Assembly (NCBI RefSeq): GCF_009834535.1
Contig: NC_045696.1
Location: 26,662,001-26,726,000, forward strand
From: Camelus ferus
Taxonomy: Eukaryota
Length of the DNA stretch: 64,000 nucleotides
Direction of reading: 5' to 3'
The stretch's first letter is position 1. The number at the start of each line of letters is the position of its first letter. Positions 1 through 64,000 of the stretch are shown here, in pieces. Made by a program: the position numbers and the translations under genes. Below the pieces are notes generated by a model, which was given only the letters and a program-made list of their open reading frames with translations, had not been told where the DNA came from and did not search any database.

Positions 1-479
1 TTGAGGCAGCATATAGGCCGCTTTGGATTTATGCAGCAGGAATAAGTTAGGGGGATCAGAAAGGAACAGATACCTAAACAGCTATGATAGGATTCATTAG
101 TTTTATTCAAGGCATATTTATCATGTATATACACTGCCAGATCCAATAAAAGTTTCAGCAAAATAATTAATGTGAAATCAGAGGCTTGTTATAATTATTA
201 GTTTATATTTTGTAATAGCTTATAATATAGGCGTTATTACTTCTGTCAGTATTGAGAATACAATGCAGTAATTTCCCCAATGTCATATCTATGGTAATTA
301 CTGAGGCCAGGATTCAGACCTTAGCTGACATGCCAAAGCTCGAGTATCCATCATATTTTACATTTAACTGGAGGCAAAATGAGAAAACGTCTCATTAAGT
401 ATATATTATTTGTGGTAGACTAAGAAATATTAAAACCACATAAGGCCTACTGAAATAATTCAGATTAAAGAATAATTAG

Positions 480-1155
480 GCATATAAATACATAATTAAA
501 AGAGACAAATTAATGTTAGAATTATAGGGAGATCAAATCTACAAAACCTGGATGTGGAGTTAATAGAACTCAACTGGTGACTGCAGATGTTGTCAAAAAG
601 TAGATGTTTTGAACAAGGGGAGGATTAATAAAGAAGCAGAAGAATGAGGTGATGAGTTAGGCTTAAATATAATATCTTGAATTGCTGAAAGCACGTATAT
701 GGCCTCATGTCTAGTAGATAGATAGGAGGTCATAGTTTGAGAGAGGATTGAAATAGAGAAATAGGCTTGGTACATATCTAAAAGGAAAATCATTAAACTT
801 GTGGAAGCAAATGATATTCCAGGATTATTAGGGTGCTGGAAGAGAAAAAAAATAATGTCAAAAATAACCCTTGCTGGATACCTAAATTTTAAGAATGGGA
901 GGAGAAACAGATGTCAAAGGTGATTGTCAAAGACTCAATGTGTTGGTAGTCAGACAGAAAGGAGAAACTGTTTGTCATAAAAGCCAAGGGAAAAGAACTT
1001 CAAAAAAAAAAAATAGCAAGTTTAACTATGTCAATGTTTATCTTGAACTAAGTGGGGGAAAGCAATATGTGAACAGGCTATTAAACTTCTTGATGAAGAC
1101 ATTGTTAGTGAGCAGTTAGTTCAAGAAGTCTTGTGGGGCAGAAGCCATTAAAGCA
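480..1155 (-). mobile_element. L2 LINE fragment (ancient)
   Basis: Purine-rich sequence follows the reverse complement of L2 (gatgagttaggcttaaat..., tgtcataaaagccaagggaaaagaacttcaa, gtggggcagaagcc); highly diverged. Confidence 0.65.
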
Positions 1156-2084
1156 AGAAAATATATTCTTATTTCTGATTTTTATTAAATATGTATATTC
1201 ATTTTGTAAGAATTTACCCAAGCATCCTTTAATGCGACAACATATGCAGTGCTTTGGAAAAGTTTTACATTATACACAAATGCAGATAGGCAAAGTTAAT
1301 TTATTTTATTTTATTTTTGCCTTTTTGCCCCCAAAATTTTCATAAAATTTATGCAAAAATGAATTTCAAGATTTTTATCGATTATATTTTTTCTTCCCTT
1401 TAATATTTTCCTTGAATTTGTCAAAATACGGGCATGATTGTAGTATACATTTTTAAACTTTTTCTGAGCATGAGATAAATGCCTGTTTAAAAATACTTAG
1501 TTTAGGTTGTCTTGCTTGGTGTTTTATTTGCACAAGCTCATTTCACTTTCTTTGGTTAGCCATGCACATCTCTAATTTCAATTAGAATACTGGTCAGGAT
1601 CACAGTCCATTTCAGTGTCATTTGTATCAATTCTTTTTTGTTACAGGATTCTTTATGCTAAATTACTGGAAGCAGTGAAATCTTCAGTAGCATCGACCCA
1701 GGAAGAGTTAATTTTCAAGGCTGAACTGTTCCCAGAGTTCCCACTGTAATTGCTTCTGATTATTTGTATGTTGTAATGAAGCAATAATGATCAAAGCACA
1801 GGGTATTTCTTAGGGATTCATGACTGGATGGCTTCGCTTCAGGCCATTAACCCTAGTCATGAATTCCCCTGGAACTGCATTGTGCTGAGGTCATTATTGT
1901 TAATAACAGAGCTGTATGAAAACATTTGCACACACTCTGGAGTAAAATTGTTGATTATTTTCTGCCTGTAAAGTTTTGTGATTGAGAAAACTGTGAGTGG
2001 TAAAATATGACCAAGAGAGAAAAATAAATTATTGTTCACTGGAGAGGAATATGATATATATTTGACATATATGTAATATGATAT

Positions 2085-2125
2085 CATGTATATGTGTGTG
2101 TATATATATATATATATATACACAC
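2085..2125. repeat. Compound (TG)n(TA)n microsatellite
   Basis: tatgtgtgtgtatatatatatatatatatacacac. Confidence 0.9.
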
Positions 2126-3189
2126 ATTTATCTAAACGCTTAATGTGAACACTAGAGCAAGCATTGTATCTTTATTTTTCATCCTTGGATTGTATAAACA
2201 TACTTAATTTCTGAATATATTATATATCAGTCAAAGATTTTAAAGATTGCCATTCCTAATTATAGTTAAATTCTTCCTTATAAAAAACAAATACTGAGCA
2301 AATGTACTTTTTTTTCTCTGTTCCTCTCTCAGTGATGTCACTGGGAGAATGAATGTGAATAAAATTTTCTTTGAAAATTAATCCTCTGTTCAGTAACAAA
2401 CCAAAAATCCACTTTTGTTTTCTCCCTGTAATAATTTCCTTAAAATAATGACAGTGGTGGCACTATACTTATCACACTCAAAATGTTGTATTTTATTATT
2501 TTAAATATGATGGATACACACCACTGAAGTTCTCACCAAAAGAGTCACCACAATGTGAGATTTAAGACGGGAAAATTAAATAGTAAAACAACCTAACTTC
2601 TGTCTTAAAGTTCGAAGACCATTACTAATCAAAGAACTATAATTGAATATTCACTTTAAGCTTCAAGTTAAACTTTCTTAAGGGCAAATGGTTGCCCTCA
2701 GAAAGACATGAGACCAGGAGACACCAAATGGTCAAATTGGAATTGAGCAAAACTGAAGAAATTCTGTCCTCTCTTTCCTCTCTTTGTAAATGAAGTTGTT
2801 TCTATGATAGACCTCAGTCAGTCACCATGCAAGTTTACCTTATGGAGAAAGATCACTTCCGATTTTTAGTAAAGTTATAAATTTGTGCTTTTAAGACTAT
2901 TATGGGTAGTTGCTATTTAGTTTCTATCTTTTATATTCTCCTATATTTAAACAGTTAAATAGTGAGGAAAATAAACAAAAGGGAAAGGGATTCAGCTATG
3001 GAGGATTTCAGATATTTTCTTTATAAAATTCACTCTATCCAATACAGCTGAAAATATTTTTTAAAAAACTAACAAGCAAAAAATAGCTTGGATAAAACGT
3101 TTTTATCCCTAATTATAGCAGAAAACTAGTGATTCAATCTGTATTTCTCAAACAGGTGCAAATCAATGAAATGTGAATTAGTGGAAAGA

Positions 3190-3300
3190 TCTATCCTCAT
3201 TTTACAGATGAGAAAGCATAGCTCAAGTAACTAATTTAACTGAGGTGAATCACCTACACAGAACAGCAGAACTGGCTTTAAATTACTCACAAGGCCTATT
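3190..3300 (-). mobile_element. MIR SINE fragment
   Basis: MIR core tatcctcattttacagatgagaaagc. Confidence 0.7.
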
Positions 3301-3418
3301 TTTCTCCCTTGTTCCACTTGGTTTTTATCACAGAGAAACTTTCACTAGTGTGTCTTTTTAAAATACTTTCTGGAGATACATAGATGTCAACAGCAAGACA
3401 ACTATTTTTAATAGCTGG

Positions 3419-3731
3419 TGTGATGATTAATCTCATGTGTTAACTTAGTGGGGCCATGGTGCCCAGATATTTAGTAAAACATTATTCTGTGAAGTTCTTT
3501 TTTTTTTTTTTTTTTTTGCATGAGGTTAACATTTACATCAATGGACACCTGAGTAGAGAGCAGATTACATGCCATAGTATGGGTGGGCCTCATTCAATCA
3601 GGTGAAGGCATCACAAACCTCTACAATCTCATGAGCCAATTTCTTAATATAGATCTTCCTCCTTCTCACTTTGTTTGAACGTATACACATACACATCCTG
3701 TTGGTTTCCCTGGACAGTCTTGTTTAATACA
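3419..3731 (+). mobile_element. MLT2 (ERV-L) solo LTR, internally deleted
   Basis: Starts tgtgatgattaatctcatgtgttaactt...gtgcccagatatt and ends taataca; 5-bp flanks gctgg/gcagg (4/5 TSD). Confidence 0.85.
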
Positions 3732-5704
3732 GCAGGGAGAAGAAAGAAAGAGGAAATGTTGTGAGGGATCAAATGTATGTAGAAAGAGTACAGGTATGGA
3801 GGACATAGTACGAATTTGAAAATATCTTTGGATGGGTTCCAAAGGGATCTCTACCCCTTCCCTATCCCCAGAAACAAACAAAATACCACCCCCAAAACCT
3901 CTAGGTAGAGTGTGGGGTTGATATGAGGATCTAGTGATATTTTATTTATGCTTCCTGGCACACTGAAATGCTAAAACTATTTATATTTGGTATACCTAAA
4001 CTCTGATTTCTCTTATAAATATATTGGTTCATGGGTAGCTTAAGATTAAATAATATTTAGGAAATAAATGCTTTTTCCAAAATAATTTTTGAAGCAGAAT
4101 ATATATGAATGAACTATGTGTATGTATATCTGTGGAAATGATAATTAGCTAAATAGGGAAATGTGGAGGTTGGGGAAAGTGTCTCCTTTGTGATTCATAT
4201 TTCACAAAGACTTCTTTTTTCTATAAAATTAATTTGCTGCAGAAAGAAAGAAAACCTGAAAGCCTTAATTTAATAACATATCATCTCTCCCAGAGGCTTA
4301 TTATTTCAATTACATCTAATTATATACACAGATAATATATGTGTATATATATATATATTCATATTTATATGCAGGGTGACCTATTTGCAAAGAGCTTCAT
4401 TTTACACCTTATTGTTTTAACAGACCACCCACACATGCTTCAGAAATACTTCCCCCTATGTAGCTGCATAAGGTTCTTTCTTCTGTAACAGTCCTACCGG
4501 TGGGGGAGGTTTCCTCAAAGGCAGGGCCACACCTGGACCAGGAGGCTTTGTCTGGGATGGCGGCATGTAGAAGAGAATCAAGGTTCCCTATCCCTGGACT
4601 CCACATTGAGTGAAGATGATTCTTTCTTTTGGAGGGAAATGATATTTGCTGCTATCCTTCTGTATTTAACTGGTTATATTGCTAAATTGTGTCTCTAAAA
4701 TATCATTTCCAGCACTGGCAAGGAGGGAGGTCCATGGAAAAGAAGGCAAGAACTCTAGAGGGATGATTGGGGCTCCTTTTGACCTAGATTCTTCTGGCTA
4801 ATTTTAGTCTGTATAGCATGTTTTATGTGTTTAAGGGAAGATGCTTTCACACCCATATCTGTGGGGCAGAGATAGGGAAATTGTTCCCATTTGAGACAGT
4901 TACTTTGGTTGCTGCCTCCTGGCCTGCCTTCTTTGAAATCTCTCCTGCATGACAGCATTTTCAGGATGGAAGGTAGGAAAGACCCTTTTCCTTAGGAATA
5001 AATACAGATGAACAGTGAAAGTCTACAGAGAGATGCTTCCTCTACAATTATTTCACAGAATAAAAAAGTGGCAGGGTTCATCTTCATTATTTTATTTTCT
5101 GTAGTGCCTTTCACAAGAGGAGCTCAATTTGATAATTTGATGATGAGTTATGATGATGATCAATTAAAAGTGAAGTATTATTCATGATAACTGAGGGATT
5201 AAAATGAAAAGTTTTCATTTCAGAATGGTGCCAAAAGCAAAATTTTACATAAGTGGTATTATCCATCCTTAGCTTAAGATGCAGGCATCCTTCCCTATGA
5301 GAACAATTTTTAGGTAATATTTGTTGATTGCTATTCCATTTACAAATGTAACAAAATCATCCATAATTCTATCAATGTGAATAAAAGGCTTTTCCCTCTT
5401 CTTTCCAAATTTACATACTTATACATGATAAAAATGGTACTATGAAAACACATAAATCTTTCAGATATTATTTAGTGGAAGGATACTATTCAATACAGAA
5501 TATGAAAACCCTTCTACTAACAAATTTGATGAAGATGCTATGGTGTTCCCAAAGGAGATTCTGTTATCCTATTAATGCCTAAATTGTCATTATAAAATAA
5601 ACTTGCAAATTTATTATTCCTTTAGAGACATCTCTGCCATTCTTTATCCAGCTTTCCATAGTACCACATTCCTGCAAAATTCTTGCTGAAATTCTAAGAC
5701 TATC

Positions 5705-5905
5705 TTATATTTACAAGTTTTATAATGTGCACAGTACTTTCACAATTATTATCTCAATGTTTCTGTGTTTCATAAAGATAACAATAGACAATTATCCCTA
5801 ATTTCACAGATGCATAAATTAAGCCTCACACAGATTTGCTGAAATTTTCACAAGTAAAATGGTAGTAGTTGGGCCAGGACTAAACCTAAATTTCTGGTTC
5901 ACAAA
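5705..5905 (-). mobile_element. MIR SINE
   Basis: actttcacaattattatctca...ttatccctaatttcacagatgc...gggccaggactaaacc. Confidence 0.7.
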
Positions 5906-6839
5906 AAAGTCATATGTTATGTCATAGATTCCTAAATTTATTCATATAAATAATCATCAGCAATGGCTTAAAAATTGGAGTATTCAAGAACTATTCTTTT
6001 GGGTCCCTCTGCTTCATTGTTGTTCCATTGGCCCCTCTGGGACTCTCTTTAGTTTCAGGATTCTTGATCCATGTCCACCATGTACGTGTCATCATTTCAG
6101 TGGTGCAAATGAATATTACAGTATGAGCAACTTCTTCTCTCCTCTGAATTAAATAGTCATTTATTTTCTTACACATCCATTTATTTCGTGCAGCACAGGT
6201 TCCAGCAGTAGGTCTTAAGCTGAATAGCCACTGGAAATCCAAACAAGTCAGAGAATGAATAGGCTAATCTTACAGGAACTAAGTGGGCAGCAAGAGTCAG
6301 AAGGGGAGAAGAAAAAGTAAATGCTGGAAAGGGCAATTGGATTGTCACATTAATCCAAAACCATGGGCTCCTTAACTCCTTGGGACAATGGCTGGATGTG
6401 AATTCCCAGTGTAATGAATCAAACCCTGCTCACTGTAATACTTAGTTATCCTCTGATTGTCTTCTGGCCCATTTCTTTTAAAACAATGCCAGAGCCTTGA
6501 GGGTGGAGACCATAATAAAATTTGAGTCAAATAAAATGCTTCACTAGTAGAGTTCCTGTGTAAAATTGAGATTACAAGCTTTGTCTTCAGGCAACGGGGT
6601 GTAATTCCAGGAAAGAAAGTTATGTCTTATCATCAGCGTCAGCATCAGGATTTCAGAAAGTAAAGGCAAGTGGGCACAGATAAGGCACAAAAGTCAATAA
6701 CGTGTCCTGCCAGCAGTTCTAGATGAAGAAATTCTGAGTAGTGGATCTGCCCTCCATGGTGGTTACAGGATTAAAAGTGAACCCATCTTGAGAGTAAATA
6801 AGAAAAAACACTGTAGGCTCATCAGAGAGGGAAATTTTA

Positions 6840-7742
6840 AAAAATGACTGAAGTATAACTGACTTACAATATCATATTACTTTCAGGTGTACAACATAGT
6901 GATTCAATTTTTTTTTACAGATTACACACCATGCGAAGTGATTATAAAATACTGACTATATTCCTTGTGATGTATGTGACATCCCAGTGACTTACATTGT
7001 TTTAAAATTGGTACTTTGTAGCTCTTAAGCCCCTTCACCTATTTTGCCCCTACCCCTGCCTCTCTCCCTGTGTTAACCACTAGTTGTTCTCTGTATCTGT
7101 GAGCCTGTTCCTATTTTGTTATGCTTGTTCATTTGCTTTGCTTTTTAGATTCCACATATAGGTGAAAACATACAGTTTTGACTTTCTCTGGCTTATTTCA
7201 CTAAGCATAATGCTCTCCAGGTCCATCCATGCTGTTGCAGATGGTAAGATTTCATTCTTCGTGTGACTCAGTAATACTCCATTGTATGTATTTGCCACCT
7301 CTTTAACTACATATCTGCCGATGGGCACTTGGTTTGCTTCCATATCTTGCCTATTGTAAATAATGCTGCTATGAACATTGGGGTGTATATATCTTTTTGA
7401 ACTAGTGTTTTTGTTTTCTTTGAATAAATATCCAGGAGTGAAAATGTTGGATTGCGTGGCAGTTCTATTTTTAATTTTTTGAGGAAACTCCATACTGTTT
7501 TCCAGAGTAGCTATACCAATTTACATTCCCACCAACAGTGTGCTAGGTTTCCTTTTTCTCCACATCCTTGCCAACACTTATTATTTCTTGCCTTTTTGAT
7601 GATAGACATTCTGATATGTGTAAGGTGATCTCTCTTTGTGGCTTTGATTTGCATTTCCCTGATGATTAGAATGTTGAGCATCTTTTCATGTACCCATTGG
7701 ACATCTGTAAGTCTTCTATGGAGAAATGCCTACTCAGGTCCT
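6840..7742 (-). mobile_element. L1 3' end (ORF2 C-terminus + 3'UTR), 5'-truncated
   Basis: Tail motif tgaagtataactgacttacaat; ORF 7119-7493 ends in L1-like ...WMDLESIMLSEISQ; diverged TSD-like flanks gagagggaaatttta (6825-6839) and gagagggagaattgta (7743-7758). Confidence 0.92.
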
Positions 7743-8671
7743 GAGAGGGAGAATTGTATGTTTTAGAGTAAAGATAAGTTATGGGAGTAAGTGATTTTAC
7801 TCATTGTCTCTGTCTTAATGTAGCCTGAGAATTTTCTCTCACATGGGAGTTAGGTGTTCAACTCTAACTGTGCAAGGCATTGTGCTTAACTTTGGGGGAA
7901 TAAAAAAAGGAATAAGGCTAATTCCTTGAATTTAAACATAGGTGCTTAGATCCTATAAATGTCAAAAAAAAAAAAAAATGGAGAACCAAAACAGAACCTA
8001 AGTGTGGAAAATTGAAGGGACAATAAACACTGAAATGGTCATCTTTCAGCTGGCCACTGAAGGGTGGGATCAACTTTATCCGCTTGACATCTGGATTGAG
8101 GCACACTGACCTGTGGCATTAATCATTTTTTACTGCACTGAGATTTGAGTAAAACTCTCAAAATTATATGAAGGATAATTATGAAAATAACTATATGAAA
8201 TATGACATTGAGTCTATTGTAGAGTGTGGCCAATGACTTTGCTCTTTATAGCATAGGAATCCTGAGAGAAACTGCTGTCTAGTCTTAGTTTCAGAAATAT
8301 TTCTCTTTAATCATTGGTTCATTGTATGGACTCTCTAAATTGTGTAAATGACCAGGTTTTAATTTTAACACAGTCTGTTTGAAATGAAATGCTTGGCCCA
8401 GCCACGTTCTGGTTTCATTTGCTAGTCCTAGTCTTGTTTTCCTTTATTCTTTTGCCCCATTCTTAGGTCTGCTTATTACATTTTGTCTATCTTGCCTTTC
8501 ATCTTTTCTACATGAAGTAGGGTAAACATGGCTTAAGAAAAAAAACCAAAACTTAAAATGGTGAAAATATAGTTACGAAGTATAGTCAGCCTGGAGGTAA
8601 CCAGAATGTGAACAGAGATGTGGTTTGTCAGAAACTGTAATACCCTTTCAAACATAACATTTCTATAGAAG

Positions 8672-8735
8672 CTCCATTAAAAAATAAATAAATAATAAAT
8701 AAACCTAATTACCTCCCCCCTCCGAAAAAAAGAAC
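8672..8735 (+). mobile_element. 3' fragment of camelid-type tRNA-derived SINE (Vic-1-like)
   Basis: ctccattaaaaaataaataaataataaataaacctaattacctccccc matches the tail of the full copies at 23332 and 52921. Confidence 0.8.
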
Positions 8736-8844
8736 AATAAAGATTACTTACAGAATTTTACAGACAACCTCTGAATTCAGAATTTTGGCTACCTCTATGC
8801 TAAAATCTTCAGTGACTATACATTCCCTACTTTTTTTTTTTTCC

Positions 8845-8990
8845 CAGGTCCACTCTAATTCAGTATGACCTCATCTTAACTTGATTATATCTACAAAGAC
8901 TCTATTTCCAAATAAGGTCACATTTATAAGCACTGGGGGTTAGGCCTTGAATTTGAACATATCTTTTTGGAAACATAATTCAACCCACAG
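8845..8990 (-). mobile_element. MLT1 (MaLR) LTR 5' fragment
   Basis: gtatgacctcatcttaacttgattatatctacaaagactctatttccaaataaggtcac...aattcaacccacagca. Confidence 0.8.
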
Positions 8991-9739
8991 CAAACAGTAA
9001 CGATACAGCAAAAATTATACTACAAGCCAGGTTTTGCTCTTGCTCTCCATTGAGTCTTGTTACAAACTCCCTACTTCTCATCTCAAGTAGCTGTACAAGT
9101 TCATAGTTCCACACTCATCTCCCAATATTTCCACTCTCAGCGATTGCTGCTCTGCCTCTGCTTTTGTATCTGAATTCTCCCTCATGGGATAGTCCCTTTT
9201 GATGAATGAGTCATTGGCTGAGATAACCAGATGATTATTTCAGTTGTTATATGATTCCTCCTTCCAGATGACCAAATCTGGACTCCAGTGAGCAAGAGAT
9301 AACCACATTTCCTCATGGATTCATGTCCTGGAATGTTGATGCCACCACTTGTCTCAGACAGAGGATCCCACACAAGGCTTAATCCAAGTAAGGGGTCTTC
9401 GCTGACCCTTTCCCAGTATGTAACAGTTACCAACATAACATGCATGGAATTTGGAACTGGATCGAGATGAGTTTAACCTCTGATTTTGAAAATACTGGGG
9501 CGGACTGCTGTACCTGGTCTTGGAGAGGCTCAACCATGTGTAAAACTGAGTCCCAGCTTCCCTGACACTCCAAAGACTAAAGTGGAACAACTGTGAGTTC
9601 CATTAGTCGCATAGGAAACATACTAGTTCATCAAAAGAGATAAATCGTGTTCACATACAACTGTATAGTAATTGAACAAAAAATACATTCTGGTTTTGCC
9701 TCTCCTGAAGTGCATGAATTCACACATTAATTCAACCCT

Positions 9740-9866
9740 TAAAATGTGTTCATGTTAAAAATGAAGGAAAAAACACCTCACAGTTTGGTTGTGAGAAATG
9801 AAGAAAATATTAAAATTTTTGTCACTGTTCTAGCACACAATAGATGCTCAATGAATGTTAGTTCCC
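9740..9866 (+). mobile_element. MIR SINE 3' part
   Basis: acctcacagtttggttgtgag...ctagcacacaatagatgctcaatgaatgttag. Confidence 0.7.
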
Positions 9867-11199
9867 ACTCTTCCCACATAAACAGCAATAGAGCTCACAG
9901 TGTCATCAGTATCATTCTATTATGCTCTGCTTCAGGACAGGTTTTCAGGGCATGTTTACATTTATTTTGTAAAATATTTATGCCCATGATATTCCTAGGA
10001 ATTTCCTTTAATTTCTTTCAGTAATAAATATTTGTTTACATAGTTATTTTTTCTCCTCTACCCAAAATTATTCACCAGAGTTCACACAGGTTTTGCAAGC
10101 CAGATCCCTGAGACTAACCTTTCCAACCTAGCTAACCCAACATTTTTCAAATTAACAGATTGAGGTGATGCATAGAATTACAGTAGGCATTTTCCTCTTC
10201 TCTTAATTTTTAGGTCCCCAAAGGCTACCTGAATACCTAGTGTGAAACCTGGAGGCAGAACATCATTATTTAAAATACGAAAAATCTCTCCAGTTGTTGG
10301 CCAAACCTCCTTTCCAGATACAGGACAAAAGCAGCAAGGCCATAACAAAATGCCAGAAAATTTATCTGAAAACTTCAATTAAAGAAATATGATTTTTTTT
10401 CAGACATTATCAAAGGTTGACAATGCAATTTAGATTGCATACTAATTTCAAAAATTATCATATCCAAGTGATAATCAATATGGCTCATTTGTTTGTAATT
10501 TATAAATAATGATAACATATTTGCAATAAAGTAGTTAGCTTGGTTTTTTAATAAGACCAAATATCTATTCATTCACATTTGAAAGCAGATAATCTACCAG
10601 AACTCATTTTGAAGTTGGTGGAGGAAGTTGAGAAGAGAAAAAAAAACTTTTCAGAATAGGGTTCAGTTAAACATTGCTACATTATTTAGATAAACAATGT
10701 AACTGACAATAAAAGGAAAATGACATACCAGTAAATGTTTATTTCCTTATAATTTACCCTCCCTAATGGATATCAATCTTAACCTGCCATAAACTAAATT
10801 TAGTACCCAAGTAAGAATGCTACAACTCTCTTTATATTATCAGTAACACAAGCATGATTGCAGAATTTGTATATCTTGAAGTTTATAATATTTCCTGCTT
10901 TGTGAAATCAGGATAAAAATCTGCTTTCATTAGTAAGTTTGGGGTTTTAGGGTCAAGGCAAGTGGAGACTCAGAGTGACAGCTTTTGAAGAGTTAAATTT
11001 GTATGTTGCTTTAAAACATCTAATCTAGGCTTGTGTGCTTGTGAAACATTGGAAAATGTCATTGTAATATTGATGTATGCTTCCCTAACATGTAGCATAT
11101 TTTTAGTAACCTCCTCAAAAATATTTTCCGTAATTGTATTATTTCTATTTTCTGTCTTGCTGTTTTATTCAAATAAGTTATCAGTCTAGTTTCTTATTC

Positions 11200-12680
11200 T
11201 TTTATGAAACTGTGCTACATTTTGCACACGTGAAGTCTGCACATCTACACATATTTTTTTTCCCTTTTACTTTTAAATGCTTCTGGGTGTATTTCCTAAG
11301 AATAAGAATATTCTTTCATGACCACTGTATAGTTAAAATTTTAGAGATTTTTATATTGATTCACTATGTTTTCTGCTCTACATATTCCAATTTTGTCAAT
11401 AACATTCTTTACGGCAACTTTTCCCTCTACAGTCCAAGATCCAGTCCAAAATCACACATTGTGTGTAGTTTCCTTCTGAATCTGGAACACTCTTCAGCTG
11501 TTAACTTTCATGACAGAAACAGTTTGGAAGATTACAGACCCTCTCTTTTTTCTTTTTCATAATGTGTTTTAATGGGTTTGTCAGAAATTTCCTCACATTA
11601 GTTTCACATTTAGATACATATCCTGGCTCTCAGTGCTATATAAAACATACCGTGCCCTATTTAAGGTATCATATTAAGAAGTTCACATATGTCTGTCTGT
11701 GCCTCAATGTTTTATAATTCATTACTCTCCCTGTTTAATTATCTTGTTCCAGGCTTGGTTAGTGGCATCTCCTTCAGGCTATGATGGTGTCCTTTTAACA
11801 AGTCATCATTTCTTTTTACACATTTTTACTTTCTGGCATAAAAAAATTAGTCCAGACTCAACTTACCCAGTTCTGGACCATGAATTGGTAAATTACCTGA
11901 GGATTCCTGTTCAATTTTTCATGGAGAGTGTTAACAGAGATGTGTGGGTTCTACATACGCTCATTGCCACTGAAGTTTCTTATGGATGCTTGCAACAGAG
12001 AGTAGTAGTATTTATAACATAAATTCATACTGATACATCCAACTGTAATCCATCTCAACACTATTCTTCCTTCCCTCATGCCTTGCTGCCATTTTATATA
12101 TTCTTTCATCTATAATGAGGACCTTGGCTCCCAGCAATATTAATATACTTATTTTCTCAAACCTATAAATCCTCTGTAATAACCTGAGAATTGTTTCGTC
12201 CATACTACTACAAAAAAGGAATTCTACATAAAGAGCTCAAGATTTCTTTGCATTTCTCTCCAAATCTCCATATCCCACCCCTGGACTAAGGGTATAAAGT
12301 CACATACTGTGTTCTAGGTTGCTGTGATTAAATTTTCTGTTTTGTTCAGCTTTTTATCTCTTTGATGCAATATTGAAATAGTTGAGTTCATTTGTTTCAG
12401 TTTTAGTTTTTTTATTCTCACTGTTGTTGACTTATTTTAAATTTCTGAATGTGTAAAACATTAACTTGCTTCCAAGAGTCAAAACTATGTGAAAAGGTAT
12501 ACTCATAAAGTGGAACTCCTTTTTTCCCTTCTCCTTTCCACTCATACCTGGCCTGTAATAATTTCATAGTTTTCTGGTTCATCTTTCTTATATTTTCCTG
12601 TGAAAAACAGATATATGCATGCTTTCTTTATATATATATATATTTTCTTTTGCCTTTTTTTTTTAATTTAACAATTTATC
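11200..12680 (-). mobile_element. Old L1 (L1MC/L1ME-type) 3' region
   Basis: T-rich sequence with gtgtatttcctaagaataagaatattctt and aacttgcttccaagagtcaaaactat motifs. Confidence 0.65.
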
Positions 12681-12960
12681 CTTAGGGGAGAAAGTGGGAA
12701 AACTTTTAAAGAGAGAATGAATTTTGCAGCATTCACATCCTAAAACACACATTTAGAACTCAATGCCTTCCATGCCTTAGTTGCAGAAATGACAAAATTT
12801 GCCCTTTTGTGTAGAGCTTTCTAAAGTCTGGTTTTGATAATTTGCAGACATGTAAACTAAGGAATACTTTTTGCTGCCATTTCTAATCCTATTTGAGTTT
12901 TCTAGTGGATTCTGAGAATCATATAAAATTTTTACATAAGCAAACAATGCAGTAAATCAC

Positions 12961-12964
<4 letters not shown>

Positions 12965-13000
<36 letters not shown>
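12965..13000. repeat. (GT)18 microsatellite
   Basis: Perfect GT run. Confidence 0.97.
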
Positions 13001-13003
<3 letters not shown>

Positions 13004-14894
13004 CAATTCCCTAACCCTAGTAAACAAATTATTCCTATGGCATCAATATGAATTATATTATTCTAAGTAGAACAAGCCACTCAGGAAGCACAGTTTTACT
13101 CAACACTATTGCTTCCTGGATGAACTGTAAAAATGTCATTGCAACCTTTTCCAGATTATCTCAAGTTTATAAAATAATAAGAAAAAATGGTTTTTAAATA
13201 GATGTTACAAATTATTTTTCCTTGATGTTTCTTGATATTTACTGCCTAAATGTCCTGTTGAGAATTAAAAATTGAAAATACCATTCTGTGAGGGTTACGT
13301 TACATTAAATAAAAATTTTTAACATAGATTTTCCTTATAAAATCATGATTTTCATAATAAAAGAGATGACACTACAAACACATGCTTCCCCTTCTGAAGA
13401 AAATAAATACATTCAAGCTTCCTAGGATTGTTTCTCTGTTCAAGAAAGAGAGTTAAATGCTAGTTGATTTAGAGTATTTGCCAAGGGTTTTTTTGAAACT
13501 CTATGATTTACGTTAAAGAAATTTGCCCAGCAGAATATGGTTTAACAGAGGCTAAATTAGAGAAAATTCAATTCACAAATCGAGTTTTCTTTCAGTCAAG
13601 CTCTTAGATCTTGCTAACAAGCATCCAAGTCCTGACAGTTCAAAATGAGGGCTTTTCTTATCAACAGTACTGCTCTTCCGTGCCTTGTGATGAATTTTTT
13701 AAAAAGGAGGTGAAGACAGTGCTCTATCATCAAACTCTGTTATTCTATATAAAAACTTAGTCAAACACATCTTCTTCTCTCCTTTGAGAAAAACATTTTT
13801 GCTGAGCCATTTCAAACTGTATATTAGTTTTGTTTATAGACATACTTTTAATTACATCATATTAATGATAGTCAATCACAGCTCTACAAACTATATAAAG
13901 GTATTCAATAAAGACCTGATATGGTTTTGTGAATTAAGTTTCTGTGATAAGGTTACAAATGGAAATACTGCTCCACAGCATGCTGATTCTGTGTAATAGG
14001 CCATCCCGCTACCAAAACCACACAGCAATTAACACCAAGCTTTGCCACGTTCCCTGAATTTCTGCTATTAAAATGTTTTAATTTAACCATTTATTGACAA
14101 CACATATTCTAATTCTGAGGTGGATCAAATTAGGATTCTATCCCTAAATAATAAGCAGACTGGTTATGAAATCAGATCTGTTTCAGTCATTATATAAGAA
14201 TTAAATGGTAGAGATTATGATTCTGCTAGTAAAAATTCTTTAATTGCTTTTTTTCCCTACTATGGAATAGAATGCGGTTATGTATTTGAATGAGGAACAG
14301 GTGAACCAAAATCAAAGACAGAAAATTCTTCTTCTTACAATGAAAGTGAAACGGAGCAAGGGGTTTTGTTCTGAGCATTTTCTTACTTTTCAATTTTATA
14401 TATACAGCCTACTTTTGTACAGCCAGGAGTGAGGATCTTCTTGTATCTGGCTCATGCTTTAATCTTCTGTGCTCTAATATTTCATGTCAAGAGTGAAACA
14501 TTTTAAAGGAAAGTGGGTGCTGCCAAAAAAGTTTCTGACTGCCCATTCAGGATAATAGTTATTATGAGATATATTAGGAGGAAAAAAATCTTTAGCTTTA
14601 ATATGAACATGCATGCCAATACTTAAATGTTCATACATCAAATTAAGCTTCTCATTTCTTTGAGAAATGGCCTAGAGCACATATAAAGTTAAATTACAGA
14701 ACAGAGCTCTAAAGAAATGTGTGCATTAACGATTATCATTTGTCATGGATCTACCTAATAGGAAATATACAATATAGTCTTAATTGTAATGAATTTTTTA
14801 AAAAACCTGTGTAGCTAACTATATCATTATAATTAAGCAAGAATGTTTGAATTTAGACATCTTAAGTATATGTAAATTTCTTTAAGACAAATGT

Positions 14895-15590
14895 AGGATG
14901 TCCAGTTTCTGGTTCAGCACATAAGTTGCTTAGAAGCTGCTATTCCACGCTAACAGGAAGTAAAAAACTTAAAAAACTGAAAAAACTGTAAAATCAGTAA
15001 GTCTTTTTGGTTCCTTAAAAAAAGTGATGTCAAAAATTAAAGAGACAGGCAGATACAAAGAATCAGAACTTACCAGAGTAAACACTCACGAGCAGAAGAC
15101 TTTGTAGGAACTGGTACCTCACTAGGAAAACCTGAACTGTGACTGCTGAATGCTGAAGGCTCGGTCTAGGAGGTTTCTGGGAGGAAACTCCAGAAAGACC
15201 CAGTCACAGGGGGGGATCCCATGATTTGGGGAGCTTTACTTCCAGAATCTCTACCATGTCCTTAGAATAAATGCTGGAGAAAAGTCTTCTCATGCTTCCA
15301 GTCGGGGTAAGGGGGAATTAGCCATTTTGACATATATTTTGACATAGAGGAAAGGAATTGAAACAATATTTGAAGCAATAATGACTGAGAATTTCCCCTA
15401 AATTAATATCAGATACCAAACCACACATCCAGGAAATTCAGAGAACATGAAGCAAGATAAATATCCACCCCCTCAAAAAAATATTAGTAGGTATATCATA
15501 TTCAAACTGCAGAAGATCAACGAAAAATCTTGAAAGAAGCCAGAGGGGAAAAAACCCTTTTCTATAGATGAGCAAAGAATTACATTAGAC
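14895..15590 (+). mobile_element. L1 5'UTR/ORF1 fragment
   Basis: atatttgaagcaataatgactgagaatttccctaaa (IFEAIMTENFP) and atcttgaaagaagccagagg (ILKEARG) are L1 ORF1p motifs; preceded by old-L1 5'UTR-like sequence. Confidence 0.8.
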
Positions 15591-15595
15591 TTACA

Positions 15596-15969
15596 GGGAG
15601 CTGGCTCACTCACTGAGGCTGAGAAGTCCCATGATCTGCAGTCAGCAAGCTAGAGACTCAGGAGAGCCACTGGTGCAGTTTTGATTCACTTCTGAATTTG
15701 TTCCAAGGCAGGAGAACAGAATCCCAGCTGGAAGACAGTAAGGCAGAGAGAAAGCAAATTCTGCATTACTCAGGCTTTTTGTTCTATTTATGCCTCTAGT
15801 GTTTGTATGAGAGCCACCTAACTGGGTAGAGCAATCTGCTTTCCTCCGTCTACCAAGTCAAATGTTAATCTCTTCTAGAAACATCTCAATAGATACACTC
15901 AGAATAATGTAACCAAATTTCAAGGCATCCTGTGGCCTAGTCAAGTTATACATAAAATTGGCCATTACA
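15596..15969 (-). mobile_element. MLT2 LTR (3' LTR of ERV-L provirus; distal end missing)
   Basis: Minus strand starts tgtaatggccaattttat and is preceded by polypurine tract caaaagggggaac (from 15970); MLT2 motif gaggctgagaagtcccatgatctgc. Confidence 0.9.
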
Positions 15970-16380
15970 GTTCCCCCTTTTGTCAACTTGGCATCCATAT
16001 GCATCTCCTTAAACCATATTTAATCTCCAAATGAAAGTAACAGCAGGGTCATAATTTCACCTAAAATGATACAGCTATTATGCATACAACTGAAAACACA
16101 CTAACCCCTTTCCCAGAAGAGAAAGTAAAGTCCTTGCATGATGTTTACCCTTTTCCATGATATTATGTAATTAAAATACTATGATGTAAAATTAAAAATA
16201 CTATGATTTAAAGTCAATGAAACTTATGTTACATGATAAGGGAATCAGAGAGAGAAGAAAACAAAGATACTTTCTTACTGTATATGTACATTTAAGTATA
16301 TAGATACATATTTTATATATATTCATATACATACACATACATATTTATAACAAAATAAAGAGAAAATATTTATTGAAGTT

Positions 16381-19300
16381 ACAGTCCTTATTTCTGTAAC
16401 TGGTTACATGGTTGTAGCTGGTATTTATAACTACCTTCTTCCACTGCCCAGTGTATTCCCTTTGCATGCAGCAAGCAACTCGGCTGGTCCTGGTTCTTTA
16501 TCTGGTGGATTGATCTAAACTTTCATTCTCGAAGAGCCTGGACAATTAGTAGTCCTGCTTGGACAGGGTTATTTAGTTTTCCTTTGACCTTAATCACAGG
16601 GCGTGGTAACACTAAGAGACACCCTAAGGGATATCTTATTTTCCCCTGCTTCACTGGAGAGTAGCAGTCCAATTTCCACTTGGTAGTCAGGATCGATCAC
16701 TACAGCCAGCACAGTAACTACCTTCTTTGCCTAATTATTCAGTGGCATGCAGAGTCCAGAGTGGCCAGCTGGCAGTCTTCATTTCCAGTTCAATGGCATC
16801 ATTGTGTGTCTCCTTAGGGAAGTATTTCTCTCCGGGGAATTAAGACCTCTGGGTCAGCAGAGCATAAGATTGTAGAACCTGGAAGCAAAAATTTTGCTAG
16901 GGGGTCATTAGGGGTAAAAGTGAGTGATGTCACTCTCATTTCCACTCCTTGATTCCTGGACCAGTGAACCTTGGCTACAGGACAGACAGGATCATATATC
17001 GGATGCTGATTCAGAACACATACAGCCTTCTGCAGAACCTTGCTCATGGCTTGCAGGGTATTACCACTTAACTGGTGCTGTAACTGAGTCTTTTCTTAAT
17101 GCATTTTTTTCATTGAAGTGTAGTCAGTTTACAGTGTTGTGTTAATTTCTGGTGCACAGCATGATGCTTCAGTCATACATGAACACATATATTTGTTTTC
17201 ATACTCTTTTTCACCATAAGTTACTACAAGATATTGAATATAGTTCCCTGTGCTATACAGTATGAACTTGTTGTTCATGTATTTTATATATAGTAGTTAG
17301 TATTTGCAAATTTCAAACTCCCAATTTATCCCTTCCTACTCCCTTTTCCCCCAGTAACCATAAGTTTGTTTTCTATGTCTGTGAGTCTGTTTCTGATTTG
17401 TAAATAAGTTTGCCTTTTTTTTTTTTCAGATTCCACATATAAATGATATCATATGGTATTTTTCTCCATAAGACTATTCTAACACTCTGAAAAAGCCAGC
17501 TTCTTCAGGATGGTGGGGAACATAGTAAGACCAAGAAATTCCATGAGCATCAGCCCTTTGCCACATTTCTATTGCTGTAAAATAAGTTTCTTGATCAGAA
17601 GCAATGTTGTGTGGAATACCATGACAGTGAATAAGCATTCTGTATACCCATATTTGGTAGATTTTGGGAGAAACATTGAGTACAGAGGAGGAAAATCCAT
17701 ATTCAGATTTTCAGGAGGAAAATCATATTCAGAGTATATTCCTATAAGAACAAAAATCTGCCCCTTCCATGATGGAAGGGGTCCAGTGTAATCAATCTAC
17801 CACCAGGTAGCCTGTTGATCACCTTGGGAATGGTGTCATATTGGGGACTGTGTGTTGGTCTCTACTGCTAGCCAACTGGATATTCAACAGTGGCTATAAA
17901 ACCAGGTCAGCTTTGGTGAGTTACTTGTCCATGTTACTGAACCCATATGCCATTTTTATCCCTGCCACCATGGCCACTTTGCTCATGAGTCACCTGGGCA
18001 GTGAAAGGGGGACTAGAAAGAGATGCTGACTAGTACCCACAAAATGGGTTATTCTATCCACTTGATTATTAAAGTCTTTCTATGCTGAGATCACCCTTTG
18101 CTAGAACATTTATATGTATGCAACTATTTTTACACTTTTTCCCACACAGAGATGTCTATCAACATACCTCTTTCCCAAATTTCCTCATCACCAGTTTTCC
18201 ACTTGTGTTCCTTCCAAGTCCCTGACCATCCAGCCAAACCATTGGCCACGGTCCATCAATTGGTACATAATTGCACATCTGGTTAATTCTCTTTCCAAGC
18301 AAAGTGAGCAACCCAGGTGCATTGCTTGAAGTTCTGCCAATTGGAAGAATTTCCCTTCACCATGGTCCTTCAGGGGACCAGACAGAGGCTGTAGCATACA
18401 GCTGTCCTCTTTTAGGTGGTACCAGCATTTGGTGTAGAACCATCTGTAAACCAGGCCTGAGCCTTCTCTTTCTCTGTCATTTAATTATAGGGAATTCTCC
18501 ACAAGGCCAAAAGTGCAAGCTGGGAGAGAGAAAGCAATGTAGCAGGAGTTACAACCCTGGGCATTTGGGCCACTTCTTCATGTAACTAACTTGTGCCTTT
18601 AGGGCCTGTTCAGCCCAATCAAGATCCACTTCCACTTTTTGATGGAGGGTAGCTGTGCACACTCGACTTTATCTAGCTTGGTGGATCAGATCACACTTGG
18701 TTCTGCTGGGCATCTCAGGTCACATGGTAACTTGGTGGCTCATGGTTAAATGTTCATTCTCTTCTACGGCTCAGTAGTAGGCCAAGAGCTGTTACTCAAA
18801 GGGAGTAGTTAACCATAGTGATGGCCAGGTTTTGCTTTAAAATCCGAAGGGCCTGCACTGTGATCCATATATAGGGGCTTCCCAAAGGCTCCAAACAGCA
18901 TCCTTATCTGACACTGACACTGCAGGCACCACTGATCTGCTGGATCCCGGGGACCAGGGAGCAGACCTGTTCACAGAGCAGCCTGAGCCTGTTGTAGACC
19001 CTTCTTTTACTCTAGGCCCCACTTAAAATGAGCAGCTTTTTGGGTCACTTGGTAAACTAGTTGGGGTAAAACACCCAAAGGAGTATGTTTCCTCCAACAT
19101 CCAAAGAGGCTCACTAGGCACTGTGGTTCTTTTTTGGTTGTAGAAAGGGCTAAATGCAACAGCTTATCCTTTATTAACAAAGATCCTTCACACCGGTGAA
19201 CCCCTAGAAAGTTTACTGAGACAGAAAGCCCCTGAGTTTATGTGGGATTCATTTCCCCAACTCTGACGTGCAAATTTCTTACCAGTAAGTCTAGAATAGC

Positions 19301-19531
19301 TAATACTTCATCTCCTGAGGTGTCATAAGCAAGCCATCAATGCAGTAAGCCGGTGTGATATCTTGCAGAAGGAAAAGGCAGTCAAGATGCCCGTGAACTA
19401 AATTAAGATGTTGGGCTGGGGAGCTGATATATCCCTGAGGTAGGATAACAAAGGTGAATTGCTAGAATTTGCTGGAAGCAAACTGCCTCTGGTGAGCCTT
19501 ATTGACAGGGATAAAGAAAAATGCATTTGTT
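16381..19531 (-). pseudogene. pol: Decayed ERV-L pol (RT, RNase H, integrase, dUTPase)
   Basis: Minus-strand translations: NAFFFIPVNK (DLANAFFSIP-like RT motif, ~19500-19530); QDITPAYCIDG (degenerate YIDD, ~19335-19370); LQPLSGPLKDHGEGKFFQLAELQA (RNase H); KVLQKAVCVLNQHPIY...TPNDPLAKFLLP (integrase/dUTPase junction); C-terminal EGSYKYQLQPCNQLQK. Many stops and frameshifts. Confidence 0.92.
17100..17466 (-). mobile_element. Younger L1 3'UTR inserted into ERV-L integrase
   Basis: ttttcattgaagtgtagtcagtttacagtgttgtgttaatttctggtg tail; ERV-L sequence resumes on both sides. Confidence 0.9.
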
Positions 19532-19744
19532 GGGGCCTGCTACCTGGGAGCACATCACTGGATGAAATTATGTTTATAAAAACACTTAGAACTTAGTCCT
19601 GAAGGTGAAGAAAAGGAGTATAGCTGAGAAGTTCTCATCTTTTGAGAAAATAAGTGTAAATCTACCAAAGAAAGAGTAGATTTGTCCCCTCCCTAGACAC
19701 TCCCTCCCTTGATGATGAGAGAACATCATTCAAGAACATCAATT

Positions 19745-19990
19745 TCAATTAAACTATTAATGAGCAGCTACTACATCTTAGATCATGCTTGAAGCCCTGT
19801 GGAGAGTACATTTGTGAGGGGGAGGGGCCAGCAAGAAAAAGACTAATTGGCAGGCAATCAACCTACCAATTAGTGATATGTGCCAAGAGTATGATACAGA
19901 AGAGGTGATGTGAACGGGAGAAGAATTTACAGTGGACATTCTTGATCAAGTAATGGAGGCAGAAGTCAGATTGCTATGGATTGAGAATTT
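19745..19990 (-). mobile_element. L2 3' fragments
   Basis: aaactattaatgagcagctactac... and ggaggcagaagtcagattgctatggattgaga. Confidence 0.55.
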
Positions 19991-20562
19991 AATATTTTCC
20001 AAATAACTAAACCACAAGAGCAACTTGAGGTTGAAAGACATTCCTCTGTGGCACATCGATGCTCATACAGTTAGAAGTTGGCAGAGATCTCATGATTCCA
20101 GTCCAGAAATCTTTCCATTGCATTATCTGCCTTGGCTTCTGCCTATACAAGGAAAATATTCTCTTTGAAGGAGAAAACAAAAAGTGAATTATGGAATGGT
20201 TTATGACCAAATGCTTCTGTGACCAGAGGCTATATGGAAGAATGCTATTTGATACAGTGTTTTCCCTCTCAGCCAGGGGTTTTTAGCTAATCGGATGTTG
20301 GTCTACTTGATCACTGTTAGACATCCCCTGAATTCATGTTTATTTCTTGACCAGGTCATATGCAGGTTATCACTTACTATCACCCAAGTCAATAGTTTCC
20401 CTCTTGTCTCTGTTAACCAAACCCTTAGGTACCCTGCCATTGCCTCTTACATAAAAATAAATATGTAAAGTACCCATATGTTTTGTTTTACTTTGTTATT
20501 CTTATTTACCTCATTAAAGCATCTTCTCATTCTTTCAATTAACAAATATTGTTAATGGCCTA

Positions 20563-20903
20563 TGTGATAATTGTTATGAGTTTTCAAAAATATTCTGATA
20601 TTATTCTCCCGCTAGGTATGGTGGAATTGCACTGCTCTGACCATTTTGAAGTTAGGTGAGGCTATATGATTTGCTTTTGCTAATGAAATGTGAGCAAAAG
20701 TGATCCATCTCATTTCCAGAAAGATACTTGAAGAGCCAGGCAGCAAGTCCCCTCCAAGTTTCTCCTTCCTGCCACAAGGATCACAGAAGCAGGTGCAAAG
20801 ATAGAGCCTAATTCTTTCTAGGTCAAGTGAGACCTGGGTTGGATTTGTGGTCTGACTAAATGGTAAACTTGAGAGTCTGGAGCTATTTATTATTAAAAAT
20901 ACA
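20563..20903 (+). mobile_element. MLT1 (MLT1J-like MaLR) 5' LTR
   Basis: ttttgaagttaggtgaggctatatgatttgcttttgctaatgaaatgtgagc; ends aaaataca. Confidence 0.75.
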
Positions 20904-22120
20904 GAATTTTGTACTTTGAGGTGCAGTGCTAATGTAACAAAAACCTAAAATGTATGGCATTGTTCATAATGCTCAATTGGTGAGAAAAAAGATACGTGTG
21001 TGAGTGTGTATATATATATGAAGGTAGAAAACGGAAGATCAGTGTTTTGAAATAATAAAAGATTTGATAAAGCTGTCTTCAACTATAACCTAGAAAGATC
21101 AGGAGACCAACCTATTTCAGAAGCTTGTAGTTCTAGAATAAGTCTGAAAATAGAATACCTGCATTTCACAATAGATTCAAAGAAAGAGAAGCATGGAAAA
21201 GATTTGATCAGCTTGAGAAGGAATTAAAGAAACATAAAGAGTCCATGAAGTCAGGACCTTTCAGGATTGAAGGAGGCAACGGCTTCTCAAGTGAACAAAA
21301 ACGAGAATATTGACCAAAAAAGGCCTGTTAGAATTCAGCATTGCACATGAATTAAATCAAGGGAAAGGCCAATATACTTAGTTACTGGTAAATCTTCTGT
21401 TTTGGTTATGATATCCCAGAAAAAGATTGCAGGATGAGATATTGAGCAAATACTTTCAATTAGAAAAGAAAAAAAATGCTCTAAGAACATTGACAAAGTA
21501 CTTGGTTTTTCCCTCTGAAAAACGCCAGGTTCGAGGTACCCATTAGTAAGTCTAGGGAGAGATGACAGGGTTAAGAAAGCAAAGAGACATCACAAATTAA
21601 GATTAACATCTAGAAAAGAATGCTGCTGAGAGAAGAACTGTTAGCATGGATTTTGACACATGGAGGTCACCGGAATCAACTAGATAAGAATATTGGAAAG
21701 ATTGTGGAGAGTTGTCATGCCAAAAGAACCAGCCTGGACAAAAAGAGACTGATTATTTACACATTAAAGTGGACTGTGGGGCCCCATCCAATGACCAGCA
21801 AGCAGTGGGCTGAGAAACAGCTCAGGACCCAGGATGGGCACATTCCTCAATGCCTATTTCGGTTACAGCCAGGAAGATGGTGGAAAAGGCAGTGTCCTAG
21901 TAGGTAAGGCAAAGAGCTGTGGAGAAGCCCAGACAAAGGGAGCATGACTAGGAGTGGACTTGGGGTGACTCAAGATATTCTCCATCCAGAGGATGGGGCC
22001 CGTCACATCTCACCCTCGGGACGTCAAAATTGCTGCTGTCATTGCCTGCAGTATGTCTCCCTTTCCTGCCCTTCCTGAATGGGGATGTTTACTTTGGTTA
22101 ATTCTTCTTTTGTTATATGT
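20904..22120 (+). mobile_element. MaLR internal sequence (MLT1-int)
   Basis: Directly follows the LTR with gaattttgtactttgaggtgcagtgctaatgtaacaaaaacctaaaatgtatggcattg, typical of MaLR-int starts; ends near ccttcctgaatggggatgtttac. Confidence 0.7.
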
Positions 22121-22329
22121 TTCAATCAAGTGCAATCTTTATTAGGCTATTAAATCTGTCTGCCTACTGCATGTCTTTACCTAAACACTTAATACCAGGG
22201 TGGGAGTGGGGGTGGGGAACGAATCTGCTGACTGATCTAACCTTGAATTCAAAGTTACAAGTTTCAATAGAATTGAATCAACGATGCTTGAACATACTCT
22301 CTTCCTTAGCATGCTCAATTTTGCACTCT

Positions 22330-23630
22330 GTGCAAATCATTATTTTTTCTCTTGCTCCCCTCAAACACTCCATCCCCCTCCAGCTCCTCACTGTCAGCTG
22401 GTGAGGAAAAAAAACACACAAACAGGAGGAAACTCCTCTATCCTCCCATCACAAAATCCAGCTGAACAGCATTTTTCTCCCTCTCTCTTATTACTGTTAT
22501 TACTGGTGAATTTTCCTTCCTCCCATCAAAGGCCAGGACCCCACTGTGCACACCCTCCCCCTCTCTCTTACATCAGAAATTTATCTCCTTCTCCTGAACC
22601 ACTCATATAAGACTTGAAAGATCCAAAATCATCCTTATTTATGATCTAGTATTTCCCTGCCACACATTGTTTTCAATGACTATTAATAGTGAACGTGTTG
22701 GAGAGTGGTCTATAATTCCTCTACTTGCTTATTGTACACACTTGCCTTAACCCAGTCCATTCAGGCCTCCTTTTCTCCACTCTGCAGAGATGGCTCCTGT
22801 CAAGGTGACCAATAAGCAACCCAAATTCTGTGGTCACTATTTTGCTTTTTCTTAGCTGAAATCTCAACCTCACTCAACCCAGCTTACCACTACTCCTTTC
22901 TTGTAACTTTTCTTCTCCTGGCCTCTGTGGCATCCGGCCTCCGAGGCGTCCCCCTGCCTCCATGGCACCCCTTCTAAGTCTCCTCTTGCTCAATTCTGCT
23001 GCTCTGCTTGGTCACTAACGGCTGGGGACCCTCTGGCTTCAGTCTTGGGCCTCCTTCTTGCCTATTTCCCTATCCCCTCGATGCTCTCACCCAATCCCAT
23101 AGCTTTAAATAACACTGATGCACCGACAGCTCCCAGATCTGTACCTCTAACCCAGACACTTCCCGCCATCTCCAGACTGACACATTCTACTAACGACTTG
23201 ATTTTTCCACATGCGTATCTAACAAGTATTTGAAACTTCAGGTTAATAAACCAATTCCTCTGAGAGATCTTTTCTGAAGATCCTAACATAGCCCTAACGT
23301 GGTAATCTCCATCACATAAAAGTGTTATTTTAAAATTTCTTTTTTTTTTTATAATTTTTTTTGGGGGGTGATTAGGTTTATTTATTTATTCATTTTTTTG
23401 ATGGAGGTATTGGAGGTTGAACCCATGACTCATGCATACTGAGCAGGCACTCTACCACTGAGCTATACCCTTCCCCGTAAACATGTTATTTTTGATTTTT
23501 TTTTCACTAAAATGATCTCTTTCATTTATTTCCTCATGTTTGATCTAACTCTACACTTGAATGTAAGTTCCAAAAGGTCAAAGACTTCAACCTTTTTCAC
23601 CAAATTTCTTTAGTGTCTATGTAGTTTGGA
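22330..23630 (+). mobile_element. L2 LINE (ORF2 remnant to 3' region), interrupted by a SINE
   Basis: Pyrimidine-rich; gctcctgtcaaggtgaccaataa, cccatagctttaaataacactgatgc, gaatgtaagttccaa. Confidence 0.8.
23332..23476 (-). mobile_element. Full-length camelid-type tRNA-derived SINE (Vic-1-like)
   Basis: Reverse complement reads ggggaagggtatagctcagtggtagagtg (A box) ... gggttcaacctcc (B box) ... aaataaataaacctaatcaccccc + A tail; TSD taaaagtgttatttt (23317-23331) / taaacatgttatttt (23478-23492). Confidence 0.9.
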
Positions 23631-24964
23631 TTTTATTTTAGGTGCATATTTTTAATATTTACCTCGTTTTCAGACATTCAATAATCTGATCTGTCTCAGC
23701 CCTTAGATTTCTCACAATTACCAGCCTTTATCTGTGTCACTGACTCTTTCCTAAACGTCCACGTTGCCCTTGGTCTTCTCAATCTACTTTTGCTAACTGC
23801 TCATCCCTGCTATGAAAGCACTTTTCGCTAAGTATCAACTAAAACCATCGTGTGGGTTGTTCCTATCATTTAAAACTTGTGAGAATGATCTGATTTCCAG
23901 TCATTTTCAAGTGTTACCTTTATTTTCACTTATGCAGCAAATGAAAGAGAGAACCAAGAAGGAAAATGTAGGAATTACTTTACAAAAAAAGCAAACTAGA
24001 AAGAAGTTCAGAAAAAATAATTTAAAAAACCTTGAAAAAAATACTTTTATGAGTTTGTTTTAAATTCAGATATTGTGTTTTATTTATAGCACTTTTTGGT
24101 CAGTGTTTCTGAATCACTAAATCATTATTCTTTTACTTCCATAAAGTCAAGAATTAAAAAATATATTTTCAATTCTGTTTTCATGATTAAAATATACAAG
24201 TATATGAAAATGTAAAAGCACAAAAGCACATGGAGAAATTACTTAAACATGACCACTTAAAAACTAACATATCCACAAGAAAATGGCATGTACATCATGT
24301 ATCTTTAATTTCCAAACATACAGATATTTAGCCAGGCCTGTGTTTACATCAGGAAAATATTCCTAATAGCATAGTTAATCTTACTTTTTTAGTCTTATTT
24401 TTTTCCCATCTGCACAATAAACAAGGTAATATAGTGGGACTAGATGTAGTTCCACTGTAAATATATCCTCATCTAAAAGTAGCTTTAGGATCCATGTTTT
24501 GAATTAAACTGGTAGCCCTGTTTTGATGTCTGAAGCAAACTACTTCCACATTAGCCTTGTGAGCAATACAAAGACTCCAGCACAACTGTTAAGTTAGCCT
24601 CAGGAATGCTTATTTGAAAAAAAATATTTTCATTAAATGCTCTATTTTTGCCAACAAAGGTGCACCAGCTTATTTCCTTATGGAACATCTGTCCTTTTCA
24701 AATTTCTTTTGGTTCCTTGACCAAATCAAGGACATCCTGGCCCAGAGCAGCAGCTCACAGCTGTGTTTACAGGAGTTGTTGACAAGAGAAAATGTATCCC
24801 ATGCACCAGGACTGAGAGCTGCTATACAGAGAGAGCAGGACATGTGATGAATGTCAGCACTAAGAAATTTTACTTAAGCATTTGTTACTTCAGGTTTTTT
24901 TTTTTTCTTAAGAGATTAGAAAAGAGGTAGCCTTACCATATCAAAGCTAATTATTTAGAAAGTA

Positions 24965-25423
24965 CTTTTCAAATTGAAGTATAGTCCATTTACAATGTTG
25001 TGTTAATTTCTGGTGTATAGCATAGTGATTCAATTATATATAAAATGTATATTCCTTTTCATACTCATTTTCATTATAGGCCATTACAAGGTATTGAATA
25101 CAGTTCCCTGTGCTACACAGTAGGACTTGTTGTTTATGTGTTTTATATAGAGTACTTAGTAACTGCAAATCCCAAACTCCCAATTTATCCCTCCCCTGCT
25201 TTCACCTCTGGTAACGATAAGTTTATTTTCTATGTGAGACTGTCTCTGTTTCATAACTAAGTTTATTTGTGTCCTTTTTTCTTTAGATTTCACATATAAG
25301 TGATATACTATATTTCTCTCTCTTTCTGGCTTACTTCACTTAGTATGATGATCTCCAGGTCCATCCATATTGTTGCAAATGGCATTATTTTATTCTTTTT
25401 TATGACTGAGTAGTATTCCATTG

Positions 25424-25425
<2 letters not shown>
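24965..25425 (-). mobile_element. L1 3' end
   Basis: attgaagtatagtccatttacaatgttgtg; translation [34 protein letters not shown] is the L1 ORF2 C-terminus. Confidence 0.92.

Positions 25426-25462
<37 letters not shown>
25424..25462. repeat. (TA)n(TG)n microsatellite
   Basis: tatatatatatgtgtgtgtg... Confidence 0.92.
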
Positions 25463-25466
<4 letters not shown>

Positions 25467-27169
25467 TTTTAATTTGGATAGTGTTACTGATAAAAAAAAG
25501 TTAACATTGTCTGAAAACATTGAATAAGGAAGGGGCCAAGTATTAAATTCTGAGAAGAAATATAAGAAATAAAATTAAATAAAGGTGCAATATTAAGTTA
25601 TTGGACTATTGAAAATAATTATGTCAATGTTTGTAAGGAAGAGAGTCGATACATATTTATACATATAGTAAATGTTTCAGGTAATTAATTATATCAGATA
25701 GATATAAGGAAATGAAGGTACAGATGAGACTATCGTATTTTCCCCCCAAAGTGTTACTGATAATTTTCCTAGATTTTAGAAAGAACAACTAATTAAACAT
25801 CAAAAATTTAAAAGTTGGAAAAAGGAACATTGATTCTAAATCTGAAATAAAATGGGAATGGTCTAATGTTGGACATAGTCGTTCAACTCGAAATTGAGGT
25901 TGGGGAGTGAGTGAGAGCAAACTGAGATCAACAATAGTGAAAGTGAGGTTTCAAAAGGTTCTTTAAAGAAGGTTGTGTGTTATCTGGATACACAGTTGAT
26001 GGAAAATCTAAACTGGTACATTTTTGGAGGATCATTTGGCAATAGGTATTGGGAGATGTAAAGCTGAGCATTTTTTATTTTGCAAAAAAGAAAACCATCC
26101 TAAAATATTTTCACAAAGTAATTTTCTCCCCAACACAATATTTTCATCTTTGAGATGACAAGTCTGACTGCAGTCATGATTCATCTAGAGTATTAAAAAT
26201 ATCACCAAGCTTCCCAGCTGCCCAAGAGGGATGCAGAGAAAAATAAGCATTCCTTTAAAAATTTCCCCTTTTACTACAATGCATCTTTCCCTGTAAAAAC
26301 TATAGAAGACCATTAGCACACAGAATGTGCTTTGTCTTTCACAGACAAAAGAGAGAGGCCAGGGAAGGACTAGCTCACCATAGGCTATCGAGAAGAATGA
26401 CTAAAGAGGCATCTCTTCCTTCTGAACTCTATTTTCTTTTAAACTGTATTGTCCCCTAGCCTCCTCTGAACTGGCTAGCCCAAATCTAAATTGGACTGAA
26501 TTTCTGCGGTGGAAATATAAGCTTAGTCAATAGTCCAAATAAATGATATCTCCCATGCTTTTTCTGCTCTGTCCACAGAAATGTACTAAACCACTGCATT
26601 TGCCACTATCTTCCTGGATAAAAAACATGACAAGATAAGACCTGAAAAGGAATAAATTCCTAAATGTCAGTGCCACATTTCCTGCATCTGGAGCTTGCTT
26701 TGCATTTATTCCTTCTCTCTCATCTATCAAAACCACGATATCATACAGAAACGGGCAAACATTTGCAATTTTTATCCCTTCATAATATATTTCTCAGCAT
26801 AAAGTAGGAATTTGATGGAATAAAAGTGGTTGATAAGAAAGTTTTAGAACACATAATATTTAAATTAAGAGAATAAAAAAGTAAGGAAGCATACTGAAGA
26901 AGCACGTCTTCTAGGGCAGAAAGCCCATACTATTTATTTTTTAAGCTAATTAGTGCTTTTTTAAAAAAACAAATATTTATTGAGTAACAACGAGGTGCTA
27001 GGAACTCTAATGGGAAAATATGCTTTTTTGTTGTTGAGTAGGTATGGATGGCCAGGTTACAGAGTACCTGAAAACTAGTCGTAGAAATATGGACTTAAAT
27101 AGGCAGAATGAAGATTTTAAAAATTCTTGAGAAAGAGAGAAGATAACCAAAGTATTGTATTTGGCATCA

Positions 27170-27415
27170 CAAGTGAATTCTTCAAACCACAGTCTATGGG
27201 CCTAATCTGGCCTTCTCAAGCTAAGACATTTTTATGTAGTTTTAAATAGTTTTTAAAAAGAAAAAGAATATTTAGTGATATGAAAATTTATGAAATTGAA
27301 ATTTCAGTGTTCATAAATAAAGGGGTTTTTTTGGGAACACAGCAACACAGTTCTTTGATTATATATTGTCTGTGGCTGTGCTCCTGCTCTGATGCTAAAG
27401 TTGAGTAGCTAAGAA
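27170..27415 (+). mobile_element. MER58-like hAT-Charlie DNA transposon fragment
   Basis: caaaccacagtctatgggcctaatctggcc...taaataaagg...ggaacacagcaacac...tattgtctgtggctg...gttgagtag. Confidence 0.75.
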
Positions 27416-27517
27416 GTTGTGGTTTGAGTTGCTTACCAAGAAGTAGGACCAATTTCTCCCTCAAGTTCTAGGCAAGTTAAAAAGAGTAAATTAAAGGACA
27501 TAAAAATATAGCTCTAC

Positions 27518-28480
27518 CCAACAGGAGCCAGGAAGGACCTATGCTTGCGAGGCAATACAAGACCTCAGGTACCTGTTTAAAAAAAACGAACAAATGATAT
27601 CATGTCGCGGTGATTACAAATGTTTAACCATGCCTTTTAAGTCTTTTTGTCATTACTGACTGCCAAACTGTTGTTACAAAGGTGCTTCATCTTTAAGAAA
27701 ATTCATCAGAAGTCAATGGAAACAGTGGGTTACGGCAGCCCCACATCAGATGACGGCTGTGCGAGGATTCCAGCCCACACCCTCAGCCCTTGGATGCAAA
27801 AAAAAAGGCTGTCCTGCCCCTGGGGCCCCTAGATTAGGCACTGAGAGATTTTTACTCCCTGATAGGCAGGGTCAATGCCCCTACTCAGCCTGGAAGCAGT
27901 TTCAGAAGATAGACCCTTGCCCCTCTGTAACCCCATAAGATTATGGGAGTAAAATCTCTGAGGAGGGAATGAGACAGGATGGAAGGGGGCAGGGCACAGC
28001 CATTCAAGGAATGCCACAGCAATTAACATCAAAATGGTGAAAGATTCAAACCCCAGTAGACCTTGAGGCTCAGGATGAAGAGATTTAACTTCTAGCAGAT
28101 CTTGAGCTTCATTATACACCCACTGTAATATTAACAAGGTGAATAACACACCCACAGGCACCGTGGCAGTCCCAAGGCTAGCCACAGAAGGTCAAAGATG
28201 GGAAATGGCCAACTTCCTGGGAATCCCAGCCCCTTCCCCTTAGACTGGTCTTTCTACTTATTAGCATATGAAGCCACCAAGCCCATAAAAACCAGCAAAA
28301 CGGAGCCTAGTGGCCACCCCTCTCTCTCCCTCTGGAGACAGCTCGCATTCTGTCTATGGAGTGTGTACCTACTTTTAACCTCAGCACCCAATCCCCACAC
28401 TTCGTGGCTTTTCTTGCCTTTCAATGTATCTCTCTGAATAAATCTACCTTCACTCAAAAAAAAAAAATATATATATATAT
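27518..28480 (+). mobile_element. Processed (L1-retrotransposed) copy of an ERV1 transcript 3' end: integrase C-terminus, env tail, PPT, U3-R, poly(A)
   Basis: TSD atatagctctac (within aaaaatatagctctac 27502-27517; 28481-28492); PPT gaggagggaa 27960-27969; LTR start tgagacagg 27970; AATAAA 28437-28442; poly(A) 28456-28467; no U5. Confidence 0.85.
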
Positions 28481-28743
28481 ATATAGCTCTACTAACTAAT
28501 AAAGCTAATATTGGAAAGCAAGTTTTATATATGTGGGCTAAGGGACCTCTTAATAGTGATTTTCATTATAGAAAGATTAACCTATTAAATCAAAAGAAGT
28601 ACTGAGCTCCTGTGTGGGGGGCAGGCTCTTTTCACCAGATGACATAGGAGAGAACAGGGTACATATTCTCTACAGGCAGTTACCTCCTGAAGAGAAAGAT
28701 ACGAGGAGTTAGAGGAGTTTCTTATGACAAAGTCACCAGTCAG

Positions 28744-29115
28744 ACTATGAACTCATCCACAAAACAGAAACAGACTCACAGACACAGTAAACAATCTTAT
28801 GGTTACTGGGGAAAGGGGTTGGGAAGGGAAAAATTTGGGAGTTTGAGATTTGCAAATGTTAGCCACTATATATAAAAATAGATTGAAAAAAACCAAGTTT
28901 CTTCTGTATAGCACAGGGAACTATATTCAATATCTCATAATAACCTTTAATGAAAAAGAATATGAAAATGAATATATGTATGTATATGCATGACTGGGAC
29001 TTCGTGCTGTACACCAGAAATTGACACATTGTAACTGACTGTACTTCAATAAAAACAAATAAATAAAATAAAAATCTAAACAAACAAACAAAAAAACCCC
29101 AAAAAACAAAAAAAT
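28744..29115 (+). mobile_element. Young L1 3'UTR with A-rich tail
   Basis: ...ttgtaactgactgtacttcaataaaaac + A tail; TSD tcaccagtcag 28733-28743 / 29121-29131. Confidence 0.92.
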
Positions 29116-29582
29116 ACACCTCACCAGTCAGGTTAATAAATCTTGCTCTTCAGAGAAGTAATCATAGTTGGTAGAGAGAGGCCATTTGTGTTTTCTTGTG
29201 GAAATGAAAGGACTGGTAAATAGATGTTCCACCCACCCATCCCCAATGTTTTGATTTTCTTAACCCTCTGGCCTTAAACAGTAAGTCAAGGCAAGTTACA
29301 ATGATCTCTTCAGGGAGAGCATCAGCCCATTGGCAGTCTTGTCTTCAGCTTCCCTGAATACAAGCCACTGATCCCTTCTGGTTTCTCTTGGGATGGTTGC
29401 ACCTAGAAGGCCCTAAAATATTTCAGGACAGTATATAAATAAAAGTAACTCCAAATCCACTCTGTAACCAAAGCAGTACTTCCAGTTCCCACACTATTTC
29501 TCATCCAAAAGTTTCAAACCAAGTTCACTGTTATAGCTTATCTAAGCTTCCAGTAAACAATGCAATTAAAGACACGTTATAA

Positions 29583-29950
29583 TGTGAAGGAAAAGCCGGG
29601 CTGGGCTAACTGGTAAATCTAAGTTAATAAGTGTCGGTTTGCTGATTCCCTGCTCATGTTTTTTTTTGCTAGCCAGCTGGATTTTCAGAGAGACATATCT
29701 GGCCTTGAAATGTTGGTTTGCTGCCTCCCTGACTCTACTTTTGTGATAATGATGCTGCTAAAGCTGTACCATGCCTATTCGCTGAATACCCCAAGCTTGT
29801 AATTAACCCTATAAAACCTCATGCACACGTCTTGGAGGTGCTCAGAGCTTCAGAGCAGAAGCCCCTCTGAGCCCGCTGGCGTAATAAATCTGAGTACTCC
29901 AACCCTCCGAGTGGTGCTTGTTTCTTGGCTGGCCTGTCATTTCCGAAACA
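29583..29950 (+). mobile_element. ERV1-class solo LTR (368 bp)
   Basis: TG...CA termini (tgtgaagg...ccgaaaca); perfect 4-bp TSD ataa (29579-29582 / 29951-29954); TATA-like ctataaaa ~29809; aataaa ~29883. Confidence 0.88.
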
Positions 29951-30189
29951 ATAATATTTCCATAATAAAAGGAATACCAAAACTCCAATAATAAATTGCC
30001 AACACTAAGAAGGTATGCTAACCTTGAGTACAAGTCTTCTCCTTCCATTATCAAATTCCCAGAATTTTAGGTAAAACTTAAATTCTGAACTTACTATTCG
30101 TCACAAGTTAAAGTCTACACAAATCAAAGTGCCTGTTTTTCAAATTCTGCAAAGCAATATCCCTTCCACCTTCTGTCTGCTTTTCTTTC

Positions 30190-30480
30190 TGAGTTCTATA
30201 TTTCAGTTATTACTCCCACTTACACACTTACACTCTGGTCTCTCATACTGGAAACTGGAAAGTGATCTCCATCATCTACCACACATCCTGCAAATATGTG
30301 ATTGACAAGTCCTAGTAATTCGGTCTCCTAAATCACCCTTACTTGTGTCTAGCTCTTGTATTTCAGTTTACATTTGCTGAGAGCAAATTTGTATCACCTT
30401 TCAAGTGGACTATTTTAAAAGCATCTTACAGGTCTCTTGCCACCAGTCACCTCCTCCTCCACCCATCCTCCCATCTACAT
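30190..30480 (+). mobile_element. L2 fragment
   Basis: acaagtcctagtaattcggtctcctaaatc; ggactattttaaaagcatcttacaggtctc. Confidence 0.55.
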
Positions 30481-31149
30481 TAAACAGAAATTAATTCATA
30501 ATTAATAGATTCAGTTATACCTGTTGACATAGAATGTTAAACAAAAATCATCACATTATATGAAAAGAAAAATGCATCAGCCCACTAAAGAGTAATAAGA
30601 AAGGGGAACAATCTATATGTAAGTATGCATGCATATAAATGGATAACAGAACCTTGTAAGTATTTGGAAACATCAAATGTTCAGCAGTGATTATCTTTGG
30701 GGAAAAAAAGACAGGAAGACTGATTTGGGGGGAGTGAATATAAAGGTATAATGTTATATTTTATCCCACATAATTCTATATTATTTATTCTAATAACATA
30801 GACTATCACTCCTTATCATTTGTGCTATTTGAAAAGAGTAAAATAATGTCTGGAAATATAGAAAACAACAACAGTATAATAAGAATGTGGTATCTTTGTT
30901 ATACAATGTAAAAGCCAATCACAGAGACTAGTCAGTGGATTTTCCATTGCTCTGGGTCTGAGGTGGTAAACTTCTTGGTAGGAAGGCAGCAATGGATAAA
31001 GGAACAGGATATCAGAGAAAAGGGTGCAAAACCAAAACACATTTGGAGTGGGAAAAAAAATCCAAGTAAGTCACACAGCCTAGCAGATAAAAGAGAATTA
31101 AATATCAAAGGTAACTTCAAGGTTTTCGTCTTGACAGTTGTGATGATTT

Positions 31150-31630
31150 ACAACTGAAATGAATGGTTTATAAAGGAAGGTGACATACTTTTTCAGATGA
31201 TATTTTAATTTCCATCTTAACAGGCTAAGCTTGGGGTGATAACAAGACAATCAGGTGGAGGTGCTGTCTGTGCAGTCAGAGCTGTAGGCTTAACAGCAAA
31301 ACTTAAGGTGAGAGATTTGCTTGTTTCATTATCGTGAGTATAAAGGTTGTAGCTGGATGGGTGAGTCCTTGTGGGGAAGGGCTGGAATGAAAGAGGACCA
31401 AAAGGCTGAGCACAAACCTTGAAGCAGTCATGAAAGGAACAGAAAGGTAGCAATGAGAATAGAATATATGAAGAATGTCGAATGCACAAAGGACTCAAAG
31501 AAGAAAACATTCCAAGCAGTACTGGGGCATCAGTGACCTCAGACTTCACAGTGATATCAAGGGTGAATGTGTATGAGAAAAGCCCCCTGAATTTGATAAG
31601 AAACAATGAGTGACCTTGTAAAGAAAAGGT
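31150..31630 (-). mobile_element. L2 fragment
   Basis: gaaaagccccctgaatttgataagaaacaatgagtgaccttg and related motifs. Confidence 0.65.
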
Positions 31631-31689
31631 TCTGGAAATATACCTTTCACCTTTTAGGAGAAAAAAATATATGTATATTAAAATATGCT

Positions 31690-32830
31690 ATATGTACTGT
31701 ATGAGTAAATATACCACACCATATTAACCATACGTTCAGTGAGAAGAAGCTAATATGGGCAAATGATATGAACAGATGATAAACAGACAGTTAAACACAA
31801 ATAGCTATCAAGTATATGAAGAGATCCTCAAGCTCATTTGTAATCAGAGAAATGCAAATTAAAGTAAAATAATTTACCACTTTACAACCATCTGATTGGC
31901 AGAAACTAGAAAGCTGAATAGTGGTAATTATTAGGGGGGATGTGGAGAAATCAGATGAGCTTAATCTTGCTCAAGAGCACTCCAGCAATACTTATTCAGA
32001 CTTAAAACAGCATACATCCTAGGTCCCACTGTTCCTATTTCTGGTTACGTAGCCCCCAGATATTCTCACACAGGACTAGGAAGAGTCTCTAGGATGACTG
32101 TATCAGTCAGGAGAGATTAGGTAGATTACGCTGTGGTAAGCTCCAAGCCCCAAGCCCCTGACTTGCAATAACGTAGGTTTATTTTTGGTTCACGCTGCAA
32201 GTCCGTCACAGATTGGCCGGCTACCTACCTCTACTCATGGCACTCACAGCAGACTGAGGATGTAGCCACTCATCTCAAACACTGTCGGCCACTGGGAAGA
32301 GGGAAAGATGAACTCTGGAGATTTCACGTCAGCAATTCAGTAGTCTAGGCTTGGAGGGATACCTATCACACCTGTTCATACTCATCAGCCAGAATTACAT
32401 ATGAAAATGATCAGAGCGTACAAATGTCCCATGTATTCAGTACAATTCTCCTCCCATGTAAGAACCAGAAATATCTGTAAACAATGCCAATAACTTTCAA
32501 AAAAAAGTCAGTGTTTCAGTGTGGTAGCAGGTAGTCAATTTAGGTGTCCATTTCAAGAGGATTTTTGGAGAAGCAAAATATTCTGTAGGTTTTGTGTGGA
32601 ATACTATGCGGCACTTAGAAGCAAGGAGCTAGAATATATGCACAGAAAAGTAGACAGATAATCAAACTAAATTCTAACTGGAAAAAGAAATAAGATAATG
32701 ATGTTGTTGGCACAATGACATTTATATAAATCAAACATGTATACCTCCACTAGAAAACCAGGGGAAGATATAGGCAAATTTGAGGCTACATACCAGACTC
32801 ATTTAATTTATTTAACCACCGGGGAGTGGA
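31690..32830 (+). mobile_element. Old L1 ORF2 3' fragment, split by an MLT1 LTR
   Basis: gtaatcagagaaatgcaaattaaa (VIREMQIK); continues after 32500 (ggaatactatgcggcacttag). Confidence 0.75.
32099..32497 (-). mobile_element. MLT1 (J/K-like) LTR nested in L1
   Basis: tgtatcagtcagga...ggtagattacgctgtggtaa...gacttgcaataacgtaggtttattt. Confidence 0.75.
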
Positions 32831-33892
32831 AGGAGTTTGACAGTAGGCAAAGAGTAAAGAAAGTTATCAATTAAATAAATTAGGCACAAGGACATTTCAC
32901 ACTGACCGCGGATGGTGGGCTGCATGATGGAGTAATATGATCACTTTGGTGCTTCACGTGAGGTTGCAAATAGGAGTAAGCAACTCACCTATGATAGAAG
33001 ACACAATAGAACTAGAGAGTGTATCTGAAAGAGACTGGGGAAATTCAGAACCCAATAAGATGTCGAAACACATTCAAGAAAGTACCACTTGTCTATTGAG
33101 AATTAGAGGGAAGATGCGGAATGTTGTAAGACTATGGCAACTATGGTGTGGTAAAACGGACCCATCAAGTATTATTCGTTGATAAGAGAAGGAAAAAAGG
33201 CAGAGTTGAAAAAGGAGTCAAATCAACCAGGGTTTGAGGAAATGTGCCTTTTTGTCACCTTTTTTAGAGACCACTTAGAAATAATGTTAAGAATGATAGC
33301 TCAGGATAAAGCAAATTATTAGCAACTGCTCATTAGAAATTTTAAATCAATAAAAAGTACTGAATGGCTGTTCACTTTTAAAAGCAGCTATGCTTGCAGA
33401 CAGATGTGAAAGCTTAGCATACATCACACGTGCTCTCTACCAGGTGGCAGTAAAGTCCACTTTCAGACCCCATCTTTGCTTATTGCTGAGCCTCTCTGCC
33501 TTCTTAGATTTCTGATATTTCTCCTCCAGATAAGTCACATTGTCCGTGATTTGATTCCTGTCAGCATCGGCCCCTCTACTTCCCTCTCCCACCAGAAGTG
33601 AATAATTCTGTGGAGCTGCTTGATGAGTTTCAGGCTGAAACAGGCTAGAAATGCCCACCTTGTAAGGATTTGATAGCTACCTCTCACTGCCTCTTAACCC
33701 TTTCATCTTTCAACACACACAGGCAGCATATATTAACAAGATGCCTAGTGATCTTGTTTCTCCTCTTCCTTTGTTACACGTCCAAGTCGGAAGCTGAGGT
33801 GAACACGGATGCCAGGCTGGTGGACCGCCAGGAATCCATAGCCTTATCTTTAGAGAACCTACTGGTAAAGATTTGTGCCTTTATTATCTTAC

Positions 33893-33961
33893 TTTTCCAT
33901 AATACCAAGCCATTTTCTAAAAAGTGCTTTTGCATTTGTGTGCGGGATCTTCCTGAATTTC
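33893..33961 (-). other. Candidate 69-nt internal exon (gene unknown)
   Basis: Minus strand: branch-point-like tactaat, pyrimidine tract, CAG|G acceptor, AA|GTAAGA donor; non-repetitive context. Confidence 0.3.
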
Positions 33962-36469
33962 CTGATCAAATGAAAGAAAGCTAAAATTAGTAAGCTGACA
34001 AAACTGGAGCATTGAAAAGGCTGGAAGTGATTTTTGTGGTTAGTCAAAGTTTCACAGTTCTCTTTTGGAGAAAACATGACCTCTATTTTATAGATCTGGA
34101 ACTTGATACTACATTGGAAATAAATTCAGACAAAGAAGAGAAATAGAAATGAGAGGAAGAAGGGCAAAAGGACAGAGTTAAATTTGTGGGCTTCTTGTAA
34201 AGTAGCCTATTATTTACTTAAATATTTAATAATTCCACATTGTACTAAATGTTTGAAATAAAACTGAGATGAGTTAATTCTAATATTCATGTAAACTTCA
34301 TGATAATTTCTTAACACTTGCTTCTATTCAGAACTCAAAATAATATTGACATCAGAAGGTATGTTATTAGCTGGAGATGCATATGGCTTACAGAGATTAT
34401 AGTAAACAAACATTGATTTTTGCTGAGGTGAAGATCAAGGTAAGAATCCATCGATATTTTTCCATTTCAACAAAATCTTAAAATGACTAGCACCAAAATC
34501 CAACGGCTCGTGTTTTTCACTTTTTCTTAGGAAAGCATACGGGGAATTGCAGCATCCCCTAAAGAAGTGGGAAAACTGTTTCTCTGTCACCTTCTCGTGT
34601 CCCTCTTTGGCCACCTTCCTGCCTCCAGTTGTGTCCAGACTTGTCCAGATTCCTTAGCCAGGAATTAAATGACTAGGCAACAGGAGACAGATGCCTCTTC
34701 TTTAAATGCTTCCTGTTCCAAATTAGATAAATTACCATCCTCTTAAATATGTTGAAAAAAAGAGATTAAAAAAACTAATAAAATGGAAACAGAGAACTAT
34801 TGAATGAGTAGCAAAGAGCAAGTCAATCATATTTTCATATACTTCCTTCAGATCCTACAGAATTTTTAACATGTATGTACATGTACAATTTTATCTAAAA
34901 AGATTTAAGAATAAACTATACAAAAGTTGATAAATTTTATTCCCACCATCACTATGGCAATAACATTTAATTCTGAAACTTTAAGTTTTACAGTGATATT
35001 TTGTATATCTCTGATATATAGATTGAGGATTGCCCCTACCCTCGTTAGATAACTAACTTAAAAATCAAACACATTTTTTCCTGTTCTTTAATTTCTCTTC
35101 TTTAATATTCCCATCTATAAAATCACTCACATTTCCTGGAAAAATATTATTGAATTGAACATATACAAATGCACACACATACACACACACAAATTAAACT
35201 ACAAGTGTTTTACCATGTGAAACTTGTTTTTCCTTCCTCCCCTGTCCCTTCTCACCCCATTTTGGAAAAAAGAAAGATTAAACAATTGATTGTGAAGGCA
35301 GATGCTGTGACCAGGTGTTTCCTGCTGTATTAACATAAGAGATGAATCAGATCACAAAATGCCAGAGCTGGAAATTTCCTTATATACCAGTTCCACTTGC
35401 TCATTTTCTAGATAGGGAAATTATTTATAAAGGTTACTACAGCCAAAAGGAGATGGCAGAGCTGGGAGTAGAAAGGAGTTCTCTGATATGCAGCTTATAC
35501 AAATAAAATCTCCAGCATTTATTTCACATACTTTTCCAAACATGAGACTGAAGCTTGAGAAGGATATATGTTTCTATGAAAGGGACGTTTGAAAATGTGG
35601 AGAAACTTTAAGAAAGGAGGAAGAAGAAAGAAGTGGGAAAGAGTTGCTAAATCTAGATTAGAATTAAACTTTCTAAAATAGAAAAACACTGCTCATAGTT
35701 TAATATACACTGACACAACTGCTCAGTCCCTGTCTCCATTTTTTTCTCCAGACTATTACTGGATACTTCTTGTTCTTAACTTTAGCTTCCCTCCACACTT
35801 CTTCTCTTTATTTTTTGAATTTGGCAAAGGATTTGAAGTGGCTGACACAACCCTGGGCTGCCATTAACCCCAGGCAGCCTTTGCTAATAAGTAGGAAACT
35901 GGAAATTCCCTCCTCACTGTTTACTTTGGCTCCAGAAAGTTATAACATGAAACTGCTGTGAAAGAACCAAGTTCAAACCACACACTCCCCTGAACTGCCT
36001 TACAAGCTCAGTCTAGTTCAATTAAGAAACAGTGCCCCAGATCAAACACGTCTGTTTGATTCACACTGAAATTAACAAACACAGGTCTCTCCTGGCAGGA
36101 CAGGGAGCAACACCAGTTGCTGATTTAGATGAATTAGTCTTAAGTTTCCCACTTATAAAATTCTGGACTTTGGAATATGGTACCTTTTCTCTCCTTTAGA
36201 TGGTTAGTTTTGTTATCCTCTCTTCCCATTTATACCTATTAGAATTCTAAAGAAGTCACTGTTTATATGATACAGTCATTCATATTAAGCCACCACTTAC
36301 TGAATACACTTTTCTATATGCTGTTTTCCAGAGACTTAATTATTAATATCGATCATTGTTCCCACCCCAATAGAAGATGGAACTGAGACAGGGCAGTGTT
36401 ATCTATTACTGATAAATGGAATCCAAAACCAAGTTTGGCCAACAGTATCTCCACACTGATCTTTTCTAC

Positions 36470-37457
36470 TGTGTTTCTCTATCCCAGGCTCTGCCCTGAT
36501 TTCCAGACTCGTGTATTCACTGCCTATTTGACATCTTTGTTCGGATGTCTGATGGGAATCTCAAAATTCATGTAGCTACAAAAGTGAATCTCTTAATACC
36601 ACACTCTTTCTTCAACCCCTATTTCTACTTTATTAGTAAATGGTACTCTTAGCTGCTCAAACAGGAACCTTAGAGATCTATATGTGAATCTTTCCTTTCT
36701 TTTAATCTTACTAAGCATATCTAATTAACCAGGAAGTCTGATCAGTTTTACCTTCAAAATAAATATCACATATCTAATTGTTTCCATGTTCACATTTCTC
36801 CCTAGAAACCAAGATACCACAACATCTATCCAGAACTATTGCATTCTAATTAGTCTCCCTCCGTTTAGTCTTACAATAAGTAGTTTTTAGCAAAACAGTT
36901 AAAAAATATAAATCAACTGATAGCACTTTTCTGCTTAAAGTGATTTTTCCATTCTTCTTTAAAATCCAAGTTTAATTAAGCCTTTAAATCTGCATGATCT
37001 AGCTTCTTCCCTCATCACAAACACTCTTCTCTTTCTCTGTGCTATATTTCTATGAACATTCTTTTGATTCTTTTAATACTAAAAATATATTTTCAACTCT
37101 AGGTCTTTGCACAAACCTCTTTCAGGTATCTCCCCACAGCTCTTTTCAGCCCTAATTATTCTCATTTCTCAAGACTGGGTACCAAAAATCGTCTTCTCAA
37201 AGAAGTCTTCCCTGACCATCCTACATAAAGTAGCACGGATTGTTATACTTTACCAAAACTATTCTGTTTTACTTCCTTCCTTTTATCACAATCTGTCATT
37301 AATTTATCTTTTTGTACATATTTGCTATTTCCTTCCAATGGAACATAAATTTCACGTAGTCAAAACGTCTTCAGTCTTATTTACTGATGTATTAATAATG
37401 CTTAGCTTAGTAGCTGGAACATAATTGTCACTCAGTAAACAGTTACTAATTGAATGA
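36470..37457 (+). mobile_element. L2 LINE 3' portion
   Basis: gatttccagactcgtgtattcactgcctatttgacatc; ends ctcagtaaacagttactaattgaatga (L2 terminus). Confidence 0.8.
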
Positions 37458-38419
37458 CTAGAAAACCCACAATCTTTCACTAACCCTGCTGCTGCATCAT
37501 TAGAAGTAGAGGAATCAGAAACCTGGGGGTGTCTGCCGACCCAGTAAGCAATATATTTTAACTAAGGGCTAGAATACATAAGCTATTGGACTAAATCTTA
37601 CTTCTGCTCATTTCTGAGCTACTTATAAATGTAATGAATGGAGATGTAATTGTTCAGTGTCTTGGTTTATCTATAATCTATGAAAAGCTTTTGTTACCTG
37701 CAATCCTAAAGCAGAAAATTACTTTCACTAATGAGGTCCATTTTTCTTGATTAAGATAGGTAATTAGATAGATAAATAGATACAGATAGAAAAATAAAAT
37801 AAAGCATGGAAGCATATAAGAAAGTTAGGGAACAAAACTTGGGAGTGTATCAATGAGGAATACAAAGTGCTGAACAAGGATCTGAAAACAGGACCCTAAT
37901 GATAACCTGATCCTTTTCTAATTTTTTTCTTAGGGTGATTGGTATGATTATCTTTCTGTTTCTTTCTTTCTTTTGTTAACCTTCATCCTTTACCATTCTC
38001 TTTACTAAATAAATCAATGGCAATGTACCAACTTTAATTTCTATTTTGGAACAAGACTGAGTGTAAAATCATCCATTCTTATGGCAATACTTGAGTTTTA
38101 ATTTGCTGACTTTTTAATGGATTATATTACAATTTTCAGTAAGGGAGTACTTTATTGAACAATCATTTGTTGCAGGCCTATCAGACATCGGGACCTGAAA
38201 TTGCTAGATCCTGAAATTATAGGAATGAATGGGACATACACTACTCAGAAGTTTTTTGTCTGGAGTATGTGGGCTAGATGTAAAAGTATTAGCAGGTAAG
38301 TTACAGTGCAATATAGCATTACTGCAAGTAAACAAATCCTGTGATTATTATGGGGACAAAAAAAAAAAAAACATTGCTTAGAGAGGTTGCAATATATACA
38401 TGATACTGTCTGGAGTTAA

Positions 38420-38795
38420 CAATCATTTTTTAGAAACTGCCACTCCCACTTCCCTAGGAGTTACAAAGTTCTTAAAATGGTATACCTAACAGAGTTGATT
38501 AGACCAAAGGGAGTGCTTGATCTAAACTAGACCAAGGACAGTACCCAATACCCTGACCATATATGGTTATTTCAGAGGTAGGCAACCAATCCAAGCGAGG
38601 TTGTCCTACAGAGGGAAGGAAAGCCAAGAAATGGTCTTGGAGACAACTGATTTTCACCGTTTCTGTGTTATAGCAGCATCCATGTCTCCCAATAATCTTT
38701 TCTCAGTGTTTCTTTGGATTTCATGGAGTAGTACCCACACTTTGTGTTTAAGCTTGTTCAATTTGAGTTTTAACCAAATGCATCCTGACAAATAG
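38420..38795 (+). mobile_element. LTR16-like ERVL LTR
   Basis: gtttaagcttgttcaatttgagtttt...aaatgcatcctgacaaata end; ccctgaccat...ttcagaggtaggca. Confidence 0.55.
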
Positions 38796-38829
38796 ACTTC
38801 GGGGAAAAAAAAATAGGAATTGAGAAAGG

Positions 38830-39519
38830 TATGGTGGACAGACTCCAAGGTGATCCCCCCCCCCCCACAATGATTTCTGGCCTCTTTGCTGTTCACACCT
38901 GTGTGTAATTTCCTACACATGAGTTGGGCAAAACCTATGACTAGCTTCTAACTATATATGATGGAATATGACTCCTTTCATTTGGTTACTTTATATGACA
39001 AAGGAGAAGACACTTTGCAGATGTATTTAAAGTCCAAAATCAGTAGGGTTTTGAGTAATTCTAAAGGGAGAATACCAGCTGGGTGGGGCTGACTTCATCA
39101 GGCAGAGGACTTTACAGGAGGATCAGAGACTGCATTGCTAGTTTTGAAGAAGTAAGCTGCTATGTTGAGAGAGGATCTATATAAAGGGCCACATGGCAAA
39201 AACAGTGGGCAGCAACTGGGAACTAAGAACAGACCCAGCTGATAGGCAGCAAGAGAGCAGGGACTTCCATAGCACATCTAGAAAGACAACCTATGCCAAA
39301 CCCTGAAGGAGTGTGGAGATGGACTGTTTACTGGACAAGCCTCCAGTGAGATGTAAGTCTCAGCCCACATCTGATTGCATCTTTGTGAGACTGAGCATAG
39401 GACACAGCTAAGTTGTAATGAGATTTCTTATCTGAAGAACCTATGAGATGATAAATGTGTCCTGTGTGAAGATGTGAAATTTATGGCAATTTGTTACACA
39501 GTAGTAGAAATCTAATATG
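38830..39519 (+). mobile_element. MLT1E/F-like MaLR solo LTR
   Basis: tatggtggacagactccaaggtgatcccc...aatttatggcaatttgttacacagtagtagaaatctaatatg; flanks aaagg/aaaga. Confidence 0.85.
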
Positions 39520-39834
39520 AAAGAATTTACCTCACGCTCCATTTGGAAGGATAAGTTGTAGTTGCTCATACAACGAAAAGAGGTGAGTAAATATTATGTG
39601 AAGGCACAAAATGAGTATGTTGAGAATGGGCACGCCATATTTGCAGAATGGAGGAAATTTCATTTTGGTCAGAGTTTAGGATGTTGACCAGCTTTTTAAA
39701 AGAAATACTATTTTTAATTTTTTCCTACACCCTCTTGTCTATTTCCTAAATTTATTAGACAAAAATGATATCCAAATCTTTATTTATAATTTTGAAACTG
39801 AGACCTAGAAAAGATAACCAACTTTCTCAAAGGT

Positions 39835-40452
39835 AGAGTAGGGTCTTGTGGTATCTGAGGCTTATATGAGGAGAGATTTCTTTAAGAGAAGAAAAATAAA
39901 GTTATGAATACAACATTAAGTACCTATGAAGAATGGGAAAAAATTTGGGAAATTGGAAATTTTAAATACTGCGAATATTGGGAAAGTCAGAGAAGTAAAA
40001 TAATGTTATGTAGTTAATTGGCTGACACACTGGCAGCTCTGTGCCACCATCTCAGATGTGTCAACACAGTGGTAGGAACGGTTTTTCTGAAAGTCATTCC
40101 ATCCTGGGCTACCTACCTCACTATTTACAAAAATGACTGCAAATCCCATAAATATATCCCATATTACCCAAACTCATTCTGTCCTCAACTCAACTGCCTC
40201 TTGCCAGATCCAAAACTGTTTTAATATGACCAGGACACCACCTAGTAAGAGGGAAAGTCTAATATAAGGAAATGTAGAGTGGAAAGAAACTGTATCATTA
40301 GTCATTTATCATTAAAGTATCTATTGCAAATCTTACAAAAGCATACAATCATATGACCACATCAGTAAGGTGTCTTGCAGTAACATGAAAGAAGCCTATG
40401 CAAGTGATGGGTGTGGACACTTGACTGTAATTAGTTTCACAGTAATCTGCCT
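39835..40452. mobile_element. hAT-type (Tip100/Arthur-like) non-autonomous DNA transposon inserted in a MIR
   Basis: Ends resemble ...gtggtatctgaggcttata and cctatgcaagtgatggg...tagtttcacagtaatctgcct; MIR halves at ~39775-39832 and ~40455-40530. Confidence 0.55.
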
Positions 40453-43400
40453 AGGACTTGTCCACAGTCACACCATTAGTGTGGCAGGACCTGGACTAAA
40501 ACCACATCTTCTTGATACACAATCTCATTTGCACACAAATGTCATACAGTGAAAAGGCTAGTGGTACAGGCATATGTGCTTGTGTGTGAGTTTCCAGCTA
40601 TGTAATGAATCTTTTGACAGAGCCAGTTTAATGTTTTTTAATCCTAAAAAAATGTGGCAGTTAGCTAAAGTGTGCAAAGGTAGTTTATATTCATTAGAAA
40701 AAGTACTTAATGGGTTATGAATAAAAAAGCTGTAACTGGGTATTACATTAGGATTACATTAAGAAAGAAGGTTGGAATTTTTTTTTTTTTTTTGTAAATT
40801 AATTTGGCAAGGATATGTTCCTTGGGAAACTGGGCATGTTTTGGAATAGGGCTGAGGCTATGAATCATAGTTTGTTGACAAAATATCCAAAATGTGGAAT
40901 CAACTCGTTAACAGAGTCATGTACAGACAAGTATAGATGTTCCTTTTCTATCTCCCCTCTTCCAAAACCTTTCACTCCTGCTGCCTCAAATAAAAGAATA
41001 TCTCATTACTGACAGTAGGTTATGTGGCAATGATGAGAATCCATGAAAAGAGGCCAGGGAAAAACCACAGGAAGTAGGTTGGATCTTGAAATAGGGGTAA
41101 GAATAGGAAACCAGGGAGGAGATAAACCCTTTGGCCACATGCAATGGCCTGGAAAGGCTAAAGCAGAATCTTCAGTGTTCTGGGGAACAGGAATGGAAAG
41201 ATAAGGATTAATCTGAATAATCCTCTAACACAAAAGCTCCCACCTAAAATCATATGCGTGAACAATACAAAGCTCTTTTCCTGGACTAGGTGGGGAGAAT
41301 TACAGAAATGGACACTGATGAACTTACTTGCTCAGAATACGTTACAGTATCTGTGAAAGAATATAGGCTGTCAAAGAGTATCACTAAACTTTAGAGATGT
41401 TATTATAATTAGAGACATGATTTTATACCATTTCTGGGAATTTGAATATTGTTAAATCAGTCTCATTCAGAGTTTTTACAATGTTAAATTGACATTGGAA
41501 AAACACCCAAGTAACAGCGGGAGGGTGACTTGGACGACTGAGTTTTATCAAGGATGAAAATTCTGTATTTTCAAGGATAATCAGATCCTATTGGTTGTTG
41601 TAATTTTCTATTTATTCTTTCTTGACAATATTCAGAGTATTTTTTTGTTATACTGCTACAAACATACAATCAATTCTTGATGTATCCAAAAAGCTTTGAT
41701 TAAATGTTTGATGTTAAAAGATATTTCCCATGTCTTACAGTGTTACTTTTTCTTCCTGTCACCTGCACATAGATAGTTTTTCAGTCAAAAAGTATGAAGT
41801 ATTCTAATTTAAATAAATTATATTAGTGATTGGTTAAGACTCCCATACTTGAAAAAACAGGTTAATCTGTAGATTTTATTTTATCTTTTAAAATTTCTTT
41901 CACTCAACAAAGTAGATTATGTAGATTAATTTCCACAGGAATTTTAATGTCATTTCTATTACTAATTTCTAGAGTGCTAATTTTAAAATGATGTACAATG
42001 GAATTGCTTTATTTAATCAATTAACGTAATTTATAGTTAAGTAAATTAACTATAATAAAGAGGATTTTTTTTCTTCTAGTATTTCATATCAATAAGTTAA
42101 ATCATAATTGGATTTTTGTTACTTACTTCCTGGTAGTTTTAAAACAAAAGGAAAAGAGAAGTAAAATTAAGCTCAACCCATAGGCAAGAGGCAGTTCATT
42201 GTAGGGGAAGGACCACTGGTTTGTGTGTTAGTCAGACCTGCATGCTGTGTTGACAGGCAAGAGGGTTTGGGAATGGCCTCTGCATTTTCTTCTTTGCTTT
42301 TAGTGCAGTTTGACCTATTGATACTTAAATGACTAGATTATTTACTTTCAGGGCTGCTTAGTATGTAAAAGAGAGGTGATAAGGGCATGGATCTGTAACA
42401 GTGCCAAAAGCAGGCATGCGTTTAAAAGTTTCAGCCCTGAGTGTTGGATTCTTGAACAGAGGCGAAAGTATGCAAGTGTTTAGTTGCCTGCAACAAAGCC
42501 AGGTCAGATGATACTCCAGCAAACACAAGTGAGTGAGAAAATTTCAAAGTTGCCACACTTGTATTGCTGGCATGGACACCTAGTCAGTCATGTCCTAGAG
42601 AAAGAAATAAAGATGATCTGATCTGAAACAAAATCTGGCCAAAATAATAAAAATGAACAACAGTTTGCACAAATGGAAACATCCACTTCTCCTTGACCAG
42701 CTGTTCTCTCCTAAACCTCTAGAGCTACAGAAAGATATGATCACAAAGATTGTCCCTAATTCTCCTTAATGAAGATGACCCTTACTACAAGCACGTAAGT
42801 GCTGGGGGCAAAAAAGCAGAAATGAAAAGAAAATAGTTCTGTTATGTTTCCAGTGTAGTTTGAGTTTAGGATCATGACAAAATGGCTAAAGTTACATGAG
42901 CTATTGGTTGTGATGGATGCAAAAGTAGGAGTAGATTTATGAAATGAGAGATAAAGGAAGTTGTGGATTGCTGGTTAATAGATTAACTGTTAAGAGTCAG
43001 GAAAATATCTGTATAAAGATCATCTTTGGCATCTATGTATAACTCTAAGTTTACAAGACATTTTGATGTTAGGGAAATGAAGTCCTAGGAAACTGTCCAA
43101 GGACAGGTTGAGACCCAAAAGGATGAAATAACTTAGAAATCTCAGTGACGAAACTATAAAAAAGTGCAGATCAGTGATTTGGGAAGGTAGGATGTCAATT
43201 AAGATTCCAGTTTCGGAACACTCAGAGCTATGGACTACATTCAGACACTAGATGGTATACTGGAAGAGTTTAACATTGGAGTTCAGGTATGGGTAGCTTC
43301 TTATTCACTGATTTTATCATTAAAGAGCTTTGGTTTATTTAGGGATTAAATTGTATGTTCATAATTTATCTTCTTGCCTCCAAGTTGAAAAATTAAAAGA

Positions 43401-43894
43401 ATTTTGTCTTATCCCATGTTCTTTTCCAGCCCCAATAAATTGATGTGTCTGATTTAACAGACTATCATGGAAGAATCCCAGCTGGTATTTAAAGCTGTAT
43501 TAGTCTCCATGCTTCTTGTAAGTTTCTGTTATTTGAACAAATACATCATTTCTCTCTTGTGTTATCAATCCCACACAATTCTTTTAAAATTTTGAGATTT
43601 TAAGTAAGGCTACATGATTATTGTTTTGAGATTTGAATTAAAGCTAAACTTTTTTTTGCAATTATGTTTTTGTTTTCATTATGTAAAAACGTGTCAGTTT
43701 TGCTGAATAGAAGTGGTTTGTAAAGCTTGCATCCTCTAGTTTTCTATTTTTATTCCTGCTTCCTGCCTCTAATTTCTCTGATTTATAAAAGCAATGATTA
43801 TAAAAACCAGAAGAGAATAATTCTAAGTCTCAAAAAACTGTCCACTCTCCCCCAAATATCCTAGTAAGTCTGAACCATTTTACAATTCACTTTA

Positions 43895-44020
43895 CATCAA
43901 TATGTTTCCCCGATTCTAAAATCACTTGGGACATTTGTGCAAAATAAAGATTTCCAAGCCCACCACAGATCAATTCCCTATGTAATTCTCTGGATGAGCC
44001 AAATTTGGGAAGCACTACTT
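43895..44020. mobile_element. MER5-like hAT-Charlie MITE
   Basis: aaaatcacttgggacatttgtgcaaaataaagatttccaagccc...gccaaatttgggaagcact. Confidence 0.65.
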
Positions 44021-45019
44021 CATACATCATTGTCTTACCCTGTACACAGAGACAAAATAAATTAGGAGGATAACTTTTACATATGCAGACAGTCTTTGCA
44101 GAATCTATTTCATCAATAGTGGCATTTGTGGACTTAATTTATCTAGAAAATTTACTCCAGTGATAGACCTTATTGAGAATGAGTTTCAGTGGAATCTATG
44201 ATATTACTCTATTATCCGCTGGGAACACTTTAATTTAAAATCTTTAGCAACTAGAAGTCTCCAATATGGTGAGTGATTACAGCTGTGAATTATAGTTGCA
44301 TCAGCTCAGTATTGAGACAAGAATTGCATGACAATATACAGATAAACTTTTGACAACTTTCATTTAAAGAGATTAATTAGAAACTGGTGCTGAAAAATGC
44401 CCTGGTATCTTTTGGCTCGAGTTAGATTAAGAGGTTTAGACATGATATATGTATTTTTTTTAACCCAAGAGGTTTAAGATGAAAGAATAAGACATGGTAT
44501 CCCTGTTTATGTGTATATCTCGATGTTTCAGAGGAAAGTGTTTCTTCTGAATTAAAAGAATATATTAAAGGCTGTCTCTTGAGTTGGATTCAGGTTATAT
44601 CATCACTTCTTGTATACCCACCTTCCCTCCCCAGATAATCTTAAGGCAATACATATTTGAAATGCCCAAGATTTTTTGAGCTGGATCAGAATTTACGCAA
44701 ATTGCTGACATTGATAAGCTCCCCAAAGCCCATATTCCTACCACTGGTGTTTTCTTCTTTCTCTAGCACTCCTTACTGCAAACCCACCCCAAACCCCAAC
44801 AACTTGAACTTAAATATTTACCAATGCACAAACAAGCAGTGGCATCTCTCAAACATGTCTTTATAACAACTGCTCTAGTGGCCAGGACCACACTGGTGGC
44901 ACCTGGGGACACTTTCTTCTCATCTAAACCAAAGCAGTGAGCACTAGGGCCGATAAAGACTTAATGGAGGGCAGTGTAGCAGGAAGTCAAATGAGTGGAA
45001 ACTAAGACTCCCATAATTT

Positions 45020-45107
45020 GTTTTGTTTTGGTTTGGTTTGGTTTTTTTGAAGCAATTCTTTTTTCTTTTTGTTGAAGTAAGGTCAGTTTACAATGTTGTG
45101 TTGATTT
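45020..45107 (-). mobile_element. Extremely 5'-truncated L1 (about 40 nt of body + tail)
   Basis: gttgaagtaaggtcagtttacaatgttgtgttgattt; 18-bp TSD ctaagactccca[t/c]aattt 45002-45019 / 45108-45125. Confidence 0.9.
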
Positions 45108-45179
45108 CTAAGACTCCCACAATTTAGATATTATCCATCAATCAACATAGAGTTTTAGAACTTGATTTTATTTTTTTTA

Positions 45180-45420
45180 AGTAGTGCTTACTATTGGAGG
45201 ACACTCTTTGAAGTAGTTAACAAATAATAACATTTAATTCTAAGAACAAGCTCATGCAGAAGGTAACATTACTACCATCCTTACTTTACAAATAAGGCAG
45301 AGAGAATTCAGAAAGTTGCCCAGAGTAACAGAGCAACCATGTGAGAGGGCCAGGATTTGAACACAGGGAAAACAGCCCCAGGTCTGAGCTTTGACAACTA
45401 CAAATGCTGCCTCTCATGAG
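45180..45420 (-). mobile_element. MIR SINE, near full length
   Basis: agtgcttacta...ccatccttactttacaaataagg...gttgcccagagtaaca...gggccaggatttgaacacagg. Confidence 0.8.
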
Positions 45421-48400
45421 ATTATTCAGTATCACACAAAGGTAATGGAACAGCTCTGACACCTATACATAAAGGTGACACTCCACTGGGGCTGGGTGTC
45501 CTTCTGTAACCTCAACGCATCCTCAGGATATTAGGTTACTAGGTATAACCTGATGCCCAGCCTCATCCATCCTTTCTAGACAGCAAGATCGCCACACACA
45601 GACTGCTTGTCATGTTGTAAAGATCCTCCTTCCTCTCATGATCTTTCTGCACAAACTTTTTTGAGAAAAATCACATGCTGGAAGAAAAGACTTCAAATCA
45701 CAAATCAACCAGCTAACCTTTAAGGAAACTGTCATGGGGACTTTATGGCTGTTTATAGCACACTGAAAAATGACTCGTGATCAATCTTGTTGGGTTTTGA
45801 AAGAAAATTAAGCAGGGGCTTACCAACAGTCAATCTAGTTCCAACTGGAAGAGGCTACGTGCTGCTACTCCTCCTGTCATTCTTATAGATTTAAGTTGAC
45901 TTGCCACACCCTCGAGAATATGGTTTCTTTCCATTTTACAGTTGTGACTCTGGGAAACAGATTAAAAGTACAGATCCTTTCTCCGGAAAGATGCATAATA
46001 GAGAGAGAGAGCAAAAGTTGTTGCAAAACTTAGAGACACCACCCCCACTTCTCACCATGTCTGGTGATGGAACCCTTGAGGGCTATGAACTTGGAGTTAA
46101 GCATCTTCACTCTAGAGGAATTGGGGAATATCCTTTTAAGTTGTGACTGCAATTGAATCATTCTTTTTTGATAAATTTAACTTCTCTTGTACAGTGATCA
46201 TTGATCACTGGTGACTCTAGGGATAAACTCTCAATATAGTTGTCTTTGTGCTTTTTTGGGGGAAGTTAACTTTATTTTTTTTTCTATATATATTTATTGT
46301 GTCTTTACTCATGATCTATATAAAATGACAGAATACTATACACAGACAGAAAATTATTTAAGATTGGGTGTAAAATGGCAAAACAGTTAAATCTTTAAGT
46401 TGTGGTACTTAAAGAGTATAATTATGTTTTAAAAAATAGTTGTCAGGGGAGCATATAGGCTTGCCTAACTGGGGCGTCAGTTTTCACTGCCAACTCAAAA
46501 TGAAAGGCCCTTTTTTCTTTGGAAAGATTAGAATATGAAATATGTGGTCAATTACTAAATGTGGAGAAAATTGGAAACAATTTGGAAATTGGACAGAGAG
46601 CTCAGATTAAACCATTCCTTCAATTAAAAAATGTATTTATTAAGCACTTAAGCTATGTACAAACAAGAGCTTCAGTACAAAAAGAAGAGTAGCTATTAGG
46701 TTGGATAACTTGCTCTTGTTATGTATTTTCATAACAATGTACTTGGTTTATCACAATATTTATTAACCTTTATTGGTTTTATTGTTTAATTGTCTGACTT
46801 TCCTATTAAACCGTAAGTTTCAAGGAGATAAGGATCACATATATCATTGTAATGTAAGCATGATCCCAGTTATAATTCTTATTAGGGGATATATACTTTT
46901 ATTAGTGATAATAAAAAAAATTCTAAGTATGTGCCAAGCACTGTATTAAGTATATTCTTATTTATATCTCCTTTCATTGCAATAGGCATGACAATGTTTT
47001 GGTAATTTGAAGTAATTTCCACATAGAGGATCTAAGTATTAATACATTTTTTGATTAAATATATTAATGCATATTTAAAAATTTATAAAAACTTTACTTA
47101 GTAATGCTATAGTAATTTAAATAAACTTAAAGCAATTTTCTGCAATTAGTAATAGGGATACATATATGGACACTATAGAATGAAACAAACATGAAACATA
47201 CATTAAGTCAAGTAGAATGCAAGAAAAGAAATCCAGATCTGATTAATCTAAGGCAGAGATTATTCCCTTGGTCATATCTTGCTAAATAGCATCACCATTT
47301 TATTGGTGAGGAGAAATTGAAAGATTAATCAAATCCCCAGATAACTATCATTTATATAGTTTAGATGAATAATTTTTTGCTTTGGTTAACTCTACCATAA
47401 ATTATACCCATTTCTCAACCTAAATGTAGGTATATTTGTCCATAACCAGTCTCCCAGTTGACTTCATGAAATCTCAAGTTAAGAAATGCTCTGCGTATAA
47501 TTACAAATGGATATTGAAATGGGATAGACTCTTCTTAATTTTTGCATTCAGTTTCTGGGCCCCAAATTAATACAGGTGAGTAACACTTCCAAGAAGGTTG
47601 TCTTAGGTATGCTTATTTCAGCTTTTCTGTACCTTATAATTCAAGACCTAGATGATGCATAGAATGTCCTTGTATCCAGAAAAAGCCAACAAACAGCTTT
47701 CAGTTGTTTCAGTCATCATGGAAATTCACATCTGCTAACTTGCTTTATTTCCTCTTTTCACATCAGAAGCTACTGGGAGACATAACTTGCTCAGACAATT
47801 ATCTTTTGCTTGCAGACCTACCAATTCTTTTACTTTGGACTTTAAAGTCTAAATACAAGATAAATCTGATTAAGTATCCTCCAAATAATTCTTTTAATTA
47901 ATATGAAATGTGAATGTCATGGTGAGACCTTTCCACCTTTATCACTCAGTTCTAACTCAGACTAAACTCTTGTGATACAACAATGACATTCTGTTCAGTT
48001 GCTCCACCTCCCCTGCCTCTACTCCTTTGACTACTTTTTTGTCTTTGGAAAAGCTGAGTATGTGATGGAGTACAGCATTCTCTCCAATCACTGAGAACAA
48101 GGCATCACAGTTCCAAATCCCCTCCATGATGTTGAGCTAGGGAAGAGAAAAGAGACAGCCATCCATATTACAAAGACAAAATTGACTTCTGAGATCAATA
48201 GAAATGATAATTGAGCTGTGGATATTTATCCCTCTTAAAGCCTTCCATTTCTCAAATATTTAAATGATGACTTTGCAGTACGACTTTCACTTCATCAGCA
48301 TCTCCGCGGAAATTGGAAATTACGGTATGTGATACAATTAAAATGTATATCCACAACCACTCAGAATAATCATGGCTAATTAGAAATTATGAATCATTAG

Positions 48401-49350
48401 AATGACATGGTTTTCTGTCAGTATGTGTGCACAGCACATTCATGTCTTCTAACTTCCCAATCCAATCTTGGTAAATCTAAGGAGGTACATTTGTTTCAAT
48501 ATTTCTATTAAGCCCCTCCATTAAGTAAATTACCATTACAGCCAAAGTTTAAAGGTTATCTGAGCTAGCAAACTACTCAACATAGCTAACACATATAATT
48601 AGCTGTGGTGAGATTCCACATTAAACTTTTCCACTGCTATTTAGTGAATACGAATCATTTATGCCAGCTTCTCAAGATTGCTACAGTCTTCCTAATGGAA
48701 TTCAGAATATCTTTATCAAAATAAAATCCTAATTTCTATTTTCTTCCTGTATCCATCGTTAATTTTCAGATTGACTAAAAAGAAAAACAACTAAATGCTT
48801 CAATATTTCTAAAACAATGTCTGGGATGTTCTATGAGGAGAGTGGAAATATAAGAAAATAAAAGGAAAGGAAAACAAGTAGAGCTGAATTAAAACTATGA
48901 TTTTTTTTTGAAAACTCAAAACAAATACTTTGGGTTTTTTTTTTTAACAAAAAGTTCATAATAAATTTAAAGGAAAAAATGCCTCCCTAAAAATTATTTC
49001 TGTTCAAACAGGCTAGAGTCAAGCAACAGTCTCAGCTGACACTCTGAATTCATAATCCAAACAAAAGCTTCAGACACCTCTTTCCGTGAAAGGTGATAAA
49101 CAAGCTCCAAGGTCTAAGTAGATGATGATTCCAAAAATCTCTAGAGTAGAAAGAACTTGGTGTAAGAATGAAGTGTTAAGAAACTAGTGGATCATGAGAC
49201 AGGACTGAATGCAAGAGATGTCTGGTGGTAATTCACACTTACATGTGTTATGTTTCTAATTATTAAATGTATCTTTAGATACAGACAAAAACCCACTGCT
49301 AGTGCATAAATCTTCCCCAGCTGAAGCAGAATTGATGCTGCCATCCTTGA

Positions 49351-49953
49351 TGTGCTGGTTATTAAGCTGTTGTCTGTCAGATTCAAGTCCACCCTTCCAG
49401 GCTCTTCTGTGTGATGCTGAGGCTGCAACTCCATAAACCACATTTCTGCTTTGCCAACAGGAAGGGTGTTAGGCTTTGCCAATAGGGGCTACTAGAAGGA
49501 GACTGGAAGGCTGAAGGATGAAGCAAGGACTCGCCCCTCCTTGTTTTGCATTCTTTACCTTTTGTTGTCACTTCAGCAAATGTTCTTCACCCTCAGACTA
49601 GCATCTAGCACCTGTTTGCAGTTCATATTTCCACATCCCAAGAACAAACCTCATCCTGGCCCCGCACAGACGCCAGCACTAGTGGGACAGTACTCCCTTC
49701 TCAGAGATCTGGCTTCCAGCACTGCAGGTACTCACATCAAACCTTCTAGGTTCTAATAATCCCAACTTCTTTTTGGAGGGAAAGGTCCCCCAGATATAGA
49801 GGTTCTAGCTGCCTCTTGCAGTTACCACCTCTGAGATACCTCAGTGTTACCTTTGTCCTCCAAGTCTTCCAGTACTTGTTGAACTGATTTTCTATATTAA
49901 AATTCTCTGTTAAAAGAACTGGTATTATTTTCTGTCTGGACCCTGACTGATGT
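49351..49953 (+). mobile_element. LTR33-like ERVL solo LTR
   Basis: tgtgctggttattaa...ccacccttc...gtgatgctgaggctg...aaaccacatttctgctttgcca...gccaataggggct; ends accctgactgat. Confidence 0.8.
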
Positions 49954-49984
49954 GGTAAGTAAACAATTATTTTAATATTGACCT

Positions 49985-50531
49985 ATGTAGGCTTGCTCTG
50001 CATTTCATGGTTCTGGCTTGGTGTCCACCAGGGTGCACTTAAACTGCTTCTCTAGCATCCTTTCCTTTGACGACCACCCCGTCCTTAATGTTCTGGTCTT
50101 GGTGGGAGAAGTGGTGCTGTCAGAGGTAGTATCTATCCCCATGACAAGAGTGGACTTGGGATCCAGTTGACCAATCAGATCTCCCCTAGCTTTTGCTACA
50201 GAGAGTAGTTTAAGGGTAGGCATGAGATGTAGTTGGGCCAATCAGTCTTCCCTAGGACTTTTCTATTTGACTTGGTGACATTATGGTCATATGGGGTATA
50301 GAAGTTGTGGAAGCTGGTTTTCAATTTACCCTCCTGCATGGAATTTTTACCTACAGTATAAGGAAATCAGAGAAACAAATTACATGTATAAGAGAGAGAC
50401 AAGACAGAGACAGAGACACAGAGAAAGAGAAGGAACAAACTTCATCTGAACCCTGAGATCCAGAGATCAGGCCACAAGGACCTACCCAGGCATTTCTGTA
50501 ACTGGAAAACCAAAGTTGTCTAACTAATGTA
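49985..50531 (+). mobile_element. LTR16-like ERVL LTR
   Basis: gaccaatcagatctcccct...agagagtagtttaagggtaggcatgag...gggccaatcag; ends accaaagttgtctaactaatgta. Confidence 0.7.
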
Positions 50532-52920
50532 CATCAGCAAGAATCACGTGAAGGACTAAGTAAACATTAGTAGGGGAGAAAAAGAAAAATACTTTAGTTT
50601 AAATGGCCAGAAAATATACATTTCAGATTTATAGGGCCTATGATCAAGCTACTTTTTAATTTAAAAAGAAAGCAAAACACATTTCCAGTGTTTGGGAAGC
50701 TGATGTAGTCTTTTTGCTCACAATTGAAATCAGCAGAAAACACTCTCTGTTGGTTATTTATTTTGCATGTTTTAAAGGTGCATTATTAACTAGTATATGA
50801 AAAACTAATTATAAGTCAAAATTCAACCTTGCTTAAGGGCACATCTAAGAGCAACAAATCTCTGGTTTTACATGCCTGGTATGACCCATAACAAACCATT
50901 CGAGAATCACATCGTTTCATGTGGCAGTGTTACAAGAGATAATAAATTAGGACAGCTAAATCAAATTTTAAAAGCACCCAGCTTTAGAAGTCCCCCTGAT
51001 ACTTTAATTTGGAATGTACACTCTTGTCAAGTAAACAGTTATTTCCTGTACACCACCCCTCTTAAAAGCTGATGGTCTGCTTCCTTTCATATGGCCTAGA
51101 ACATCAGAGAGATTAAGAGGAGTTCAGGATGACTTGTGATGTCTTTCCTGGGATGGTGATGTCTTTTCCTAGTCTCAGAAAGGAACTTGCTCCAGTCATG
51201 AGAGAGGCTTCTCCTTCTTAGGGGAATGCAGGCTGATAGAATTTCTACATTATCTCAAAGGGAAAGACTCCAAGAAGTTGGACCTCAATTCTGATTGTGG
51301 AAACACAGCATCCACAAAGTGACTGTTCATCTCATTTTGACAGCATCTGACAGTTGCTCCCCTGAGATCTTCAACCTAAAATCCAGGAAGGATTCAAGAA
51401 GCCCCCATATTTTACATGACTTATGATCCCGAAATCAGATCCCCATTTTACAATGAATTTTAAAGTAATCCCCCCTAATATATTGGTTCTCTCAAATGCA
51501 TTTCCTCCTCGAACATCCACTAAATGTTGGTTCTGCACTTTACTTTTTTAATCTTTAACTCAGTGAATATTTACGTAAGAAAGTGTACATCTGTCTTTAT
51601 CCCTACAACTGTGGCATAATCAGGAAGTTTTGAAATCTGCAGTCCTGTGCGTTTATCTTCTCTCACATGTTCTGTCCGTGTTCCTCACCCCTCTCTTCCA
51701 ACACCCACAGACCGTAAGCAAAACTAAGATGCCTGCATGGAGATAGTGTGACTGAATCTTACATTTTCAATTTCTGCCACGGATATTTAAAAAACGGGAT
51801 TTTCCTCTCATCTTGAAGGTATTCATGCTGATTTTCTGTTCGCTAACTGGGCCATGAATATATTAAGTCACTCATATCAACTCTGATTTTAGTTCTCACT
51901 CTGTCTTTATATTTTCTCTATCATTGCCGGAGAGTTGGATCATAGCTTGAACTTACTCTACCAGCATGACAAAAGAGAAATTCCCAATGATTTTGCAATT
52001 AGCTAAGTGATTAAATTTTATCATTCTTTGATCAAAAAATGTTAGGAGCCCCAAGGAGACGAAGAGATAAACATCTATACATGCACAATCAATTAAATAG
52101 GCCGTATATTACAGTTACATAAATTTTTCAAGTATCTGAAAATACGTGAGTCACTTTTTTTCTGCAATAGAATTTTAGCTATTGTTGTTGGGTAGACACA
52201 CCCATAATCAATTAGTTACACTGAATAGTTCATGCAAAGTGCTTATTGGTACTTGGTGTGTACTGTCCGTTAATGTCAATTATTAGTATTATTCATACTG
52301 TTCATCCTTATTTAGGCTGTCTTTAAAATGATTTAAAAATACAAAAACGTTTACTTACAAATAACAAGGGATTTTTTTTTCACTTCATAATGAACATTTT
52401 ATATGTGAACTGCAGTTTAACTTTTCCACAATACCTTCATTAAGTTAGCATAAACCATTCTTAGCATTATACCAGAACCATACAGGAGACATAGGTCAAA
52501 TAATCCTTTAAGTTTTGTGGAACTGATTTTCCATTTTCAAAAGAAGAGTATCTCTTAAGCATTCTGCATTATTTTCGCTTATTAATCTGTCTCCTTAATG
52601 TAGCAAAATTGCCTTTCTAATGTGCATGCTTAAACATCTATAATGATTAAAGAAGTTTATGTTCTCTCTTTGCATAATGATTACCCACTTACCTGTAAAG
52701 TTTATGCACACAATATAGTGAGATTATGTAGTTTACTTAATAACAATGATGCTTGATACACATCTCTAGGCATCATCTCTGTGACTGATACACTAGAAAT
52801 ACTACACTTAAAATGTAAAATTTTATTGAGAATTATTTTTAATTGTTTATTACCTCATTTTAAGATATACAGATAATAATAAAGATTTAAATAAATAGTA
52901 TATAATACAAGTATATAAAG

Positions 52921-53095
52921 GTGAGGAGGGTATTGCTTAGTGGTAAAGTGCTGTGCTTAGCATGCATGAGGTCCTGAGTTCAATCCCCAGTACCACTTAA
53001 AAAATAAATAAATAAATAAATAAACCTAATTATCTCACCCTCCTCCCCCCACCAAAAACAAAACAAAACAAAACAAAAAAACCACCCCAACAGCA
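52921..53095 (+). mobile_element. Full-length camelid-type tRNA-derived SINE (Vic-1-like)
   Basis: gagggtattgcttagtggtaaagtg (A box), gaggtcctgagttcaatccccagtacc (B box), (taaa)n cctaattatctc, (caaaa)n tail; flanking repeat atataaagg. Confidence 0.9.
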
Positions 53096-55099
53096 ATAAA
53101 GATATAAAGGGAATTTGTATATAGCAAAAAAAAAAAAAATCTATTATATTGATTTTACCAATGATCTTAAAAACTGATTAAATATATTAATATATGTTAA
53201 GGTAGTTACATAAATTTTGAATACAGAAAAAGGAATAAATTTACTGATTGATTAAGCAGTACTAACAATCTATATTACAAGGAAACTGTCAGTTTATTAT
53301 AATGCAATTGTATTGCAAATATTGATGCTAAAAATATAAGTAAGTATTTAACATTGTCCTATCAGAAGTGAAAACCATGTACCTAAGAACTAAGAGAAAA
53401 GCACGTGGACATAAGTTATATCAAAGACAAAAATCATTTTTATAAATTATATTATTTGTTTACTCTGCAGTTAGTAAGATATATTGAGTTTCAAACATAT
53501 AAAAATATTTTAAAAGGCCATACTTAATAAACCTGTAGTGTATTTACACTATTATATTTTATTTGATAACAAAACAAAAAAAATTTTATAAAATAAGAAC
53601 AATGATTCCTCTAAATTCTCAGAAAATAGAATGTCCCACTGACAGTGTGTACTTCCCTTTTTTAACCTATTGTACTCTGATGGATTTATTTAAATTATAT
53701 TTGACTATGTTTTCATTTTGCAAGACTTTCTGTTATAGTACATTGCATTTTGGTCACATTTGATTACCACATTCATAAACTACATGAGTGAGCACTTCAC
53801 CAGTATATTAATCCAAATATGGATGAGCTGTTTGGTCATCTTTAGTACTAATATGCACTCATTTTCCTTTATACCCTACGTAGCTGCTTGTCTTAAGCTA
53901 GGGTAGCCATTTCCTAACTTACATGAAAATTGAATTCAGTTGGGAATTGTATTGGAAAAATAACCCATAAAAGGAAAATCCATTTATATGGAATACATAA
54001 TTTAGTACTTGGGAGTCACACAAAGCTTTGCGTGCATATAAGCAGATGCCTTTGTATTTTATTTATTCAAAGCAAAAGAGATCAATAGTGAGAACAGACC
54101 TATTCATCTAGTTAATGGGATACTTTCCAACTCAAGTTTATAATAAATTCTGGGGCTTCAAATATTCTTTAATTAAGTAAGGATTTTAAATATTCCATAA
54201 GAAGGAGAAAAGTTAGCACAATTGTATTTACTGTTTACATTTAGATTATTTTTTCACCAAATTTATGAAAATAATCAAGAGCATTTTAGTGGAAAACCAC
54301 TTATATCTTTGGTTGTATCTTGGGTGTGCTGTGGGGATAATAAAAAATATGACTTTAATAACTACAGAAACACTGACCCAACAGAAATATTTTAGAATCT
54401 AATAAGGTTCATTTTGAATCACTGCTGTAAAATACAATTTTTTTTTCTTAAAGAGTAAACCAATCTAATTCTAGCAGGAACAAAGGCACTAGATACAAAT
54501 GTTATACTCAGTTGCCCAGAAGTGATGAACTTAGGAGAAAATAATGTAAATAAATGATTAGTTTCATCAAAAAATCATTACATCAAAAATGATATAATTT
54601 TAATCCCTTTTTATGAACCTCTGAGTAGTACAGAAAGGTAGTTGGTCATAATTTAGAATGAACAAGAATTAGAATTAGAGTTCTACTTCTACCCTGTGAA
54701 GAACTGACAGTAAATACTTGGTTCTTAGAATCCAGGAAGGTAAGGATGGACTATTAAAAATAAAATGAATAGGAAATATTACTGCAAACATTTCTATGTC
54801 TATAGTGTAGTGTCAGTAACATTACCATTAATGCAAAATTTTGACGAAAAATGATGTAAAGTCTCTGCAGGTAGCGTAAAATAATTGCTTTTACTGAATA
54901 TTTCATGTTAAAGAAAATAAATCAGAAAGGTAAAGCCCCAAACTATCTTAATTATTCTGTCAATGGACAAAAACTGGTCTAGAGAAATAAATCATTTCCA
55001 CTCATGATGGCCAACATTTTACATTTACTCACCAGTAAGTATCTTGATAAAAAATAACATTAGAATATGCATATACATATATTTATTTTATGATAACGT

Positions 55100-56160
55100 T
55101 TACAGAATATATTTTTTGTGTACTCCTGGATGTATTTTTAAATGTTAAATAGTTATCCTTCATGATCCTTCTAGAGAAACAGGTATTTTTAATACTTTAG
55201 TTGTTTCGACTGATATTTCTATAGATATTGATAACTAACATATTTTTCTTGTTTTTCTTATTTTTAGTGTTATTTTCAAACTTCAGCTGTTTTAAAATAA
55301 TGTTTAGATATTGATAACTGACATTTTTTATTGCTTTTCCTTTTTCTTTTCTTTTTACCTCCAATTTATTGACTTCCTAATACAGGGGACAAGTTTTTAT
55401 ATCTCATTCATGGTCTACATTCTATGCACAAACACACATACACAAATGTGCAGACACACATTAGCACATAAAATCCCACAAGTCCTGTATCTTACCAAAT
55501 GTTTTGTATCATTCTTTTTGAATACTAATTGGGATTTGTAGTATTTCATCTTCGTAAATATTGTTTACATATATCTATGTAGTATAACATAATTATATTT
55601 CCTTTTTAATTTTTTGTTGGAGTTGATAACTGCATTTTCACTTATTTAGACTTCTTATTCATCCTCCAAATATTTGTCAAAGTTTAAAATCCCCTAATTC
55701 CCCCATGAATTGATCCATTTTTTTTCTTGGAGATATTATTCTTTAAATCTTCCATCTTTCCACTCCAATTTGAATTGTCTGATTTTCTGACTTGTTGCAT
55801 GGGAGTTTTACTGATACTTCTTTTTCTAATTTCCTGGTAACTCCTTTCATCCCCATCTTAGGTTGAACTACCCATTTCTTGTCTTTCTTTTTCTTAGGAG
55901 AAAATCAAACAGGAGGATTTTAGAAAAACAGATGAATCATTAACCCAAATTATGCATAACTGTTAGTCTGGAAGATAGGAAAAGGGCACCATATTGGAAG
56001 TACACAGATTGGCAGTTTAATATAATATACTTGTGATATTTTCTTTCTTAATCTGATTGCTAAGAATTTGAGGATTACTTAATTATTAACTATTAAACTG
56101 TACACATACATGTATATGTTTAATTCATCTCTTTTATGTATATTTCACAATTTTTAAACA
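55100..56160. mobile_element. Old L1 (L1ME-type) 3' fragments in both orientations
   Basis: T-rich block followed by a +strand 3'UTR-like ...ttttatgtatatttcacaatttttaaa. Confidence 0.45.
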
Positions 56161-57229
56161 AAATTTGTCAGGCATTTTATCCAGATTATATCAGAGAACT
56201 TGAAACATTAGGGATTTGGGTAATCTGTGCTAAATGTACTTTTTTAAGAAATGGAGAAATGTAATAGCTTCTCAAACTCTGATCCTGTATCTAGAGTCTG
56301 TATCTTTGGAAATTTATCCAGACAACTTTGGGTAGATAATCTTAAACTGTTTAAAATTCTTAACATGAAGTCACTTACTTTGAAAATAAAGTATTTTGAA
56401 AATTAAATAATTTTCAAGATTTCTTTTAAAATTTAAGATGTAGGATGATAGAAAACAGTGTGAAGATCAAGCTTTTAAAAATGCCTTCATCTCCAGGTTG
56501 CAGAGATTTAGACATTTATAATATTTTAAAGATTATTTTACTTAGCTTGAATATATAAATAGAATGCAAAAGAAACTAAAGTAATACTATTTGAAATATA
56601 TAAACCACTTAGAAAATAGTTAGAGTCAAAAGAATATGAATACTAACTTACAATAATGTGATAAAATGAAAAGTAATCAAACAGCATGAAGCTTCACTTG
56701 GAATAAACTTTCATGATTTTAACAAAAATGTAACTTTACAAATAATAGGAGGTTAGATATAAAATGTTGTCAATCTTTTTACCCAACATAACAAATAATG
56801 GTAACTTCACTAAAAGTATTAATTTATAATATAAGCTTAGTAAACATTGTCTCTAAAATCTCATTCTTGAAGAGAGAATATAGGAAATAATTGTGCTGTA
56901 TATAATTAAGATACTATTGGCTTATACAAAATTTTATATAAGGGTAGCTGGAAGAAAAATAACAAGGTAACTTGAAATTTTCAAATGACCTCTTGTATAC
57001 ATTAACATGTACATGAATTTTCTTATATACTAACACTTGCAAACATGTCAGATTATATATAGAAACTACAAACTGATACAATTAGCAAAATAATTGACCA
57101 ATTCTTTTATACAACATTTACTGGGTTCATATTATGAACAACTAATAAACTAGTTTATCATTCTAACTTCAATGATTTTATGGACACTAAAGAAAGACTC
57201 TTTCAAGTAGTAAAAAGTCAACAGTGTCA

Positions 57230-57460
57230 AAGAAAATAGAACAGCAAAAACAGGATTTTTTAAAAAATGACAACTGAATCTGACAGGTAGGTCAGTGATG
57301 ACACTTGCCTAAACGTTTCACTGGAGTGGTGAGATAGGAAGCCTGATTTCAGCCTCCTCCTGTTGATGGGAGGAGAGGAAATGAAGATATTCCATGATGA
57401 CAAATACAACTTCAAAGTGCTTAGCCCTGAAGAGACATAGGCATTAGGAGACGTGATGGA
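57230..57460 (-). mobile_element. L2 fragment
   Basis: gtaggtcagtgatgacacttg...gtttcactggagtggtgagataggaagcctgatttcag. Confidence 0.65.
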
Positions 57461-57474
57461 CGTTTGAGTGTTTT

Positions 57475-57500
57475 GTGTGTGTGTGTGTGTGTGTGTGTGT
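57475..57500. repeat. (GT)n microsatellite
   Basis: Perfect GT run. Confidence 0.95.
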
Positions 57501-57526
57501 TTCAAGTTGGAGAATACTGAAGCATG

Positions 57527-57935
57527 AATTATGGACTGAATTGTGGCCCCCTACTACTAAATTCATATGTTGAAACCCTAATCCCCAAAGTCACTGTATC
57601 TAAAGATTGGGTCTTTAGAAAGTAAAGTTAAATGAGGTCATAAGGTGGGGTAGAGACATAACCCAATAAGACTGTGTCCTTATAAGAAGAGGGAGGAAAA
57701 AAGATCTCTCTCTGTCTTTCCCTTCCTCCCTCTCTCTTTCTCTCTCTATCCACCATGTAAGGAAACAACAAAAAGGTGGTTATCTGCAACCCAAGGAGAG
57801 AGTTCTTACCAGACACCAATCCTACTGGCATATTAATGAACTTCTACGCTCCAGAACTATGAAAAAATTTATTTCGGTTGCTTAATCCACCCGCTCTTTG
57901 ACATTTTATTATGGTAGTCCAATTAGACTAATATA
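57527..57935 (+). mobile_element. MLT1A-like MaLR solo LTR
   Basis: tatggactgaattgtggcccc...aaattcatatgttgaaaccctaatcccca...gactgtgtccttataagaagagg...gactaatata. Confidence 0.88.
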
Positions 57936-58074
57936 GCATTTTTTCCCTTAAATCTGAACCACAATAGAAATACATGGATTTTAAAAAGCACTTTTATTAC
58001 AGTTAATGTTTGATGCAGGGTTTTTTTCTTCATCTTTAAAAATGTTATTTGATATACATTTCTAGCTGTAACAT

Positions 58075-58270
58075 TTTAAAAAACTTTATTAAAGTATAGT
58101 TGATTTACAATGCATTGTTAGTTTAAGGTGTATAGCAAAGTAATTCAATTATACATACGTATTTTTTATTTTTCAGATTCTTTTCCATTACAGTTTATTA
58201 AAAGATACTGAATATAGTTCCCTGCACTATGCAGTAGGTCCTTGTTATCTGTTTTATATATAGTGGTCCA
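58075..58270 (-). mobile_element. L1 3'UTR fragment
   Basis: ttattaaagtatagttgatttacaatg...gaatatagttccctgcactatgcagtaggtccttg. Confidence 0.88.
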
Positions 58271-58924
58271 TATATGTTATCTCTAGCTGCAATGTTTATA
58301 TAACTCAAATGTATTTTACTATTGAGTTGTAACAACTTGAGATGAGGTACTGGATCTCTCTGATCTGTACCCCAACCTTTTTTGTTACACACATATACTA
58401 GAAGCTATGTGCTTATTTATGGATTGTTGAATTGAGTTTAGTGATAAAACTGAATTCCTGTGGCCACCCTCCAGAGTCTCCCAGTAAACCTAATAGAAGT
58501 ATTTTGGTGAGAAGTCAGAAGGTGGTAGTTGATTAAGTAAAATGGTGTGTGTTGTAGACAAACATGGATGTCAGATCACTGAGAGAAAGAGTCTCTGCCA
58601 AGAATTTCCTTTTTACCTCAGTGTTGTAGTATTTTCTTTAACCTAGCATTTTCTGTCTAGATCTTGGTATGATCTAATTCTGCCTGTGGTTTAAAGAAAA
58701 ATATTGCACTGTGACAAGGTATTTTCTCCCCCTTATAAAGCAAGCAATGTGGAAACTCAAGCTTTTCTAAATATGTTTAGTGTCAATATAATTAATTTTC
58801 ATAGTCCAGGAATGAAATTCAAAAACTGAAGTTGAGAATGGGTATAAAGAGGCATAGTTCCTTTCCCCCCAAATATCCCCAATTTCAAGTCAAAAGCCAG
58901 CAATGCCAAAAGGATCTGGAAGGG

Positions 58925-59381
58925 TGTATTAGTTTCCCATAGCTGCTATAACAAATCACCACCAACTTGGTGTCTTAAAATAACAGAAATATATAGTTCC
59001 GGAGGCTAGAATTTGTAAATCTAACAGGGCTACACCCCCTCACGGGGCTCTAAGGCAGAATATATTATTTACCTCCCAGCTGCTGGTGGCTCCAGGCATT
59101 CCTTGGCTGTGGCCACTACAATCTCTGCCTCTGTGGACATGTATTGCCTCCTCCTCTTCTCTGCACCCCTCTGCATCCCCTGCTAATTGTATTCACTTTG
59201 TTTTTCTCTTTTAAGGTGACCTTACTTAAGCCCTACTAGGATAATCCAGAGGAATTTCCTCATCACAAAATTTTTAATATAATTACATTTGCAAAGACCC
59301 TTTTTCCAAACAATGAAACATTGGCAAGTTCCAGTGATTAGGACTTGATATCTTTGTATGACTGTTGTTCAACCTACTACA
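58925..59381 (-). mobile_element. MLT1C-like MaLR solo LTR
   Basis: tgtattagtttcccatagctgctataacaaatcaccac...gttcaacctactaca; perfect 5-bp TSD aaggg (58920-58924 / 59382-59386). Confidence 0.92.
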
Positions 59382-59419
59382 AAGGGGATTTTTTTTTTAA
59401 TCTTAAAAGGTAAGAATTC

Positions 59420-60870
59420 TCAAAGAAAATATGCACATAAATATTCATATCAGTGACAATAAACTGGAAATAACCCAATGCCCATAAGGAGGAGAATGCA
59501 TATTCTAATTATGGTAGAGTCATATAATGGAATGCCTCTCAGCAAAAAAAAAAAAAAAAAAAAAAGGACTGAACCATTTTGGTATACCTGGATGAATCTC
59601 ATGCAATTATGCTGAGCAGAAAAAGAAAGACATCACAAGAGCATACTGTATAATTCCATTTATATGAAGTTCAGGAAAAGGCAAATTAGGTCACTATTAG
59701 ACACAGAAATCAGAACAGCAATTAAGTTTGAATGAGGGAGCAGAGAAGGGGATTTATAGGAAGTGAGCTTGAGAGAACATTCTAGAATGATAGAAATGTT
59801 CTATATTTTGATGAGTGTGTTGATTACCAGGGAATATTCATCTGTCAAACTCAAACTGCTCTAAAGAAGACATCCAGATGGTCCACAGGCACATGGAAAG
59901 ATGCTCAGTTTTGCTAATTATCAGAGAAATGCAAATCAAGACTACAATGAGGTATCACCTCACACCAGTCAGAATGGCCATCATTAAAATGTCTAAAAAT
60001 AATAAATACTGGAGAGGGTGTGGAGAAAAAGGAACTCTCCTACACTGTTGGTGGGAATGTAAAATTGTGCAGCCACTATGGAGACCAGTATGTAGGTCCC
60101 TTAAAAAAGTAAAAATAGAGTTACCATACAATCCAGCAATCCCACTACTGGGCATATATCTGGAGAAAACTCTAATTTGAAAAGACATATGCACCCCAAT
60201 GTTCACAGCAGCATTATTTACAATAGTCAAGACATAGAAACAACTTAAATGTCCATTGACAGATAAATGGATAAAGAAGATGTGGTATATGTATATGTGT
60301 GCATACACATACATACACACACACCCCCAACACACAATGGAATATTATTCAGTCATAAAAAATGAAATAATGCCATTTGCAGCAACATGCTTGGACCTAG
60401 AAATTACCACATTCAGGAAGTAAGTCAGATGGAAAAAGACAAATATCATAAATTGTCACTTATATGTACAGTCTAAAAGAAATACATAAATTTTATTTAC
60501 AAACCAAAAATAGACTCATGGACATAGAAAACAAACTGTGGTTATCAGGGCAGAAAGGGAGAGGGAGGGACAGATCAGGAATTTGAGATTAACAGATACA
60601 CATTACTATGTATAAAATAAACAAAAAGGACCTACTGTATAGCACAGGGAACAATATTCAATTTCTAATAATGGGGTGTAATGGAAAAGAAACTGAAAAA
60701 ATATATATGTAAGTATGTACATGTATAACTGAATCACTTTGCTGTACACCTGAAACTAACATTGAAAATCGACTACACTTCAATAAAAAATAAGAATTAT
60801 AATTTTTAAAAACCTCAAATTGTACTTTTAAGATCTGTACATTTATCACATGTAATTACACCTCAGTAAA
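59420..60870 (+). mobile_element. Old L1 3' end, interrupted by a younger L1
   Basis: gcatactgtataattccatttatatgaagttcagga...; resumes at ~60811 with taagatctgtacattt...aattacacctcagtaaaa. Confidence 0.75.
59860..60800 (+). mobile_element. L1 3' end: ORF2 cysteine-rich domain + 3'UTR + tail
   Basis: ORF 59878-60180 [24 protein letters not shown]...[18 protein letters not shown] (CCHC domain, first Cys changed to Tyr); ends cttcaataaaaaa; TSD-like aaactcaaactg / aacctcaaattg. Confidence 0.95.
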
Positions 60871-61161
60871 AGGAGGGCAAGAGCCAACCTGAGAATTTGA
60901 TACATGGAGCAAAACAAAGCCCATCATCCTACATACACTAGTAAAGGAAGCTCAGGCTCTCAGCCTCTATGGACGTCCCCCATATTCCAAAACCTGGAGT
61001 GTGCCCTCTGGCATTTGATCAAAACCAAGATTTCTCCAACATCACAAAACACACCAGAACTGCTGTTATTCAACATTTCACTTTCTAGCTTTCGTTTAAG
61101 ATGGCCATGTCTCCAAAATATTTCAAGAAAGCATGTTCTATTTTTATCACTGGCATTTTAT

Positions 61162-61242
61162 TTAAAATAATTTTTTTAATTGAAGTATAGTTAGTTTACA
61201 ATGACGTGTCAATTTCTGGTGTACAGCATAACAGTTCAGTCT
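61162..61242 (-). mobile_element. Very short L1 3' end insertion
   Basis: aattgaagtatagttagtttacaatgacgtgtcaatttctggtgtacagc; TSD ctggcattttat 61150-61161 / ctggcagtttat 61247-61258. Confidence 0.85.
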
Positions 61243-62804
61243 GTTGCTGGCAGTTTATAACACTAGTGGTCTGCCAGTATATGCCTAGAGCTCAGCTGGT
61301 CTATTTACAAGTGATTTCAGGCAAACCACAGCTCCACTTCCCCATAAGACCCAGGTAAATTAACAGCCAACTGTGGTGGTCTCAGTTCATCCTTGTCCTT
61401 GTATTTTTTACAGAATTTTACATAAAAATCCTGACAGATTTCCACTTCATAAAATTATGTTTTCACATCTTTGTACATAAATTTATACCTCTTCTCCCTT
61501 CCAGGTCACCTTAGTCCAAAGACCCAGACTATGTCTTTCATTCTAATTCATTCATTTTCAATCTGGATTCAACATGTTGTCAAGTGACCTTTACTTTTTT
61601 TTACCCCAGAACTAGTTAAATCAAATTCCTTTGTGTGTACAGTTGCCCTTTTCCTTGGTCTCACTGCAATTGTTATGATTTTTATTTACAATGGACAAAT
61701 CAAGGCCTAGAGTCTCTTTTTTAAGAAAAAAGAATAGATTAAAAGAAGAGAGTTATACTGTTTTGTAAGGAAAAGAGGAAACATCACCAATAACAAAAGA
61801 ATAAGAAATATAAAACATACAAGATTTTAAAGAAACCATATATAGTGGTAAGATTTAGATAAACATTAGGAAACCCAGTTCCAGAAACAGCAAGAGATTG
61901 AAATTTATTCCTTTAAACATGTGGAGGGGGTGGGGGATTGGAACTGAATAGCTGATAGAAATTTGGTTTGACTTACTTACAATAAATGTTTTGGGGAGGA
62001 TTTGGAGTTCCACCACCCTATCAATTGTAGCAACGTAAAATCTGTGTGAGCTCTGAATTATACACAGAGGAGAATCTACAGGGATTTAGCTTGGGTTAAT
62101 AAGTGTCAACTTCCTGCGACTATGAAATAAGCTGGAAATAATTTGCTAGCAAGTTTCCTGAATATGAAGTGGCTTTAATAAGATAGTTTGATGAGTAAAT
62201 GAATCAGAAAATTGAGGGCTAAATTTTCCTTACATTTCATACATGTTTGCAGTGATGGTAAGGTCAAAACATTTGGATTGTAATTTGAGCACCATCAACT
62301 CTTGAGGTAAAGACTATTTAAACCAAGTCATTGTCAGGCACTAAAATAAAATCATGAATCCCACTGATTCAAATGCAATTCATGAGTCTTGAGCTCATAT
62401 TTGAGAAAGGAAAACTAGGCTGCACTGGTATACATCTTATGCAAATCAGCAGCAACATTTTGAAATTGTGAAGTATACAGAAAATCATGTCTACTAATAA
62501 TCAACTTGCAAATTATTTTTAAGTAAAATTGAATAAATGTGAAGTTCTTTTTATAAATCCTATACATTTGAATTGAATAAAATAGGGTTACAAGGAGCAC
62601 TGGATATTTATACATAACTGAAAGACTCTCATATCTTTGTCAAGGCACTGTGTTATTAACGATTGCTGAGATCATACATTATTAGTGTTTTACTTTCCTG
62701 AACATACTTTTTGAATGACAATGTAAACACATATCCTGAATGTATCCATAATAGGTGTTAAAGCAGAAAAAGATCTGACATCATCACATATAGTACTTTG
62801 ACAT

Positions 62805-62925
62805 TTTATTTATTCACCCATCCAAGCATATGGAGTATTTACTCTGTCCCACACACTGTCCTAGGCACCGGGCATACTCTAGTAAACACAAGAGGTAAGG
62901 CATGGGCCCCACTCTTCCACCTGAA
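62805..62925 (-). mobile_element. L2 3' end
   Basis: ttatttattcacccatccaagcatatggagtatttactctgtcccacacactgtcctaggcaccggg. Confidence 0.7.
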
Positions 62926-64000
62926 ACTACCCACCCACTCACACACAAATGTACAAAATATATGAAATAATGGTTTTCACGAGGATGTTGAAAAACCAAC
63001 AAATAATATCCTCCTTCCTACTTAAAAAAATCTATTGACTGATTTACTTTTATCAGATGATGCTCTGATGATTTAGCCCATCACTCAGACTAGATACCAC
63101 AGAATCATCTTTGATTGCTCACTGTACTGCAATCCAGAAATACAGTTTTTGTTTGTCACATGAATCTGCGTATTATTGTCTTCTGTTTTCCCTCCAGATG
63201 GCCCTTTGAGCCTGTAAAACTAGCCTCTTCACTATTTGTGTATTTCCCATGTTCTAGCAAAGAATAAGATTTAGAGGTTGCTCATCTAAATTCCAAGTTT
63301 ATTGTCAGATAACCTTAACAGGTACTTGCTCTCTAAATATAATCCCTGCTCTAATATAGAGTCCTGTCTTGCCTCTGGCGCCTTTGCCTTCATTCCTGAA
63401 TGCAAATTTCTACCTTTGAAGCATCAAGGTGAATATTTCCTGGGTGGAAACACAAGGTCATGAAAAGGAAAGTACATGTCCTATGTTCATTTTTACATAT
63501 TTGAAGGGTTTTTTTGGCTCTCTGCATGATTTTTCTACTGCATAGAAAGAACAACTGAGCAAAGAATGCTTTACATTTTTCAAAATAAAATGTTCAGGCC
63601 AAGACATTTCATAATCTTGAATTTTATTTTGTAAAGTAGAAAACATTTACTCGGTCTTTCCTTATTGGTGACTTAATCAAGTTGACCTATCAGACTTCTC
63701 TTCTTTCATATTTTATAGCAAAAATTAACAGTAAGGGATTTTGAGAAGTCTGATAATTTTTAATCACTGATTATTATGCTACTAACAGTAATTAAAAATA
63801 CAAACATGTCCTCTTGAACCTTTAGGTCTTATAAATTCAAACCAGTTACACACACATTAAAATAAAATTTTCCACCAAATTAATTTTCCAACAAATTAAT
63901 CAACTATTAAAAATCCACTAATACATTGCATAATATTACAGTGTTTCTTTTTTATCAAGAGCCAATATTATAGTCAAGCTTCATTGAGATGGAAAAGAGT

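Follow-up and report, generated by a model that had tools for sequence, protein, structure and literature searches.

The insert described here lies on the forward strand of a 64-kb stretch of DNA that was analysed as a whole and is referred to below as the window (Table 1). Its body comprises 938 nt (27518–28455) and is followed by a run of 12 adenines and then by (TA)8 at 28468–28483. On the left stands a 16-nt repeat, AAAAATATAGCTCTAC, and the right copy, ATATAGCTCTAC, is identical to the last 12 nt of it; neither side extends the match exactly, and of the 12 exactly matching nt, just 7 are not part of the TA run. Given that the left repeat reads A5 and then (TA)2, compared with (TA)8 on the right, the duplication was probably 16 nt long originally, the TA microsatellite having expanded later. 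The insert is also set off by its base composition, with a GC content of about 47% in the body vs 33% and 38% in the flanks, and with GC per 40-nt bin jumping from 0.28 to 0.53 across the 5' junction.

Within the body, 452 nt of internal sequence (27518–27969) are situated upstream of the LTR part, and the body begins in non-LTR sequence with no 5' U3. Self-alignment of the 64-kb window revealed neither a second copy of the body nor an internal repeat of the LTR part, and the latter result means that the insert has no 5' copy of R. At the 3' end, the A-run starts 13 nt after AATAAA, at a CA (28455–28456), which is the usual cleavage dinucleotide. The element stops at this cleavage site, and U5 is seen to be missing only in that sense. 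The coordinates given in the earlier note for the repeats, the purine tract, the TG, the TATA-like box, AATAAA and the spacing of the poly(A) all held on recheck. Its statement that the element had no terminal CA with a short TSD was right in its second half, since target duplications of 4, 5 and 6 nt gave 0 matches, but not in its first, since a CA is present at the cleavage site.

Table 1. Positions of the features of the insert in the window.
Feature	Position	Strand	Basis
Left TSD copy, 16 nt, begins at AT/AAAA	27502..27517	+	Repeat comparison; motif as defined in PMC5016936
5' end of insert, abruptly truncated; assumed to be ERV internal sequence	27518..27649	+	Homologue searches without match; GC step
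3' internal region of LTR element, non-coding	27650..27959	+	Translated matches P0003–P0008; start approximate (frame comparison with P0008)
Polypurine tract	27960..27969	+	Sequence; P0003 and P0005 align across
LTR portion U3-R, 486 nt, TG start (27970), ends at poly(A) cleavage site	27970..28455	+	Sequence; P0005 alignment
TATA-like box CATAAAAA	28284..28291	+	Sequence; P0005 C-terminal residues agree
Polyadenylation signal AATAAA	28437..28442	+	Sequence
Poly(A) tail remnant A12	28456..28467	+	Sequence
(TA)8 expansion and right duplication copy (exact part 28481–28492)	28468..28492	+	Sequence

A search with the longest forward ORF of the internal part (27660–27935) among 1.84 billion cluster representatives returned six matches at E values up to 0.001; five are gene calls without a name in ENA assemblies, and the sixth is a predicted alpaca protein (P0008, XP_072798200.1). 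The alpaca match supports the earlier note's assignment of the window to a probable camelid. Altogether, 21 proteins were aligned to the insert, and eight of these alignments were inspected in detail. Translated matches of P0003–P0008 fell within 27678–27983 at 42–67% identity, with the alpaca protein matching 27678–27776 at 67%. P0005 was collinear with the window at 27697–28020 and 28082–28240, with frame changes, and spanned the purine tract into the LTR part, and the tract was also crossed by the P0003 alignment. The C-terminal three residues of P0005 equal the translation of the window over the TATA-like box, and P0005 ends 330 nt (with the stop) after its LTR-start codon, close to the distance in the window, where the box ends at 322 nt. 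Translation was collinear with the relatives from about 27680 to 28290, and the matched relatives covered neither the first ∼130 nt nor the R region; for 27518–27649, no homologue was found by self-alignment of the window, the cluster-representative protein search or the protein-to-insert alignments. Given these collinear protein relatives, the body belongs, as judged from sequence, to a dispersed repeat family with the order internal tail, purine tract, TG, U3 and TATA-like box.

The ORFs of these relatives are likely chance reading frames on a repeat and not real genes. All three forward frames of 27518–27969 contain stops, and a coding function for the ORFs of the insert was rejected, as each relative is either an unnamed gene call or a predicted model, and as their frames shift relative to the window. 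Pfam matched none of four ORFs from the insert and one of eight proteins, with a LANC_like domain in P0008 outside the segment common with the insert. No env or retroviral protein family was matched in the Pfam and env searches of the insert and its relatives, pol is absent from the insert, Rfam gave no match inside it, and an Atlas search with P0004 returned no usable match. We take the internal part to resemble an env tail of the ERV1 type that has decayed, and the env tail and LTR together presumably resemble the ERV1 or gamma-like class. Of the earlier designation as an ERV1 LTR element, the LTR-element nature was supported by the collinear relatives; the ERV1 class was not, as the env and Pfam searches remained blank.

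P0003 and P0009–P0022 were part of a cluster of 23 near-identical unnamed ENA gene calls with the same internal tail and LTR start, among which 14 compared members of length 177 differed at 0–5 residues. This cluster probably represents animal host DNA in those assemblies. In the alpaca protein, the LANC_like region lies at 191–294, and another copy of the internal tail of the insert's family supplies the final ∼35 residues; P0008 may be a pseudogene or exon that a gene model fuses to the ERV segment.

The two routes by which such an element could have entered the genome leave different traces. L1 insertions are described as having TSDs of 7–20 bp together with poly(A) and an endonuclease site, vs 4–6 bp for retroviral integrase (PMC13756887), and L1-processed ERV copies as having a U3-R 3' LTR, poly(A), a TT/AAAA site, a duplication of 5–15 bp and often no 5' LTR (PMC5016936, PMC6114882). 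At this locus, A12 follows downstream of the LTR poly(A) signal, and the flanking duplication is long by the ranges in both PMC5016936 and PMC13756887, being 12 nt exact and probably 16. The left junction, AT/AAAA, shows one mismatch to the L1 endonuclease motif TT/AAAA as defined in PMC5016936, so that the insertion motif is present in this slightly altered form. L1-processed copies begin either with R-U5 or at a truncation, without 5' U3, and the insert likewise has a truncated start, in non-LTR sequence. Conversely, a flanking repeat of 12–16 nt is not the 4–6 bp duplication of an integrase, and neither two full U3-R-U5 LTRs nor a bare solo LTR is found, since a single LTR part follows the 452 nt of internal sequence. 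For a solo LTR, duplications of 4, 5 or 6 nt were sought without a match, and this model was rejected. The earlier proposal that L1-type TPRT copied a polyadenylated RNA ending at the LTR poly(A) site finds good support in the tail, the duplication, the motif and the truncation. We therefore consider it likely that the insert is a 5'-truncated ERV transcript placed by L1, like HERV-W processed pseudogenes, in which case L1 would have been the enzyme, the ERV's own transcript the template, and U5 would have been lost.

Exact 12-nt repeats alone are not rare in the window, where 17 12-mer pairs at 13 distinct places have a spacing of 200–3000 nt. We also assembled all A-runs of at least eight adenines on both strands of the window (n = 46; 20 on the forward and 26 on the reverse strand). 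In this comparison, devised after the insert had been seen, AATAAA lay 10–30 nt upstream of five of the 46 A-runs, a flanking repeat of at least 12 nt accompanied one, and signal and flanking repeat occurred together at one, which is the insert. An order-2 Markov model gave an expectation of 0.004 for such a match (up to 3 kb upstream, about 20 registers). The repeat alone is thus unremarkable, and the combined arrangement is rare. These figures bear on a reading in which deletions removed the 5' part and U5 from a provirus inserted by integrase, and in which local microsatellite noise explains the repeat and the A/TA run. The 13 places with 12-nt exact repeats, the A/T-rich region and the partial TA content of the repeat would all be compatible with such a history. 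However, it requires two independent deletions, ending exactly at the repeat pair and at the CA 13 nt past AATAAA, and it conflicts with the one in 46 A-runs, the 0.004 expectation and the lack of a fitting 4–6 nt duplication, so that we regard it as the least probable of all readings considered and scarcely credible.

All L1 hallmarks at the locus would be predicted equally well if the template had been an L1 read-through transcript (an orphan 3' transduction) or else a host transcript terminated by the LTR poly(A) signal of a resident ERV, with the L1 or host part removed by 5' truncation, and in that case the ERV RNA would not itself have been mobilised in trans. The first ∼130 nt of the insert, which are without a matched relative, fit this origin. 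The alpaca gene model P0008, which fuses a LANC-like region to this ERV segment, indicates that chimeric readings of the insert's family exist, at least as predictions, and host transcripts captured by LTR poly(A) are described in cattle (10.64898/2026.07.09.737535). On the other hand, no L1 or exon sequence was recognised in the insert, which does not match the L1-like repeats of the window, and the LTR part is preceded by 452 nt of internal sequence, as proviral RNA would give. Overall, a read-through or host template seems unlikely.

Under the preferred reading of an ERV transcript copied by L1, the source would have been a provirus at another genomic site, a member of an LTR/ERV family, whose transcript received its poly(A) tail at the R end of the 3' LTR. 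L1 ORF2p would then have nicked an A/T-rich site and primed on the poly(A) tail, and reverse transcription would have copied about 940 nt before stopping early. The expected product is TSD, 3' internal region, PPT, U3, R, poly(A) and TSD, in this order, and subsequent shortening of the tail and growth of the TA run within the right duplication could account for the present state. The copy is dead, without an ORF, a 5' LTR or U5.

The CpG observed/expected ratios of the body (0.28 and 0.15) compare with 0.22 and 0.13 in the flanks. Given that the body is CpG-depleted like its flanks and that the tail is short, the insertion event was likely not recent. Several other repeats in the window carry A-rich tails and duplications. 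A repeat at 28733–29131, which lies 240 nt downstream of the insert on the same (forward) strand, is truncated at its 5' end, A-tailed and accompanied by an 11-nt duplication (28733, 29121). Five related pieces occur in the window at 71–86% identity, and we take the repeat to be an L1 3' end. Two tRNA-like elements (Rfam tRNA) at 23323–23492 on the reverse strand and 52913–53110 on the forward strand have A-rich tails and 9-nt duplications, and presumably represent a camelid tRNA-derived SINE. The presence of A-tailed repeats with 9–11 nt duplications in the window suggests that the same route was used repeatedly in this region. Self-alignment further revealed mutually similar L1-like fragments in both orientations at 6849–7723, 17097–17466, 24951–25461, 58085–58283 and 59859–61241. 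The ORFs at 7119–7520 and 59824–60180 look to us like the C-terminus of L1 ORF2, and Pfam matched neither of these two L1-like ORFs.

Further copies were sought outside the window. Short-motif scans gave 0 matches in viral contigs and 0 in prokaryote genomes, and two metagenome matches and one genome match were dismissed as chance, as no similarity continued past the 21-nt motif. Locus searches with P0005, P0003 and alignment A1 confirmed none among 10, 5, 55, 58 and 17 candidate stretches. Word-indexed protein searches, which are weak negatives, confirmed 0 of 134, 0 of 13 and 0 of 2 candidates, and a search of this type found no relative of the junction-spanning translation. For window positions 27000–28700, the best 20 of the 23 public DNA runs listed (∼2 Gb each) carried 0.58–0.63 of the words, shares that cannot separate the insert locus from other copies and that come from a query of which the flanks make up 42%. 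Three organism labels occurred among these runs, with nearly equal word shares. That the shares stay well below the full set may stem from a related species or from words dropped out of repeat contigs. Given that the shares reach 0.58–0.63 while the flanks are only 42% of the query, some words of the insert are probably present in these runs.

An internal tail followed by U3-R and poly(A) could also be the unit of a SINE-R-like non-autonomous retroposon that amplifies itself via L1, for which SINE-R/SVA is a precedent. Such a unit would share the architecture of the insert, and short ORF-less ERV1 elements are described as abundant in alpaca, though LTR-bounded (PMC8605555). Against membership in such a family stands the single copy in 64 kb. 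In addition, the TATA-like box in U3 would probably drive R only and not the whole unit, and a SINE-R-like copy would therefore need an outside promoter. We consider this origin very unlikely for the insert. The broader proposition, that the insert's family was either mobilised by L1 on a large scale, with a substantial share of copies of the U3-R-poly(A) type, or has a unit that turned into a SINE-R-like retroposon, is doubtful, with a modest chance of being correct. The spread of the family in trans via L1, as put forward in the earlier note, is an extrapolation from one copy that is so far unsupported.

If true, the broader proposition would give HERV-W a counterpart outside primates; according to PMC5537654, no other HERV group is specifically mobilised by L1, and what determines this is still unexplained. 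In the account of PMC6995185, the closely related ERV-W of New World monkeys has no processed copies, and the sources leave open why L1 heavily copied the RNA of HERV-W but not that of New World monkey ERV-W (PMC5537654, PMC6995185). Comparing RNA features would become possible with an independent family from a second mammalian order. Taken alone, the insert is an unexceptional dead retrocopy of a kind already described, and it would matter more only if its family proved rich in such copies. Its presence or absence may be informative as a marker among camelids, and it may record, as a fossil, where the RNA of its LTR ended.

Our literature search found no report of an ERV retrocopy in camelids, including in the main accounts of PMC8605555 and PMC6675863, and the supplements of PMC8605555 may name the family. 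The L1 route for ERV RNA is itself already known, being common in one human retrovirus family and occasional in others. In HERV-W, 135 of 213 loci are given as processed copies (PMC5016936), and the 5' LTR is reported absent in more than 50% of the pseudogenes (PMC5016936, PMC5537654). Like HERV-W processed pseudogenes, the insert is short, has a 3' LTR that ends at R, poly(A), a TT/AAAA-like site and a long duplication, and is missing the 5' LTR. Unlike them, it comes from a different host order and family and is known here from one copy.

Single events outside HERV-W are represented by ERVK-30 and ERVK-31, which are described as retrocopies of HERV-K(HML-2) rec mRNA made by L1 (PMC4351823). 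On the preferred reading, the insert is similar to these in being a sporadic L1 retrocopy of ERV RNA with a duplication, a truncated 5' end and both a poly(A) signal and a tail, whereas ERVK-30 and ERVK-31 are described there as spliced, class II and transcribed, and the insert is known here from its DNA sequence alone. Closer in host is the ARTenvV retrocopy of Hippotraginae antelopes, reported as made by L1 with a 14-bp duplication at a TTAAAA site (PMC9604959). Both cases involve an artiodactyl host and, on the preferred reading of the insert, ERV-derived RNA retrocopied by L1, but ARTenvV is presented as a spliced mRNA from a co-opted, ORF-bearing env gene, in contrast to the non-coding 3' proviral end with U3-R of the insert. 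Finally, "LINE1-mediated retrotransposition of ERV" is treated as a standard process in PMC6114882, characterised by loss of the 5' U3 and 3' U5, larger 5' truncations, poly-A and L1-type duplications, and with respect to this general class, as described there, the insert shows no difference in kind. It is best filed, provisionally, under L1-processed ERV copies, outside the primate HERV-W group.
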